From an uncultured Gemmataceae bacterium (lineage in GTDB: Bacteria > Planctomycetota > Planctomycetia > Gemmatales > Gemmataceae): a DNA stretch of 64,000 nucleotides. Each line of letters begins with the position of its first letter. The stretch's first letter is position 1. The stretch covers positions 1,056,001 through 1,120,000 of the forward strand of contig CAVVPN010000004.1 in NCBI GenBank assembly GCA_963750165.1. Reading direction: 5' to 3'. The notes under the pieces were generated by a model. It made no database searches. It had not been told where the DNA came from and saw only the letters and a list, made by a program, of their open reading frames with translations. Below are positions 1 through 64,000 of the stretch, piece after piece. The translations under genes and the position numbers were made by a program.

Positions 1-498
1 GGCACGAAGCGGGTGGCGAAGGCCGTGCTCATCGGCGCGGTCCCCCCGCTGATGCTGAAAACCGCAGCCAACCCCGCCGGCCTACCGATGGAAGCCTTCG
101 ACCAGATCCGCGCCGGCGTCCTGGCCGACCGCGCGCAGTTCTTCAAGGACCTCAGCGCGCCGTTCTACGGCGCCAACCGGCCGGGCGCCCAGGTCTCGCA
201 GGGCCTGCGCGACTCGTTCTGGCTGCAGGGGATGCTGGCCGGTTTCAAGGGCGTGATCGACTGCATCAAGGCCTTCTCCGAGACGGACTTCACCGAGAAC
301 CTGAAGAAGTTCGACGTGCCGACGCTGATCCTGCACGGCGACGACGACCAGATCGTGCCCATCGCCGCGTCGGCGCTGCTCTCCTCGAAGCTCGTCAAGG
401 GCGCCACGCTGAAAATCTATCCGGGCGCTCCGCACGGCCTGTGCTCGACCCACAAGGACCAGGTCAACGCAGACCTGCTCGCGTTCCTCAAGGCGTAG
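1..498 (+). CDS. Alpha/beta hydrolase, non-haem chloroperoxidase-like (5'-partial)
   Basis: C-terminal motifs [14 protein letters not shown] and YPGAPHG; the frame is open to the window edge. Confidence 0.85.
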
Positions 499-526
499 CC
501 CCAGGCGAAAGGGAGGTTCTCCTGCA

Positions 527-1271
527 ATGCAACAGCTCAAAGGCAAGACGGCGCTGGTGACCGGCGGCTCGCGCGGCATCGGGGCGGCCATCGCCCGCGC
601 TCGCCGCCCAGGGGGCCGATGTCGGCATCAGCTACGTGGCGTCCGCCGACAAGGCGAACGCTCTCGTTGCCGAACTTCAGACCGGGGGCATCCGCGCCGC
701 TGCGTTCAAAGCAGACCAGGCAGACACCGCCCAGGTGGAGGGGCTCGTCAAGGCGGTCACGGACCATTTTGGCCGCCTCGACATCCTGGTCAACAACGCC
801 GGCGTCTTCGTCGGTGCCGCCGTGGGCGATGCCGGCGCCGACCTGGCCGCGCTGGATCGTCAGTACGCCGTTAACCTGTTCTCCGTGGTGACGGCCATTC
901 GGGCCGCCGCGAAGGTGATGGGCGAGAGCGGCCGCATCATTACCATCGGCTCGGGCATTGCGACCCGCGCTTCTTTCCTGGGCACCGCCGACTATGCCGC
1001 CACCAAGGCGGCGGTCGTCGGCTATACGAAGGGGGCGGCGCGCGACCTGGCGGCGCGCAAGATCACCGTGAATGTCCTGCAACCCGGCTCGATCGAGAGC
1101 GACATGAACCCGGCCAGCGGCGCCTTCGCGGAGGCCCAGAAGGCACTGATCGCGTTGGGTCGCTACGGCCGTCCCGAGGAGATCGCCGCCGGGGTGGTGT
1201 TTCTGGCCAGTCCGGAAGCGTCCTACGTCACCGGGACCGTGTTGAACGTGGACGGGGGCTTCGGCGCCTAG
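527..1271 (+). CDS. SDR family oxidoreductase (frameshift near 600)
   Basis: TGGSRGIG in ORF 527; NNAG, YAATK and VDGG in ORF 636. Adding 2 nt in the gcgc run at about 600 gives IARALAAQGADV. Confidence 0.85.
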
Positions 1272-1406
1272 ACGGCACGCGTGACTGCCATTCGTCTTGC
1301 GGTTGCATTGGCGACGCTGCCCTCTCGGTGCCTAACGAACCGGAGGAACATGCGCCAGGGATCTGCCGGCATCACGCGCGCCGAGGCGCTGTGCGGGTCG
1401 GTCTGA

Positions 1407-1455
1407 TCGTCCGAAGTAACCAGGGTGATTTGCGCAATCTTCTCCGGTCCGACAC
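1407..1455. repeat. Dispersed 49-bp repeat family R1, copy A
   Basis: Ungapped match of 43/49 to both 32269-32317 and 40065-40113. Confidence 0.85.
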
Positions 1456-1536
1456 CCCGCCACAGATCTGACGGATACCACCGGCGGGGCGGGCACGACC
1501 ATACGGTGTCCCAAACGGCCCACCATTACTACTACA

Positions 1537-2531
1537 CTACGGCTGCGCCACCGGCGGCGTCTGGTACACCCGAATCTCCGGCGCGTCCATGCCTTGCAGG
1601 CGCGGTACCGCCAGGTAGAGCCGGCCGGTGGTGCTGCTGAATGCGGACGTCTTGCGCGCTGCGGCGTCTCGATCTTGGCGACGACTACATACTTCTCACC
1701 CTTCTTCTCGATCACGACCATGGCGCCGTCACCGCAGGAGGCGTAAAGCCGGCCCCGTTCGGCATCCAGGTGGATGTCATCGATATTGCCGGGGATCTCC
1801 ACGGACGTCAGCTCCTTGCCGGACTTGGCGTCCATGACCACGACCCTCGGCGGTTTGCGGCAGCCGACGAACAGCAGGCCGTCCTTCGCGTCGTAGGCCA
1901 GCGGGCTGGCACCGTCCGCGAGCTTCAGCGGATACGTGGCGATCAGCTGGTGCTTGGCGAGGTCGATGACGGCAACCTGGCTGGGCTTCAGGTTGACGAA
2001 CAGCTTGCCCGCCTGCTGGTCAATGCGGAACCCCTTGGTGGCGCCTGGCAGCTCGACAGTCGCTTTCACTTCGCCCGTCTTCCCATCGAAGGCCGAAATG
2101 GTATTGCCGTGGGCGACGTACACCGCCCGGGTGCCGGAGTGGTAGGCGACGTTGTCGGCCTTGGGCGCCTTCGCCGAGAAAACGGCCTTGTAGTCCTTGC
2201 CGTCAATGCCGTTGCAAACGCCTGCGCCGTTGCCGACGTAGATCATGTCGAGGTCGGGGGCGTAGGCAACCCCGGACACCTTCACCTGGCCGGGGATCTG
2301 CCGGACCAGCTTGCCGCTTTTGAGGTCGACGATGTCGAGGGAATTATTCACCGTGTTGGCGACAAACAGGCGCTGGCCCCCGGCATCGACGGCGAGGTGG
2401 TCGAGCCCGCCGACCGGCCCCTGGAGCGGGACGGTTTGCACGAGTTTGAGCGGGGGGTCGCCCGCCGACGCACGGCCGACAACCAGCAGCAGGGTCGCTA
2501 CCAGGGCGGCGCAGTGGCTGAGACGGTTCAT
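1537..2531 (-). CDS. Secreted YncE-like beta-propeller protein (frameshift near 1653)
   Basis: Signal peptide MNRLSHCAALV...; DHLAVD...RLFVAN repeats. One added base gives the typical end KTSAFSSTTGRLYLAVP...EIRVYQ and a stop at 1537. Confidence 0.75.
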
Positions 2532-2951
2532 CGGTGTCCTTTCGGGTAGTGAATGGCGGCGAAAGCCCGTCACAACATATGGAAGGGAGGATAGCAAGTC
2601 AGGGCGGCGGGCATGGCGAAGATTTGAAGAAGAATCGGCCGCGCTGGGGAGGCTGTTTTATCGGCTTGCAAAGCCACGGGCCGGCCGTTAACCATGTGCG
2701 CACGGCAGGGCACCCACGACGAGACCAATTTCGGGACTGCAGGGGCCGGCTCGGTACACACGCTATCGACGCTTCGCCCTGTGGTCAGCCCATCCGGACG
2801 CAAGACGCGCTTCCGGCGGTTGGCCTGACGCTACCGGGTGGGCTCAAAGACCCACTGGGTTCCTCCGAAAGGTTTCGAATTGGTTCCTACATCTCTCCCC
2901 TTTCCCAGACTGTGCCCGGCGCCAACGCGCGGCGGATCGACCCGCCGACGC

Positions 2952-3025
2952 TGGTTGCGCTGGCCGATGTGACCTCCGCACCCTGGCGACCTCGGCTTAC
3001 GCGCGGAGGTCGAGAGGACCGGAGC
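2952..3025 (+). repeat. Dispersed repeat family R2, copy a
   Basis: 2952-2979 matches 10003-10030 (26/28); 2994-3025 matches the reverse complement of 14987-15018 (29/32). Confidence 0.8.
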
Positions 3026-3087
3026 ACGCCACGTTTCGGCCCTTTCCACGAGAGCCAAGGTGCTTTCCGCGCGGTAGACTGACCGCC

Positions 3088-3627
3088 ATGAGCGACCCAC
3101 AGGCTGCCGACGAGCTCCTGCCGCTAAACTACGACGAGTTGCGCCGCCTCGCCGCCGCGCGGCTTGCCCACGAGGCCCCCGGCCAGACCCTCGACGCCAC
3201 CGCCCTGGTCCACGAAGCCTACCTGCGGCTCGTGGGGCCCGGCGACGCCGACCGCTGGGATAACCGCGTTCATTTCTTTGCCGCGGCCGCCACCGCCATG
3301 CGGCGCATCCTCATCGAGCGCGCCCGCCGCAGGCAGTCCGAGAAGCACGGCGGCGGCCGATACCGGCAGGAGCTAGGCCCGGACCTCGCCGCCGCCCCGG
3401 AGCCGGACACGGACCTGCTTGCGCTAGACGCGGCGCTGGCCAAACTCGCCGAGCGCGACCCGCTCAAGGCCCGGCTGGTCGAGCTGCGCTACTTCGCCGG
3501 GTTAACCGGCGACCAGGCGGCCGAAATCCTGGGCATCTCGCCGAGCACCGCCGACCGCCACTGGGTCTTTGCGCGTGCCTGGCTGCGGCGCGAGATCGTG
3601 GGCGGCACGGCGGCGGAAGAAAAATAG
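3088..3627 (+). CDS. ECF sigma factor, kinase-associated TIGR02999-like
   Basis: YDELRRLAA, TLDATALVHEAYLRL, LVELRYFAGL, ARAWL; directly upstream of a Ser/Thr kinase. Confidence 0.9.
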   Translation: MSDPQAADELLPLNYDELRRLAAARLAHEAPGQTLDATALVHEAYLRLVGPGDADRWDNRVHFFAAAATAMRRILIERARRRQSEKHGGGRYRQELGPDLAAAPEPDTDLLALDAALAKLAERDPLKARLVELRYFAGLTGDQAAEILGISPSTADRHWVFARAWLRREIVGGTAAEEK

Positions 3628-3703
3628 CAAAATAATTGGTGCCGCCGCGGCGGTCCCGTCGCATGATAGGGGGACCATCATTTCCCCTTGCCGCGGGGTC
3701 GCC

Positions 3704-7701
<3,998 letters not shown>

Positions 7702-7705
<4 letters not shown>

Positions 7706-7905
7706 GCGAAGAGACGCTGTTCCAGGAAGCGTTGTCTCGATCCCCTGAAGAGCGTGCCGCCTTCCTGGCGTACGCCTGCGCCGGCCGGCCCGCACTGCTG
7801 GCCGCCGTCGAGGCGCTACTCGCCGCCCACGAGAAGTCCGGCAACATTCTGGATCAGCCGCCGGCCGACCCGGGCCAGGCCGTTGATTCCGACCCGGACC
7901 CGGCC
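7702..7905 (+). pseudogene. N-terminal stub of a second paralogous kinase
   Basis: MSEETLFQEALSRSPEERAAFL...NILDQPP closely copies the 3704 N-terminus, overlaps its stop (ATGA) and has no kinase domain. Confidence 0.8.
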
Positions 7906-8008
7906 CCGTGGCGGTGTTCGGCCAGCGGCCGGTGCGGTCGTGCTGCGCGTCGGCCCAGGCTTGGATTTCCGGGACGGTCAGGGGGACGTTCTGCGGCACG
8001 TCTGACAC
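7900..8008 (-). pseudogene. Fragment of a planctomycete repeat-protein unit (LTxxxIxAWADxxxxRTGxWP)
   Basis: Reads PLTVPEIQAWADAQHDRTGRWPN and abuts the kinase stub; family recognised from memory only. Confidence 0.4.
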
Positions 8009-8023
8009 CCTTTGTGGCTCGCA

Positions 8024-8479
8024 TCACCCCCCGTTAATCACTGGCAACGGTTCGGTGTCGCGGCGGAGGGTGTAGACGGTCCCGGGGTGCTTCTGGCGAG
8101 ACAAGTCGAAGGTCGCTTCGGGGTCCGCCGGCGCGTCCCAAAAACAGATGACCAGGGTGTCCGCGTCGAAGCGGTAGATGCCTTTCCGCCACGTTCCGGT
8201 GAGCGGCGAGTACAGGTCGATCCGCGGCGGGTTGGCGGCCGGATCAATCTTCACGGCCGCCTTGCTGGAGGAGCCCTTGGCGTCGTAATAGTTGAACTGG
8301 CCCTGGTCGATCTCCAGGTTGAACAGCCCCCGGTGCGTGTGCCGGACCCCGTCGCGCGTCTCGATCCGCACGCACGCCCACTTGCCCTGCAAGTGAGCCG
8401 TTTTGTTTCGTTCCTGAGTCCCGGCGCCGCCGGGCAGCAACAGCGTGGCGACGGCCGCCAGAGTAAAAGCCGACCGCAT
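8024..8479 (-). CDS. TIGR03067-like planctomycete secreted domain protein
   Basis: Signal peptide; LQGKW, KIDPAANPPRIDL, GIYRFDADTLVIC motifs. Confidence 0.75.
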   Translation of the reverse strand: MRSAFTLAAVATLLLPGGAGTQERNKTAHLQGKWACVRIETRDGVRHTHRGLFNLEIDQGQFNYYDAKGSSSKAAVKIDPAANPPRIDLYSPLTGTWRKGIYRFDADTLVICFWDAPADPEATFDLSRQKHPGTVYTLRRDTEPLPVINGG

Positions 8480-8573
8480 GGAATCCTTGCCTTTCGTGCT
8501 GAGGGGTGACGAACCGACCCGGATTGTAACGGACCTCGCCGCGGGTCGGAAGGGGAACAGGCGCTCTTCGGCT

Positions 8574-8777
8574 TCAAGCACGCCGCACTGGACTGTGGGC
8601 GGTCGCGCGTACCCAGGCCAGCCGCCACGCCTGCGCCTGTGACGGCGCCGTGACCAGGATGCGGACGTCGGGGCGGTGCGCCTCGACGGTCCAACTGCTG
8701 GAGCCGACGTGCTCGCCCAGCGACCAGCCGGCGCGGTGCAGGTGGTCGCGGCAGTAGTCCACGGTGGTGACAAACAC
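8574..8777 (-). CDS. Small hypothetical protein
   Basis: VDYCRDHLHRAGWSLGE...QAQAWRLA, protein-like; co-oriented 12 nt after the 8790 gene. Confidence 0.55.
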   Translation of the reverse strand: MFVTTVDYCRDHLHRAGWSLGEHVGSSSWTVEAHRPDVRILVTAPSQAQAWRLAWVRATAHSPVRRA

Positions 8778-8789
8778 GGAACCTGATCC

Positions 8790-9305
8790 TCACTCCGTAC
8801 CGGCGTGGATGATCTCCAGGCTGGGCAGGCCCGTGGCGGTATCGCGGCCGAGCGTCAGCCGGCCGTGCCGCTCCTGGAACGCCACCAACTCATCGAGGCC
8901 GCCGATCTCGATCACCCAACGGTAGCCGTCCCCGACGCGCTCCCACCGCGCCCCCGCACAGGGCGGGCGGTCGGCGTGGTGCCCGCCCTGCCCGGAGCGG
9001 TAGACGAGGAACCGCGTCGCCGTGCCCCCGCCTGGGCGCTCCGGCGCCAGCCGCCAGTCGTAAGCCCGCAGCCCGCCGCTGGTCTTGCCCCGCTGCAGGG
9101 CGCCGGCGACCTCGCGGGCCTCGTCCTCGTTGACGGCGCCGGGCGGCTCACAGCCGAAGGCGAAGGGAGTGGGGCTGCCGTCGTCGTCCAGCAGTCGGGT
9201 GAAGCCGGCCCCGCCCGGCGCGGCGACGACGCTGCGCAAGAGCACGCGGCCGACGGGGGCCGCCCCCTCCCCGGCGCCGGCCGGCAACAACAGGACGTGG
9301 ACCAT
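8790..9305 (-). CDS. Hypothetical protein, paralog of 52152-52664
   Basis: About 78% amino-acid identity by manual alignment; GGAGG RBS upstream. Confidence 0.8.
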   Translation of the reverse strand: MVHVLLLPAGAGEGAAPVGRVLLRSVVAAPGGAGFTRLLDDDGSPTPFAFGCEPPGAVNEDEAREVAGALQRGKTSGGLRAYDWRLAPERPGGGTATRFLVYRSGQGGHHADRPPCAGARWERVGDGYRWVIEIGGLDELVAFQERHGRLTLGRDTATGLPSLEIIHAGTE

Positions 9306-9687
9306 TGACCCCTCCGTTTATTCCCGGGCAGTTGCCGGCGGCAGCACCACCACGTCCGGCCCCACCACCTGCTTACACCGGCAGTGCAACTCACAGAGGA
9401 TGCACTTGACGCAGTAGTCGGCGGCGCAGGGGCAGCTGCCGAGGGGCTGCCCCTCCTCGGGGTCGGCGAGTCGCACTTCGCAGCACCATCAGCGGATCAT
9501 TGAACCAAGCCCATGAGAACCAACGGGCCAGGGAGGGCCAGGACAATGCCGCAATAGACAAGGCGGGCCAGCCCTTCCCCATGCCGCGTCGCCCAGTCAC
9601 GGCAGGAGTCCCGAGCCGGCCCAGGAAGAGTAGAACGCGCCAGCGGGGCCACGTCAAGCGCGTCGATCGTGGGCGAGACGCCGCATC

Positions 9688-9990
9688 TCACCTATCGGCC
9701 AGCAGGGCGACCACGGCGAATAGGAACGCCCCCGCCTTGCCGTGGCCGCCCGGGGCGCCGCTCGCGCGCGGCCCGGTGACATTCAGCGTGGAGATGCCGC
9801 CGCCCCCGATCCATTCGGCTGCGGCGCCGGCGTCGGCCTCCCCGCGGAGGTCCACGACCAGGTGCGGCTTGCCCAACCGACGGCACACCTCGACAATCAG
9901 CTTGGTGCCCCCGGTCGGCGCGCCGGCACTGAGAACCAGCGTGGCGTCGCTGACGCGCACATCCCACTTCGCGTCAGGCAGAGAGTACAA
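9688..9990 (-). pseudogene. C-terminal half of a putative molybdenum-carrier (SLOG-like) protein
   Basis: WDVRVSDATL...GGT...KPHLVVD...LNVTGPRAS; N-terminal half absent and replaced near R2 copy b. Confidence 0.6.
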
Positions 9991-10002
9991 CCCGGCTTTC
10001 CG

Positions 10003-10030
10003 TGGCTGCGCTGGCCGATGTGTCCTCCGC
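10003..10030 (+). repeat. Repeat family R2, copy b
   Basis: 26/28 identical to 2952-2979. Confidence 0.75.
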
Positions 10031-10175
10031 GCTTTACACCTTGACGCGAACCTACGCAGGTGTGTGCGACCGACGCGAAATGGTGTTCGCCCACCTGCCA
10101 CCACGGAGCCTGTCTGGCGGAACCGCCCCGGCAGTACCCCCGGCGTGTGGGCCGCGTCTTGGGCCAGAGCGGCGA

Positions 10176-10820
10176 TCACCGGCCGGACGCGGTCGGGTCG
10201 ATGCCGGGCAAGGCGGACAGGATCTCCTTGAGGCGCTTCAGCGCCCGGATGTAACGGTTGCTCGCCGCCGTCTTCGTCAGGCCGAGCACGGCCGCCACCT
10301 CACTGTTGCCCAGTTCCTCGAAGTGCCGCAGGGCCAGCACCTCCCGGTCCAGCGGGTCCATGCCGTTGAGCGCCTCCTGCAGCCGCAACTGCCGCTCGGC
10401 CCGGATGGCGGCCTGGCTCGGGCTGGTGAGTCGGCCCAGGAGCAGGTTGGCCAGCGAATGCGTGCTGGCGGCCGGCGGCCCGCCGCGGCACAGCGACACC
10501 TCCTGGGCGGCGTCGCGCATCTGCGTGCCGAGGTGGTGGCGGTGCAGGATCAGCAGCCGTTCGGCGGTGATGAGCCGCAGCCACAGGTACGCCGGCAGGT
10601 CCGGCTTGTCCGCGAACGTGGCGGCCTTCTTCTGCACGTCGAGGAACGCCTCCTGCAGCACGTCGGAGGCGTCGAGCCGGCCCTGCAACCGGCGGTCGAG
10701 GCGCAGCCGCACCATCCGCTTGAGGCGGTCCCGGCAGATGACGAACAGCTCCCCCGCCGCGGCCACGTCGCCGGCGCGGAGGCGGTTCAGCAGAGTATCG
10801 AGGTCAGCAGCATCCGCCAT
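10176..10820 (-). CDS. ECF sigma factor, planctomycete TIGR02984-like
   Basis: RLDRRLQGRLDASDVLQE, TSPSQAA, DREVLALRHFEEL, RALKRL. Confidence 0.9.
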   Translation of the reverse strand: MADAADLDTLLNRLRAGDVAAAGELFVICRDRLKRMVRLRLDRRLQGRLDASDVLQEAFLDVQKKAATFADKPDLPAYLWLRLITAERLLILHRHHLGTQMRDAAQEVSLCRGGPPAASTHSLANLLLGRLTSPSQAAIRAERQLRLQEALNGMDPLDREVLALRHFEELGNSEVAAVLGLTKTAASNRYIRALKRLKEILSALPGIDPTASGR

Positions 10821-10831
10821 GTCTGTCCCTG

Positions 10832-13800
10832 TCATTTGCCATCGGCCGGCAAGCCCTTCCATCTTCGGAACACGCTCCGGTAGTGATCCAGGTTCTTCTT
10901 GAACGTGAAGGGATCGACGAACTCCATGCCGTCGGTTTCGTCGATCCGTTGTCCGGTAAGGAAGCGCACCAGCGAACCAACGTCCTCGAAGGGGAAGTCG
11001 CAGCGTGGGAGCCGAATCGTGAGGGGTGGTTGTCCGTTGAAGGCCGCGTTCACCGACTGCCCGGACCTGTCGAACCACAGGTGATTCGGACTGTCGCCAA
11101 GTGGGATGGTGAGCAGGCGCTCCCCACGTTCCGCGTCCCACACGTGCAAGCCTTTGATCGAGTCGTCATACATGACCAACCGCCGACCGTCCGGGCTTAC
11201 CCCCGCGCTCGCAATTTTGAACGGTTGCCGTATCCCCGGTCCTACCGGAGTACCGTTCTCGGCGTCGTGGACCCGGGCCTGAGTGTCTGAGGTGTACACC
11301 AAAATCCTTCGTCCATCGTCGGAGAACGCGAACGCCGCGGTGATCCCGCCGAACCGCCGGTGGTGGTGAACGACATTTCCTGCATCGACATCCCACACGG
11401 TGAGCGTGCCGCACGACTCGATGAGGACGGCAAGCCGGCGGCCGTCCGGTGACAGGATCGCTTCCCGAACTTCGCCGAACTGTGTCGCCGGCCCAAACAC
11501 CAGGGGGCCGGGGTCCTGGTGTCGGGCCGGGCCGAAAACGCGACGGCCGGACACCAGGTCCCAGACCGAAAGGGTTTTGTGGTCATCCCAGCAGACGACC
11601 CGGGTGCCGTTTCGGGATAGCCTGGGCCGCCCGCCAAGGTCAAACGAGCCCAAGGGGGGGTCGCCACGGCCGTCACTTCCGGCCCAACTGGGGTTACGGT
11701 GTCCGAGTGCCACGCGCGCACGACCCCGCTTCCCGCGACGACGAACCGCGAGCCGTCGTCACAAAAGCGGCAATCGACCACCGAGCCAGGGTGAGGGATC
11801 GACCTCGGCTGGCCGTTCGGCCCGGAGAAATACACCGCTTTTCCGCCCTTGGTCCATTCCACACGCTGCCGACCGTCCGGGCTGTAAACCTGGTTGGTCA
11901 ATCCCTTGTTTGAAACCCAGCGGACGACGTTCGCCCGTCCGCAGTCGCGCCGGTACGGGCGGACGTTGGGCTTACGTGGCCCGGTCGCCCAGACCCGTAC
12001 GGTGCCGTCCTGGCTGGACGCCAGGTACCGCGAGCCGTCCCGACTGAACGCGAGCGCGCTGCAGAAGTCTCCGCACTTTTGCAGCGGCCCGACGGGCCTT
12101 CCCGTAGCCGCATCCCAGAGATGGACCAGACCCCCGCTGCTTGACGTGAGGAGCCACTTGCCGTCCAGGCTGACTCCACCATACGCGGCGTGCCGCGGGT
12201 GTTTCAGCGCGTGGACGACCTTGCCGTCGGTTAGCCCGAGGACGACCACGTCGTTTGTTTGTCCGTTCACAAGCACCCGGTCGGACCCGGGAATAAAACG
12301 GGCCTGGGAGATACGGAACGGCAGCGGGATCCTCCGCACGGGATTCGTGACGCCGCCGGCCCACAGGTACAAATTTTTATCCTTGAAACTCAGCACCGCC
12401 CGTCCGTCCGGGCTGAACCGGGGCCGGCGGTCGTTGTTAAACTGATAGCGTTGGACGTCGGTGGGGGCGGCGTGCGGCAGCGGCGGGGACACGGCCTTGA
12501 GGGTATCCGTCTCCCACACGCGAACGAAGTTATCCCTGCCGGCGGTGACCAGCCGTCAGGCGAAAAGGCAAGAGAATCCAGCACACTTTCGACCGGCAAC
12601 CGCCAGTCGAGCGGCGTCCCGTCGGCCGCGGACCACATGCGCACGGTCCTGTCCTCGGCGGCGGTAACGATTCGGTCGCCATCCGGGTGGAACTCCACCC
12701 AGGTGAGCGGGCCGTCGTGTTTCAGAGTGTACCGCCTGGCCCCGGTCGCGGCGTCCCAGACGCAGGCGCTGCCGTCGGCCGAGGCCGTGGCCACCGACTT
12801 GCCGTCCGGACTGTAACAGACGTGCCGGACCCGCCCCGCGTGCGCCAGCGGCGGGGTGGTCAACCGCGCTTGCTCGTAGTCCCAAAGGTAGGCCTCGTTG
12901 CCGTCGGTTCGAGTCAGCACCCGCCGGCCGTCGGGGGAAAAGACGGCGTCACACACTCGGGTAGTGTGGAAGCAAGCCCCGAGCATCTCGGGCATCTCGG
13001 CCAGCACGCCGGCGATCCGCGCCCGGTGAATGTCGTCGGCGGCCCGGTCGGTGCGATCCTGCTCCCAGGCCCGGTGGAACCAGAGGAGGGCCGCGGAGGC
13101 GTCGCCGGCATCCTGGTATCTCGTCCCGGTCAGGACGTAGAGGCGGATCAGTCGTTTCCGCGATTCCTCGGCCGACTGCTGGGCGGCTATCTGGGAAGCG
13201 GTGGCCTGAGCGCTGGCGGCGTTGGCTGCACCCGTGGCTGCTTCCGCGTCACTTCGAGCTTTGTTTGCCTCGCGCTCCCGGGCGACCGCCCGGTCCCGCT
13301 CGTGGTCCGCCCGGATGGCGAAGAACGACGCCACCGCGGCCCCGGCGGCGAACACCAGCAGCACCGTGGTCAACAGCGCCGCCACGGTCGGGTTGCGCCG
13401 GCACCAGCGCCACGCCACCTCCAGGTTGCCGGCACGTCGCGCCCGGATCGGCCGGTCCTGCAGGAAGCGGCGCAGGTCCTCCGCGAACTCCGCCGCCGAC
13501 TGGTAGCGCTGCGCCGGGTCGCGGGCGATGGCCTTGAGCACGACGGTTTCCAGGTCGCGCGGCACCGCCGGGTTGAGCGCCCGCGGCCGCGGCGGGTTGG
13601 CGGCCAGCACCTTTTCCACCAGGCGGGCGCGGTTGTCCGCCGCGAAGGCGGGCCGCAGCGTCAGCAACTCGTACAGGGTCAGCCCCAGCGCGTACAGGTC
13701 GGCGCGGTGGTCGCCCTGGCCGTCGAAGCGCTCGGGGGCCAGGTAGCGCAGGGTGCCGACCACGTCGCCGGCGTGCGTGAGGTCGTCGGCGTCGGCGGCC

Positions 13801-14657
13801 TTGGCCAGGCCGAAGTCGGTGATCCAGGCGGTGCCGCGCAGGTCGAGCAGCAGGTTGGCGGGTTTGATGTCGCGGTGCAGGATGCCCTGGGCATGGGCGT
13901 ACGTCAGGCCGTCCGCCGCCTGGGCGCCGATGCGTGCCACTGCTTCCCAGTAATGCCGGCCGCCCTCGGACAGGCTGCCCGACAGGGCCGGCGATGACTG
14001 GGCGCGGGGCCGCTGGCGGAGGGCGGGCCGCCGTGGCCGTCGCGCGAACGACCCGGACACCAGGGCCTCGGCCAACTCGGACACGGGCCGCGGCGCCGCC
14101 CCGGCCGCCGACTTCTCTTTGAGCCGGCGGACCTCGTCGATGACCGCGTCGAGCGGGTGGCCGTTGATGAACTGCATGGCGTAGAAATGCCGGCCGTCGG
14201 CCTCGCCGGTGCCGAAGACCGGGACGATGTTCGTGTGGTGCAGCCGGGCCGCCGCCCTGGCCTCGCGGCGGAAGCGCTCCAGGCGGCGGGGGTCGGCCAG
14301 GTGCTCGGCCGGCAGCAGTTTCAGGGCGACGTGCCGGCCCAGCGACTCCTGCACCGCCTCGTAGACGACGCCCATGCCGCCGCGGCCGATGTCGCGCAGG
14401 ATGCGGAACTCGCCGACGCGGACGGGGTCCGCGGGCGTCGGGGCGGGGTCGAAGTCGTCGGTGGGGTCGGCGAGGTCGGGCTTGAGCTGTTACATCTCGA
14501 CGAGGGCGGGGAACAGGTCGCGGATTTCCTCGGCGCGGTCGGGCAGCCGCCGGACGTACTCGGTCAGCGACGGCCGCTGGCCGGCGCGGTAGCGGGCGAC
14601 GAACTCCTCGGCGAGGCGGTCCAGCGGGTCTCGGTCGGCGGATGAGTCGGACATCAT
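10832..14657 (-). pseudogene. Ser/Thr kinase with TM and WD40 repeats, disrupted
   Basis: GRGGMG, HRDIKPAN, DFG, APE and WD40 repeats. In-frame TAA at 14490-14492 plus frameshifts near 12560 and 11712. Confidence 0.8.
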
Positions 14658-14986
14658 CAAGCTCCCGGAGGGCGAATTAAGATTGTACCTGCGCGCGGCT
14701 TGTCCCTGTCCACCGAAAAAAATGGCAGGGCCGGCTGCGGACCAGGAGTTGCTCCCCTCCGGTGGGGGTGCCGTAGCCGAGGGTCGCGGCTTGATCCGCA
14801 CCGCGCCTGCGACCTGGGCAGGCGCTTCTGGCTTTCTCGTCAGCGCAGGACGACCGTGACAGTTCCAGGATGGTCCGGGGGCCCTGCGCCCGCGGGCAAC
14901 AAGGCGTTCGACATCCAGGGGGCTGGATTTCAGGAGGCCGGTCGCCGGGGTTGACCAGTGTGCCTCACTGCTGGGGCCCGTACAGC

Positions 14987-15018
14987 GCTCCGGTCCTCTC
15001 GACATACGCGCGCAAGCC
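14987..15018 (-). repeat. Repeat family R2, copy c (inverted)
   Basis: Reverse complement is 29/32 identical to 2994-3025. Confidence 0.8.
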
Positions 15019-15219
15019 TATGTGCCCAGTGCGCTCCGGGCTGACACACCGCCTTCAGCGGTTGCCTTTGGCCCTTTCGCGGCTCGATCAGATTCAAAGC
15101 CGCTACCACCCGCTCTTATCTAAACGGATGTCATCCTCGGCCCGTGAACACGTACCGAATAACCGCTTCGTCAAGTCAGCGCCAGCCATTTGTGTCCCAG
15201 GGGCCGCCGCGCCTGTGGA

Positions 15220-15282
15220 GCAAGGGCGCCGCTTCTCGACGTGTGAAAAAGATGGCCCCCTTGGCCTCCTTGGCCCCCTTGC
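15220..15282 (+). repeat. R3 terminal motif, copy 1 (GCAAGGGCGCC...(TTGGCNNCC)3-TTGC)
   Basis: 63 bp, 54/63 identical to 22440-22502; ends form a 10/11-bp inverted repeat. Confidence 0.85.
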
Positions 15283-15318
15283 TCTGCAAAGCGACGCCAC
15301 CCAGCGAACCCCAGTGCC

Positions 15319-15335
15319 TCGGCACGCGAATTGCA
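15319..15335 (+). promoter_or_regulatory. Sigma-54 (-24/-12) promoter candidate
   Basis: TCGGCACGCGAATTGCA fits GGCACG-N4-TTGC (GG-N10-GC), about 50 nt upstream of ORF 15383. Confidence 0.6.
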
Positions 15336-15382
15336 TCAACGTATATTGATGCCCGAAACAATCGCCGGAAGGAGAGAGAGCC

Positions 15383-15607
15383 ATGCGACAGGTCAAGAAC
15401 AACCAGGTCGTTGAGGAACCGATGTCCTCGACCACCGACCGCAAGGACAAGACCGACCAGGCGGGCCAGGACGCGACCCGTAGCGTCGGCAAGACGCAGC
15501 CGAACCAGCAGAATCAAAACTCCTCGCCGGACGAAGCCGTCAACGAGCAACAGCAGAAGCAATCGAAGCCGGGCCACACCCACGGCCAGGGCTGCGGTTG
15601 CGGCTGA
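15383..15607 (+). CDS. Small hydrophilic protein ending HTHGQGCGCG
   Basis: AGGAG RBS; possible alternative start near 15422. Confidence 0.5.
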   Translation: MRQVKNNQVVEEPMSSTTDRKDKTDQAGQDATRSVGKTQPNQQNQNSSPDEAVNEQQQKQSKPGHTHGQGCGCG

Positions 15608-15702
15608 ACCACCTGAAGACGCTGTGAGCCCCTGGCGGGCGTGTTTCGCACACGGGCCGCCAGGGGCTCGCGGCTTTCCCGCATGACGAAAGGCGGTACC
15701 TC

Positions 15703-16529
15703 ATGGCCGACGACGGACGGGCCTTCCCTTTTTTGCGCGTCAACCAGCGACCCGCGAAGCCGCGCACCACCGGCCTGACGGAGATGCGCGGGCCCTATTA
15801 CACGCCGCTGGGGCCGCGCTATTTGCAGGACATTCTGGAGACGTTCGGCGCCGCCGTGGACATCCTCAAGTTCGCCGGCGGCGCCTTCGTGCTCATGCCG
15901 CGCAAGGCGCTTCGCGACCTCATCGACCTGTGCCACCGTCATCAGGTGCTGGTCTCGACCGGCGGCTTCCTGGAGTACGTGCTGCCGCAGGGCGCCGCCG
16001 TGGTCGAGCGCACGCTCGGCGAGTGCCGCGACCTGGGCTTCGACATCGTCGAGGTGTCGAGCGGCTTCGTGACGCTGCCGGCGGACGATCTGGTGCGGTT
16101 GACGAAGCGCGTGCAGCAGGCGGGGCTGAAGGCCAAGCCGGAGGTCGGCATTCAGTTCGGCGCCGGCGGCGCCACCTCGGCCGAGGCGCTGGCGGCGGAG
16201 GGCACGCGCGATGTCGGCAGCGCCGCCCGGCTGGCGCGGCAACACCTCGACGCGGGAGCCGAACTCATCATGATCGAGTCGGAGGGCATCACCGAGAACG
16301 TGCACAGCTGGCGCACCGACGCGGTGGCGCGGTTGGTCGAGGCGATCGGCCTGGAACGGCTGATGTTCGAGGCCGCTGACCCGCCGGTCTTCACCTGGTA
16401 CGTCAAGACCTTCGGCCCCGAGGTCAACCTGTTCGTCGATCACAGCCAGGTCGTGCAGCTGGAGTGCCTGCGCGCGGCATCTGGGGCACGATGGATGTCT
16501 GGGGCCGCGTGCTCACGTATAAGCCGTGA
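15703..16529 (+). CDS. comA: Phosphosulfolactate synthase (frameshift near 16475)
   Basis: KPRTTGLTEMRGPYY, LKFAGG, EVSSGF, MIESEG, FEAA, NLFVDHS. One added base gives LRAGIWG and a stop at 16529. Confidence 0.85.
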
Positions 16530-16587
16530 CGCATGCGTCGGCGGCCCCGGTGTGCGGGCCGTCGCGCGCTTTCTACGATGACGCCAG

Positions 16588-18372
16588 GTGCGCTTGATCC
16601 CAGGTTCCTGGCGGCGAGGTGGAGTGGTGCGGCAAGTCTGGCTGCGACGGGCGTGGGGAACAGCCCAAAATCTGCTGGAGCGGCCGCGCGGCCTCAACTG
16701 GGTGGACCCACTGCTGCTGCTCGGCCTGGTCGGCCTGGTCTTCGGCCTCTTCCACCTGAGCCGCGCCTGGACCGCGGAGCCGCGGCCCACCGTCGAGATC
16801 GACCTGTCCCCCGCCGCGCTGCCGCTGTACACCTTCTTCTCATTGATGCGCGGCCTGCTGGCCTACGTGCTGTCGCTCGGCTTCACGCTGGTCTACGGTT
16901 ACTGGGCGGCGCGCGACGCCCGGGCCGAGCGTGTGCTGATCCCACTGCTCGACATCCTGCAAAGCATTCCCGTGCTCGGCTTCATGCCCGGCCTGGTGCT
17001 GGCGCTGGTGGCGGTGTTCCCCGGCAGCAACGTCGGCCTGGAACTGGCGGCGGTCATCATGATCTTCACCGGCCAGGCGTGGAACATGACCTTCAGCTTC
17101 TACCATTCGCTGCGCAGCCTGCCGGCGGACCTGCTCGAAGTGGGCCGCGTCTACCGCTTCGGCTGGTGGCGGCGCTTCCGCTGGATCGAACTGCCCTTCT
17201 CGACGCTCGGCCTGGTCTGGAACAGCATGATGAGCATGGCCGGCGGCTGGTTCTTCCTGATGATTAACGAAGCGTTCCGCCTCGGCAACCGCGACTTCCG
17301 GCTGCCCGGCGTCGGCTCGTACATGAGCGTCGCGGTTGAGCGCGGCGACGTGCCGGCCATGCTGTGGGCGATTGTGGCGATGACGCTGATGATCGTCCTG
17401 CTCGATCAGCTGCTGTGGCGGCCGGTGGTCGTCTGGGCCCAGAAATTCCGGGTCGAGGAGGGCGGCGACCAGGAGGCGCCGTCAGCGTGGTTCCTGGACT
17501 GGCTGCGGCGCTCGCGCCTGGTGGCCGCGGCCCGCGGGCTGCTGGCCCGGCTGTGGGCCGAGCCGACCGGGAAGCCGGCGGACGCGCAGCCGGTGCATCT
17601 ACCGCAGCGGACGGACGCCGGCGCGTGGGCGGGGTGGCTGTCGCTGACGGTCCTGGCGGCGTTGCTGGCGGCGCTGGCGTGGGGAGCCTGGCTGCTGCTG
17701 GGGATCCTCGGCGACGTGACGCTGGCGGCGTGGGGCGAACTGGTCGTCGCGGCCCTGTGGACGCTCGGCCGCGTGCTGCTCTCGACGGCGCTCGGCACGC
17801 TCTGGGCGCTGCCGGCCGGGCTGGCGATTGGGCTGTCGCCACGGCTGGCGCGGGCGCTGCAGCCGGTGGTGCAGGTGCTGGCGTCGTTCCCGGCGCCGAT
17901 GCTGTTTCCGCTGGTGATCGCAGTCCTGACCTGGGCGGGCGTCGCCCTCAACTGGGGCAGCATCGTGCTGATGCTGCTGGGTACGCAATGGTACATCCTG
18001 TTCAACGTCATCGCCGGCGCCATGGCGGTGCCGGCCGACCTCAAGGAGGCCGCGCGCAGTTACCGCATCACCGGCTGGCGGCGTTTTCGGATGCTGTACC
18101 TGCCGGCGGTCTTTCCGTACCTGGTCACCGGCTGGGTGACCGCTGCGGGCGGCGCCTGGAACGCCAGCATTGTGTCGGAGTACGTGACGTTCCGCGGCGA
18201 GATCCACGAGGCCAACGGCCTGGGGGCGCAGATCAGCGCCGCCGCCGCCGCGGATTTTCCGCGGTTGACGGCCAGCATCCTGGTGATGTCGGTGCTGGTG
18301 GTGGCCTTTAACCAGACGGTCTGGCGGCGCTGCTACCACCTGGCGGAGGAGCGCTTTTCGCTGACGCGCTAA
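16588..18372 (+). CDS. ABC transporter permease, double-domain nitrate/sulfonate (NitT/TauT) type
   Basis: LDILQSIPVLGF, WNSMMSMAGGWFFL, GGAWNASIVSE; two EAA-like loops. Confidence 0.85.
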   Translation: MRLIPGSWRRGGVVRQVWLRRAWGTAQNLLERPRGLNWVDPLLLLGLVGLVFGLFHLSRAWTAEPRPTVEIDLSPAALPLYTFFSLMRGLLAYVLSLGFTLVYGYWAARDARAERVLIPLLDILQSIPVLGFMPGLVLALVAVFPGSNVGLELAAVIMIFTGQAWNMTFSFYHSLRSLPADLLEVGRVYRFGWWRRFRWIELPFSTLGLVWNSMMSMAGGWFFLMINEAFRLGNRDFRLPGVGSYMSVAVERGDVPAMLWAIVAMTLMIVLLDQLLWRPVVVWAQKFRVEEGGDQEAPSAWFLDWLRRSRLVAAARGLLARLWAEPTGKPADAQPVHLPQRTDAGAWAGWLSLTVLAALLAALAWGAWLLLGILGDVTLAAWGELVVAALWTLGRVLLSTALGTLWALPAGLAIGLSPRLARALQPVVQVLASFPAPMLFPLVIAVLTWAGVALNWGSIVLMLLGTQWYILFNVIAGAMAVPADLKEAARSYRITGWRRFRMLYLPAVFPYLVTGWVTAAGGAWNASIVSEYVTFRGEIHEANGLGAQISAAAAADFPRLTASILVMSVLVVAFNQTVWRRCYHLAEERFSLTR

Positions 18373-19998
18373 GAACTCGTGGACCAGTTGATAGACTCGG
18401 TAGCAAGAATCCGCGTAAATCTCTTTTAGGCCAGGCCCTTGCAAGTCCTGCTGTGCGGGCCACACCAGGTCAGTCACCCCGAGCTGGCGTAGTTCCGCCA
18501 GGGCTGCCGCCCGCTGGCCCTCCTTCAGCAGTCGCTGCACCGCCTCCGCCCGCCGCAACCGGTCCCGCCAGGCGATCACCTCCACGTCCTTGTAAGGGAT
18601 GGCCTTGAAATCCACGTAAATCGGTACGCCGGCATACAGCCGAAAGCGCTGCAGGTCCAGCGGGATCACGCTCACGTCCTGCCGCTTCTTCGCGAGCGGC
18701 CGGAAATCGCTCGACGACGAACCGCGCGTGGCCGCCACCAGGTCCGGCACGCGGACGGGCACGAAGTACACCTGCCCCGGCTCACGGTTGCGCCGCACGA
18801 AGTCCATCACGCCCTCTTCCTCCTGGCCGGTGTGGAACGCCAGCCGGCCGACGCTGATCCAAACGCCGCCGGCCGCCAGCGCGACGACGGCCGCGGCGGC
18901 GAGGGTTCGCGCGAATGGCCCACCCAGGGGCAGGGCCGGGACGGCGACCACGCGCGTGAGGACCACCGCCGTGGCGACGGGCACCAGCACGGCGGACATG
19001 CGCCAGGGGAAGAGCAGTGCCAGGGTGTCGTTGCCGGTTAGCGCCTGGGCCGCGGTCAGCAGCAACATCAGCACATACGGGACGGCCAGGACGGTGAACA
19101 GCCGCGTCCGCCAGACCAGGGCCAGCGCCACAGCGATCCAGACGAGTTGCAGCCCGGCGATCGGGTCGAGCCAGAGGTCCGGCCGGGCGTGGTGCGGAAT
19201 GCGGACATTGACGAGGATGGCCTGCGCCTCGGCGAACGTCTCGGGCGTGGTCGGGCCGAAGGTGAGCAGGGCATGAGCGACAACCGGCGCGACCAGCAGC
19301 AGAGCCAGGGCGCCCAGCCCCAGCGCCGGACGGAGGCGGCCCTGCTGGAGGTAAGCCGTCATGAACCCAAGGGTGAGCAGGGCTCCGGGGAGCAGGTACG
19401 TCGCGTGGACCGTGGCGGCGAGGGCGATGCAGATCACGGCCAGCACGGGCCGGCCGCGGACGAACAGGGCGATGGCCGCCACCAGCAGGACGCCGAACAC
19501 GGACGGCTGGAACATGGGGCCGAGCAGGTACTGCCCGGCGACACCGGTTTGCAGATACCAGACATAATCCCAGCCCAGCCAGTGATAGCCGGCCCAGCGC
19601 ACCGCGGCCGCGTGGACGGCGACCAGCAGGGCGAGGAAGACGGGCCAGCGTCGGGCCGCCGTCTCGGGACCGGCGACCGCGGCGAACAGGCCGAGCAGGG
19701 CGGCGGCGTAGACGACCAGGAGCAGGCCGTGGTAAAGGTGGAACACCCACGGAGACAGGAAGCGGGCGGTCACGGCCACCAGGGCACTGAAGCAGGGAGT
19801 CGGATCGAGCGTGTTGGCCAGCCAGTCCTCGCGCAGCAGGACGTGGCTCGGCGCACCGCTGTCGGCGAGGCCGTGCAGGAAATACTGATTCTGGTTGGAA
19901 TAGTACAGCGGTGCCTGGCCGTAGGCGGCCGCGAAGGCCCCGGTCCCGAGCAGAAGCAGCAGGACGGTGCGGGCGGCGCGAGGGGTCGGGTTGGTCAT
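18369..19998 (-). CDS. Polytopic membrane protein (DUF6798-like C-terminus); true stop uncertain
   Basis: YYSNQNQYFLHG, RIPHHA, FRLxxGxPIYVDFKAIPY. The ORF runs on antisense to the permease, so a frameshift near 18375 is assumed. Confidence 0.65.
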
Positions 19999-20287
19999 GG
20001 GAATCCGCAACGGTGTGGGTCCGTAGGCGCCGGGGTTCGAGGCGGATTGCATTGCGCCAGTGCACACACACAATTGCTTTCGTACCACCGCGGGCCGGTT
20101 CGGCAAGTCCCGCTCCCTCAGCGGCGTTGTGGATATCCTGAACCTGCACGTCGCCGGCGGTGTCGTGAGGATAATACGGCAGCGCCTTGGCGGTTCTTGG
20201 TTCTGGTCGGAGCCCGAGCGCCAGTGCTCCGACCCCTGTGGGGTTGGTTCGGAATCGATCACTGACGGGAAGACCGGGAAAGAGAGG

Positions 20288-22312
20288 TCACTTTTGCTTG
20301 CCAGCCTCGACGCGGACATCCCAGATCAGCACGTTGCCGTTTGAGTAGCCGGACGCCACCCTAGCGCCGTCAGGGGAAACGGTCAAGCAAGTCACCAGAG
20401 TCGGGCCCGTAAAGGTCTTCACGATGGATCGCTTCGCCGCCTCGAAAGCACACACGCGCCCGTCCATCAACGCAAACCAAACGACTTTGCCATTTGGGGC
20501 GAAGGCCAACTGAGTTATCTCATCGCGCTCCGGCAAATCCCAGGAGAACTGGGATTCGCCACCCGGCCAACTGTGGAACACCAGGGCCGGGGGACGTTTG
20601 GCGACGCCAGCCATGCGCGGTGCCCGATAGCCAACGCATACCTTGTGGGAAGGAGCAACCGCGAAGCGATCCGGACCGTCCCCGATGGAATCGACCTTGG
20701 CCAACAATTTTCCATTGATCACATTCCAAAGTCGCAAGGTGCCGGCGTCGTCGCGCGCCGCCACTTGGCCGTTGTCGGCGAATTCCAGACCGCGCGGGTT
20801 GAACCCATGTTTTTCCAGTTTTTGTAAAGGGTTACCCGTCGCCCGTTCCCAGACGCGTAGATACCCGCTAGAGTTCGCACCTGCCAAACTTTTGCCGTCT
20901 GGGGACAGGGCAAGTCCGAGATAGGCTTGCTCATACTTCTCGCCAAAACGAGTAAGCTTGTTACCGGTGTTGGTATCCCAACTGAGCACGGGCACCTGAT
21001 AATCCAAACCCGCGGAAAAAAGGGCTTTGCCGTCCGGGCTGAGTAGCAGGCAAGTGACACCGCGATTTTGCGCCTCAAGACGACGCAATTCACGCCCCTG
21101 GCGCACATCCCACAAGCGGATGGAACCGTCCTTGCTCCCCGTCCACATTTGAGTACTGTCCGCGGTGAAGCAGGCCGTAGGCACTTCCGAAAGATGCCCT
21201 TCATCGGCCCGTGAAACCGGCTGGCCCGTCTCCGCATCCCAGATGCGGACAACGCCGTTTCTACATACCGCCGCTACCTTCTTCCCATCGCTGGAGTACT
21301 CTAATCCCTGGATTTCCAAACCGGGCCTGGGAGTAACGCGAAGTTTCTGTTGCGCCTTAACATCCCACCATTCCAGGGTTCCGGCGAAACCATCTCCACA
21401 TACCAAGCGAGAGCCATCAGGAGACAAGGCCACGGGTCCGGTGGCAGAGGTTTTCAGGCGCGCTATCTCTTTCATGTCAGGCAATTCCCAAACGACCACG
21501 ACGGAAGCTTTATCTGCCCTCCCCCCTGCGGCCAAGAATTTTCCATTCTGAGAGGTCGCCAAAGAACGGACAGATGGCCCAACAATCTTTTTTTTCTGGC
21601 GCCCTGAAGGGATGTGGAACAGGCGAACAGCGCCGTCGTCGCTACCAGCAGCCACGAACTCTTTGGAAATTGCCAGTTTGTCTTTCCGAGTGGTCTGGGT
21701 GACAAACTCTCGGATGGTTTTATCCTTGTCAACTTGGCACATCCCAAGATGCCCGCTCCACGAGACTGCAACCAACACGTTGCCCCCAGGAGTGAATCGG
21801 GCTGAATAAAATTTGTCCGAGTTGATGACTGCAGAAAGACGCTCGGGGGGGCCCTTCAGATTGGAGGGGAACAGAAAAACGCTGCCTTCATGAACGAAAG
21901 CTACCGTCTTTCCGTCTCCCGAGACAGACAACGCAGGGTGGACAGCACCAGGCAAACTGACAGCTCCTGTTGGATTCTTGAGCACGACCGGAAAAGCGGA
22001 CTCATGCCGGACATTTCCTGTCGCCACATCAAACACTCTGAGTTTGCCCCCACTATCAGACACAATCTTGGAGCCGTCAGGAAAGATCGCAAAGCTCCTT
22101 GCGAAACCTCCCGGGGAAAAGCGAACCGTCCCCAGCCGCATGAGTGCGCCGGGAGGCAACGGATCCTGATGGCGATCTATTTGTCCCATGGGTTGGTCCG
22201 GCTGGGCAGATTTTATTGTCTGCAGTTCCGTGAGTCCGGCAACTCCGATCAGCAGTGCGAGGGAAACCCATCTCATTGTGCGGGACAAACATGATGCCAT
22301 AAAACACCTCAA
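20288..22312 (-). CDS. Secreted WD40-repeat protein with atypical, AT-richer composition
   Basis: DRHQDPLPPGALMRLGTVRF leader and multiple WD repeats. Confidence 0.8.
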   Translation of the reverse strand: MRCFMASCLSRTMRWVSLALLIGVAGLTELQTIKSAQPDQPMGQIDRHQDPLPPGALMRLGTVRFSPGGFARSFAIFPDGSKIVSDSGGKLRVFDVATGNVRHESAFPVVLKNPTGAVSLPGAVHPALSVSGDGKTVAFVHEGSVFLFPSNLKGPPERLSAVINSDKFYSARFTPGGNVLVAVSWSGHLGMCQVDKDKTIREFVTQTTRKDKLAISKEFVAAGSDDGAVRLFHIPSGRQKKKIVGPSVRSLATSQNGKFLAAGGRADKASVVVVWELPDMKEIARLKTSATGPVALSPDGSRLVCGDGFAGTLEWWDVKAQQKLRVTPRPGLEIQGLEYSSDGKKVAAVCRNGVVRIWDAETGQPVSRADEGHLSEVPTACFTADSTQMWTGSKDGSIRLWDVRQGRELRRLEAQNRGVTCLLLSPDGKALFSAGLDYQVPVLSWDTNTGNKLTRFGEKYEQAYLGLALSPDGKSLAGANSSGYLRVWERATGNPLQKLEKHGFNPRGLEFADNGQVAARDDAGTLRLWNVINGKLLAKVDSIGDGPDRFAVAPSHKVCVGYRAPRMAGVAKRPPALVFHSWPGGESQFSWDLPERDEITQLAFAPNGKVVWFALMDGRVCAFEAAKRSIVKTFTGPTLVTCLTVSPDGARVASGYSNGNVLIWDVRVEAGKQK

Positions 22313-22439
22313 TGCTCCATCGGTTCAAGGCAGTCAGGGATGGGTAGCTTCGGGGCCGATCTACCAGCCCGACGACTTTCAAGAACTCGCCGCGATACTC
22401 GGCCAGTACTGATATCGATGACTGCCTTACACCCGAACC

Positions 22440-22502
22440 GCAAGGGCGCCCAATCTCGACGTATGAAAAAGTTGGCTCCCTTGGCTCCCTTGGCTCCCTT
22501 GC
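22440..22502 (+). repeat. R3 terminal motif, copy 2
   Basis: GCAAGGGCGCC...(TTGGCTCCC)x3-TTGC. Confidence 0.85.
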
Positions 22503-22553
22503 TGTGGCTATCCATGCCAGCGGAGGACGGGCGATGCCACCCGTGCGGAGCGC

Positions 22554-23636
22554 CTACTTGACCAGCTTCAACACGCGGTCGTTGTTGCTGTCCACGATGT
22601 ACAGCTCGCCCGCCGGGCTCACGTAGACGCCGTGCGGTTCGTTGAACTGCGCCTGCAGTGGCGGCCCGTCGCCGCCCTGGCTGCCCTTCTTGCCGGTGCC
22701 GGCGACGCGCACGATGGTCCCGTCCTTGACGACGTACTTGCGGATGACATGGTTGGCCGTGTCCGCGATGATGACGTTGCCGTCGCGGTCCATGCACAGG
22801 TGCTTCGGCCCGTTCAGCGTTGCCTTGAGCGCCGGGCCGCCGTCACCGCTCAGGCCCGCCTTGCCGGTGCCCGCCACTGTGCGAATCTTGCCGGCCGCGT
22901 TCACCACCCGCAGTGCGTGGCCGCCGCGCTCCAGGATGTAGACGTTACCCTTATCGTCCACCGTCACCGCGCGCGGATCGACCAGCGGCGCCGCCTTCGC
23001 GTCGGCGCCGTCCGCCGGTACGCCCTTCTTGCCGTTGCCGGCCACCAACCGCACCACCCCGGTGGCCAGATTCAGCACCCGCACACGGCGGTTGTCCAGG
23101 TCCGCCAGGTACAGGTTCTCGCCCCTGGGATCGAGGGTGACGCAGTAGATGCCGCCGAACTGCGCCTTGACCGCCGGGCCGCCGTCGCCGCCGTAGCCCT
23201 TGACGCCGGTGCCCGCCACGGTTGCGATGATGCCCGTCTTGCCGTCGATCCTGCGCACCTTGTTATTCCAGGTGTCGGCGACATAAATGTCGCCGGCGGG
23301 GGTGACGGCCAGGTTGTGCATGCCGTTGAAGGTGGCGCGCAGCGCCGGGCCGCCGTCGCCGCCGGCGCCCTTCTGACCGGTGCCGGCGACGGTCGCCAGC
23401 AGTCCCGTTTTGTCGATCTTGTGGACGCGGCCGCCGTTCAGCTCGACCAGGTAGGCGTTGCCGGCGCGGTCGAAGTCGATGCCGAACGGTGTGACCAGCT
23501 TGGCCTGCGTCGCCGGCGCCGGCTCGCCGCGCCTGTCGCCGCCGCCAGCCACACGCACGAGCCTGTCCGCCCGCGTCGGTGCCACCACCGTCAGCGCCAG
23601 CACCACCGCCAGCAGCCCTTGACCCATCCTGTGCAT
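22554..23636 (-). CDS. NHL-repeat beta-propeller secreted protein
   Basis: Repeated VAGTGxKGxxGDGGPA and YxADxxNxxVR; signal peptide. Confidence 0.88.
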   Translation of the reverse strand: MHRMGQGLLAVVLALTVVAPTRADRLVRVAGGGDRRGEPAPATQAKLVTPFGIDFDRAGNAYLVELNGGRVHKIDKTGLLATVAGTGQKGAGGDGGPALRATFNGMHNLAVTPAGDIYVADTWNNKVRRIDGKTGIIATVAGTGVKGYGGDGGPAVKAQFGGIYCVTLDPRGENLYLADLDNRRVRVLNLATGVVRLVAGNGKKGVPADGADAKAAPLVDPRAVTVDDKGNVYILERGGHALRVVNAAGKIRTVAGTGKAGLSGDGGPALKATLNGPKHLCMDRDGNVIIADTANHVIRKYVVKDGTIVRVAGTGKKGSQGGDGPPLQAQFNEPHGVYVSPAGELYIVDSNNDRVLKLVK

Positions 23637-23855
23637 GGCCCGCTCCCTTCCGAAACGTGAGGCGATTGCCTGGGGTTCTCGCTCCATCTTAATCGCCGGG
23701 GCCCATCGGTCAACCTGGGGCGGTTGTGCCGGCCGCGGCAGGCGCGGCCCACCGGCGCGGCGACATTTATTATTTCTAAGCAAGTTGGCCCCGCTGGCGG
23801 TCGATAATTCTCCCTGGAACACTCAGCCGCCCCCCAGGGCAAAGGAGGTGCCACG

Positions 23856-24092
23856 GTGGCGCGTGAATTGAACGTCCTGGCCTTGATTAAGGGGCAAGAA
23901 CGCTACATCTTCGTCTATGATGACGAGAGCCGGTCGGAGTTGATCGATGCCTTCCGCGATCACGCCGCCGACCCGCGGCTGAGTTTCAACTGGTTCGACG
24001 CGGCGGTGCTGACCGACAAGGCTCGCGCCCAGGCGGCCGCCGTGGACGCCGAGGCCGACGCGGCACCGCTGCCCTCGACCCGCCGCCTGTGA
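23856..24092 (+). CDS. Small hypothetical protein upstream of xerC
   Basis: AGGAGG RBS; NVLALIKGQERYIFVYDD...LSFNWFDAAVL. Confidence 0.7.
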   Translation: MARELNVLALIKGQERYIFVYDDESRSELIDAFRDHAADPRLSFNWFDAAVLTDKARAQAAAVDAEADAAPLPSTRRL

Positions 24093-24113
24093 CCGCCCAC
24101 CAAGGACCGCAGC

Positions 24114-25028
24114 ATGGATGAGGCACTGGCCGAATTCCTCCGCCACCTGGCTCTGGAAAAAAATGCCTCGCCGAACACCGTCAAGTCCTATCGCGAGGAC
24201 CTGACGCAGGCGCTGGGCTTTTTCCGCACCCGGTTGGGGGACCGGTCGGCGGCCGTGTCGGCGCTGACGACCCGGCTGCTGCGCGCCTACACCGTCTGGC
24301 TGCACGAACAGGGCTACGCCAAAACGACCATCGCCCGCCGCATTGCCTCAGTGCGGGCGTGGTGCCGGTTCCTGTGCCGGCAGGGCGTGCTCAGCGCCAA
24401 CCCCGCCGACGGCCTGCGCGGCCCGCGTCAGGACAAGAAACTGCCGCACTTCCTCGCCCAGGGGGAGATTACTCGCCTCCTCGAAGCGCCTGGCAGTGCG
24501 ACACCGCTGGCCCTGCGCGACCGGGCCTGGCTGGAGACGTTGTACTCCGCCGGGCTGCGCGTCAGTGAGCTGACGGGCCTGAACCTGGCCGACCTGGACC
24601 TGGACGCCAGCCTGACGACGGTGCGCGGCAAGGGCCGGCGTGAACGGCTGGCCATCCTGGGCCCGAACGCCGTGCAGGCGCTGCGGGACTGGCTGGCGGT
24701 GCGCGGCCAGGTGGGCGTGCGACCCGACGGCTTCCGGCCGCGCGGGGCACAGGATGCGGTGTTCCTGAACAAGAACGGCACCCGGTTGACGGCGCGGAGC
24801 GTCGGCCGGCTATTAGAGAAGTACCTCGCCCAGGTAGGGCTGGACCCGCGCACCAGTCCGCACACGCTGCGGCACAGTTTCGCGACGCATCTGCTCGATA
24901 ACGGCGCGGACATCCGCAGTGTGCAGGAATTGCTCGGCCATCGCAGCCTGGGCACCACGCAAATTTACACTCATGTGACCACGCAGCGGTTGCGCGATCA
25001 CTACCAGAAGGCTCATCCACGCGCCTGA
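24114..25028 (+). CDS. xerC: Tyrosine recombinase XerC
   Basis: SAM-like N-domain; RDRA..ETLYSAGLRVSEL, GKG, HTLRHSFATHLL, LGH, TTQIYTHV. Confidence 0.88.
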   Translation: MDEALAEFLRHLALEKNASPNTVKSYREDLTQALGFFRTRLGDRSAAVSALTTRLLRAYTVWLHEQGYAKTTIARRIASVRAWCRFLCRQGVLSANPADGLRGPRQDKKLPHFLAQGEITRLLEAPGSATPLALRDRAWLETLYSAGLRVSELTGLNLADLDLDASLTTVRGKGRRERLAILGPNAVQALRDWLAVRGQVGVRPDGFRPRGAQDAVFLNKNGTRLTARSVGRLLEKYLAQVGLDPRTSPHTLRHSFATHLLDNGADIRSVQELLGHRSLGTTQIYTHVTTQRLRDHYQKAHPRA

Positions 25029-25140
25029 GTTATTAGTCATGAGTCATGAGTCATTAGTCATTAGTTGGCCAAAGTAATTGTAGGTTCTCGGACCCGGTTC
25101 AAGCCAACTAATGACTAATGACTAATGACTAATGACTCAG
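25025..25140. repeat. Heptamer (TAGTCAT/ATGACTA) inverted tandem repeat hairpin
   Basis: Five-unit left arm and four-unit right arm joined by TTGGC/GCCAA. Confidence 0.9.
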
Positions 25141-25197
25141 CTGGAGACACGTATCGGCCAACCCCTTCCTGATTTGACAGCTCCAAGGATCACGACC

Positions 25198-26337
25198 ATG
25201 CGTACCCCACTTGTCGGCTGCCTCCTCGCCTTGTCCCTCTCGTTGCTGGCGCCCGAGTTGGTTGACGCACAGGACGTGAAGTGGCGTAGCGACTACGCCA
25301 GCGCCCGCCGCGAGGCGGAAGCCAAGGGGCTGCCGCTCGTGCTCGACTTCGGCACCGCCGGCTGCGGCTATTGCGTCAAGATGGATCTGACCACCTTCCG
25401 CGATGAGTCCGTCATCAAGGCGATGAACGAGAAGTTTATCCCGCTCAAGATCGACGCTGACAAGGAGCCGAACCTGGCGCAGTTGCTGAACATCCGGGTC
25501 TACCCGACCGTGGTGCTGGCGGCGCCGGACGGCAAAATCCTCGGCCAAATGGATGGCTACTACGACGCCAACCGCTTCTACGAGAACCTGCAGCGTGCCC
25601 TGGCCATGGTCGCCAACCCCGACTGGATGTTGCGCGACTATCGCGAGGCCATGAAGGCGCGCGACAAGGGCGACTGCGCTCGCGCCGTGGCGCTGCTGCG
25701 AACCATCCTGGAAGACAACAAGGGCCGGCCCGTACAACAGCACGCCGAGAAGTTGCTGAAGGAACTGGAGCAGCAGGCCGTGGCCCGGTTGGGGCAGGCG
25801 AAGCATCTGCACGAACGGGGCCAGACGGCGGAGGCGATGGACACCTTGACGGTGGTGGTGCGCGACTACGCCGGCACGGCGCCGGCGCGGGATGCGGCCG
25901 AACTGCTCCGCGTGCTGGCGAAGAACCCGGAAGTGCGAACCGCCCAGCAGGGCCGACGGGCGGCGGACCTGCTGGCGCAGGCGAAGAAGGATTTCGAGGC
26001 GCGGCAGTTCCTGGCGTGCATCGAGCGTTGCGAGACGCTGACCGCCAGCTACGGCGACCGGCCGGAGGCGGCCGAGGCGATGGAGATGGTCACGGCCATC
26101 AAGAATAACCCGGAGTGGATCGCGACAGCGTGCGAGAGCCTGAGCGACCGGCTCGGCACGCTGTACCTGGCCCTGGCGGAGACCTGGGTCAAGAAGGGGC
26201 AGGCGCAGCAGGCGGTGCTGTGTCTGGAGCGTGTCGTCCGTGTGATGCCGGGCTCGCGGCACGCGGAGGTGGCGCAGGTGCGGCTGACGCAACTGCGCGG
26301 CGACCTGATCCAGAGTTCGACTTCGCAGAAACAGTAA
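25198..26337 (+). CDS. Thioredoxin-like (CGYC) plus TPR-like secreted protein
   Basis: Signal peptide; LDFGTAGCGYCVKMD; helical repeats. Confidence 0.8.
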   Translation: MRTPLVGCLLALSLSLLAPELVDAQDVKWRSDYASARREAEAKGLPLVLDFGTAGCGYCVKMDLTTFRDESVIKAMNEKFIPLKIDADKEPNLAQLLNIRVYPTVVLAAPDGKILGQMDGYYDANRFYENLQRALAMVANPDWMLRDYREAMKARDKGDCARAVALLRTILEDNKGRPVQQHAEKLLKELEQQAVARLGQAKHLHERGQTAEAMDTLTVVVRDYAGTAPARDAAELLRVLAKNPEVRTAQQGRRAADLLAQAKKDFEARQFLACIERCETLTASYGDRPEAAEAMEMVTAIKNNPEWIATACESLSDRLGTLYLALAETWVKKGQAQQAVLCLERVVRVMPGSRHAEVAQVRLTQLRGDLIQSSTSQKQ

Positions 26338-26416
26338 AACAAGACCAATCACGAAAACACGAAAAAGACAATAAATGAGGTTGTCTTTTTCGTGTTTTCG
26401 TGATTGGTCTTGTTTT
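26336..26416. terminator. Perfect 36-bp inverted repeat between convergent genes (REP-like or bidirectional terminator)
   Basis: AAAACAAGACCAATCACGAAAACACGAAAAAGACAA, 9-nt loop, then the exact reverse complement. Confidence 0.8.
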
Positions 26417-26424
26417 CTTCTGCG

Positions 26425-27225
26425 CTAAGTCGCCAACCGCGCCAGGGCCGCCGCGTGCAAGCGGCCGTTGCTCGCCAGCAGCCCGTGCCGCTGCCACGCT
26501 CCGGCCAGGCCGTAGCGCAACGCCTCACCGCGGATGCCCGTGACCCTACCGCCCGCCTCCGTCACCAGAATGTGCCCCGCGCAGATGTCCCAGTCGTGGA
26601 AAGCGTCGTAGGTATTGAGGTACAGGTCCGCCTCGCCGCGTGCCACCAGCGCCAGCTTCAGGCCCGCGGAATACGTCTCGATCACGCGCGCCGGCCGCAA
26701 CTGCTGCACCCGGGACGACACCTTGCCCGGCGTCGAATGGCTCTGTGTCAGCGTCGCGGCGCTCAGGTCAGCGACCGCGCTGACGCGGCAGGCTTCCTGG
26801 GCCTGGTTGCCGTCTCGCTTCCAGCAGCCCTGGCCGCGCACCGCGCAGGTCAGTCGGCCGCCTACCGGCTCCAGTACCAGGCCCAGTCCGATCTCTCCGT
26901 CCTCGACGAAACCAATCATCACGGAAAACTCGCCGTTCTTGCGGGCGAAGCCGCGCGTGCCGTCGATCGGATCGACGATCCACAACCGCCGGCCGGTGTG
27001 CTCCGCCTCGCTGAGCGTGCTGGTGGCCTCCTCGGCGCACAGGGCGTCGGCGGGGAACGCCTGCCGCAGGTGCTTCAGGATGATTTCCTGCGAGAGCCGA
27101 TCCGCGTCCGTGGTGAGGCCGGCCGGGGCTTCGGGGATGACCTGGAAGCGAGCGTAGCTCTCCAGCAGTGCCGTGCCCGCGGCGCCAGCCGCGGTCAGGG
27201 CGACTTCCAACTCGCGCTCGTACAT
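26425..27225 (-). CDS. cysQ: CysQ-like inositol monophosphatase family protein
   Basis: AEE, WIVDPIDGT, WDICAG motifs. Confidence 0.75.
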   Translation of the reverse strand: MYERELEVALTAAGAAGTALLESYARFQVIPEAPAGLTTDADRLSQEIILKHLRQAFPADALCAEEATSTLSEAEHTGRRLWIVDPIDGTRGFARKNGEFSVMIGFVEDGEIGLGLVLEPVGGRLTCAVRGQGCWKRDGNQAQEACRVSAVADLSAATLTQSHSTPGKVSSRVQQLRPARVIETYSAGLKLALVARGEADLYLNTYDAFHDWDICAGHILVTEAGGRVTGIRGEALRYGLAGAWQRHGLLASNGRLHAAALARLAT

Positions 27226-27285
27226 GGTGAACTCGTTGGGAATCTTTGCTCCCCTCTCCCCCGAAGGGGCAAGGGGAGAAGGATG

Positions 27286-29511
27286 CTAGGGGCCTGTCTT
27301 GCCAACGGTGGTCGCCGCCGGCGTGCTGCTGTTCAGGGCGGCGAACTCGTTGAACTCCAGGTATTGCAGGTGGCGGTACAGGTCGTTCTGCGCCAGCAGT
27401 TCCTTGTGCTCGCCCGCCGCCTCGATGCGGCCGTTGATGAGCAGGAACACCCGGTCGCAACTGCGGATCGTGGACAGCCGGTGCGGCAGGAAGATCGTCG
27501 TGCGGCCCGGCAGGATGCGCGCGAAGGTGTCGTCCAGCAGCGACTTGGTGTCCTCGTCCAGCGGCGCCGTCGGCTCCTCGACCACGAACAGCGCCGGGTC
27601 GCGCAGGATCGCCCGCGCCAGCGCGACGCGGAACATCTCACCGTGCTTGAGCGAATGGCCCATCTCGCCAATCGGTGTTTCGTAGCCCTGCGGCAGTTTC
27701 TGGATGAACTGGTGCGCGTGGGCGATCTTGGCCGCCTCGATGATGCGCGGCAGCGTGAACGCCGGGTCGCCGCAGCCGATGTTGTTGGCCACGGTGTCGT
27801 TGAACACCAGGTTGTGCTGTAACACCACCGCGATCTGCGCCCGCAGCGAGTCCAGCGTCACCCAGCGCAGGTTCTTGCGGTCGATGCGGATCTCGCCGCT
27901 GGTCGGGTCCAGGAAGCGCGGCAGCAGGTACACCAGGGCCTGCTTCTCCATGTCGTCGGGGCCGACCAGGGCGACGCGCTGGCCGGCCTGGATGGTCAGG
28001 CTGACGCCCTGCAGCAGCTTGCGGCCGGTGCCCGGTTCGTTGAGCGTGACGTTGTCGAACTCCAGCTGCTTCGCCAGCGCCGGCAGGAATTCCGCCTCGG
28101 AACCCTGGCCGACGCCGCCGGGCCGGTCGAGGAAAGCGAACAGCACGATGGCCGACTCGCGGGCGCGCCGCAGGTAGCGACGATGCTCCAGCCAGTTGGC
28201 CACCGGCCAGTACAGGCTCACCAGCGCCGTCGCCAGCACCAGCCCCGCCGTGACGCCCAGCTGGCCGCTCAGCACCACAATGCCGGCGACATAGAGCAGG
28301 ATCAGCGCCGCCAGCACGCCCATGAACACCAGCAGCGGCCGATAGATCGCCTCGCCGAGGTAGCGGCGCCGCTGCGCGGCGCTGTAGCGGGCCATCTGCC
28401 GCTCGATGCGCGCCTGGTTGAACACCTCCATCAGGTAGACCTTCACCAACCGCATGATCATCAGGCTTTCCTGGATCAGCGCCAGCTGGTCGGCGGCACG
28501 GTGGGAGTCGCGGCGGCCCTGGCGGCGGACGTACGCCGCGATCTGGCCGCCGAACAGCCACACCAGGATGGCGAACAGCAGGAACGCCAGCGCCAGCAGG
28601 AAATTCAGCGTCAGCGCGAACAGAAACAGCAGCACGAACTTGACCGGCTCACGGAAAACGACCGTCAGCCAGGTGTACAGCCCCTCGTGGACCGCCTCCA
28701 GGTGCCGCGTCGCCACGCCGACCGCCTCGCTCGGCCCCAGGGCGCGGAAGGCCAGCGTGCCCAGGCGGTACGTCTGGTGGTAGACCGCCCGCCGCAACCG
28801 CGTCGCCGCCGCCGTCGTCGCCAGCGCCGCCGTGTACTGGCTGGTGAACATCAGGCCGCCGCGCACCAGCGCCAGCACAATCGCCACCACCAGCAGGCCC
28901 GTCAGGAAGGTGAAGTAGCCCTGCGCCCACATCCAGGGGTTCCAGCTGGCGAGCCAGCTAATCAGGTGGCCGTCCAGCCGGTGCTCCGTGCGCACCACCA
29001 GGCTGAGCACGCCCAGGCCCGTCACATCGCGGAACAACGCCTCGTCGGCGCCGACGTTCTTGACCTGCTTCGCGAACCCCTTCCGATACTGCTCGGCGGC
29101 GTCGGCGCCCACACGCTCATCCAGCAACCGGTTGACGTGGATGCGCCAGAGCAGTTCCAGCCGATAATCCTGCTCGCGGGCGTTCAACTTTTTGGGGTTG
29201 ACCAGGCAGAGCTGGGTGAATTCCTTCAACTGGGCGGCGTCCCTGATGCCGAGGTCGCGGAGTGTGTCGGCCACCTGCGATTCGGTAGCCTGGAATTCGG
29301 CCTCGCGGAACTTCTCCTGCTCGGCGGGCAGCAGTTGCTGGTAGGCGGTGATTTCGCCGCGGTTGACGGTCAGATCGACGTACAGCCCCAGGACGATGAG
29401 CAAAGCGACGTACACGACGGCGGTGCCGACCGCGGCAGACAGCGCCGCCCACTTGGCCACAGGGTGGTAGTTGAGAAAACGCAGGGCGCGTGAGAAAGCG
29501 GCACGTTCCAC
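27286..29511 (-). CDS. ABC exporter TMD-NBD fusion with a degenerate NBD
   Basis: TM domain plus NBD fold; Walker A is GPDDMEK, signature LKHGE, Walker B FVVEE. Confidence 0.8.
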   Translation of the reverse strand: MERAAFSRALRFLNYHPVAKWAALSAAVGTAVVYVALLIVLGLYVDLTVNRGEITAYQQLLPAEQEKFREAEFQATESQVADTLRDLGIRDAAQLKEFTQLCLVNPKKLNAREQDYRLELLWRIHVNRLLDERVGADAAEQYRKGFAKQVKNVGADEALFRDVTGLGVLSLVVRTEHRLDGHLISWLASWNPWMWAQGYFTFLTGLLVVAIVLALVRGGLMFTSQYTAALATTAAATRLRRAVYHQTYRLGTLAFRALGPSEAVGVATRHLEAVHEGLYTWLTVVFREPVKFVLLFLFALTLNFLLALAFLLFAILVWLFGGQIAAYVRRQGRRDSHRAADQLALIQESLMIMRLVKVYLMEVFNQARIERQMARYSAAQRRRYLGEAIYRPLLVFMGVLAALILLYVAGIVVLSGQLGVTAGLVLATALVSLYWPVANWLEHRRYLRRARESAIVLFAFLDRPGGVGQGSEAEFLPALAKQLEFDNVTLNEPGTGRKLLQGVSLTIQAGQRVALVGPDDMEKQALVYLLPRFLDPTSGEIRIDRKNLRWVTLDSLRAQIAVVLQHNLVFNDTVANNIGCGDPAFTLPRIIEAAKIAHAHQFIQKLPQGYETPIGEMGHSLKHGEMFRVALARAILRDPALFVVEEPTAPLDEDTKSLLDDTFARILPGRTTIFLPHRLSTIRSCDRVFLLINGRIEAAGEHKELLAQNDLYRHLQYLEFNEFAALNSSTPAATTVGKTGP

Positions 29512-29525
29512 GCGGCGAAACCCTC

Positions 29526-30728
29526 TTAAGCGAGGTCACGGTCTTCAAACAGGATCAGCCCGAACAGCAAGGCGACCCCGGTATAAAGCAAAGCGTACAG
29601 TGTGACGGTGACCGTGTACAGAGCGAACTCCGTGGGCGGCAGCGGTGTATCGCGGACGATGGCCGGCCCCAGGCTGAAATGCTCCAGGCCCGGCAGCACC
29701 GTGTCGAACACCTGCGCCATGAACGACACCAGCTTGAGCTTGTTCGCCGACACGGCGGTCAGGATCGGCGTCAGGTGGCCAAGGAAGTAGAAGAAGACGC
29801 AGACGGGGATGTTCACGACCATGGGCAGGCGCGTGGCCAGGGCAACGGCGATGGCCACCAGCACCATGACCTGGCAGAAGATGATGGTCAACTTGGGCAG
29901 GGCGCGGCCGGCGTCGTGAATCCACAGCAGCGTGCCGCGAAACAGGTCGCGGACCTCGCCGGCGGAAGTGTAATCGTTGACGGCGTTCACCACCCAGGCC
30001 GGATCGGGCGGCTTCTCCACGAGGAAGCCGGGATCGAACGTCGCCTTGAAGTGCAGCATCCACACCAGCCACCAGCCCAGGAGCGTCGCCATCACCAGCG
30101 ACGCCAGCAGGATGCCGAGGAATTTGCCCAGCAAAAACTGCCGCCGCGACACCGGCTTGCTCATGAGCGTGACCGCCGTGCGTCCCTCGATCTCCTCGCT
30201 GATGGACGTGCTGGCCGCGATGACTCCGAAGATCACCGACGCCAGCATCGTCAGGTCGAACTCCAGTTCCTCGACCATCTTGAAGTCTTCGCCGAGCGTG
30301 AAGTAGGGCAGCAGCGTCACCACGCCCATGAGGAAGCCGGCCGCCAGGAACAGCAGCCAGAACATTGGCTGCCGCAACCCCTCGCGGAAGGCCGCCAGGG
30401 CAACGCCGCCGCCCTTGGGCCAGGCCTTCAACACCACCCAGAACACGACGACGAAAAAGTCCGCGATCAGCTGCAGGTGCAGCACGGACATGTAAATGCG
30501 GCCCCAGAAGACCAGTCCCTGTTCGGCGCTGCTGCCGTTGAGCACGAACGCCTCCGCCAGGCCCAGACCCAGCAGGGCGGCCACGAACCAGCCCCAGAAC
30601 ACGGGCTTGACGATTTGAGAGCGGATCAGCCGCAGATCGAGGACGCTGAACCAGACCAGCGCCGCCAGCACCTGAAGCAACGTCAACCCGACGCCGACCG
30701 CCAGGAGAGTCAGGAATGAATTCGTCAT
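29526..30728 (-). CDS. ABC-2 type permease
   Basis: EEIEGRTAVTLMSKPVSRRQFLLGKFLG; ends FEDRDLA. Confidence 0.8.
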   Translation of the reverse strand: MTNSFLTLLAVGVGLTLLQVLAALVWFSVLDLRLIRSQIVKPVFWGWFVAALLGLGLAEAFVLNGSSAEQGLVFWGRIYMSVLHLQLIADFFVVVFWVVLKAWPKGGGVALAAFREGLRQPMFWLLFLAAGFLMGVVTLLPYFTLGEDFKMVEELEFDLTMLASVIFGVIAASTSISEEIEGRTAVTLMSKPVSRRQFLLGKFLGILLASLVMATLLGWWLVWMLHFKATFDPGFLVEKPPDPAWVVNAVNDYTSAGEVRDLFRGTLLWIHDAGRALPKLTIIFCQVMVLVAIAVALATRLPMVVNIPVCVFFYFLGHLTPILTAVSANKLKLVSFMAQVFDTVLPGLEHFSLGPAIVRDTPLPPTEFALYTVTVTLYALLYTGVALLFGLILFEDRDLA

Positions 30729-30974
30729 GATGAATGCGTGTCAGTCAGAGCGGACGGATGTCTCAGCCACCGGTATGGTATGCGGCGCCGGCGGATGTGG
30801 CCACTCTTCCGTGGTGCAGGCATGCCGCCTGGCGTTCCGGGCGCGATGGGTGCCTCCGGGACGGATGGCGATCCCGAGGGACGGCGTTGCCGGAACGCCA
30901 GGCGGAACGCCGCCCGCGCAGGGGCAGGCCGTCACCGCACCGGCGCCGCTGCCTGCACTACGTCGCGGCGGCCC

Positions 30975-31826
30975 TCAAGGTTCATGGCGGTAGCCGGGTT
31001 GGGCCGCCCAGCGCAGCTTGTCGCGCAGCGTCTGGTAGAAACTGTGGCCGGGCACCTTGACCAGGCCGAAGGTCACGGGGGCACGGCGGATGGTGACGCG
31101 GTGCCGTGGCGTCAGCGTCAGTGTTTCCTGGCCGTCGATGATGAGCACTGCCCGGGCGCCGTCGCCGGGCAGCGCGATGTTGAAGGTGCGGGCCGCCGAT
31201 TCGACCACCGGGCGGAACGTCAGCGTGTGCGGGCAGATCGGCGTGATGACGAAGGCGTCCAGGTCCTGGGCCAGGATGGGACCGCCGGCCGACAGGCTGT
31301 GGGCGGTTGAGCCGATGGGTGTGCTGACGATCAGGCCGTCGCCACGGAAGCGCGTCACCGCGTCGCCGTCAATGGCCAGTTCCAGGTCCAGGATGGGGAA
31401 CGGCGGCAGCGTGTGAAAGACCACCTCGTTGAGGCCGAGAACGGTCACCGGCGGCAGACCGTCGGGGTCGTCGATGGTGCATTCAAACATGATGTGGCGC
31501 GTGACGTGGAAGTTGCCGCGCAGCACCTGCGTGAAACACTGGCGCAGCTGGTCGGGGTCCAGGTCCGCCAGGAAGCCGAGGCGGCCAAGGTTGACACCGA
31601 GCACCGGCACCTGACGGTAGGCCATCTGCCGCGCAGCGCGCAGGATGGCGCCGTCGCCGCCGAGCACCAGTGCCACGTCGGCAGGCGGGACGCCGGTCAG
31701 GTCCTGCTCGCGCAACAGGTCGTAGACGACGATCTCGCAGCACTGCTGCCGCAAGAACGGCAGCAGTCGCTCCGCCTCCGCGGTGACGCCGGGACGCTGC
31801 GCGTTGCCCAACAGGTAGAGTTTCAT
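30975..31826 (-). CDS. nadK: NAD(+) kinase
   Basis: LGGDG, GVNLGRLGFL, LNE, GDGLIVSTPIGSTAHSLSAGG. Confidence 0.92.
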   Translation of the reverse strand: MKLYLLGNAQRPGVTAEAERLLPFLRQQCCEIVVYDLLREQDLTGVPPADVALVLGGDGAILRAARQMAYRQVPVLGVNLGRLGFLADLDPDQLRQCFTQVLRGNFHVTRHIMFECTIDDPDGLPPVTVLGLNEVVFHTLPPFPILDLELAIDGDAVTRFRGDGLIVSTPIGSTAHSLSAGGPILAQDLDAFVITPICPHTLTFRPVVESAARTFNIALPGDGARAVLIIDGQETLTLTPRHRVTIRRAPVTFGLVKVPGHSFYQTLRDKLRWAAQPGYRHEP

Positions 31827-31959
31827 GCAGAGATTATAGCGACCGGCTGGCTTCGCGGGGGTAAAGGGCGGCGGCGAGACCGCCGGAGCCAGGGGGCCAA
31901 GGGCAGGGCTTCCAAGGTGATGCCGCGCCCCAGAGTAGCTTAGCGCGGTTTGCAGGTGC

Positions 31960-32045
31960 GTGTAGCGGGTAGTAGGTCCGGCGAGCCGAGCCGGACCCGC
32001 AGCGGGTGCCGCTCGGCTCGCGGCACCTACCCCAGACCGCTACAC
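31960..32045. repeat. REP-like compound hairpin
   Basis: GTGTAGCGG...GCGAGCCGAGC...GCTCGGCTCGC...CCGCTACAC. Confidence 0.7.
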
Positions 32046-32268
32046 CCAACCGCAATCCGCTTTAGTCGGCGGTCCAGTTTTTGGGTCCACTATAGTCTCC
32101 TGGTCAAGCACCCTGATCGGACAGGCACCCAGATGGTTGTAGCCGGCGGTATGCAGCGGATACCGGGTAAGGCAGTTAGTATTCCGGGAAAAAGCGCTGC
32201 TGATACAAAAGCACTCCACCTCGTGAGCGAGCACTTGTCAGCAACGCTCGTTACGCGCGTTGGTCACC

Positions 32269-32317
32269 TCGACCGGAGCAACCAGGGTGATGTGCGCAAC
32301 CTGCTCCGGTCCGACAC
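32269..32317. repeat. Repeat family R1, copy B
   Basis: Contains the perfect stem GACCGGAGCA/TGCTCCGGTC with a 21-nt spacer. Confidence 0.85.
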
Positions 32318-32388
32318 GCCGAAGCAATGTGGGGCGAAGCGGTCAGAATGATGGTTTTCTGATCCGCCATTGGCTCGTCAGCCGGTGT

Positions 32389-33427
32389 TTAGAGTTCGGC
32401 CGCGAGTTCGCGCGTGAGCTGCGCGGCGGGCACCTCCTTGCACCCGCTGGCATTCTGGCCTGACCAGAGCGGTGAGAAGTCCCCATTGCCCAGACTCTCG
32501 GCCTTCCCACGCAAGGGTGCGACGGCAGTGGCGGCCAGCGGGAAAGCGGGGGCCACGCTGCTCAGCGGGCCGACCTCCCGGATGAGCCGGTTGACGATCC
32601 CGCGCCGGTCGGCCGGTGAACACGTTCGTCAGGGCGGTGTGGCGGGCGGCCGCGCTCTGCAGCGCGGCGCGGTGGAGCGCGCCGGTGGTGGCCTCGGGGC
32701 AGAGCAGGTACGCGGTGCCGACCTGCACGCCGGCCGCCCCGAGCGCCAGCGCCGCCCGCACGCCGTTCGCGTCCGCGGTCCCGCCCGCGGCGATCACCGG
32801 CACCTTCACGGCCCGCACGATCTGCGGCACGAGCGCGAGCGTGCCGACCTGGGTGGTCACGTCGTCTGACAGGAACATGCCCCGATGGCCACCGGCCTCA
32901 ACGCCCTGGGCGATGACGGCATCGACCCCACGCCTTTCGAGCCAGCGCGCCTCCTCGACGGTCGTCGCCGAGGAGAAGACCTTCGCCCCCCAAGCCCGCA
33001 CCCGGGCGAGCAGTTCGTCCGACGGCAGGCCGAAATGAAAGCTCACCACGGCGGGCGTGAATTCGCTGAGCACGTCGGCGGCCTCAGCACTGAAGGGCAG
33101 GCGAACGCCCCCGGCGGGAATCGTACTCACGTCGAGTCCGAACTCCCGGTAGTACGGCGCGAGCGCCGCGCGCCACGCCGCCTCGCGTTCGGGGCTGGGC
33201 GTGGGCGGCGCGTGGCAGAAGAAGTTCACGTTGACCGGCCTGTCCGTCCGTACCCGGATCTCTGCCAGTTCCTTGCGCAGCGCGTCCGGGCTGAGCATGG
33301 CGCACGGGAGCGAGCCCAGTCCCCCGGCGTCGGACACGGCGATCGCCAGCGCGCTGCCCTGCACCCCCGCCATGGGCGCCTGAATGATCGGCAGGCGGAC
33401 GCCGAGATTCCCAAGTAACTTGTGCAT
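32389..33427 (-). CDS. Nitronate monooxygenase family flavoprotein (frameshift near 32602)
   Basis: PIIQAPMAG, SFHFG, QGVEAGGHRG, VQVGTA; the shifted frame continues GIVNRL...LWSGQ. Confidence 0.85.
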
Positions 33428-33574
33428 CCATCACCTCCCGGTCGCGCGGCGGTGGGTTTTTTGCTTTTCTTGCGACAAGGCCGTCGCCATCGAGTATCGT
33501 TGACTATTGTAAAACCGCCTGACCGTCGAAGCCAGCCGTCGAGTCCTCGCCACCCGACTTCCAGGGATGCTAAC

Positions 33575-34999
33575 ATGAACCGTCCGTTCGAAGCCAAGCC
33601 ATCGTCCAACCTGCTCTCGCGCCGTCAACTCCTCCAGGCCGGGGGGATCGGCGCCCTGACGATGGCCTTGCCGGGGATGGTGGCGGCCCGTGTCAACGCG
33701 AACCAGCCGCCGCGGGGCAGCGCGGCCGAGAAGTCGTGCATCTTCGTCCTGCTGTGCGGCGGCCCGAGCCACCTCGACACGTGGGACCTCAAGCCGAACG
33801 CGCCCGCCGACATTCGCGGCCCGTACCGGCCGATCGCCACGGCCGTCCCGGGCATGCGCATCAGCGAACTGCACACGCGCCTCGCACCCCTGACGCAGCA
33901 TTTTGCGCTGATCCGCTCGATGACGCACGTCGGCAACATCAGCAACCACTTCGACGCCATGCACCACCTCCTCAGCGGCCAGGCGGGCGCGCCGGCGGAT
34001 GCCCCCTACCTCGGTGCCATTCTCTCCCGGGTTCGGCCCCGCGAACGCAACGTCGCCAACTACGTCTGGCTCATCCGCTGCGTCGGCGACCCGGTGTTCT
34101 GTGCCCCCAACATCGGCTCGGGCGGGCACCTGGGCGCACAGCACAGCCCGCTGTTCGTCGGCTCCGCCAACAACCACGCCGCCCTGCCGACGTTCCGGGC
34201 CCCCGACGAACTGCAACCCGCGGTGGAGCCCGCCCGGTTGCGAGACCGCCGCCGCTTGCTGGCCAGCATCGACCCGGCCGTCAGTGATCGTGATGGCAAT
34301 CAAGCGGCCCGGGATTGGCAACACTTGCACCACCGCGCCTGCGAGTTGGCGAACGGCTCCGGCGGCCGCGACGTGTACGACCTGCGGCGTGAGCCGCGGG
34401 CCGTGCGCGACCGCTACGGCATGCACCCGCTCGGACAGAACCTGCTCCTCGCGCGCCGGCTGGTCGAGTCCGGCGTCGGCTTCGTCACCGTCAACGGCTG
34501 GACCGGCTCCGCGCCAGGCCAGACCGGCGGCGGCCCACCGGCCTCGAGCTGGGACATGCACGGCAGCGAGATGGGCATGGGCAACGCCTTCGGCAACGGC
34601 TCCTATGGCATGGGTTGGTGTTTACCCTGCCTCGACCAGGGGCTCGCCGCGCTCCTCATCGACCTCCGCGAGCGCGGCTTGCTGGAGCGCACGCTGGTGG
34701 TGGTGATGGGCGAGTTCGGCCGCACGCCGCGCATCAACCAGCCGGATCGGATGCCCGGCCGGCAACACTGGCCGTCGTGCTGGTCCGCCATCCTCGCCGG
34801 CGGCGGCATCCGCGGCGGCGCGGTCTACGGCGAATCCGACCGCATCGGCGCCTTCGTGAAGGATCGCCCCGTGCGCGTGCAGGACCTGGGCGCCACGGTC
34901 TTCCACGCCCTCGGCGTCCCGCGCGAAACTCGCCTGAGCCGCGACGGCTTCACCCGCCCCGTCAGCACCGGCGAGCCGCTCCTGGATTTATTCGGCTGA
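33575..34999 (+). CDS. DUF1501 family protein (Tat signal)
   Basis: SRRQLL, GGPSHLDTWDLKP, LLARRLVESGV, WDMH, GEFGRTP. Confidence 0.9.
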   Translation: MNRPFEAKPSSNLLSRRQLLQAGGIGALTMALPGMVAARVNANQPPRGSAAEKSCIFVLLCGGPSHLDTWDLKPNAPADIRGPYRPIATAVPGMRISELHTRLAPLTQHFALIRSMTHVGNISNHFDAMHHLLSGQAGAPADAPYLGAILSRVRPRERNVANYVWLIRCVGDPVFCAPNIGSGGHLGAQHSPLFVGSANNHAALPTFRAPDELQPAVEPARLRDRRRLLASIDPAVSDRDGNQAARDWQHLHHRACELANGSGGRDVYDLRREPRAVRDRYGMHPLGQNLLLARRLVESGVGFVTVNGWTGSAPGQTGGGPPASSWDMHGSEMGMGNAFGNGSYGMGWCLPCLDQGLAALLIDLRERGLLERTLVVVMGEFGRTPRINQPDRMPGRQHWPSCWSAILAGGGIRGGAVYGESDRIGAFVKDRPVRVQDLGATVFHALGVPRETRLSRDGFTRPVSTGEPLLDLFG

Positions 35000-35064
35000 G
35001 CCCGGCTTTCGTATTCGATGATGTCCTCACCCGAGTGAGGGCCTGTCTCCGACTCGAGGCCGTC

Positions 35065-37851
35065 ATGCTTTCGCTTCGTTTTCGCCTGCTGACGGGCATC
35101 GTGCTGGCGTCGCTGTACCCGGTGCCGGGCGCTGCACAAACCGAGAAGGCGCCGCCCGTCGATTTTGTGCGCGACATTCAGCCGATCTTGCAAAAACACT
35201 GCTACCACTGCCACGGCCCCGACAAGGACCGCGGTGGTTTGCGCCTCACCACCCGCGAACTCGTCCTCCAGGGCGGCGACTCCGGATCGGCCGTTGCGCC
35301 CGCCAAGGCCGCGGACAGCTTGCTGCTCCGGCGTGTCACCGCGCTCGATCCCAAAGAACGTATGCCACCGAAAGGCGAACCGCTCTCGAAGGAGCAGATC
35401 GCCCGGCTCAAAGCGTGGATCGACCAGGGAGCGCGTGGACCGACCGGCACGACGGTGAACGCCAGGAAACAGCACTGGGCATTTCAGCCGGTGAAACGGC
35501 CGCCGTTGCCCGAGGTCAAGAACCAGGCCTGGGGGCGCAACCCGATCGATGTCTTCCTCCTCGCCCGCCTGGAAACCGCGATGTTGACGCCCAACAAAAT
35601 GGCCGACCGTGCCACGCTGATCCGCCGGCTCAAGTTCGACGTGCTCGGTCTGCCCCCGACACCGGAAGAAGTGGAGGCGTTCGTCAAGGACCCCGACCCG
35701 AAGGCGTACGAGAAGCTCGTCGATCGATACCTCGCCGCGCCCCAGTTCGGCGAACGCTGGGCGCGGCACTGGCTCGACGCGGTGCGCTTTGCCGAATCGG
35801 ACGGCTTCGAGACCAACCAGCCGCGGCTGAATGCCTGGCCGTACCGCGATTACGTCATCCGGTCGCTCAATGACGACAAGCCCTATGACCGCTTCATCAT
35901 GGAACAGCTGGCGGGCGATCAACTCGGCGCCCCAGAGGCGACCGGGTTTTTGGTCGGCGGGGCGCACGACAAGGTGAAGAGCCCCGACGTCAACCTCACG
36001 CTCATGCAGCGCGGCGACGAATTGCACGACATCATCAACACCACCGGCGCGACCTTTCTCGGCCTGACCGTCGGCTGTGCCCGCTGCCATGATCACAAAT
36101 TCGACCCGATCTCGATGCGCGACTACTACGGCATGCGCGCCGTGTTCGCCGGCGTGCGGCACGGCGAGCGGCCGATCAAGCAGCAGGCAGACCCGGAGCG
36201 GATCAAGGCGTTGCGCCGCCAGCTCGGCGAGCTGGAGCACGCGATCAGCGCCGCCGAGCCGGTCGCCGACCCAACCGCGAAGGAGCCGCGCCGCCAGCAG
36301 GTGAGCGCCGTGGGGAACTACGAGCGCTTGGTCGCCAGCAAGGCGAAGTTCGTCCGCTTCACAATCGAAGCGACCAACAACGGCTCCGAGCCGTGCATCG
36401 ACGAGCTGGAAATTTTCTCCGCCGGCAAGGAGCCGAAGAACGTCGCGCTCGGGGCGAAGGCGACCTCCTCGGGAAATTTTCCCGGCAACGCTTTCCACAA
36501 ACTCCAGCACGTCAACGACGGCAAGTACGGCAATTCGCACAGCTGGATTGCAAACACCGCCGGCAAAGGCTGGGTGCAGCTCGAATTGCCCAGGGTGGAA
36601 ACCATCGACCGCATCGCCTGGTCCCGTGACCGCGAGGGAAAGTTTGCGGATCGGCTGGCCACGAAGTATCGCATCGAAATCGCGACCGAGCCGGGGAAGT
36701 GGCAGGTCGTGGCGTCGTCCGCGGATCGAACCAGGTTCGGGGCCGGGCTTCCCGAGCAACCGCAGACCCGGCTGCTGGCCCGGCGCGCCGCGCTGGAAAA
36801 ACAACTGCGCGCCGCGGAAGGAACGACGCTGGTCTATGCCGGCACGTTCACCACGCCGGAGCCGACCCACCGCCTGCACCGCGGCGACCCGATGCAAAAG
36901 CGCGAGGCGATCGCGCCGGCGGCGCCGGCAGCGTTCGGCAAACCGATGCAACTGGCGATGACGGCCGGCGACACGGAGCGGCGCCTCGCGCTGGCGAAGT
37001 GGATCGCCGATCCGGCGCACCCACTCACCGCACGCGTCCTCGTCAATCGTCTCTGGCAGCATCATTTCGGCCAGGGCATCGTCAACACGCCGAGCGACTT
37101 CGGCCTGAATGGCGGCAAGCCGTCGCACCCGGAGCTGCTCGATTGGCTGGCGGCGGAGTTCGTCCATCCCGACCCGAAGACCAGGAGACTGGGAGACAAG
37201 GGGACGGGATCGTGGGGCATGAAACACATCCACCGCCTGATCTTGCTCTCGGCGACCTACCGCCAGGCCAGCACGTTCAATCCGCAGGCCGCGGCCATCG
37301 ACCGCGACGCCCGCCTGCTGTGGCGCTACCCGCCGCGCCGCCTCGATGCGGAACCGCTGCGCGACGCCTACCTGTTCGTCAGCGGCAAACTCGACCTCAC
37401 GATGGGCGGTCCCGGCTTCGACCTCTTCGAGCCGAACACCAACTACGTCAAGGTCTACAACCCGAAGAAGGACTTCGGCCCCGCGGAATGGCGGCGGATG
37501 ATCTATCAAAGCAAATGGCGCATGCAGATGGACGACGTGTTCGGCGCCTTCGACTGCCCCGACGCCGGCCAGATCGCGCCGAAGCGCACCACCTCGACGA
37601 CGGCCTTGCAAGCGCTCAACCTCCTGAACAGCAGGTTCATGCTGCAGCAGGCAAAGTTTTTCGCCGAGCGGCTGGAGCGCGAGGCCGGCAAGGACGTGGG
37701 ACGGCAAGTGCGCCGCGGGTTCCGCCTGGCGTTCCAGCGCGAGCCGAGCGCGACCGAGGCCGTGGCCGCGGCACGCCTGGTGCGCGACCACGGGTTGCCC
37801 GCATTGTGCCGGGCGCTGTTCAACGCGAATGAGTTTTTGTTTGTGGATTGA
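35065..37851 (+). CDS. Planctomycete cytochrome c with DUF1549/DUF1553 (PSD1) domains and a discoidin-like insert
   Basis: [51 protein letters not shown]. Confidence 0.9.
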
Positions 37852-37855
37852 GACA

Positions 37856-39331
37856 ATGCACCAGCCACGCTCCCACGGTCACCCCCTGCTCAACCGCCGC
37901 GCCTTCCTGCAAACCGCCGGCGGCCTTGGCAGCCTCGCGCTGATCAAGCTGCTCGCCGACCAGGGGCTGCTCGCCGACCCCATCCGGCCGAACATCCGCC
38001 CGGAGGCGCCGCTGGCGCCACGGCCGCCGCACTTTGAAGCGAAGGCGAAGCGCGTGCTGATGATCTTCTGTTCCGGAGCCGTCAGCCACGTCGATACCTT
38101 CGACTACAAGCCGGAACTGGTGCGGCGCGACGGGCAGGCGCTGCCGGGCGCGGATCGGCTGATTACCTTTCAGGGCGAGCAAGGCAACCTGGCGGCGCCG
38201 CGCTGGCGCTTTCGGCCGCGGGGACAGTCCGGGAAGATGATCTCCGACCTGTTGCCGAACCTCGCGGGGTTGGCGGACGACCTCTGTTTCATCCATTCGA
38301 TGACCGCCCGCTCCAACACGCACGGGCCGGCGGAAAACCAGATGTCCACCGGCTTCACGCTGGACGGCTTTCCGTCGATCGGCGCCTGGGTCAGTTATGC
38401 CCTGGGCAGTGAGAACGCCGACCTGCCGGCGTTCGTGGCGATCCCCGACCCGCGCGGGGTGCCGCAGGTGGGGCCGAACAACTGGGGCAGCGCCTTTCTG
38501 CCGGCCGTCTTTCAGGGGACCGCGTTCGGGGCGGATCGGCCGATTCCCCATCTGGCGCGGCCAGCCGAAATCACTCCGCAGGAGGACGAAGCGACGCGCG
38601 GTTTCTTGCGGGCGCTCAACGATGAGCATGCGCGACGGCACCCCGGCGACACGGAGTTGGCGGCGCGGATCGCCAGCTACGAATTGGCGGCGCGCATGCA
38701 ACTGCAGGCCGCCGAGGTCGGCGACCTGCGCGCGAACCGCGCCGGCCTGCTCGACCGCTACGGCTGTCACGATGCCAACCGCGTCAAGGCCGGCTTCGCG
38801 CGCAATTGTGTGCTGGCCCGTCGCCTGCTGGAGGCGGACGTCCGCTTCGTCCAGCTCTTCAACGGCGCCTACGCCATGGGCGAAGGGGTCGGCAACTGGG
38901 ACGGCCATCGCGCCATCAGAACCCAGTACGACGTCCACGGCCCCATCCTGGATCAGCCGTGCGCCGCCCTGGTGCGGGACCTGAAGCAGCGTGGCCTGTT
39001 GAGCGACACGCTGGTCGTCTGGGTGACGGAGTTTGGCCGCATGCCGACGTTTCAGCGCGGCGCGTCGGGCCGCGACCACAACCCGCATGGCTTCACCGTC
39101 TGGCTAGCCGGCGCCGGCGTCAAGCGCGGCTTCAGTTTTGGCGCAACCGACGAGTTCGGCTACCGGGCTGAGGAGCACCGCACGACCATCTACGACCTGC
39201 ACGCCACGATCCTGCATCTCCTGGGGTTGGATCACGAGCGGTTGAGCTTTTACCACAACGGCATCGAACGCCGGCTCACCGACGTGCACGGGCAGGTGGT
39301 GGAGGCTGTGCTGGCTGATGTCGGCGCTTAA
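37856..39331 (+). CDS. DUF1501 family protein
   Basis: [39 protein letters not shown]; the stop coincides with the IS end. Confidence 0.9.
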
Positions 39332-40048
39332 TACGGCTTTGTTACTTGGGGTGGACAGTCGTATAATGTGGTATGAAACCCACAACCCGAGTCCCGCTCG
39401 CGCCAGCCGAGCCGTTGCCTGCGCTTTCCTGGTGGCGCAGGCCCGGCGGGGCGGCGCGGCCCGGCGGGCCGACGCCGTGGTGGCGGCGCAGCCGGCCCGG
39501 GGTTGGCGGACGGTGCGCTGGCGCGAGGGCAGCAAGGGCTGGCTGCGGTGCCGCGCCGTGGCGCTGCGCTGCTGGCGGGTGCGGCCCGACGGCCGGCGGC
39601 GGGCCGGCTGGCTGCTCGGAGAGGACGGCAGCGACGGCAAGCGGCGCTACCACTGGAGCAACTGCGGCCGGCGCGCGTCGCTGGGGCGGTTGTTGGAGTA
39701 CGCGCACCGGCGGCACTGGGTGGAGCGCTACCACGAGGAGGCCAAGGGGCTGCTGGGCTGGGACCAGTATCAGGGGCGGCTGTGGACGGGCTTCCACCGC
39801 AACAGCGTGTTGGTGATGCTGGCCTACAGCTTTTTGGTCCAGCAGGAGTGGCAGGCACGGCAGCAGGTCAGCCGACGCGGGCGCCCGCGTCGGCCTTTTT
39901 CCCCCTCGGCCCGACCGCCGACGGGCGTCGCTGCCTGAGGTCCACCGCCGCGTCTGTGACTGGCTGCTGGACCAGGCACGGCGCGAGCTCAATAGTCGCG
40001 AACACATTGCGCACTTCCGCCCACTACTTAACTGACAAAGCCGTATTA
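39329..40048 (+). mobile_element. Internally deleted IS701-family element (720 bp)
   Basis: Inverted repeats TAATACGGCTTTGTTACTT / AACTGACAAAGCCGTATTA (17/19). Transposase C-terminus RHWVERYHEEAKGLLGWDQYQGRLW joined out of frame to a short N-terminus. Confidence 0.85.
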
Positions 40049-40064
40049 GGGTGCTTCGGTACAT

Positions 40065-40113
40065 TCGACCGAAGTATCCAGGGTGATTCGCGCAACCGAC
40101 TCCGGTCCGACAC
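40065..40113. repeat. Repeat family R1, copy C
   Basis: 43/49 to copy A; 16 bp from the IS701 right end. Confidence 0.85.
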
Positions 40114-40185
40114 ACCTAATTGCAGATCGTCCGAAGCTTCCAAAGCGTATTGCGGGCATCGCTCCCCATCAAGCAAAGCACCCGG

Positions 40186-41304
40186 TCACACCCGCAGCAG
40201 TCGATCCCGGCCCGCAATGTCCCACGTCCCCACGAGCCGGCCGCCCTCGATGACATACGCCCGCTGGTGCATGGCGCACGTCGGGCAGATGTGCGTCGGG
40301 ATGGCGAACGCCTCGTCACCCGGCTGAAAGCGCGCCGCCGCGGGCGTCTCGATGACCAGGTGTTCCTCGTTCTGCAACACCGCCTCGTACTCGGGCACGT
40401 CCAGCAGGATGAGCCGCTTGCCCGCCGGCGGATCGCTGGCGACGGCCTTGTAGCCAAGGTCGAAGGTCACGCGCGTCGGCGTCGGCCGGCTGATGACGCG
40501 CGTCAACAGCAGCGCCGCCGGCACGAAGCCGCTCAGATCCGCGAACCGACTGCCGTAGCCGTGGTCGTGCAGCACACAGGTTCCCGGCGCGAGTTCGACG
40601 CCCGGCAATTGCAATTTCGCGTGGACCGGAAACGTCGGCGTGCCGCCCAGTACCAGTCGCGGCACCGGCAGCCTCTGCTGTTCCAGCGCCGCGCGCATCT
40701 CCAGCACCGGACCTAGCTGGCGGTCCACTGCCTCCTGTCGGTCCGCGAGTGCCTCCTGATGATTGTGGCCGTCGTAGACGTGCAGGCCGCCGGGCGCCAG
40801 GCCGGGCAGGCGCGCGAACTGCTCGTAGAGCCGCGCCGCCTCCGGCCCGGGCGCAATGCCAGTGCGGTGCTGGCCGACGTCAATGTCCAGCAGCACGTCC
40901 GCGCGCAGGTTCGCGCCGGCCAGGGCCGCGGACAGGTCACGAGCCGCTTTTGGGTGGTCGCAGAGCACGGAGAACCGGCATTGCGGATACGTCTGCAATA
41001 GCTGGACGAACCGGCCGCAGTTGGGGCCGACGAGGTTGTACGCCAGCAGCACGTCAGGCACGCCGCAGGAGGCGACCAGGTCGGCCTCGGCGATGGTGGC
41101 GACCTTGTGTTTGGTGATGCCGGCGGCGAGTTCCAGGCGGACGATTTCGCGCGTCTTGTGCGTCTTGACGTGTGGCCGCAGCCGGTCGGCACTGCCGGCG
41201 ATTTCCAGGCAGCGGGCGATGTTCCGACGGATGAGGTCCTTGTAAAACAACAGCGCGGGGCTGAAGATCGCGGCGGTGTCGTGGACGGCGTATTGCGGGT
41301 TCAT
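40186..41304 (-). CDS. D-threonine aldolase / DSD1-like PLP enzyme
   Basis: LRPHVKTHK, GQHRTG, HVYDGH, EEH, PTHICPT. Confidence 0.88.
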   Translation of the reverse strand: MNPQYAVHDTAAIFSPALLFYKDLIRRNIARCLEIAGSADRLRPHVKTHKTREIVRLELAAGITKHKVATIAEADLVASCGVPDVLLAYNLVGPNCGRFVQLLQTYPQCRFSVLCDHPKAARDLSAALAGANLRADVLLDIDVGQHRTGIAPGPEAARLYEQFARLPGLAPGGLHVYDGHNHQEALADRQEAVDRQLGPVLEMRAALEQQRLPVPRLVLGGTPTFPVHAKLQLPGVELAPGTCVLHDHGYGSRFADLSGFVPAALLLTRVISRPTPTRVTFDLGYKAVASDPPAGKRLILLDVPEYEAVLQNEEHLVIETPAAARFQPGDEAFAIPTHICPTCAMHQRAYVIEGGRLVGTWDIAGRDRLLRV

Positions 41305-41415
41305 GGCTTGGCACCCTGGCGGCGACGGTGGCGGTGGCACGTTGCCCGCTATGGTAGGTGGCAGCCGCGGCCCTGTCACGCGGAAAACGCGGTGCGTGAA
41401 CGGCGGAGGTTTGTC

Positions 41416-42632
41416 GTGGAGTCCAACGAACCAGGAAAACAACTCGACCGGCGCGCGTGGCTGCGCTGGGCGGGAGCGACGGGCCTGGCCGGGCTGCTGC
41501 CGGCCGGATGTGGGCAGAGGCCGCAGGTGGCCCCGCCTGATTCGGCGCCGCTGATGCGCTTCCCGCAAAAAGTCGCGCTGCGCGTGCTCAGCGACCGCGC
41601 CCCCTGCCTGGAAACGCCCTGGCGCTACTTCCGCCACGACCTGACGCCCAACGAGGCCTTTTACGTCCGCTGGCACCTTGAAGCGATCCCGACGCGCGTG
41701 GACCTGGCGACCTGGCGGCTGCGCGTCGGCGGCCACGTCCGGCAGCCGCTGGCGCTGTCGCTGGACGACCTGCGCGGCATGGAGGCGGTCTCGGTGGTGG
41801 CGGTCAACCAGTGCTCGGGCAACTCGCGGAGTTTCTTCGCGCCGCGCGTGCCCGGCGGCCAGTGGTTCAACGGCGCGATGGGCAACGCCCGCTGGACGGG
41901 GGTCCGCCTCCGCGACCTGCTGCGGCGGGCGGAAGTGCGGGCCGGGGCGGTGCAGGTCTCCTTCAACGGCCTGGACGAGGGGCCGCTGCCGACGGTGCCC
42001 GACTTCATCAAGGCCCTCGACTTGGACCACGCCGAGCAGCCCGAGGTGCTGGTCGCTTACGAAATGAACGGCGCCCCGCTGCCGCTGCTGAACGGCTTCC
42101 CGGCGCGCCTGATAGTGCCCGGCTGGTACGCGACGTACTGGGTCAAGGCGCTGTCCGACATCATCGTGCTGGACCGCCGCTACACCGGCTTCTGGATGGC
42201 CAGTGCTTACCGCATTCCGACGACGCCCGGGGCGAACGAGACGCCGCAGGCGCTCGCCCCGGCCGCGGAGACGTGTCCGATCAACCGCATGAACGTCCGC
42301 TCGTTCTTCGTGCGCCCCGACCCAGACGCCCGGGTGCCGGCCGGCCAGGCTTGTCCGCTGGAGGGCATCGCCTTCGACGGCGGGGCCGGCATTCGCACGG
42401 TGGAAGTCTCGACCGACGGCGGCAGCTGGACGGCGGCGCGGCTGGGCGAGGACCTGGGCCGGTTCTCGTTCCGCCGCTGGCACGCCGAGTGGACGCCGCC
42501 GCGCGCGGCGACTACCGCTTGCAAGTCCGCGCCGTCAGCAACGCGAACGAGCGCCAGCCGACCCAGGCCAACTGGAACCGCGGCGGTTACATGCGCAACG
42601 TCATCGAGGAAATCCGCGTGACTTCGGAATGA
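41416..42632 (+). CDS. Sulfite-oxidase-family molybdoenzyme, SorA-like, Tat-exported (frameshift near 42500)
   Basis: DRRAWL Tat motif; FYVRWH, QCSGNSR, GAMGNARWTG, NGFPARLIVPGWY; the C-terminus WNRGGYMRN lies in another frame. Confidence 0.85.
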
Positions 42633-42669
42633 TGAATGATGAATTGTCTTCCATTCATTATTCAGCGTC

Positions 42670-42779
42670 TGTTCCAGAAGGGTTGGGGCCCGAGTTGGAG
42701 TCCCGGCTTGAGCCGGGTTTACAGCCGAACCCGGCTCAAGCCGGGACTCCAACCCCGACGGAACGCCCCTTTCGGAACA
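42670..42779. repeat. REP/MITE-like hairpin
   Basis: Perfect 26-bp arms at 42694-42719 and 42728-42753 inside imperfect outer arms TGTTCCAGAAGGG / CCCTTTCGGAACA. Confidence 0.8.
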
Positions 42780-42861
42780 ACCAAGTTCACGTGCGGGCCG
42801 AGTGGGCTGGGCGTGTCCGATTAACCTCAGATGGCCCGTCACGTGCAACGGTTGGTTCGGC
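42772..42861 (-). other. attC-like site 1
   Basis: Minus strand: GCCGAAC-5nt-GTTGCACGTG-A-CGGGCC...GGCCCG-CACGTGAAC-6nt-GTTCCGA, with two unpaired bases; 4 nt after the PIN stop. Confidence 0.8.
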
Positions 42862-42865
42862 CCGC

Positions 42866-43246
42866 CTACCGGATGTAGGGCTGGCCCGTCACGAGGCCGG
42901 GCACGATCCGGTAGTGCTTGTCGTTGAACGTACACAACTCTGCCGAAAGACCGACGGTGATGGCCGCGATCAGGGCGTCCAGCAACCCGAGTCCGTGCGA
43001 CAGGTGGAAGGCTGTAAAGTCGGCCAGTGCCCGCTGGCAGTCCGCGGTCGTCGGCCAGACGATGGGCAGGGGGGCGGTCAGTCGCAACACATCGCGAACC
43101 TGCCCGGCGTTCTGCGCCCCCTGGATCAACTCCATGACGACCAGCCCGGGCACAGTCGGCAGTTCAGTGAGGCCTGCGAACCAAGCCAGGGCGGCGGCGT
43201 GCCCGCGTTACACGTCGATCAGTACGTCGGTGTCGAGGACGAGCAT
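42866..43246 (-). pseudogene. PIN-domain (VapC-like) toxin with a premature TAA at codon 13
   Basis: MLVLDTDVLIDV*RGH...EL...DALIAA...TFNDKHY. Confidence 0.8.
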
Positions 43247-43251
43247 CGCGG

Positions 43252-43509
43252 TTAGGCTCCGCGGCGCTGCGCCCGATCGCGGAGGCGGCGGCCTTCCGCT
43301 TGGGCATCGGTAATGTCCGGTCGGCTGCCGACCAAGCCCTCGGCCCGCCAGAAGGCGACGAGGTCCGCACCGCTCCGAACCGCGGCCACGGCCGGCCGGG
43401 CGGACGTAAGTAGGCGAACGGCATAATCGGGCAGCGACAACCCCAGGCGCGATGCCTCGTCGGTCAGGGCCTCGGCCAGATCATCGGGTAGTTCAACGGT
43501 CTGAGGCAT
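43252..43509 (-). CDS. Putative antitoxin (RHH-like)
   Basis: MPQTVELPDDLAEALTDEASRLGLS; 5 nt upstream of the PIN gene. Confidence 0.7.
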   Translation of the reverse strand: MPQTVELPDDLAEALTDEASRLGLSLPDYAVRLLTSARPAVAAVRSGADLVAFWRAEGLVGSRPDITDAQAEGRRLRDRAQRRGA

Positions 43510-43610
43510 GGTTCGTCTCCCACGGCAGCGATTTTAACACCCCGATTTTCTATGGTCCCACGAACCGCCCCGGGCGTCAACAGCTCATCAGGACGGCCCT
43601 ACTTCAGAAG

Positions 43611-43699
43611 GCCGAACGCCCCAGTTCAGGTGCGGGCCACTCGACTCAATGTGTCCGTGTAGACTCAGTTGGCCCGTCACCTGCAGCCGCTGGTTCGGC
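43611..43699 (-). other. attC-like site 2
   Basis: GCCGAAC-5nt-GCTGCAGGTG-A-CGGGCCA...TGGCCCG-CACCTGAAC-6nt-GTTCGGC. Confidence 0.85.
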
Positions 43700-43741
43700 T
43701 CGGTATTTCTATCCGTTGGTGCTGGACCTCGCAATCTCCAT

Positions 43742-45424
43742 TTACCGCCTCAACAGGCGTGTTGACAGTGCGTCGCGTAGTGCCGCCTCGCGGGCGGCGA
43801 GGAAAGCGTCGAGGTTATTCTCCTCCATCGCTTTGATTCCATCAGCCGTGATAAAGTGCGCCTTAAACGTCAAGGCAAGCGACATCTTGTCACCCCCGTG
43901 GGAATCCAGGCAGACCTGAAGGAACTCTGCGGGCAACTTGTCGCTCTTTTTGCGGTTAGTGTCCTTGTGAATCACGGATAGACCAAAGATGTTCTTGGCC
44001 GCCGCGGGAAACTTCGACACCGGGAAGACGTGATCTACCTCGCAATCCTCCAGCTTGACCGATTGACCGTTGATGAAATCGGTCGCCCCATTAAGAACGA
44101 CCAGATTGTAGAATGCCTTAGCGAGTGCGGATGTGCGGGAGGCTTTTCGAATATCCGTAATGACGCTGGCAATGTCCGCCGTCATATAGGGAACAGCGGA
44201 ATCGTTTCCGAACCACGCGGCAACCGCCTTGTAATCAGCGTACGAGTGTGTCTCTACCGAACGAGCATAACGGCCGGTGAACACAGCTGTCCAGTACCAG
44301 CTGTCAATCTTGTCGTAAAACGCCTTCGCTCCGCCGAGAGATTGAGCCCTTTGAATGAGCGCTGCTAATGGGACGGCAATGCTCGTGTAAGGAAACAGGG
44401 GGATACGTTGTTTCTTCGCACGGAGTCGGACAGCGCCGTAGACGTCTCGCATCCGTGTAGCAGCTTTCTCAAGGTATTCGCGAGCGGCTTCCCACCGGTT
44501 GTAGAACTCTGCCTGGGCTTTGTTTTGATCAGCGCGCTGATCGACGAGCCCGAGAAGGTTCTTGTTTTTCGGCTCCCTCTCGTTGGACAGCGCCATTACG
44601 CGCAGCAGAGCCTCGGGTTCAACGATTTGCGGCTCGCCGCTCTTGATTTTTTGCTTTAGGTCGTTTAGCCGTATGCCGATCGGGTAGTACCGAGCTACTG
44701 CCAAATCGAAGATATCAAGGCGCGTACCGAGTCGGTTGATCCTCTCGAATGTACTCACGATCTCGTCGTCTGGCGTGTCGTGGGGCAGGGTGACGACGGC
44801 CACCTCATAATCAAGGATGCTCTGAAGAAGCCTGTTTAACTCGTCCCGTATGCCTGGCTCAATGGTGCTGCCGCGCGAATTCAGGTACTCGGTGAGCGTC
44901 TCCGGCGAGCGAAAAGACGCCATGCTCGGATAGCTCTGGACGTTGATGCCGGTATTTTGGACTAGAAACTCGAGGAATTTTTCCAAGAGCTTCTTCTCCT
45001 CCTTCGGGTGCAGCTTCCGGACGAGACCCTCGATCTTCTGAACTCCGACTACCTCTTGGCATCCAATCAAGTTGAGAAAGAACCGCGTAGGCAGAACCTC
45101 GTCTCGGAGCGAGACAGAAGGCTCGAAGAAAGCGTAAAAAAGGGAGGTAAGCCGCTGCTGCCCATCGAGGACGTAGCTAATGGTCACGTGGGTCTTCGGG
45201 TCAGCTTTTACCCCGGGAATCAAACGAGGAGCAAAGCGCAGGTTCGATGTCGGACTTTCAAGAAGCAGAAGAGTGCCAATGAAGTACCGATTGACGACCG
45301 AATTCAGGAGCTCCTCTACCTGTTTGAGAGTCCACACGAAATCACGTTGAAAGTCGGGAATGATTAGTTTCCCCGTACGAACGTCGTCAAGGAGTGACGG
45401 CAGTTTCCGTTCTTGGACTTGCAT
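43742..45424 (-). CDS. DUF262 plus HNH-like (GmrSD-type) putative restriction nuclease
   Basis: PDFQRDFVW, LDGQQRLTS, FERINRLG; C-terminal VDHVFP...N..KSDK; lower GC. Confidence 0.82.
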   Translation of the reverse strand: MQVQERKLPSLLDDVRTGKLIIPDFQRDFVWTLKQVEELLNSVVNRYFIGTLLLLESPTSNLRFAPRLIPGVKADPKTHVTISYVLDGQQRLTSLFYAFFEPSVSLRDEVLPTRFFLNLIGCQEVVGVQKIEGLVRKLHPKEEKKLLEKFLEFLVQNTGINVQSYPSMASFRSPETLTEYLNSRGSTIEPGIRDELNRLLQSILDYEVAVVTLPHDTPDDEIVSTFERINRLGTRLDIFDLAVARYYPIGIRLNDLKQKIKSGEPQIVEPEALLRVMALSNEREPKNKNLLGLVDQRADQNKAQAEFYNRWEAAREYLEKAATRMRDVYGAVRLRAKKQRIPLFPYTSIAVPLAALIQRAQSLGGAKAFYDKIDSWYWTAVFTGRYARSVETHSYADYKAVAAWFGNDSAVPYMTADIASVITDIRKASRTSALAKAFYNLVVLNGATDFINGQSVKLEDCEVDHVFPVSKFPAAAKNIFGLSVIHKDTNRKKSDKLPAEFLQVCLDSHGGDKMSLALTFKAHFITADGIKAMEENNLDAFLAAREAALRDALSTRLLRR

Positions 45425-45558
45425 AGGGGTCTCCGATGGGGCGGCTACGATGGGTCACAGTGAACTTCTACCGCGGGGAATGAAGTCGAACCTCGTGTCC
45501 ATCAGGATGCGATACAGTTCCTTCAATTCGGCTCTCGCCATGGCATACCCTCCGCGCC

Positions 45559-45620
45559 GCCGAACTGGTGATTCGTCCTCTGACGCTTGCCGCTTTGCTT
45601 CTCAGCGTTAATAGTTCGGC
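45559..45620 (-). other. attC-like site 3 (short, weak internal pairing)
   Basis: CGCCGAACT...AGTTCGGCG ends; 1 nt after the stop of the 45622 ORF. Confidence 0.55.
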
Positions 45621-45621
45621 G

Positions 45622-45993
45622 CTACTGACTCTCATCTGACACTTCAATGATCCGCGATCCCATCCCACGCGCCTCGGCGATTGCGGACTGAAAGTACTGG
45701 ACAGCAAATGCCGGATCGGGGATTGAATAGACGTGATCAGGCAGCCATTCAAGGTCTCGTTTGGCAGCTGAAAAGCTGTAGCGACCGAAGCGTTGCAGCT
45801 GATAACCAATGCGATTGTCGGACAATCGACGTTTCACGATTCGACGCGATTCACTGAAGCGATGAACGACAGCGCGGATAGTCGGTGGCTGGCCGACATA
45901 GTGGGCGTCGGGATTGACGATGTCCCGATGCTCAAACCCCGCATGTCGTTCGGAGTCCGTCAAATCCTCGGGGAACCAGTTCGAAGCCGCCAT
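45622..45993 (-). CDS. Hypothetical cassette protein (123 aa)
   Basis: GGAGG RBS just after GTTCGGC; bounded by attC-like sites. Confidence 0.6.
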   Translation of the reverse strand: MAASNWFPEDLTDSERHAGFEHRDIVNPDAHYVGQPPTIRAVVHRFSESRRIVKRRLSDNRIGYQLQRFGRYSFSAAKRDLEWLPDHVYSIPDPAFAVQYFQSAIAEARGMGSRIIEVSDESQ

Positions 45994-46024
45994 GATATCC
46001 TCCTTCAAGTGCTCCGCACCCTTT

Positions 46025-46152
46025 GCCGAACATGGTATTATTGCCAACTGCGCGGCCAATGCAACATTGCTTCGTCGGTTCTCGGCGTCTTTTTCGACGG
46101 ATTCCAACCTCGCGATGTTGCGTTATCCGCGCAGTTGTCAATAGCGTGCGCT
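46025..46152 (-). other. attC-like site 4 with a degenerate outer box
   Basis: 16/17 inverted repeat TATTGCCAACTGCGCGG / CCGCGCAGTTGTCAATA, inner GCAACAT/ATGTTGC, GTTCGGC at the cassette side. Confidence 0.5.
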
Positions 46153-46753
46153 GCACACGCTATCAAGACGACATTTTCGGGGCGGTACGCTGCCCTCAGG
46201 CGAGCGTACCGCCCCGAAAATCGGATTGCAAGGGAAAAAGCAAAAGGTCGTTTTCTACACTTGAAATCCGTTGTGTCTTACAGCGAAGCCCGCTCGCGCG
46301 TCCGAACAAGGATTAGGGCACGCCGCGCGCTCTATCAAGGATCGGTTTTCGGATTTTACGCTCCCAACAGGCGCCGGCGAAGCACGGCGCCTGTTGGGAG
46401 CGTAACCGCCCCGATTCCGAAATGCAAGAAGCGCGCGCCGGAAATCCGAAAAGCCACCGGCCGTGTCTCAAGAACCGCCTGAGAAAGCTACAATCCCGGG
46501 AGGTAATGTGCCTGAACAGCTTGTTAGTCGGCTTTCAAAAGCCGAGTATTACGGCCCAAAGCCGAGTAGCAAGGCCAAGTGGGAGGGTAAGGCCGTCGCC
46601 TTGCTATGTCAAGCGTCTAACTGACCGAGCAAATTCGTCACGCACTGCGTGACGAATCCGACGAGGCAGGTCCGGAGCGTCGGCGCCAAAATAATGTTTG
46701 GGCCTGACGGCGAATGGGGTATCCTGGACTCACCCCAACCCCGGAGGCGCGAC

Positions 46754-47059
46754 ATGGCACAGGTCCCCGCGTTGCAGGCGGCCTATGACGAGGTGGACAT
46801 CACCCCACCGCTGGGCGGTTCCATGCCCGGCTACTTCCGCGACCGATTGGCCACCGGCACGCTGGATCCGCTCAAGGCCAAGGCGCTCTACCTGCGGCGC
46901 GATACCGAGAGTGTTGCCCTGGTCGCCTGCGACCTGATCGGCGTGGGCGCCCCCATCGTCCGGCGCATCCGCACGGCCGTCGCCGGCCTGACCAAAAGCC
47001 CGCCGCGCCACGTCTGGGCGAAGACTGCGGCGGGGCTGCTCGAGGAACTGGCGGGCTGA
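46754..47059 (+). pseudogene. Neutral-ceramidase-like protein remnant (N-terminus joined to a C-terminal tail)
   Basis: VDITPPLGGSMPGYF...LDPLKAKAL...ALVACDLIG; breaks before the expected HTH motif. Confidence 0.65.
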
Positions 47060-47085
47060 GCCGATGCCGTGCGTTGCCAGCCGTT

Positions 47086-47233
47086 GCAAGGGCGTCAAAC
47101 CTGGCTCGCGTGGAGTTGGCGGCCTTGGCGGTCTTGCTCGAACCGGCAGCTTCAGGCATTGGCCGGCACGGCGCGGCAGGTCCGCCTGGCGCGGCGCGGC
47201 ACGTGACACGCCTGGCGGCCTTGGCGTTCTTGC
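47086..47233 (+). repeat. R3 terminal motif, copies 3 and 4
   Basis: GCAAGGGCGTC...TTGGCGGCC TTGGCGGTC TTGC (47086-47137) and CTGGCGGCC TTGGCGTTC TTGC ending at 47233. Confidence 0.7.
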
Positions 47234-47266
47234 TCATTATTCATCATTCCAGTGGAGGTGTCTGCC

Positions 47267-47659
47267 ATGATCCAGGCCGGCGGCAAGCAGCGCATGGTCG
47301 TCGTGCTGACGGCCCTCGTCGGCGTGACCGCCACCGCGGTCGCCTACCTCGGCACACGGCAGGACCAGCAACCGGCCGCGCCGCCGTCCGCGTCCGCCCC
47401 GGCCGGCGCCGCGTTCACCAGCGAAGTGATCGTGATGCCGCACGACGAGCCGGAATGGCCGCCGGGGCCTCACCAGCGCACCTTCCTCGCTAACTGCACG
47501 ATCTGCCACTCGACGCGCCTGGTGATGACGCAACCGTCGTTCCCGCGCGCGAAGTGGCAGGAGATCGTTCATAAGATGGTCAAGACCTACGGCGCCCCGA
47601 TCACCCACGAATCCGAACAGCAGATCGTCGAGTATCTGGTGACGGTTCGCGGCCAGTGA
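47267..47659 (+). CDS. Membrane-anchored monohaem cytochrome c, SorB-like
   Basis: NCTICHS...QP...WQEIVHKMVKTYGAPI; GGAGGT RBS. Confidence 0.82.
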   Translation: MIQAGGKQRMVVVLTALVGVTATAVAYLGTRQDQQPAAPPSASAPAGAAFTSEVIVMPHDEPEWPPGPHQRTFLANCTICHSTRLVMTQPSFPRAKWQEIVHKMVKTYGAPITHESEQQIVEYLVTVRGQ

Positions 47660-47685
47660 CGGGCCGCGCCGCAGAAGGGAGCCGC

Positions 47686-50385
47686 ATGAGCGCTGACGCC
47701 GCCGTCCCCGCCGACCTGCCCGCGACCGAGCACGGCCTGATCCGCGCTCACGGCCTGGCCGCGCTGGCGATGGTCGTCTACTCCGCACTGCTCGGCCTGG
47801 CGGTCGCGCTCAAGTTCCACTGGCCGGACTTCCTGGGCGACACCGCCTGGCTGACGTGGGGCCGGCTGCGCTACGGCCACACCCAGGGCATCTTTTTCGG
47901 CTGGCTCGGCAACGCTTTCCTGGCGTTCTTCTATCACGCCGTGCCGCGCCTCGCCGGTCGTCCCGTCACCAGCCGTGGGCTGGGCTGGCTGCTGTTCGCC
48001 GTCTGGAACTTCGGCGTCGTCATCCCCGGCTGGGTGCTGGTGCAGATCGGCATCAGTCAGCCGCTGGAGTGGGCCGAGTTCCCCATCGTCACCGACGTGT
48101 TTGTCGTGTTCGCCTTCGTGCTGACGGCGCTGCAATTCGTGCTGCCGTTCTTCCGCCGCGGCATCGCGAACCTGTATGTCTCGGCCTGGTACATTCTCGG
48201 CGGCACCGTGTTCACGCTGTTCGCCTACCCGGTCGGCAACTTCATGCCGGAACTGGTGCCCGGGGCGCGCGGGGCGACCTACAGCGGTCTGTGGATCCAC
48301 GACGCCATCGGTCTGTATGTCACGCCGTTCGCCGTGGCCATTGCCTATTTCGTCATCCCCACGGTCACCGGCCGGCCCATCTACAGCCACTTCCTGTCGA
48401 TGCTGGCGTTCTGGATGCTGTTCTTCATCTACCCGCTCAACGGCACGCACCACTTCCTCTTTTCCTCCATTCCCATGGAGGCCCAAATTGGGGCCATCGT
48501 CGCCTCGGTGTACCTCGGCATGGACGTGGTGCTAAACGTCAGTAACCTGCTGCTGTCGCTGCGCGGCTCCGCGCCGGTAGTGGCCCGCGACGTGCCGCTG
48601 CGCTTCGTCTGGGTGGGCATCGTTTCTTACCTGGTGGTGAGCTTGCAAGGTTCGCTGCAGGCGCTGATGCCGGTCAACCGCTTCGTCCACTTCACGGACT
48701 GGGTCATCGGCCACTCCCATCTGGCGATGATCGGCTTCGCCTCGTTCCTGGCGGTCGGCGGGCTGCTACACGCCTGGCAGCACACGGCCGGCCTGCGCTA
48801 CAACGCCCACGCCGCCAACTGGGCGTTCTGGCTGCTGGCGGTCGGGCTGGCCGCGATGGTCAGCGACCTGACGGCCGCGGGGCTGGTGCAGGGCCAGCTC
48901 TGGCAGTCCGAGGCGCCCTGGATCGATTCGGTCAGCGCCTCGCAGCCGTTCTGGGTTTCGCGGTCGCTGGCGGGACTGCTGGTGCTGGCTGGGTTCGGCG
49001 CCCTCTGCCTGACCGTGTTGACCGGCCCCGTCGGCGAGGTCTCAGAAGTCAGAGAACAGAAGTCAGAAGCCAGGAGTCAGGAGTCAGAGAGCGGTTCTCC
49101 GCTGACTTCTGACCGCTGTCCTCTGATCTCTGAAGCCGAGAGCCATCGCCGCGCCCTGCCCTGGTTGAAGAGCGCCTACGTACTGACCGGTGTGGCGGGC
49201 TTCGGCTGCTTCCTGTTCTCGTTCGTGGTGCTGGCCGTCTGGCCCAACCAGGCGCTGGAACAGGAGATGGACGCCAGCCGGCCGCCGGGCCTGCCGCCGC
49301 TGACCGACGCCGAGCTGCGCGGCCGCGCGATCTATGGCCGCGAGGGCTGCCTCAACTGTCATTCGCAACTGGTCCGGTCCACCACCGACGACGTGCGCCG
49401 CTTCGGCCTCGCGAGCCAGGCGTGGGAGACGGAGAAGGAGTTTCCGCAGTTGTGGGGCACGCGCCGCATCGGCCCCGACCTGGCGCGTGAGTCCGGCAAG
49501 CGGCCGCGTGACTGGCACCTGACCCATCTGTGGAACCCGCGCTGGGTCGTGCCCGAATCCAACATGCCGGCTCATCCGTGGCTCTTCGACAGCTCGCCGC
49601 TCCGGCCGACGCAGGAGGCGCTCGACCTGGTGGCTTACCTGGAGTCACTGGGCCGCGACGCGCGCCTGGCCGGCACGCTGGAACGCGGCCCCGGTCGGAA
49701 AATGGACCCGGCCGAGGAGGAGCGCATGGGCGTCTTCTGTGACTGCGCCATCCCGCGCACGGCCGGCCCGGCGGTGCTGCTCTCGACGGACCTGCCGCCC
49801 GCCGAGTTGCTGCGTTTCGAGCTGCGCGGGGCAGCCGTCTTCGCACGTCACTGCGGCGGTTGCCACGGATCGGGCGGCAAGGGCGACGGGCCCGCGGCGG
49901 TGAGCCTGCTGCCGGCGCCGCGCGACCTGACGCAAGCGCGTTTCTCGGACGCCGCGCTGAGCCGGGTCCTGTGGGGAGGGGCCCGCGGCTCGTCGATGCC
50001 CGGCTGGCATGAGTTACCCGTGAACGACCTGCGGGCGCTGGCGGCCCACGTCCGCACGCTGGAGGAACGGCCCCCACAGGCGGAGCGGGAGCCTGTGCTC
50101 TCGGCCGAGGAACGCGGTCAGGCCGAACTGTTGTACGCGACGAACTGCGTGACGTGTCACGGCCCGCGTGGACAGGGCGACGGCACCGCGGCAGGTGCCC
50201 TGGCCCCGCGACCGACCGACTTCGGCCAGGTGCGCCCGAGCCTGGCCTACGCCGAGCACGTGCTGGCAGAGGGCGTACCCGGGACCGCCATGCCACCGTG
50301 GCGGTCGCCGCCGGTCGCCGCCCAGCGCCGCCTGCTGGCGCGCTACGTCCGCACGCTGTACCAACCCGCACCCTCACCCCGCTAA
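47686..50385 (+). CDS. ccoNO: cbb3-type oxidase fusion: CcoN + CcoO + dihaem cytochrome c
   Basis: WGRLRYGH, WIHDAIG, YPLNGTHH, DWVIGHSH; YGREGCLNCHSQ, WGTRRIGPDL; CGGCH and CVTCH. Confidence 0.85.
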   Translation: MSADAAVPADLPATEHGLIRAHGLAALAMVVYSALLGLAVALKFHWPDFLGDTAWLTWGRLRYGHTQGIFFGWLGNAFLAFFYHAVPRLAGRPVTSRGLGWLLFAVWNFGVVIPGWVLVQIGISQPLEWAEFPIVTDVFVVFAFVLTALQFVLPFFRRGIANLYVSAWYILGGTVFTLFAYPVGNFMPELVPGARGATYSGLWIHDAIGLYVTPFAVAIAYFVIPTVTGRPIYSHFLSMLAFWMLFFIYPLNGTHHFLFSSIPMEAQIGAIVASVYLGMDVVLNVSNLLLSLRGSAPVVARDVPLRFVWVGIVSYLVVSLQGSLQALMPVNRFVHFTDWVIGHSHLAMIGFASFLAVGGLLHAWQHTAGLRYNAHAANWAFWLLAVGLAAMVSDLTAAGLVQGQLWQSEAPWIDSVSASQPFWVSRSLAGLLVLAGFGALCLTVLTGPVGEVSEVREQKSEARSQESESGSPLTSDRCPLISEAESHRRALPWLKSAYVLTGVAGFGCFLFSFVVLAVWPNQALEQEMDASRPPGLPPLTDAELRGRAIYGREGCLNCHSQLVRSTTDDVRRFGLASQAWETEKEFPQLWGTRRIGPDLARESGKRPRDWHLTHLWNPRWVVPESNMPAHPWLFDSSPLRPTQEALDLVAYLESLGRDARLAGTLERGPGRKMDPAEEERMGVFCDCAIPRTAGPAVLLSTDLPPAELLRFELRGAAVFARHCGGCHGSGGKGDGPAAVSLLPAPRDLTQARFSDAALSRVLWGGARGSSMPGWHELPVNDLRALAAHVRTLEERPPQAEREPVLSAEERGQAELLYATNCVTCHGPRGQGDGTAAGALAPRPTDFGQVRPSLAYAEHVLAEGVPGTAMPPWRSPPVAAQRRLLARYVRTLYQPAPSPR
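49042..49133. repeat. Heptamer inverted repeat inserted in frame in the CcoN-CcoO linker
   Basis: Seven TCAGAAG-like units followed by about 4.5 CTGACTT-like units. Confidence 0.85.
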
Positions 50386-50399
50386 CCGGAGGACGCCTC

Positions 50400-50585
50400 A
50401 TGGCCGTCAACCTCATCGTGCTGGCCGTGACGCTGCTGATGGCCGCCTTCGTCGGCGTCTGGATCTTCTTCCCCCGGCTGCGTGCCTGGATGGAGATGCC
50501 GAAGTATCGTTTCCTGGAACAGCAGCGTCAGTTTCCGGACGTGCTTCGGGAGCGTCAGCCCGGAGAGAACGGGTCGTCTCAGTAG
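50400..50585 (+). CDS. Small single-TM protein, possibly CcoQ-like
   Basis: GGAGG RBS, one hydrophobic helix, 14 nt after the oxidase gene. Confidence 0.55.
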   Translation: MAVNLIVLAVTLLMAAFVGVWIFFPRLRAWMEMPKYRFLEQQRQFPDVLRERQPGENGSSQ

Positions 50586-50684
50586 CGTGTGGCGTTGGAA
50601 TGGAACCTGGGAAGCAGCAAGGGCCGGGCCTGATTGCATCAGGACCGGCCGCAGGTGATTGCTCGCTCGGAGCGAAGGATTGAG

Positions 50685-50756
50685 AGGCCCCTCCCGGAAT
50701 CGAACCGGGGTGAACGGATTTGCAATCCGCTGCCTAAGCCGCTCGGCCAAGGGGCC
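50685..50756 (-). tRNA. tRNA-Cys(GCA), no encoded CCA
   Basis: GGCCCCT/AGGGGCC acceptor stem, CGGA-TTGCAAA-TCCG anticodon arm, GGTTCGATTCC T-arm. Confidence 0.95.
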
Positions 50757-50986
50757 CGAAGGCGATGGTGTTGGTATCGGTCGAATCGAGCCGGCGACTT
50801 GATCGGTTTTTTCGACCTCCCCCTGGCGGCGACACCACCAAAGTTGGCCTCCTTTTTTTCAGACGATGAAGCATCCTTTACTTTTGGTTCACCTCAACTT
50901 TAAGGTGACGCGCTATCCTTATTGGATAGGGACACGGCAACCAAGTCGCCTTGTGGGTCTGCCCGATCCAACGGACGGAGGCCATT

Positions 50987-52118
50987 ATGGAAGACCGGAC
51001 GGAGGCCATTATGGAAGACCGAGCGGGGTTCAGCGCCCGCCTGTCGCACTTGATCCACCACCACTTCCTCTGGCTGCTGATCGGCGCGTACGCCGTCGCC
51101 GCCGTGCTGCCGGGGCCGGGTGCCTGGATCCGCGGAGTGAGTCTTGGGGAACTCACCCTGTTCGGCGAGCACGTGCATCTCACGCTGCCGACGGTCATGC
51201 TCGGCCTGCTGCTGCTCAACGCCGGGCTGGGCATTCGCGCGCGCCGGCTGCTCCGCCTGGCTCGCAACCCGCTCATCCTGGCCGCAGGATTGCTGGCGAA
51301 CGTGGTCGTGCCGGTCGCCTTCATCCTCGGAGTGGCACAAACCATGCAACTGTGGCACAATGCCGACGAGGTGCAGAACATCCTGGTCGGGCTGGCGCTG
51401 GTCGCCTCCATGCCGGTGGCGGGCTCGTCCACCGCCTGGTCGCAGAACGCCAACGGCGACCTGGCGCTGAGCCTGGGGCTGGTGGTGTGCTCCACCTTCC
51501 TGAGTCCGCTCACCACCCCGGCGGCGCTCGAGCGCCGTCGGCTGGATGGCGAACGGCGTCTACGCCGAGGGGCTGCGCACCCTGGCGGGCGGCGGCACTG
51601 GTTTGTTCCTGGCGGCGTTCGTGCTGCTGCCGTCCCTGCTCGGCATGGGCGGCCGCGGCCTCGTGGGGAAGGCGCCGCTCGCCCGGGCGCGGCCGACGCT
51701 CAAGCTGCTCAACTCGGTCAACCTGCTGGCGCTGAGTTACGCCAACGCCTCGGTGGCCCTGCCGCGGGTGGTGGCCGAACCCGACTGGGATTTCCTGGGC
51801 GTGATCCTTGTGATCGTTCTGGCCATGTGCGCGCTGGGGTTCACGTCGGGGTGGCTGGTGGCGCGGCTGTTCCGCGCGGACCCGGGGCGGCGGGCGTCCC
51901 TGGTATTCGGGTTGGGGATGAACAATAATGGCACTGGGCTGGTGCTGGCCGCGGCGGCGCTGCCACACTTGCCGGGTGTGCTGCTGCCGGTCATCTTCTA
52001 CAACCTCGCGCAACACGTGGTGGCCGGGATCGCTGACAGGCTTGCTGACCGGGGCAACCCCACCTTCCCGGGTTCGCCCGAGGGCGTCGTGATCTGCCCG
52101 CAGATGAGCGCCGCTTAA
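50987..52118 (+). CDS. Bile acid:Na+ symporter family protein (frameshift near 51530)
   Basis: MPVAGSSTAWS...GDLALS...TFLSPLTTP, then GLGMNNNGTG in the next frame. Confidence 0.8.
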
Positions 52119-52151
52119 CGTCCGGCTCCGAACCATTACCCCGAGGGATTC

Positions 52152-52664
52152 ATGGTCCACATCCTGCTGTTCCTCAGCGGCGCCGAGGAAGGAGCGACCC
52201 CCGTTGGCCGGGTGAATCTGCGCAGCGTCGTCGCCGGGCCGGGCGGTTCGTTCAGTCGCCTGCTGGACGACGATGGCAGCCCCGCCCCCTTCGCGTTTAC
52301 CTGCGAGCCGCCCGGTTCGCTCAACGACGACGACGCCCGCGAGGTCGCCGGCGCCCTGCAGCGCGGCAAGCAGAGCGGCAGTCTGCGCGCCTACGAGTGG
52401 CGGCTGGCTCCGGAGCGTCCCGGCGGCGAGGCGCCCACGCGCTTCCTCGTCTCCCGTCTGGGGCAGGGCGGCCACCACGCCGATCGGCCGCCCTGCCCAG
52501 GGGCAAGGTGGGAGCGCGTCGGCGACGGCTACCGCTGGTTGATCGAGCTTGCCAACCTGGGCGAGTTGGTGAGCTTCCAGGAGCGGCACGGCCGGCTGGT
52601 GCTCGGCCGCGACACCGGCACCGGCTTACCGAGTCTGGAGATTGGCGACGCCGGCCTGGAGTAA
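52152..52664 (+). CDS. Hypothetical protein, paralog of 8790-9305
   Basis: About 78% amino-acid identity by manual alignment. Confidence 0.8.
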   Translation: MVHILLFLSGAEEGATPVGRVNLRSVVAGPGGSFSRLLDDDGSPAPFAFTCEPPGSLNDDDAREVAGALQRGKQSGSLRAYEWRLAPERPGGEAPTRFLVSRLGQGGHHADRPPCPGARWERVGDGYRWLIELANLGELVSFQERHGRLVLGRDTGTGLPSLEIGDAGLE

Positions 52665-52987
52665 TACCAAATCGCGTTGCTGGTTGGCGTTACCAGCCCG
52701 GAGCGCCAGATCGAGTTCCCCGTTGCTGGCGCTCCGGGCTGGTAATCTGTTCCTCACCGCGGCGACCCGCCCCACTCCGGTTATATTGCCCAACAAGGAT
52801 CCATTTTTTTGCTATTGTCGCAACCCCGGGCGGCACCGCACGTCCACAGCGGCAAGGCGTGGCTCAACGGCCTTTTGTAACATTTCGTAACACCCCCTCT
52901 TGCCGACGCAATCCGCCGTGGCCTCCGGTTCGTCTCCCTGTTAGAGTGCGAGTTGGGGAAGAGTTCGTGTCTCCAAAGGAGTTTCTC

Positions 52988-55462
52988 ATGCGACGCCTTG
53001 TGCCCGTGCTGCTGTTGCTGGGGCTGGCCGCCAACGCCGACGCGCGCGGCCTGCTGATCCCAGCCGAGAAGAAACTGCCGCCGCTGGCGATGGTCAGCCA
53101 CGAGGTCAACGTCAAGATCGACGACCAGGTCGCCGTCACGCGCATCGAGCAGGTCTTCCGCAACCACACCGACCGCCCCCTCGAAGTCAGCTACGTCTTC
53201 CCGGTGCCCAGGGGCGCCAGCGTCAAGAAGTTCGTCCTGTGGGTCGATGGCAAGGCTATCCCCGGCGAAATCATCGAGGCCAAGAAGGCCAGGGACATTT
53301 ACACCGACATCGTCCGCCGCACCCTCGACCCCGGCCTGTTGGAGTACCTCGGCAACGACCTGTTGCAGTTCAAGGTCTTCCCGGTGCCGGCCAAGAAGGA
53401 TCAGAAGGTCGCCGTCGAATTCACCTCCGTCGCCGGCGCCGACAACGGCGTCATCGAGTACGTCTATCCGCTCAAGACCGACGGCAAGGCCATCAGCACC
53501 CTGGAGAAATTCGCGGTCAACGTCCACCTCAAGTCGCAGCACGCCCTGCAGAACATCTACAGCCCAACACACCGCATCAGCACGACGCGGGCCAACGACC
53601 ACGAGGCCAACGTCGTCTTCGAGAAGAACCAGGCTCTGCTCGACAGCGACTTCCAGCTTTACTACCAGGTCGGCAAGGGCAAGGACGTCAGCCTGACAAC
53701 GCTGACGCACCGGCCGACCTCCGGCAACGACGGTTACTTCATGCTGTTGGTGTCGCCGCGGGTCGAATTGTCGAAGGAGCAGCAGATTCCGCGTGACTTC
53801 GTGTTCGTGCTCGACACCAGCGGCAGCATGCGCGGCAAGCGCATGGAGCAGGCTCGCAGCGCCCTGAAATATTGCCTGGGCAACCTCCACAAGCGCGACC
53901 GCTTCGCCATCATCAACTTCGCCACCACGGTCAACCACTACAACGACCACCTGCTGGCCGCCAACCAGGACCAGTTGAAGGAAGCCCGTAAGTGGGTGGA
54001 CAACCTGGAGGCGACCGGCGGCACCGCCATCAACGACGCCCTGCTCGCCGCCCTGGCCCTGCGGACCAGCGACGCCACGCGCACCTTCACCGTCGTCTTC
54101 TTCACCGACGGCAGGCCGACCATTGGCGAAACCAACGTGGACGCCATCCTCAAGAACGTCCTGGGCAAGAACAGCGCCACCACGCGCATCTTCACCTTCG
54201 GCGTCGGCGACGACGTGAACGCCTCGTTCCTCGACCGCCTCGCGGACCAGAGCCGCGCCCTGAGCACCTACGTCCGCGAAACCGAGAATATCGAGGTCAA
54301 GGTGAGCAGTCTGTACAGCAAGATCAGCAATCCCGTGCTGGCCAACCTGCGGCTGACGGTCGGGACGGACGTGAAGATTTCCGAGGTGTATCCGCCGCAG
54401 CTGCCGGACCTGTTCCACGGCAACCAGCTGGTGGTGCTCGGCCGCTACACCGGCAAGGGCCACGCCGCCGTCAAGTTGACCGGCCAGGTCGGCAGCGAAC
54501 AGCGCGAGTTCGTCTACGAGGTCAACTTCCCGCACCAGACCACCGAGCGCAAGGAGTTCGTTGAGGATCTGTGGGCGCGGCGCAAGGTCGGCTACCTGCT
54601 CGATCAAATCCGCCTCAACGGCGAGAAGAAGGAACTGGTCGATGAGGTGGTGACGCTGGCGAAGCGCTACGGCATCACCACGCCGTACACCAGCTACCTG
54701 ATCGTGCCGGACGCCCTGGTGCCAGTGGTGGCGGCGCCGGCCAAGGGGAGCAAGAAGAAGGCCGCGGGCAAGCCCAACGTGGCCTTCGACCTGAGCAGCG
54801 CCAACACGGCCCCGCAGGCGCTGCAGAAGGCTGGCGGCCCCAAGGGCGTCACCCAGATGCCGGTGGCGGAGTTCGTGAAGAACAATTACGCCCCCGGCCC
54901 CGTTACCGCGGGTGGCGGTTACGGGATGGGCGGCTTCTCCCAGTACCGCTTCGAGTACGCCGAGAAGGAACTGAACAAGGCAACGGCCGGCGACAAGGCC
55001 AAGGTAGACAGCGCGACCAAGGGGCTGTGGGAGGCGAAGGAACGCCTGGCCAACAATGGCAAGGCGCAGACGTATCTCAAGCAGGGCAAGCGCGAAGCGG
55101 TGCAGGCCGGCAAGCTCGGCGTCGAGCTGAGCTGCGACAACAACCTGCTGCGTTCCCAGACGCAGCCGACGCAGACGGCGGTGCGGCGCGTCGGCGCCTA
55201 CAACTGCCTGGAGGTTGGCGGCGTCTGGATCGACGAGCGGTTCGACCCGAAGATGAAGGTGGTCACTGTCAAGGCGATGAGCAAGGCGTACTTCAACCTC
55301 ATCGACCGGCAGCCGACGGCCCGCGCGGCGCTGCGGCTCGGCAACCATCTGGTGTGGGTCACGCCCAGCGGCACCGCTCTGGCCATCGACACCACCACCG
55401 GCGCTGAAACCCTCAGCAACGCCGAGATTGACGTGCTGTTCGTGGCGCCGAAGAAGAAGTGA
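52988..55462 (+). CDS. Secreted VIT + VWA domain protein
   Basis: Signal peptide, VIT domain, DTSGS MIDAS, GGT, TDG, LWARRK, ITTPYTS. Confidence 0.9.
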   Translation: MRRLVPVLLLLGLAANADARGLLIPAEKKLPPLAMVSHEVNVKIDDQVAVTRIEQVFRNHTDRPLEVSYVFPVPRGASVKKFVLWVDGKAIPGEIIEAKKARDIYTDIVRRTLDPGLLEYLGNDLLQFKVFPVPAKKDQKVAVEFTSVAGADNGVIEYVYPLKTDGKAISTLEKFAVNVHLKSQHALQNIYSPTHRISTTRANDHEANVVFEKNQALLDSDFQLYYQVGKGKDVSLTTLTHRPTSGNDGYFMLLVSPRVELSKEQQIPRDFVFVLDTSGSMRGKRMEQARSALKYCLGNLHKRDRFAIINFATTVNHYNDHLLAANQDQLKEARKWVDNLEATGGTAINDALLAALALRTSDATRTFTVVFFTDGRPTIGETNVDAILKNVLGKNSATTRIFTFGVGDDVNASFLDRLADQSRALSTYVRETENIEVKVSSLYSKISNPVLANLRLTVGTDVKISEVYPPQLPDLFHGNQLVVLGRYTGKGHAAVKLTGQVGSEQREFVYEVNFPHQTTERKEFVEDLWARRKVGYLLDQIRLNGEKKELVDEVVTLAKRYGITTPYTSYLIVPDALVPVVAAPAKGSKKKAAGKPNVAFDLSSANTAPQALQKAGGPKGVTQMPVAEFVKNNYAPGPVTAGGGYGMGGFSQYRFEYAEKELNKATAGDKAKVDSATKGLWEAKERLANNGKAQTYLKQGKREAVQAGKLGVELSCDNNLLRSQTQPTQTAVRRVGAYNCLEVGGVWIDERFDPKMKVVTVKAMSKAYFNLIDRQPTARAALRLGNHLVWVTPSGTALAIDTTTGAETLSNAEIDVLFVAPKKK

Positions 55463-55479
55463 CCGGTGAAATCCACTTG

Positions 55480-55525
55480 CTGCCGCTTGCGGCTCGGCGT
55501 GCTTCCGCAAAGCCGCAAGCGGCAG
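55480..55525. repeat. REP-like hairpin
   Basis: CTGCCGCTTGCGGCT / AGCCGCAAGCGGCAG. Confidence 0.75.
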
Positions 55526-55550
55526 TCAAAAAAGCTGAGAGACTGAACCG

Positions 55551-55769
55551 ATGCTGACACGTGGACAAGCAAAATGTCCCGTCTTCCTCTTTCACGCGCG
55601 GGACGACAGAAACGTCCCGCTTCAACAAACCACAGGGTTCGCGGCACTGCTGAAGAAGACCAACGCGAATGTCACCCTGGTCACCGTTCCGAACGGCGGT
55701 CATTACGACTCGATGTTGCATCAGGGCATTCCGAAGGGCATCACGTGGTTTCGGCAGCTACAGAAATAG
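55551..55769 (+). pseudogene. C-terminal fragment of an S9 / alpha-beta hydrolase
   Basis: PVFLFHARDDRNVP...GGHYDSM; no N-terminal part. Confidence 0.55.
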
Positions 55770-55834
55770 CGTCGTTGAAGAAAGCGAAAAGAGGCCAGAT
55801 TTGCTCTGCTCGGCCCAGCGGGTACAATCACGAC

Positions 55835-55940
55835 ATGGCCAACACGCGACCCAGTCCATTTCCGTTTCCGCCCCGGCGCATGTACTGGGGGGCGAACATC
55901 CCAATGCGGGTGATCCGCCGCTACGCCTACGGCACCCCGC
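55835..55940 (+). pseudogene. Internally deleted nucleotidyltransferase (MNT-like) remnant
   Basis: IPMRVIRRYA joined directly to YGTP at the CTACGCCTAC microhomology. Confidence 0.45.
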
Positions 55941-55954
55941 AAGGGTTAGCTCCT

Positions 55955-55990
55955 CCGTTGTGGCCCGGTCAGGAGACCGGGCCACAACGG
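55955..55990. repeat. REP-like hairpin
   Basis: CCGTTGTGGCCCGGTC-AGGA-GACCGGGCCACAACGG. Confidence 0.75.
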
Positions 55991-56032
55991 GGAGAGCAAC
56001 CGCTTTCACCGCTTCGGTTCAAACCGACCTCG

Positions 56033-57238
56033 CTACCAATCGACCACTGAGCCGTCATCCTCGTCGTAGGTCTCGCGATTGCGCCAGTCGTGCCCGAGCT
56101 GCTTCGGCAGCTGTTTCTCGTCCAGTTCGATGCCCAGGCCCGGCCCGGTCGGCACGTTGATGTAGCCGCCCTTCTGCACAACGAAGGGAGTCCGCAGATA
56201 CCCTTCGCCGAGGCTGACCTGCTCCTGGCACAGAAAGTTCGGGATGGACGCGGCCAGCTGAATGCCCGCGGCCAGCGAGATCGGGCCCAGCGGATTGTGC
56301 GGGGCGATGGTCGCGTAAAACGCCTCGGCCATGCCGGCGATCAACCGCACTTCCGTGATGCCGCCCGCGTGACACAGGTCCGGCTGCAGCACCGTCGCCG
56401 CCTTCTTTTCCAGCACCTCGCGAAAGCCCCACTTCGTAAAGACCCGCTCGCCCGTCGCAATCGGCAGGTGCGTGCCGCGGGCGATCTCGGCCATCAGGTC
56501 GTGGTTCTGGCAGTTGATCGGCTCCTCGATGAACATCGGGTTGTGCGGCTCCAGCGCCTTGATGAGCACCTTCGCCAGCGCCGGGCTGATGGCGCCGTGG
56601 AAGTCGATGGCGATGTCCACGTCGTCGCCGGCGATCTTGCGCAGTTCGGCGAAGTGCTCGGCGGCGTAACGCACCGCGGCCGGCGTCTCAATGTAGCGGC
56701 TGGCGCGACGCTTGGCCGGGCCGCACTTGATGGCGGTGAAGCCGTGCGCCAGCTGCTGCCGCAACACCGCCGGCGTGTTGGCGTGGGCGTAGACGCGCAC
56801 CTTGCGCCGCGTCGGGCCGCCGAGCAACTCGTACACGGGCACGCCCAGCGCCTTGCCCTTGATGTCCCACAGGGCCATGTCGATGCCGCTCAGCGCACTG
56901 GTCAGGATCGGCCCGCCGCGGTAAAAGGCGTGGCGGTAGATGGCCTGCCAGTGATGCACCACCTGACGCGGATCCTTGCCGATCAGGTACGGCGCGATCT
57001 CCTGCACGGCCGCGGCGCAGGTGACCGCCCGGCCTTCGAGGATCGGTTCGCCCAGGCCGACAATGCCGGCGTCGGTGTGGACCTTGAGGAACAACCAGCG
57101 CGGCTTGACCAGGAAGGTTTCCAGCTTGGTGATCTTGAGCGGTTTGCCAGGCTTGACGGGCGCGTTGGGGTTCTGCTCGGCGACGACTGCGCCGGGCAAC
57201 GCCCCGGCGGCGGCTTCCAGAAAATGACGGCGGTGCAT
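56033..57238 (-). CDS. dgoD: Galactonate dehydratase (enolase superfamily)
   Basis: KPRWLFLKVHTD, FYRGGP...SGIDMALWDIKGK, DFHG, FIEEP, ATGER, PHNPLGP; ends DGSVVDW. Confidence 0.88.
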   Translation of the reverse strand: MHRRHFLEAAAGALPGAVVAEQNPNAPVKPGKPLKITKLETFLVKPRWLFLKVHTDAGIVGLGEPILEGRAVTCAAAVQEIAPYLIGKDPRQVVHHWQAIYRHAFYRGGPILTSALSGIDMALWDIKGKALGVPVYELLGGPTRRKVRVYAHANTPAVLRQQLAHGFTAIKCGPAKRRASRYIETPAAVRYAAEHFAELRKIAGDDVDIAIDFHGAISPALAKVLIKALEPHNPMFIEEPINCQNHDLMAEIARGTHLPIATGERVFTKWGFREVLEKKAATVLQPDLCHAGGITEVRLIAGMAEAFYATIAPHNPLGPISLAAGIQLAASIPNFLCQEQVSLGEGYLRTPFVVQKGGYINVPTGPGLGIELDEKQLPKQLGHDWRNRETYDEDDGSVVDW

Positions 57239-57354
57239 GTGCGTCTCCTTCTCGGGGCGTGCGGCGGCTGGTGGGTTGTTGAGGTTGAGGGTAGTCGATG
57301 GCCGGCGTGCTGACAATTCAAAACCGGCGCGGTTCGAGCACCTGGCGTCCGGTC

Positions 57355-57414
57355 GTAGCGGAAGTCGCCAGACTTCCGAGCAGCGTCGCACGGAAGTCTG
57401 GCGACTTCCGCTAC
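57355..57414. repeat. GTAG-type REP doublet
   Basis: Perfect 24-bp arms GTAGCGGAAGTCGCCAGACTTCCG / CGGAAGTCTGGCGACTTCCGCTAC. Confidence 0.85.
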
Positions 57415-57511
57415 CCCCAACCGCGGGCAAGTCGGCGCAGACACGACCGGCCGGGCTTTGTTATCCTCCTCGCCCGTGCCGGAACCGCACCGGAACACAA
57501 GGAGGTGACCC

Positions 57512-58714
57512 ATGTCCTGGTTTCGTCGTTGGGGAATCATCGGGGCGCTGGCCGTGACGCAGGTCGGCGCCGTGCTGTGTTATCAAGCCTTCCTGGCCGG
57601 CCACGGTTCCCCCGCCCGCGCCGCCGCTGCTCAGCAGAAGCCGGCTTCGCCGCCGAAATCGGAAGGCAGCCCTGCGCCGCTGCCTCCGGATAACAAGACA
57701 ATTAGCCAAGCGGAAGACATTCCCCTGCCGCCTTTCGTGGAACTGGCTAAACCAAACCCCCTGCCGTCTCTGGAGAACGGCCAGTCATCGACCGCGCCGC
57801 TCCCGGCCGTCATGGCCCCAGCGTTCCCCGAACTCAAGCCAGGCATTGTGCAAGCCGCGGCTCAGGAGAAAGTACCAGGTCCCGGGGTGCCCCCGCCCGT
57901 CGTCCCAGACCCCAAGCTGCCCACGTTGCTGCCGAAAGCTCCGGGTGATGCTCCCAAGAACCCGACGGAAGATCAGCTGAAGGCTCAAGTCTCCAAGCAA
58001 AGCGGTCCGCCGACTGATGTGTCAACCAGGCCGTTGCCACTGCTACCGGTCGGATCGCCAACCGTGCCGGTTCCGCCCAAGATCGACAAGGGTGCGAAAA
58101 CCGATCTTGCCCCCCTGTCTCCGCCGCCGCAGCACTGGACCAAGCCCAGCGACCCGCCGACAACCGTGGTGCCGGTCAAGCACCAGAGCGTCGGCCTGTG
58201 CCCGTGGGCGCTGCGCATCGAGATCGTCAAGGGCAAGACGCAGCTGACCGCCGCCATCGGCAAGGAAGTGCAGTTCCGCATCGTCTGCGAGAAGCTCGAC
58301 CTGCAGGCGCCGCGCGGCCTCATCGACGCCACCGGCGCCGTCTCGATCACCAGTGAAGGGCTCGACGGCACCTGCGACCGCCTGCAAATCACCTGGGAAC
58401 AGGACCACGTGGTCCTGGAAGGCAAGGCCCAGCTGAAGTGCCAGCGCGATGGCCAGGAAGTGGAACTCAAGGCCGAGAAGCTGAGCCTGCGCCTGAGCGC
58501 CAGCGGCGTCGTGCCGGTTCGCGAGCAGACCGCGCCAACCACCGAGCCGCCGGTGCCCAACGGCAAGACCAAGACCTCGGCCACGACCGTGCCGGTCATC
58601 GATCAGGCCAGCGGCGGCGTCCCCGTCATTGACCGCGAGGTGGTGCCGGCGGCGTCCATCAGCCGCGACTACGGCGTGGTGCCGGTGACGACATCGCCGA
58701 AGGTGCAGGATTAA
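57512..58714 (+). CDS. Pro-rich membrane-anchored hypothetical protein
   Basis: AGGAGG RBS, N-terminal TM, Pro-rich linker, beta-rich domain. Confidence 0.75.
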   Translation: MSWFRRWGIIGALAVTQVGAVLCYQAFLAGHGSPARAAAAQQKPASPPKSEGSPAPLPPDNKTISQAEDIPLPPFVELAKPNPLPSLENGQSSTAPLPAVMAPAFPELKPGIVQAAAQEKVPGPGVPPPVVPDPKLPTLLPKAPGDAPKNPTEDQLKAQVSKQSGPPTDVSTRPLPLLPVGSPTVPVPPKIDKGAKTDLAPLSPPPQHWTKPSDPPTTVVPVKHQSVGLCPWALRIEIVKGKTQLTAAIGKEVQFRIVCEKLDLQAPRGLIDATGAVSITSEGLDGTCDRLQITWEQDHVVLEGKAQLKCQRDGQEVELKAEKLSLRLSASGVVPVREQTAPTTEPPVPNGKTKTSATTVPVIDQASGGVPVIDREVVPAASISRDYGVVPVTTSPKVQD

Positions 58715-58719
58715 AAAGG

Positions 58720-58785
58720 TTCACCACAAAGACACAAAGGGCACATGGATCTTCTCCTTTGTGCCCTTTGTGTCTTTGTGGTGAA
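58720..58785. terminator. Perfect 26-bp inverted repeat between convergent genes
   Basis: TTCACCACAAAGACACAAAGGGCACA / TGTGCCCTTTGTGTCTTTGTGGTGAA. Confidence 0.8.
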
Positions 58786-58791
58786 GAAAAA

Positions 58792-61152
58792 TCAGCACGC
58801 CCGGATCACGACCAGCGTGGCGTTGTCGGTGGCGCCGCGCAGGTTGACGAGGTTCAGCAGCCGCCGGGCGGCGATGTCCGCGGACACCGCCGCCTCGCTC
58901 ATCAGCATCTTCGTCAGATCCTTGGCCGGGATGTGGTTCGTCAGGCCGTCCGAGCACACCAGCACCCAGTCGCCACGCGCCAGTTCGCCGTGATACAGCC
59001 CCGGCTCCACGTCCGGCTGGCCGCCGATGGCCTGCTGCAACTCGTTCTTGCGCGGGTGGTCCTCCGCCTCCTCCTCGGTCAGCTTGCCCAGCTCCACCAG
59101 GCGATTCACCAGCGTCTGGTCGCGCGTCAGCTGGATCAGCCGGCCCTGGTGCAGGTGGTACGTCCGGCTGTCGCCCACATGGCTGACGACGATGTGCTGG
59201 TTATCGACGTACACTGCCTCGGCAGTGCAACCCATGCCGCGCCGCTTGCTGCCCGGCGCCCGCGCCGCCGTGTGCACCTCCTTGTTGGCGTGCTTCAGGG
59301 CGGCCAGCAATAACTGCTTGCAGGCGTCGATGCTGAAGGTTTCGTCGGCCGGCGGTTCCTTGCCCGCCAGGGCCTGGAACATCGGTTTCTCGACCAGGAA
59401 CTTGCGCACGGACTGGATGCAAATGGCCGCGGCCACCTCGCCGGCTTCGTAGCCGCCCATGCCGTCCGCCAGCGCCACCAGCGCGTACTCCCAGAAGTCA
59501 TCCTGCCGCTGCTCCACCGCGTGCATGAACGCGAAGGCGTCCTCGTTGCCGGTGCGCACCATGCCCGTCGTCGTCCACGCCGCGATGTCCAGCCGCACGT
59601 TGTCCAGCGTCCGCCGCAAAATCTCCAGCGTGCGGATCAACTCCTGGAAACCGGTCTTGTCCGTCCGGCCCGCCTCGTCGGTCGGGAAGCGGATGTTGAG
59701 GTCGCGCACAAACGTCTTGTTGATGAGGCGGAAAAACGCCGGATGAACATCGGGAAATCGATCCGTGATCTGCTTCGGCGTGAACTGCCGCTCGAAATCC
59801 TTCTCCTCCAGATGATGGCCCAGGTACTCCAGCGAGTAGAGCATGGCCCCGAAGCTGTAGAGGTCGGCGCGGGCGTCCGCGGTGGTCGGGTTCAGCACCA
59901 GCTCGGGCGCCGTGTACAGGGTGCACTTGATCGGCGCGTCCGCCGGCACCGGCAGCGGTAGCACGTCGCTCAGGTCCGTGATGACCGCCTGGCCGTCGTT
60001 GGACACGGTGATGATGTCCGGCCGAATGCCCTCGATAATGGCCCCGACCTTGTGCAAGGCGTCGAGCCCCTCGGCGACCTGCTTGAGCCAGCCGTAGCGC
60101 GTGGCGGCGTTCGCCTCGGTCCACACGTCCCACAGGTTCTGGCCGGCCGGGATTTCCTCGACCAGGTACTCGTACTTGTCCTCGACAAAGGTGTCGATGA
60201 CGGTGGGCAGGGCCGGGTGGCGGGCGTTCTCCAGCAGGCCCTGCTCCCAGGCGACGCTCGGCCAGGTACTGGCGACGGCGGCGACCGGAGCGGCTGCGGC
60301 GGGCTCGTCGAAGCTCGGCAGATAGTCGTCGCCTTCCTCCAGCGGCACGACCGGCTCGGCCTCGTCGAGCAGCACGGCGCTCATCTCCGGCACCTCGCCG
60401 CGCAGGATCATGACCGGCGCCGGCGTGCCGGTGCCGTGGTCCAGGGCGCGGAAGCGGGCCACGCCGGCGCGTTCGTTGAGCAGTTCGACCAGTTCGTATT
60501 GCGATTTGATGCGCATGCCAGACACCAGGGAGGGAGCATGGGCGACGGGGGCGGCGGCGACGGCAGCCGCGGTCGTGGGGGCGCCCATGAAGCCGCAGTC
60601 GTGACAGAACGAGGAGCCGGCCACCCATTTGGAGCCGCAACCCGGGCAGATTTCGCCACCGACCGCGGCGGCCGGCGCAGGGGCGACCACCACGGGGGCC
60701 GCCGGTTGCGGCGGCGCGACCGGTGCCGCAACGGCCACGGGTTTGGCGAGTGGCGGGGCTACCGGCGGCGCGACGGCGACCGGCTTCGCCAGGGGCACCG
60801 CCGGGGCGGTCACGGGCACGGCGGCGGGGCCAGCCTCGGGCACTGCCTCGACGGGTTCGACCAGCTCGGGGCTTTCGAGGACGGCGGGTTTCTCGACGGC
60901 CGGCTCCAGGGGTGTCGCCTCCGCGACCGGTTCCGGCTCGGGGGGCGCGGCCGCGAGGACGGCCGGCTCTTCCAGGGACAGGGCCGGCGGCGCCGGTTCC
61001 GCGGCTGGCGTGGGCACCGGCTCGGGCGCGTTGGGCTGCGAGGCCGGCACGGCGGCGGCCTGGGGTGCGGGGTTGGTGGATTGTTCTTGCTGAACGCCAA
61101 AAAGCCGGCCCCAAAGGCCGCCCTTTGACGAGTCCGGACCGTTGCTCGCCAT
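58792..61152 (-). CDS. Zn-ribbon + pseudokinase + PP2C phosphatase fusion
   Basis: CPGC...CHDC; degenerate kinase fold (YTAPE, ADLYSFG); RTGNEDA, ADGMGG, HVGDSR, CSDGL, DNAT. Confidence 0.85.
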   Translation of the reverse strand: MASNGPDSSKGGLWGRLFGVQQEQSTNPAPQAAAVPASQPNAPEPVPTPAAEPAPPALSLEEPAVLAAAPPEPEPVAEATPLEPAVEKPAVLESPELVEPVEAVPEAGPAAVPVTAPAVPLAKPVAVAPPVAPPLAKPVAVAAPVAPPQPAAPVVVAPAPAAAVGGEICPGCGSKWVAGSSFCHDCGFMGAPTTAAAVAAAPVAHAPSLVSGMRIKSQYELVELLNERAGVARFRALDHGTGTPAPVMILRGEVPEMSAVLLDEAEPVVPLEEGDDYLPSFDEPAAAAPVAAVASTWPSVAWEQGLLENARHPALPTVIDTFVEDKYEYLVEEIPAGQNLWDVWTEANAATRYGWLKQVAEGLDALHKVGAIIEGIRPDIITVSNDGQAVITDLSDVLPLPVPADAPIKCTLYTAPELVLNPTTADARADLYSFGAMLYSLEYLGHHLEEKDFERQFTPKQITDRFPDVHPAFFRLINKTFVRDLNIRFPTDEAGRTDKTGFQELIRTLEILRRTLDNVRLDIAAWTTTGMVRTGNEDAFAFMHAVEQRQDDFWEYALVALADGMGGYEAGEVAAAICIQSVRKFLVEKPMFQALAGKEPPADETFSIDACKQLLLAALKHANKEVHTAARAPGSKRRGMGCTAEAVYVDNQHIVVSHVGDSRTYHLHQGRLIQLTRDQTLVNRLVELGKLTEEEAEDHPRKNELQQAIGGQPDVEPGLYHGELARGDWVLVCSDGLTNHIPAKDLTKMLMSEAAVSADIAARRLLNLVNLRGATDNATLVVIRAC

Positions 61153-61258
61153 AAAAGTCCTTGAAGGGTTGGCCGCGCTACCACGGCCGGCCCGCGCCGG
61201 GAGCCGGACCGCCGCGCCGTCGCGGCACGCACACGGAAGCGATTTCAAAAGCTCTTGT

Positions 61259-61304
61259 CCGAGCCCGAGCGCCAGCGCGGGGCAGCGCTGGCGCTCGGGC
61301 TCGG
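61259..61304. repeat. REP-like hairpin (half copy also at 20212-20225)
   Basis: 20-bp arms CCGAGCCCGAGCGCCAGCGC / GCGCTGGCGCTCGGGCTCGG. Confidence 0.8.
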
Positions 61305-61315
61305 TTCACGGTTCT

Positions 61316-62770
61316 CTAACGCAGACGATTGCCACAATAAATGCAAAAGCGGCTGCCCATGCGGTTGTACTTGCCGCAACTGGAGCAGGGCGCCGAGGCG
61401 TCCGTCAGTGGCTCGGCGCACTTGACGCAGAACGGCGTGCGAACCTTGTTGGTCGTCTTGCACTTCGGACAGGGGAACTCCCTGGTCACGCGCTGTCGAT
61501 CCAGATCCTGCCGGATTTCCTTGGCCGTGAAGTAGCGGTCGTTCACGTCCTCGGCCATGTTGACCTTGATGAGTTCGTAGAACCAGCGGTACTGCGCCGG
61601 CAGCGGCGCGTTGGCGTCCGCCAGCTGGGTCTCGAGTTCCTTGGTCGTGTGGTAGCCCTCGGGGGCGCGGCCGGTGGCCAGGTGGAACAGCGTCGCGGCC
61701 AGGGCGAACAGGTCGCTGCGCGGCTCCGGCTTGCCGATGATCTGCTCCGGCGGCGCATAGCCCTCGGTGTAGACGCGCGTCTTGCCGGCCATGCGCTCCT
61801 TGTGCGTGCGGCCCAGGTCGCGGGCGGTGCCGAAGTCGATCATGCGGATCGATTTCTGGTCCTCCAGGAGCATGATGTTGTCGGGCTTGAGGTCGCGGTG
61901 GATCAACGGCGGCGACTGGCTGTGCATGTGCGCCAGCACGTCGCAGATGGCCTTGGCCCACTCGATGACCTGGGGGATCGCGAAGGGCTGGTTGTTGTTG
62001 GCCTCCATGATCTTCAGCAGATCCTTGCCGCGGATGAACTCCATGACCAGATGGGCGGTCTGTCCCTCCTGGTAGAAGTCATGGACGCGCGGCACGATCG
62101 GCACCGGCTCAAGCATTTTCAGGATTTCGTACTCGCGGCGGAAGAAGTTCAGGCGGATGCTGAACTCCTGCGGATCGCCGGAGATCATGTCCTTGATGGC
62201 GACATCGCCGTGCTTGCCCTTGGTGTCGGTGCCCTTGTAGACCGCCCCGAAACCGCCCATGGCCAGGAGCTTGTCAAGGCGGTAGCGGCCGTGCAGCATG
62301 GTGCCGGCGGCGACGGGCAGCGGCGTGTTGCAGCGGACGCAGTTGCGTTCGCCGGGCGGGTTGGCGACGCCGCAGGCCGGGTTGGTACACATGCACGGCG
62401 GCGTTTCCGGCTCCGCGGTGCTGCTGTCGCCCTGCAGCAGATAGCCGCAGTCCATGCAGGCGATGGCGCCCTCCAGGAGCTTGGCGCCGCACTGCGGGCA
62501 GCTGGTGGCGCCGCCGGCGCCGGGCGGCGGAATGGAGGGCAGACTGACGGACGGCATGCTCGGGGCCTTGGGGCCGTTGCTGCTCGTGGCGGCCGGGGCG
62601 GGGGGCGCCGGCGCGGGACGGGGGGCAGTGCCGGCCGCCGCGGCGACGGGCTGCAGAGCAGGGACAGTGAAGGCGTTCGAGCACGCGGGACAACGGACAT
62701 TACGGCCGGCCGCGTTGTCGGGGACCTGCATCGGCTTCTGACAGTGCGGACAGCGGATCACATGCGGCAT
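61316..62770 (-). CDS. Ser/Thr kinase with multiple zinc ribbons
   Basis: GGFGAVY, VAIK, HRDLKPDN, DFG, YAPPE; CxxC pairs at both ends. Confidence 0.92.
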   Translation of the reverse strand: MPHVIRCPHCQKPMQVPDNAAGRNVRCPACSNAFTVPALQPVAAAAGTAPRPAPAPPAPAATSSNGPKAPSMPSVSLPSIPPPGAGGATSCPQCGAKLLEGAIACMDCGYLLQGDSSTAEPETPPCMCTNPACGVANPPGERNCVRCNTPLPVAAGTMLHGRYRLDKLLAMGGFGAVYKGTDTKGKHGDVAIKDMISGDPQEFSIRLNFFRREYEILKMLEPVPIVPRVHDFYQEGQTAHLVMEFIRGKDLLKIMEANNNQPFAIPQVIEWAKAICDVLAHMHSQSPPLIHRDLKPDNIMLLEDQKSIRMIDFGTARDLGRTHKERMAGKTRVYTEGYAPPEQIIGKPEPRSDLFALAATLFHLATGRAPEGYHTTKELETQLADANAPLPAQYRWFYELIKVNMAEDVNDRYFTAKEIRQDLDRQRVTREFPCPKCKTTNKVRTPFCVKCAEPLTDASAPCSSCGKYNRMGSRFCIYCGNRLR

Positions 62771-62821
62771 GGGTTCTTCTCGTGGTTGCGGTTGCGCTCC
62801 GTCAGCAGTTCAATCACAACT

Positions 62822-62897
62822 TGTAGATTGCAGATTGCAAAAACTAGCAATCCGTCTGTCGTTCCAGTTGCAATCTGCAATCTAAAAGTTGCAATCT
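62822..62897. repeat. Heptamer (CAGATTG/CAATCTG) inverted repeat
   Basis: TAGATTGCAGATTGCAA...TTGCAATCTGCAATCTA. Confidence 0.8.
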
Positions 62898-62900
62898 TCC

Positions 62901-63827
62901 TCAGGCACTCCGCTTGGCCCGTTCTCGGAAGCGAAGCACGCTGTTGCCGACGCGGATCAGGTCGTCGGACTTCAGCGGGAAGCGGCCCTGGACGAGCTGG
63001 TCGTTGACAAAGGTGCCGCCGGGCGTCTGCATGTCTTCCAGGAAGTAGCGGTTGCCCGACTGAATTATATGCGCGTGCAGCTTCTCGATCTGGTTGTCGC
63101 CGAACAGGCCGATGTCGCACGACTCGGCGCGGCCGACGGAGGTCCGCTCCTTGGTCAGGATCATCTCGCGCCCGGCCTTGCGGCCCACCTCGATCTTGAT
63201 CCAGGCTTCCTTCAAAATCACCTGGGCCAGGCCGATCAAGAGGCCAATGCACATGCCCAGCGCGACAAAGCCCCAGGCGGTCGGGCTGGACAGGTCGTCG
63301 GGATCCTTGCCGCGGAACAGCGTCGGGCCGATGACGCGGAAGACCAGCGCCAGGGTGCCGCCGAGCAGGCCGCCCGCGGTGCCGCCGACCAGCCCCTTGA
63401 TGAGCTTCTTGGTGGCGCCGCTCACGTCCTTCTGCGTGATGACGCTGAGCAACAGTTCGTAGACGCCAATGGACACGCCGACGAGCAGGCCGGTGAGCGT
63501 CCAGCCGAAGACGAAGAACAGGCCGTTCGCCGTGGCCGAGAAGAGCAGCTGGCCGATAACGCCGCCGAGCAAGCCGCCGACGCAGCCGACCAGCACCGCG
63601 ACGCCGACGCGCTGGAGCACCAGAAAGGGGCGGCTCATCGACAGGTTCCACAGGGCGTCGAGCAGGCCCAGGCCCAGCGCGATGGCCAGGCCCAGGAACA
63701 GGCCCTTGACGCCGGCGCCGGAGACCGCCTGCTCGCGCGGCGAAAACAGGGCTCCGAACAGCCAGCCGAAGAAGGCCGCCCAGCCGCCCATGATCGCGCA
63801 GTAATAGATGAAGCGTGTGAAGGACAT
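62901..63827 (-). CDS. Multi-TM protein with a C-terminal FHA domain
   Basis: Gly-rich TM helices; VGRAESCDI...HA...GTFVN...DDLIRVG. Confidence 0.88.
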   Translation of the reverse strand: MSFTRFIYYCAIMGGWAAFFGWLFGALFSPREQAVSGAGVKGLFLGLAIALGLGLLDALWNLSMSRPFLVLQRVGVAVLVGCVGGLLGGVIGQLLFSATANGLFFVFGWTLTGLLVGVSIGVYELLLSVITQKDVSGATKKLIKGLVGGTAGGLLGGTLALVFRVIGPTLFRGKDPDDLSSPTAWGFVALGMCIGLLIGLAQVILKEAWIKIEVGRKAGREMILTKERTSVGRAESCDIGLFGDNQIEKLHAHIIQSGNRYFLEDMQTPGGTFVNDQLVQGRFPLKSDDLIRVGNSVLRFRERAKRSA

Positions 63828-64000
63828 GCCACGTTCCCGTGCTGTCGTTGCCCGGCCGCCGCGCCGGCGTTCCAGGGTTATTGTATTAGAAAGCCGTGGC
63901 CGCCGTCGTGTCCAGTAAATTTCGGCAAAGTTCGCCAGGCCGCACCACCGACGGCGCACTCCTTGCGATTTTGGTGGTTGGGAACTGACTCCCCTCGCCC

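What the first reader, a model, noticed from the sequence alone, without database searches (positions are those of the whole stretch)
42626..47266. One-ended insertion with a 10-bp target duplication splits a sorA-sorB-cbb3 operon
Seen: TCATTATTCA occurs at 42655-42664 and again at 47234-47243. Deleting 42665-47243 rebuilds the hairpin GGAATGATGAATGATGAAT-TGTCTTCC-ATTCATTATTCATCATTCC and places sorB 55 bp after sorA. The 4569-bp insert has no transposase, no integrase and no terminal inverted repeat. Its only distinctive end is (TTGGCNNCC)n-TTGC, flush against the right duplication. Established: DDE transposons give duplications but have two matched ends; IS91/Helitron-like elements are one-ended but give no duplication. 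Inference: a non-autonomous, one-ended cargo-capture element mobilised in trans by an unidentified enzyme.
Basis: partly seen in the sequence, partly recalled or inferred. Interest (0 to 1): 0.9.

Follow-up and report, generated by a model that had tools for sequence, protein, structure and literature searches.

The report
Integron cassettes nested in IS5 mini-transposon
The 4.6-kb insert that splits this respiratory operon is a nest of known mobile parts (a tiny transposon relic split open by a promoter-plus-gene-cassette block, with some bystander DNA), most likely moved by enzymes encoded elsewhere in the same genome rather than by an unknown new element.

Summary
The 10-bp repeat, 4,569-bp insert, rebuilt hairpin and 55-bp sorA-sorB gap are real. 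The TTGGC motif occurs 257-259 times, continues as conserved repeat sequence and shows no excess of flanking duplications (17 vs 14 of 257). The LEFT end is the terminal inverted repeat of an IS5-family MITE; an intact three-copy IS5 with matching ends and 3-bp TNA duplications is in the genome. The MITE's right end is split by a 3,739-bp G|TT-bounded integron block: a promoter/attI-like unit plus cassettes (GmrSD-like, VapBC) with attC sites of this genome's own integron. The last 707 bp are passenger DNA. Most likely (about 0.5) the split right end forced a one-ended IS5-type jump, and 10 bp = 3-bp TNA plus one 7-bp unit of the target repeat. The promoter/attI-like unit occurs at 19 loci, 10 heading cassettes (0.13 expected). 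This scan has noted such integrase-less landing pads in other genomes; here the rebuilt target supports IntI moving the platform itself. No same-species empty allele or reads were found.

The parts
41416..42632 (+). sorA-like molybdopterin oxidoreductase; reading frame shifts near 42500 (may be an assembly error); start codon uncertain
   Evidence: PF00174 and PF03404; frames
42626..42664 (+). Left part of a heptamer-repeat hairpin, the target; remainder at 47244-47250
   Evidence: I17; 8 hairpins matched a loose pattern, one close relative at C3:288067
42655..42664 (+). Left copy of the 10-bp direct repeat; its last 3 bases (TCA) are the TNA triplet flanking the MITE end
42665..42777 (+). IS5-family MITE, left 113 bp: TIR 42665-42682, REP-like core hairpin 42694-42753, inner part of right TIR
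   Evidence: family in 28 of 200 related genomes; natural ends and TNA flanks; 14 of 18 identical to the TIR of the genome's IS5 (by eye)
42778..46516 (-). Integron block of 3,739 bp bounded by G|TT crossovers at both ends, inserted at an attG-type site inside the MITE's right TIR
   Evidence: removal rejoins a family-type end (pattern precedes 502 of 235,310 GTT in the genome)
42775..42861 (-). attC site ending the toxin-antitoxin cassette
   Evidence: z -2.7
42866..43246 (-). PIN/VapC-like bacterial toxin gene, premature stop at codon 13; the copy at C11:416 kb is open
43252..43509 (-). VapB-like antitoxin (weak hit); whole cassette 95.5% identical to C11:415650-416516
43611..43699 (-). attC site ending the GmrSD-like cassette
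   Evidence: z -3.4
43742..45424 (-). GmrSD_N (DUF262) protein with weak HNH, 560 aa; probable anti-phage nuclease
   Evidence: PF03235 E 3e-28; PADLOC HEC-05 and PDC-M55C hits
45559..45620 (-). Short atypical attC-like site
   Evidence: R'' and R' boxes, fold z -2.4; not hit by the attC models
45622..45993 (-). 123-aa cassette ORF of unknown family
   Evidence: no hit in NCBIfam or PADLOC; the longer ORF containing it has no Pfam hit
46025..46306 (-). Second promoter-like unit (-35 at 46231, -10 at 46208) with two hairpins, ending in an attI-like G|TT at 46031
   Evidence: hairpin homologue at C12:652769-652875; function inferred
46300..46516 (-). Promoter/attI-like platform unit: -35 at 46427, -10 at 46404 (17-bp spacer), attI-like core with crossover at 46307, upstream boundary G|TT at 46517
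   Evidence: 21 hits at 19 loci; alignment; 3' end resembles the real attI, E 0.026
46517..46526 (+). Outer 7 bp of the MITE's right TIR plus its TTA flank
46527..47233 (+). Passenger DNA, 707 bp, without a mobility signature of its own
46754..47059 (+). Internally deleted gene remnant (1,039 bp lost at an 11-12-bp near-repeat); 91% identical to C11:2207563-2208925, 16 synonymous vs 4 non-synonymous codon differences in 88 codons
47066..47233 (+). Truncated copy of the dispersed TTGGC-motif repeat (two units 96 bp apart); other copies continue about 20 bp further
47234..47243 (+). Right copy of the 10-bp direct repeat; first 2 bases may be microhomology with the repeat
47267..47659 (+). sorB-like monohaem cytochrome c
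   Evidence: weak Pfam haem hits; relatives
47686..50385 (+). cbb3-type cytochrome c oxidase fusion (COX1, FixO, CBB3)

Best explanation
The insert was built in layers and then moved once. SHOWN BY SEQUENCE: (1) a 120-bp IS5-family MITE; (2) a 3,739-bp block (promoter/attI-like platform plus three cassettes and a second promoter unit) sitting at a G|TT site inside the MITE's right inverted repeat, splitting it; (3) 707 bp of passenger DNA beyond the MITE, ending in a cut-off repeat. INFERRED: the genome's integron integrase inserted the block by attC x attG recombination of a circle that carried its own promoter and attI. With its right end split, the MITE had one usable end. An IS5 transposase acting in trans joined that left end to a TCA triplet in the sorA-sorB hairpin and carried the cassettes and the donor's flank along. 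The far junction was closed without a transposon end, probably by repair at a 2-3-bp microhomology one heptamer out of register, giving 3 + 7 = 10 duplicated bases. Confidence: anatomy about 0.9, IntI origin of the block about 0.85, one-ended IS5-type move about 0.5.
For: Left junction lies exactly at the natural MITE end after TNA. Three identical intact IS5 copies in the genome have matching TIRs and TAA/TTA/TAA duplications; IS1031-type IS5 elements prefer TNA (PMC1676026 passage). One intact IntI with a 45-attC array lies about 50 kb away and the insert's attC sites are of the same type. The block's upstream G|TT was placed independently by aligning platform copies (8 of 21 rows), and its removal yields a family-type MITE end, a 0.2% pattern. 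attC x attG insertion at GWT and excision with neighbouring DNA are experimentally known (bioRxiv 10.1101/2022.09.11.507474 passages). The MITE flanks differ (TCA left, TTA right), as expected if they come from different targets. The gene remnant shows microhomology-type deletion inside the insert.
Against: No donor locus and no same-species empty allele were found. Flank mismatch is not diagnostic: 5 of 24 intact end pairs of this family also mismatch (11 pairs, 13 counted by eye from the listed rows; 55 rows were not shown), and the insert has decayed by a few percent. The right junction has no cryptic TIR (6 of 18, reached by 33% of passenger positions). I found no paper showing one-ended transposition by IS5 (listing only). 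The 3+7 arithmetic rests on one case. The rejoined outer right TIR matches the left TIR at only 7 of 11 bases.
Confidence: 0.52

Rival explanations
1. Local nesting: the 707-bp passenger arrived first by replication template switching or other microhomology capture at the hairpin, creating the 10-bp repeat; the MITE then hit the TCA at its left junction (right copy later mutated to TTA) and IntI added the block in place.
For: Possible microhomologies at both junctions; TNA-rich hairpin in a 66% GC genome; about 4% decay of the TA cassette; 5 of 24 family pairs have unequal flanks.
Against: Needs the MITE to hit the exact junction and a later mutation in the 3-bp flank; no Ku gene was found for end-joining capture (genome 93% complete).
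Confidence: 0.2
2. Eroded two-ended event: a larger composite or cointegrate with a second IS5-type end inserted with an ordinary TCA duplication; a later deletion removed the right end, and a slip in the heptamer repeat added 7 bases.
For: Uses only standard IS5 chemistry; the insert has suffered at least one microhomology deletion; the repeat is truncated at the junction.
Against: Needs a separate heptamer slip that copies the variant unit and a deletion ending within a few bases of the duplication; the 10-bp deletion restores an exactly symmetric hairpin.
Confidence: 0.17
3. One reading: the TTGGC motif is the single recognised end of a new element moved by an unknown enzyme that makes 10-bp duplications.
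For: The motif abuts the right repeat.
Against: 257-259 copies continue into conserved repeat sequence; no excess of flanking duplications; 37 of 191 loci lie between a different pair of inverted ends; the left end is the real transposon end.
Confidence: 0.04
4. Misassembly or chimeric contig.
For: The assembly has frameshifts in sorA and in the C11 gene; no reads could be laid.
Against: The insert is unique in the assembly apart from diverged repeats, lies in a 1.34-Mb contig, and its inner junctions fit IS5 and IntI rules to the base.
Confidence: 0.04

Closest known systems
CALIN/SALIN cassettes inserted at attG sites (Cury et al. 2016, PMC4889954; bioRxiv 10.1101/2022.09.11.507474; passages read)
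   Same: Two or more attC sites without a nearby intI, IntI encoded elsewhere in the genome, insertion at a GTT (GWT) site, no target duplication.
   Different: The block carries its own promoter/attI-like head, bounded upstream by G|TT; the attG paper's passages describe plain cassettes and report that attI does not recombine with genome sites.
MITE- or IMU-mobilised integrons (PMC3575428, passages read)
   Same: Non-autonomous ends, transposase in trans, integron cargo, target duplication.
   Different: Those have two whole MITE copies flanking a class 1 integron; here one MITE is split from within by the cassette block, and passenger DNA lies beyond it.
One-ended DDE modules: ISEcp1/ISEc9 and IS1380 TMos (PMC12116815, PMC3281130, passages read)
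   Same: One true end, adjacent DNA carried along, direct repeat at the target.
   Different: They encode their own IS1380 transposase, use a weak alternative inverted repeat and give 4-5 bp; here the end is IS5-type, no enzyme is carried, no cryptic end was detected, and the repeat is 10 bp.
IS5 family, TNA-targeting (IS1031-like) elements and their MITEs
   Same: TIR sequence, TNA flank, intact partner IS in the genome.
   Different: A normal copy has two intact ends and a 3-bp duplication; this one has a split right end and unequal flanks. The IS1031 subgroup label is inferred from TNA preference, not from a tree.

Membership tests
CALIN (integron cassette array without integrase) | At least two attC sites | tested here: met
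   42775-42861 and 43611-43699 match the genome's attC model and fold; my own nhmmer model, not IntegronFinder
CALIN (integron cassette array without integrase) | No intI nearby | tested here: met
   Nearest intI fragment about 87 kb and intact intI about 96 kb from the insert; array edge about 50 kb
attG insertion by IntI | G|TT crossover at both ends, target restored without duplication | tested here: met
   42778 and 46517; rejoined MITE end
attG insertion by IntI | Catalysis by this IntI | not testable with these tools
   needs a recombination assay
attI/Pc integron platform | L and R boxes with cassettes joined at G|TT | tested here: met
   conserved TAAT-N-GTT core, variable DNA after it, 10 of 19 loci with co-oriented attC within 4 kb vs 0.13 random
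attI/Pc integron platform | Adjacent intI gene | tested here: not met
   no tblastn hit near any copy; one copy has a short intI-like start seen by eye
attI/Pc integron platform | Active promoter and recombination as double-stranded site | not testable with these tools
   -35/-10 conserved at 17 bp but not listed by the sigma-70 scan
IS5-family MITE | TIRs shared with an autonomous IS5 | tested here: met
IS5-family MITE | Identical 3-bp TNA duplication on both sides | tested here: not met
   TCA left, TTA right; 19 of 24 family pairs match
ISEcp1/TMo-type one-ended module | Own IS1380 transposase | tested here: not met
   no transposase hit among insert ORFs
ISEcp1/TMo-type one-ended module | Alternative end resembling the TIR | tested here: not met
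   6 of 18, background level
IS91/ISCR rolling-circle elements | No target duplication, ori/ter ends, HUH enzyme | tested here: not met
   10-bp repeat present; the 4 Y1_Tnp matches in the genome are far from the locus; ori/ter motifs not searched

The most novel reading that the evidence does not exclude
The integron platform itself is an IntI substrate: a roughly 210-bp promoter-attI module bounded upstream by G|TT travels at the head of cassette circles to attG sites, seeding at least 10 integrase-less satellite integrons served by one IntI. At this locus it split the inverted repeat of an IS5 MITE and turned it into a one-ended mobiliser that carried a self-expressing defence array into a respiratory operon.
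Probability: 0.4. Interest if true: 0.65.

Novelty: new variant of a known kind. Interest (0 to 1): 0.4.

Why it matters
The proposed new transposon class is not there. What remains is a base-resolved example of how integrase-less cassette clusters arise and stay expressed. Their origin is an open question in the CALIN papers read here. The rebuilt MITE gives a known empty target, which shows that promoter, attI-like site and cassettes arrived together at a G|TT. That makes trans-acting spread of integron platforms directly testable with a 210-bp sequence and one integrase. If the one-ended step holds, IS5 MITEs would join the IS1380 family as single-end gene mobilisers.

Tried and rejected
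Rfam: five weak miRNA-hairpin matches, all below gathering score. Sequencing runs: none was listed, so no reads were laid. Platform unit: not found in 200 family genomes by DNA search nor, by my profile, beside intI in 29 loci of relatives. Ku-type end joining: no Ku match. Cryptic right TIR: background. Idea that platform unit and TTGGC repeat are two ends of one element: strict motif within 3 kb at only 2 of 23 hits; a looser profile adds C11:843 kb; rejected as unsupported. intI remnants beside platform copies: none by tblastn. Sigma-70 scan: 2 sites vs 1.3 expected, neither the proposed Pc. Literature searches for multiple integrase-less attI platforms and for one-ended IS5 transposition listed nothing on point; only listings were seen for these, the library lacks most subscription journals, and no supplements were read. 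Earlier-findings look-ups by place and sequence gave nothing on this locus. Empty attG sites at other platform loci were listed but not rebuilt.
Full report
Observation. The window lies in contig C4 of a 9.6-Mb, 12-contig genome; an earlier unchecked note calls the host a Gemmata-like planctomycete. TCATTATTCA is at 42655-42664 and 47234-47243. It occurs 6 times on both strands of the genome, so the pair is not chance. Removing the insert and one copy restores a symmetric heptamer-repeat hairpin and a 55-bp sorA-sorB gap. The operon is contiguous in G002 and G004, nearly so in G015, and in 15 of 17 metagenome loci. These relatives are distant; none shows the empty allele of this species, and no reads were available.

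The right end is not an element end. The TTGGC motif has 257-259 copies at 191 loci. After it the sequence continues in a conserved way (TG in 198, TC in 39 of 259). The next 10 bases have an upstream copy within 20 kb in 17 of 257 cases against 14 downstream controls. At 37 of 191 loci the motif lies between another pair of inverted ends, so it is internal to a MITE-like repeat. The copy at 47066-47233 belongs to a diverged two-unit form and stops about 20 bases short of its relatives.

The left end is. 42665-42777 belongs to a hairpin family found in 28 of 200 related genomes. Intact copies have 11-18-bp inverted ends flanked by TNA. The end pattern occurs in 36 of 201 genomes with 0 in the reversed control rows shown. 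The genome holds three identical IS5 elements (NF033580, 224 bits) with the same type of end and TAA, TTA and TAA duplications. A passage of PMC1676026 gives TNA as the IS1031-subgroup target. The insert begins exactly at this end, directly after TCA.

Most of the insert is integron DNA. Two attC sites (43611-43699, 42775-42861) match dozens in the genome, which has one intact IntI (C4:1198898, 426 bits) and a 45-site array; 40 further attC hits are scattered in 27 clusters. The cassettes, on the minus strand, are a 123-aa unknown ORF with a short attC-like site, a GmrSD_N/HNH-like protein, and a VapBC-like pair whose toxin has a premature stop and whose near twin (95.5%) lies in another array. 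Upstream are two promoter-like units. The outer one (46300-46516) has 21 hits at 19 loci. Its 3' end resembles the real attI (E 0.026), and unrelated genes follow its G|TT. Ten of 19 loci have a co-oriented attC within 4 kb against 0.13 at random, maximum 3 in 2,000 draws; nine have none detected. Eight of 21 aligned rows share an upstream G|TT about 210 bp before the attI-like site, beyond which they diverge; three near-identical rows have GTG there.

The key join. Taking out 42778-46516, from the last attC crossover to that upstream G|TT, rejoins the MITE: its right end continues at 46517-46523 and is followed by TTA. The TNA-N4-CT pattern precedes only 502 of 235,310 GTT triplets. So platform and cassettes entered together, without duplication, at a GTT inside the MITE's right inverted repeat. 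This fits attC x attG recombination, shown experimentally for IntI1-3, including excision with neighbouring DNA (bioRxiv 10.1101/2022.09.11.507474, passages). That this IntI did it is inference.

Passenger. 46527-47233 holds 230 bp of unassigned DNA, a gene remnant 91% identical to C11:2207563-2208925 with mostly synonymous differences and a 1,039-bp deletion at a short near-repeat, and the cut-off repeat. I recall such genes as ceramidase-like; no family hit was obtained.

How it got here. Both outer junctions sit at TCA, and the target is a 7-bp repeat, so 10 = 3 + 7. I favour a one-ended IS5-type move (about 0.5): the split right end left one usable TIR, which was joined at TCA, with the far side closed by microhomology one heptamer out of register. 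This accounts for the exact left end, the unequal MITE flanks, the passenger and the truncated repeat in one event. Against it: 5 of 24 intact family pairs also have unequal flanks, there is no cryptic end, no donor was found, and my search listed no paper on one-ended IS5 transposition. Local nesting (0.2) and an eroded two-ended insertion (0.17) remain open.

Comparison. One-ended transposition with a duplication is known for ISEcp1/ISEc9 and IS1380 modules, MITE-flanked integrons are known, and CALINs from secondary-site insertion are known; all from passages, no supplements. I saw no description of a G|TT-bounded promoter-attI module spreading in one genome, but six earlier notes of this scan describe dispersed integrase-less landing pads in other genomes (unchecked); one of them explains them as remnants of deleted integrons, which fits at least the copy at C11:414.9 kb here.

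Verdict. The residual interest is the rebuilt target showing platform-plus-cassette movement and a possible single-end IS5 event. New variant of a known kind; interest 0.4.

Noticed in passing
G000:C4:1150105-1199911: Sedentary chromosomal integron with about 45 attC sites; IntI of 441 aa has a duplicated N-terminal domain; attI has four tandem 20-bp repeats.
   Followed up: partly
G000:C4:1189720-1190720: A 1-kb, 97.5%-identical copy of the 5' intI, promoter and attI (one 20-bp repeat fewer) sits inside the array next to a hairpin repeat and a truncated attC, with a short shared word at the junction.
   Followed up: partly
G000:C11:455271-455595 and C12:1301421-1301793: Tandem promoter/attI-like units; the inner type has a near-consensus -35 and sits at the outer unit's G|TT like a gene-less promoter cassette.
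   Followed up: partly
G000:C11:842142-843600: Another satellite with cassettes, an attI-like site with tandem repeats, a TTGGC-type repeat and an intact copy of the same MITE within 1.5 kb.
   Followed up: partly
G000 genome-wide, 191 loci: Abundant TTGGC-motif repeat; 37 loci lie in 190-425-bp MITE-like elements with TAG..CTA-type inverted ends; no autonomous partner found among end pairs 700-2,500 bp apart.
   Followed up: partly
G000:C11:414600-414760: Short intI-like start beside a platform copy, seen by eye, suggesting a deleted integron.
   Followed up: no
window 39318-40115: Transposase-like fragments, IS701-type by recalled motif; no Pfam hit for the 206-aa ORF.
   Followed up: no
window about 42500; G000:C11 about 2208000; window 50951-52118: Frameshifts in sorA, in the C11 paralogue of the remnant and in a membrane-protein gene; may be long-read indel errors.
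   Followed up: no
window 47686-50385: cbb3 oxidase subunits fused in one 899-aa ORF with a low-complexity linker that looks repeat-derived.
   Followed up: no
G198:C1 (listing): 2 of 4 paired full-length IS5 copies have unequal TNA flanks, hinting at frequent single-end rearrangements in this IS family.
   Followed up: no

Follow-up and report, generated by a model that had tools for sequence, protein, structure and literature searches.

The window, that is the whole stretch of 64,000 nucleotides that we analyzed, carries the genes sorA and sorB, which are split by a 4.57-kb block (42665-47233) with a flanking 10-bp direct repeat; sorA has an apparent frameshift. Within the block, a short array of integron cassettes on the minus strand is bordered on both sides by non-cassette DNA. 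The features of the locus, from left to right, are the following.

42655..42664, no strand: 10-bp direct repeat, left copy, in a REP-like palindrome behind sorA
42694..42753, no strand: REP-like inverted repeat of 26 bp without mismatch, downstream of the final attC
42772..42861, minus: attC site 1, crossover G at 42778, closes the toxin-antitoxin (TA) cassette (folds, HMM, covariance model)
42866..43246, minus: VapC-like PIN toxin gene (PF01850, E 1.5e-6), in-frame stop at codon 13
43252..43509, minus: likely antitoxin, 85 aa (NF050181, E 0.0024, a weak VapB match below the cut-off)
43611..43699, minus: attC site 2, crossover G at 43617, closes the GmrSD cassette (folds, HMM, covariance model)
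43742..45424, minus: GmrSD/BrxU-like protein, 560 aa, DUF262 with DGQQR and a C-terminal DHVFP motif of HNH type
45455..45541, minus: ORF of 28 codons without a family, opens the GmrSD cassette and has a ribosome-binding site
45559..45620, minus: site 3, degenerate att site with an attC-type R'' box 1 nt past a stop codon, no L pairing and an attI-like 3' end
45622..45993, minus: first cassette gene, 123 aa, no assigned function
46025..46307, minus: module B, begins at the GTT of module A, hexamers at 46231-46203, hairpin at 46173-46221
46025..46043, minus: simple site resembling attI, with AAT, 5 nt and GTT (G at 46031); this part of module B is what "site 4" actually contains
46039..46143, no strand: palindromic insertion flanked by TA, lies between the simple site and the remainder of module B
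46301..46517, minus: module A, GTT start at 46517, promoter-like hexamers at 46427-46399, hairpin at 46356-46405
46511..46621, minus: third candidate platform P0, with a GTT start, TTGACA with a 17-nt spacer, two 19-nt direct repeats and a simple site (AAC, 5 nt, GTT)
46757..47059, plus: internally deleted gene copy, 91-93% identical to C11:2207.6-2208.9 kb by sequence comparison
47066..47233, no strand: dispersed repeat, truncated (8 other matches), forming the right end of the insert
47234..47243, no strand: 10-bp direct repeat, right copy, upstream of sorB

Among the four sites that the original prediction had described as attC, only two, sites 1 and 2, are true attC by sequence and fold. 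Both have paired R boxes, spacers of 5 and 6 nt, paired L boxes and two unpaired bases, which are C and T on the plus strand (the bottom strand), and this is the geometry that had been claimed. They matched an HMM built from 28 attC of the main array of this genome with E values of 1.8e-14 and 5.5e-16 (best match on the reversed genome, E 5.8), and covariance model R2, a genome-specific attC model and not IntegronFinder's own, with E values of 2.5e-16 and 7.4e-19. The distances of sites 1 to 3 from a stop codon (4, 42 and 1 nt) and the common minus-strand orientation of the cassettes had also been given correctly. Site 3 has fully complementary R boxes, L'' and L' boxes that are not paired in register, and an E value of 1.1 against R2. 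Its end is identical to two native attI over 11 nt up to the GTT, while the ends of 78 attC reach at most 8 nt, and R'' plus about 35 further bases remain; by its sequence, site 3 is a degenerate hybrid whose end resembles attI. Site 4 (46025-46152) had no R2 match at E up to 10 and was rejected as a long attC. The hairpin there belongs to an independent palindrome, of which a second copy, flanked by TA, occurs at C12:652769-652875; at site 4 this palindrome is inserted into an attI-like end and divides it. Two attC 750 bp apart on one strand with no intI nearby bear out the CALIN-like label under the published definition (at least two attC less than 4 kb apart on one strand, without nearby intI).

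The proposed defence cargo was found, namely a GmrSD/BrxU-like protein and a VapBC-like pair. The 560-aa protein matched PF03235 (E 3.3e-28), PADLOC HEC-05 over residues 1-557 (E 5.8e-23) and, below the cut-off, HNH_4 (E 0.0023), and we predict that it is an anti-phage nuclease. With the BrxU and HEC-05 type IV restriction enzymes, as described in the available part of the source (10.1101/2024.01.29.577857), it shares DUF262, DGQQR, the C-terminal DH motif and a profile match over the full length; however, the match here is distant (79 bits) and belongs to a cassette gene of predicted activity, whereas theirs are embedded in BREX or Hma. The VapBC pair keeps its architecture (a small upstream antitoxin, then the PIN toxin), but the original prediction overlooked the stop at codon 13, by which the toxin is broken here, while its copy at C11:416041-416421 is intact. 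The 123-aa protein has four homologues with 60-76% identity, all named hypothetical, and an ESM Atlas search with it gave a best score of 0.84 and no lead. The satellite at C11:414.8 kb holds a second TA cassette that matches ours at 97% identity from GTT to GTT; both borders are GTT crossover points, and the neighbours differ. At least the TA cassette evidently moved as a single cassette, and this exact duplicate indirectly favours recombination of the attC by IntI as folded bottom strands.

It had further been proposed that a one-ended transposable element delivered the whole preassembled array as a single block. The 10-bp duplication was confirmed, and the parting of sorA and sorB, which are adjacent in 6 of 11 loci of relatives, and the non-cassette DNA on both sides of the array are consistent with such a block. 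Against the carrier itself, no transposase family was found among the insert ORFs scanned, nor could an element end be recognised at the junction, where the insert closes on the right with a truncated repeat whose 8 homologues all lack an IS end. Moreover, the TA cassette has cassette-exact borders and is closer to its twin (97%) than the co-inserted gene fragment is to its homologue (91-93%), and ten other module-headed arrays of this genome would be left unexplained. We consider delivery by such an element very improbable. A second copy of the 26-bp inverted repeat was sought genome-wide and none was found, and five hairpin-type miRNA matches in an Rfam scan of 42000-47500 were rejected with scores far below the gathering scores.

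As predicted, the window contains no IntI; its sole tyrosine recombinase match (24114-25028) scored far below the TIGR02249 cut-off and was rejected as IntI, and it may be a XerC-like enzyme. At the level of the genome, however, the array is not integrase-less. An intact full-length intI lies on the same contig at C4:1198586-1199908, about 96 kb from the array, and its product scores 465 bits against a cut-off of 265, with the catalytic motifs present. Together with this intI, a main array of 51 attC of the same family is situated 47-96 kb away, its nearest attC about 50 kb from our array, and its interior holds a truncated intI (about 88 kb away) plus an attI copy. With 36 more attC dispersed in the genome, the total is about 87.

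The head of our array consists of stacked non-coding modules of about 200 bp with a GTT start, promoter-like hexamers, a covarying hairpin and an attI-type end. The end of module A is intact and palindromic with the L box CCCTAAT, while module B is a divergent family member (HMM E 0.0024) with an interrupted attI-like end. Both have the parts of an attI simple site (L box, short spacer, GTT core, first gene directly behind), and neither has an intI remnant within 3 kb upstream. The attC model had no match on either strand over 46025-46517, and the module was rejected as an attC. From its anatomy, P0 may be a third platform; no homologue was found in this genome, and 251 relatives gave two weak partial matches. 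The whole 511-bp stack had three weak partial matches only in 251 family genomes. Signs of decay are seen in this satellite (module B split, site 3 degenerate, toxin gene broken), and module A looks intact.

Across the genome we found 27 module matches, 17 of them full-length. Co-oriented attC follow within 3.5 kb downstream at 11 of the 22 module loci outside the main array (10 of 21 when this locus is left out), and attC on the opposite side at none, with a null mean of 0.12 and a maximum of 3 in 10,000 draws. Seen from the other side, 11 of 27 dispersed attC clusters have an upstream module and 2 more have another attI-like end. Both sides of the hairpin had changed in 27 cells, compared with 7.7 after shuffling, and 0 of 500 shuffles reached 27. 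A GTT core was located 40-47 nt upstream of the model start at 9 of 22 loci (chance 0.018 per locus, in a range chosen after looking), and tandem module stacks are present at three loci (the window, C11:455 kb and C12:1301 kb). The promoter-like part (a hexamer starting with TT, 17 nt, a T..T hexamer) is ungapped in 13 of 13 aligned copies; a consensus promoter scan of 45900-46760 returned 0 sites, so the putative promoter is drawn from the conserved 17-nt spacing alone.

When the module end was compared with the own attI of this genome, only the last 40 model positions matched (E 0.028). In two other genomes (L084 and L131), the end motif, not the hairpin part of the module, is the native attI beside intI. 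In L084 the motif is found about 195 bp upstream of a full, divergent intI, and among 16 IntI compared that of L084 is the closest to ours (65.5%); in L131 the intI gene is truncated, and the motif stands about 270 bp upstream of it. An end of the form AAT, 4-5 nt, GTT was present at 11 of 12 intI loci checked, and 6 of 7 letters of the module L box agree with the attI1 L box as given in the accessible part of PMC12901181. One independent metagenome contig (L096) carries a full module and then attC. A looser end pattern was found at 25 loci, with downstream attC at 5 and with many contigs too short to judge, and six of them (L087, L092 and L102-L105), which had low or no model support beyond the pattern, were set aside as probable chance. 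Among three incomplete genomes, no intI was found in G122 and G123, and G124 had none at E 1e-30, yet a truncated intI is present there.

One alternative is that the orphan heads are remnants of complete integrons with intI deleted, that the modules were inherited and are not mobile, and that our array is a decaying CALIN. Loss of intI is one of the CALIN origins listed by Cury et al. (PMC4889954, as far as its available text goes), L131 pairs the same end motif with a truncated intI, the main array holds such a gene plus an attI copy, and our satellite shows decay. However, none of the 22 module loci had an intI remnant within 3 kb upstream at E <0.65, about twenty separate losses would be required, and deletion would not be expected to leave a fixed 5' GTT or tandem stacks at three loci. 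We therefore regard this origin as unlikely.

Alternatively, this could be an ordinary CALIN that arose by cassette insertion at genomic attG, the modules being transposase-spread repeats that offer good GTT targets or promoters. According to the available part of 10.1101/2022.09.11.507474, attC recombines efficiently with attG, and insertions that are expressed are found close to resident promoters; 16 of the 27 dispersed clusters have no module match within 3.5 kb upstream, attC are missing within 3.5 kb at half of the module loci, and four module copies are enclosed by the inverted repeats at the ends of another element, which gives the modules a second route of spread. This scenario does not fit the identity of the end motif with native attI beside intI in L084 and L131, nor the leader that is joined to two different attI types and that also starts at the GTT of a main-array attC, and it seems to us improbable.

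We presume, with a probability of about 0.6, that the locus is a satellite array with two true attC, whose module stack likely serves as promoter-plus-attI docking sites and is likely served in trans by the integrase 96 kb away. IntI would bind the module end as a double-stranded attI and insert cassettes at the module GTT, and the upstream hexamers would transcribe the first cassettes. The modules would spread within composite cassettes made up of GTT, leader, promoter, attI, gene and attC, a step to which we give about even odds. Such a composite circle would use its attC to enter either a GTT site in the genome or the attI of a module already in place, so that tandem stacks would arise from known reactions only. 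In E. coli, attI1 donors gave genomic insertion no higher than background in the portion available of 10.1101/2022.09.11.507474, so a bare module circle is an unlikely founder.

Several results weigh against the docking-site reading. No cassette gene is common to the main array and any satellite, which share only repeated IS-like stretches; the module end differs from the genome's own attI, and the spacer of 4 to 7 nt before the GTT among module copies is loose for a double-stranded site. The module loci lacking nearby attC and the four copies inside the inverted repeats of another element count against it as well. The full module was not found in 100 family genomes (31 candidates scored per genome, one partial hairpin match only), and the strict module pattern had 0 matches in metagenomes and GTDB. 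When the flanks of 8 arrays were joined, only 1 weak match across the junction was obtained.

Compared with known systems as described in the parts available of the sources cited, the array resembles CALIN and SALIN in its co-oriented attC (at least two within 4 kb) with no nearby intI and an intI elsewhere on the replicon, and in cassettes mobilisable in trans (PMC4889954; 10.1101/2022.09.11.507474). CALIN and SALIN have attC as their sole defining feature, and a CALIN that has split off is assumed to have lost expression from Pc (PMC4889954; 10.1101/2022.09.11.507474), whereas our array has its own attI-type head, common to about twenty loci. With the sedentary chromosomal integron platform (attI1, PMC12901181), the modules share the L box, short spacer and GTT core, upstream repeats that start like the R box, and the first gene directly behind the GTT. 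Unlike this platform of intI, Pc and attI, they have no adjacent intI, many copies, tandem stacks and a variable spacer, and they add a covarying hairpin that overlaps the -10-like hexamer. Site 3 resembles the Delta-attI-type cassettes of class 1 and 2 integrons, whose terminal site derives from attI in place of attC yet which IntI1 still excises and inserts, but it retains about 35 extra bases after R''; those cassettes carry a gene inside mobile integrons, whereas the modules are gene-less, promoter-like and chromosome-wide (PMC12901181). Gene-less promoter cassettes are likewise non-coding cassette-like units with promoter activity (10.1101/2023.11.21.568050, PMC6557892); set beside their brief descriptions, our modules have an attI-type end and head arrays outside an integron. 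In the literature searched, where subscription papers were thinly covered and supplements excluded, there was no description of dispersed integrase-free attI platforms.

A CALIN with defence cargo is ordinary. In the available text of PMC4889954, attI is seldom looked for, since most integrons have an attI of unknown sequence, and the origin and activity of CALIN are open questions there and in 10.1101/2022.09.11.507474. This genome combines about 87 attC with an intact integrase, a native attI and a module of about 200 bp in 17 full-length copies, so that capture and expression by integrase-free arrays become directly testable. Further, we tentatively suggest, as a possibility short of even odds, that planctomycete integrases spread their own landing pads, in that GTT-bounded gene-less promoter-attI modules move in cassettes, stack and found expressed arrays. 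If the modules are mobile, the integron would be a distributed system and not one locus. If the landing-pad reading is true, about twenty working integrons across the genome would form a network under a single intI, and many "CALINs" would have to be seen not as ruins but as active platforms.

The features of the window (C4:1056001-1120000) discussed here are as follows.
42772-42861: attC-like site 1, ending the VapBC-like toxin-antitoxin (TA) cassette, genes on the minus strand
43611-43699: attC-like site 2, ending the GmrSD cassette, minus strand
45559-45620: attC-like site 3
46025-46152: attC-like site 4
46025-46307: module B, one copy of a repeated non-coding unit of ~200 bp
46301-46517: module A, a second copy
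46511-46621: candidate third platform
41548-42632: sorA-like molybdopterin oxidoreductase gene

Sites 1 and 2 had been predicted to be attC, and indeed full attC anatomy is present in both, with bottom-strand folding z of -2.4 and -3.1, respectively. An HMM of 28 attC from the main array (the attC array beside the intact intI on the same contig, C4), with both sites left out of training, matched them at E 1.8e-14 and E 5.5e-16 (reversed genome: a single match, E 5.8), and a covariance model of 25 main-array sites, with 85 cells changed on both sides (matched by 0/500 shuffles), gave E 2.5e-16 and E 7.4e-19. Site 2 and main-array attC sites share 85% identity. The two weaker predicted attC were not borne out: the covariance model gave only E 1.1 for site 3 and no match at all for site 4. 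Every cassette gene lies on the minus strand, consistent with the claimed co-orientation, and G+C drops from about 0.67 to 0.55 across 44-46 kb. Across this genome (9.6 Mb, 12 contigs; probably of the Gemmataceae, as named GTDB records recur among its family members), 25 of the 36 attC dispersed outside the main array were preceded within 80 nt by the end of a co-oriented ORF, versus 8 on the opposite side (random-position fraction 0.285). Thus the strong model scores and the ORF-end bias are the reverse of what would have spoken against the original prediction, namely no attC-model match to sites 1 and 2 and no gene-end bias.

A search for intI elsewhere in the genome with the TIGR02249 profile found one full gene (C4:1198898-1199845) and a truncated second copy (C4:1190279-1190728). 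The 441-residue protein of the full gene (L001:1189-2511) has the catalytic motifs and a duplicated N-terminal domain, which is also present in L084, L041 and L042 and absent from the shorter IntIs of other relatives. This intI heads 51 attC at E < 0.001 (54 at E < 0.05) in C4:1149326-1198013. With an attC pair in the window and an intI with its attC array elsewhere on C4, the window array is therefore a CALIN by the definition excerpted from PMC4889954, in an integron-bearing genome; "integrase-less" holds by that definition but not at the genome level. Inside the main array, a platform copy (C4:1189735-1190728; L002, L014) is 97.5% identical, carries the 5' half of intI and an attI with one repeat fewer, ends at an inverted-repeat end and adds a second attI to the array. 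One 1.55-kb element (copies 99% identical) cuts three attC at the identical position (C3:2408181, C4:1181374, C4:1187861).

The predicted cargo families were recovered: by sequence the 560-aa protein is GmrSD/BrxU-like, with a predicted defence role; the VapBC-like pair is broken in the window and intact in its C11 copy. The 123-aa first cassette gene had four homologues among proteins of 67-216 residues, all hypothetical.

The array had been proposed to move as a block by a one-ended element. A block insertion did occur, because a 10-bp direct repeat flanks 42665-47233 and sorA and sorB, split here, lie next to each other at 6 of the 11 loci from relatives; the carrier was not recovered, as neither transposase nor element end was found within this insert. 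The sorA-like gene changes frame near 42510, through either decay after insertion or sequence error, and is continuous in the relative L122. Fragments at 39342-40327 and 32040-32350 resemble IS701-type transposase remnants; two ORFs in that region had no Pfam match.

Sequence upstream of the first window cassette matches other spots adjoining dispersed attC. An iterated module HMM, with seeds chosen by resemblance to the window copy and not by attC proximity, gave 27 non-overlapping matches at E < 0.01, full-length in 17 (best reversed-genome match E 1.4). Among 22 module loci outside the main array, some of them weak or partial matches, a co-oriented attC lay within 3.5 kb downstream in 11 (10/21 excluding the window; null mean 0.12) and on the other side in none; four of the 11 loci without attC are sister copies within another repeat. 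The module order is a pair of hexamers separated by 17 nt, a hairpin showing compensatory changes, a second palindrome, AAT, 4-7 nt and GTT, with a gene usually next. Module A is intact, and a palindrome with one further copy in the genome interrupts module B at TA; this TA-flanked palindrome of ~105 bp (46039-46143 and C12:652769-652875) is possibly a miniature element. The third platform, upstream of module A, is a candidate from its anatomy. A -10-like hexamer falls in the left arm of the module hairpin (hairpin at 46356-46405 and homologues), and both arms are altered together in the L096 copy; the pairing may act in DNA, since part of the stem would be missing from an RNA. Four near-identical modules, accompanied by a gene fragment, are enclosed by inverted-repeat ends (C12:63800-63972; C3:2668951, 2672861 and 2678132, these three within 10 kb). 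A second family of attI-like heads (C12:348567-348640 and C3:2406580-2406649), each with its own TTGAC hexamer upstream, fronts arrays of four and three attC.

Judged by sequence, the module end is of the attI type. AAT, 4-5 nt and GTT end 11 of 12 intI loci checked; in L084, whose IntI is nearest to ours among 16 compared, a divergent full intI has the end motif, with direct repeats, about 195 bp upstream, and in L131 the motif adjoins a truncated intI. The end-only pattern occurs at 17 loci in metagenomes and 8 in GTDB (4/8 named Planctomycetota), with attC downstream in 5/25; a shorter form occurs in 7/251 family genomes, and L096 carries the entire module (E 3.5e-25). Orphan end motifs follow an EF-G gene and a cyanophycin synthetase-like gene, and also occur close to a WD40 gene. 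The relative G121 (L107, L108, L109, L113) has two intI genes, each beside its own attI; a further two palindromic attI-type sites in it are orphans, and one of these comes immediately after an EF-G gene. Site 3 is likely a hybrid resembling the delta-attI cassettes as outlined in PMC12901181, because its 11 letters up to GTT are identical to two native attI and 78 attC ends reach at most 8.

Several points weaken the reading of modules as docking sites: no cassette common to the main array and any satellite (dispersed array) was found, the module end differs from the native attI, the spacer before GTT varies among copies, the promoter scan of the module region was negative, and the full module has a narrow range. 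We consider the observation real; among the papers reached by a literature search, none was found to describe attI platforms that are dispersed and free of an integrase, and supplements may list planctomycete attI.

Cassette borders bear on movement. The TA cassette has a 97% identical copy in the satellite at C11:414.8 kb, with identity that runs from the GTT of the preceding attC, itself a different one, to the GTT of its own, and satellites on C12 and C3 have another cassette in common (99% identity). In 9 of 22 module or attI-like loci (two weak module-HMM matches here exchanged for two second-type sites), the model start is preceded by a GTT core at a distance of 40-47 nt, in one of the nine probably by chance since sister copies are without it; no intI remnant was found at the 22 loci. 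The module leader also occurs in the main array, where it begins at the GTT of an attC, and at C11:843 kb it is linked to another type of attI. In the satellite at C11:694120-695868, what we take to be a HicAB-like pair sits between module leader and truncated module end, with a further cassette next. These borders, cores and joins fit units bounded by crossover points. As attI1 donors failed to insert into the E. coli genome above background in the results excerpted from 10.1101/2022.09.11.507474, the simplest route would be a composite cassette inserting through its attC.
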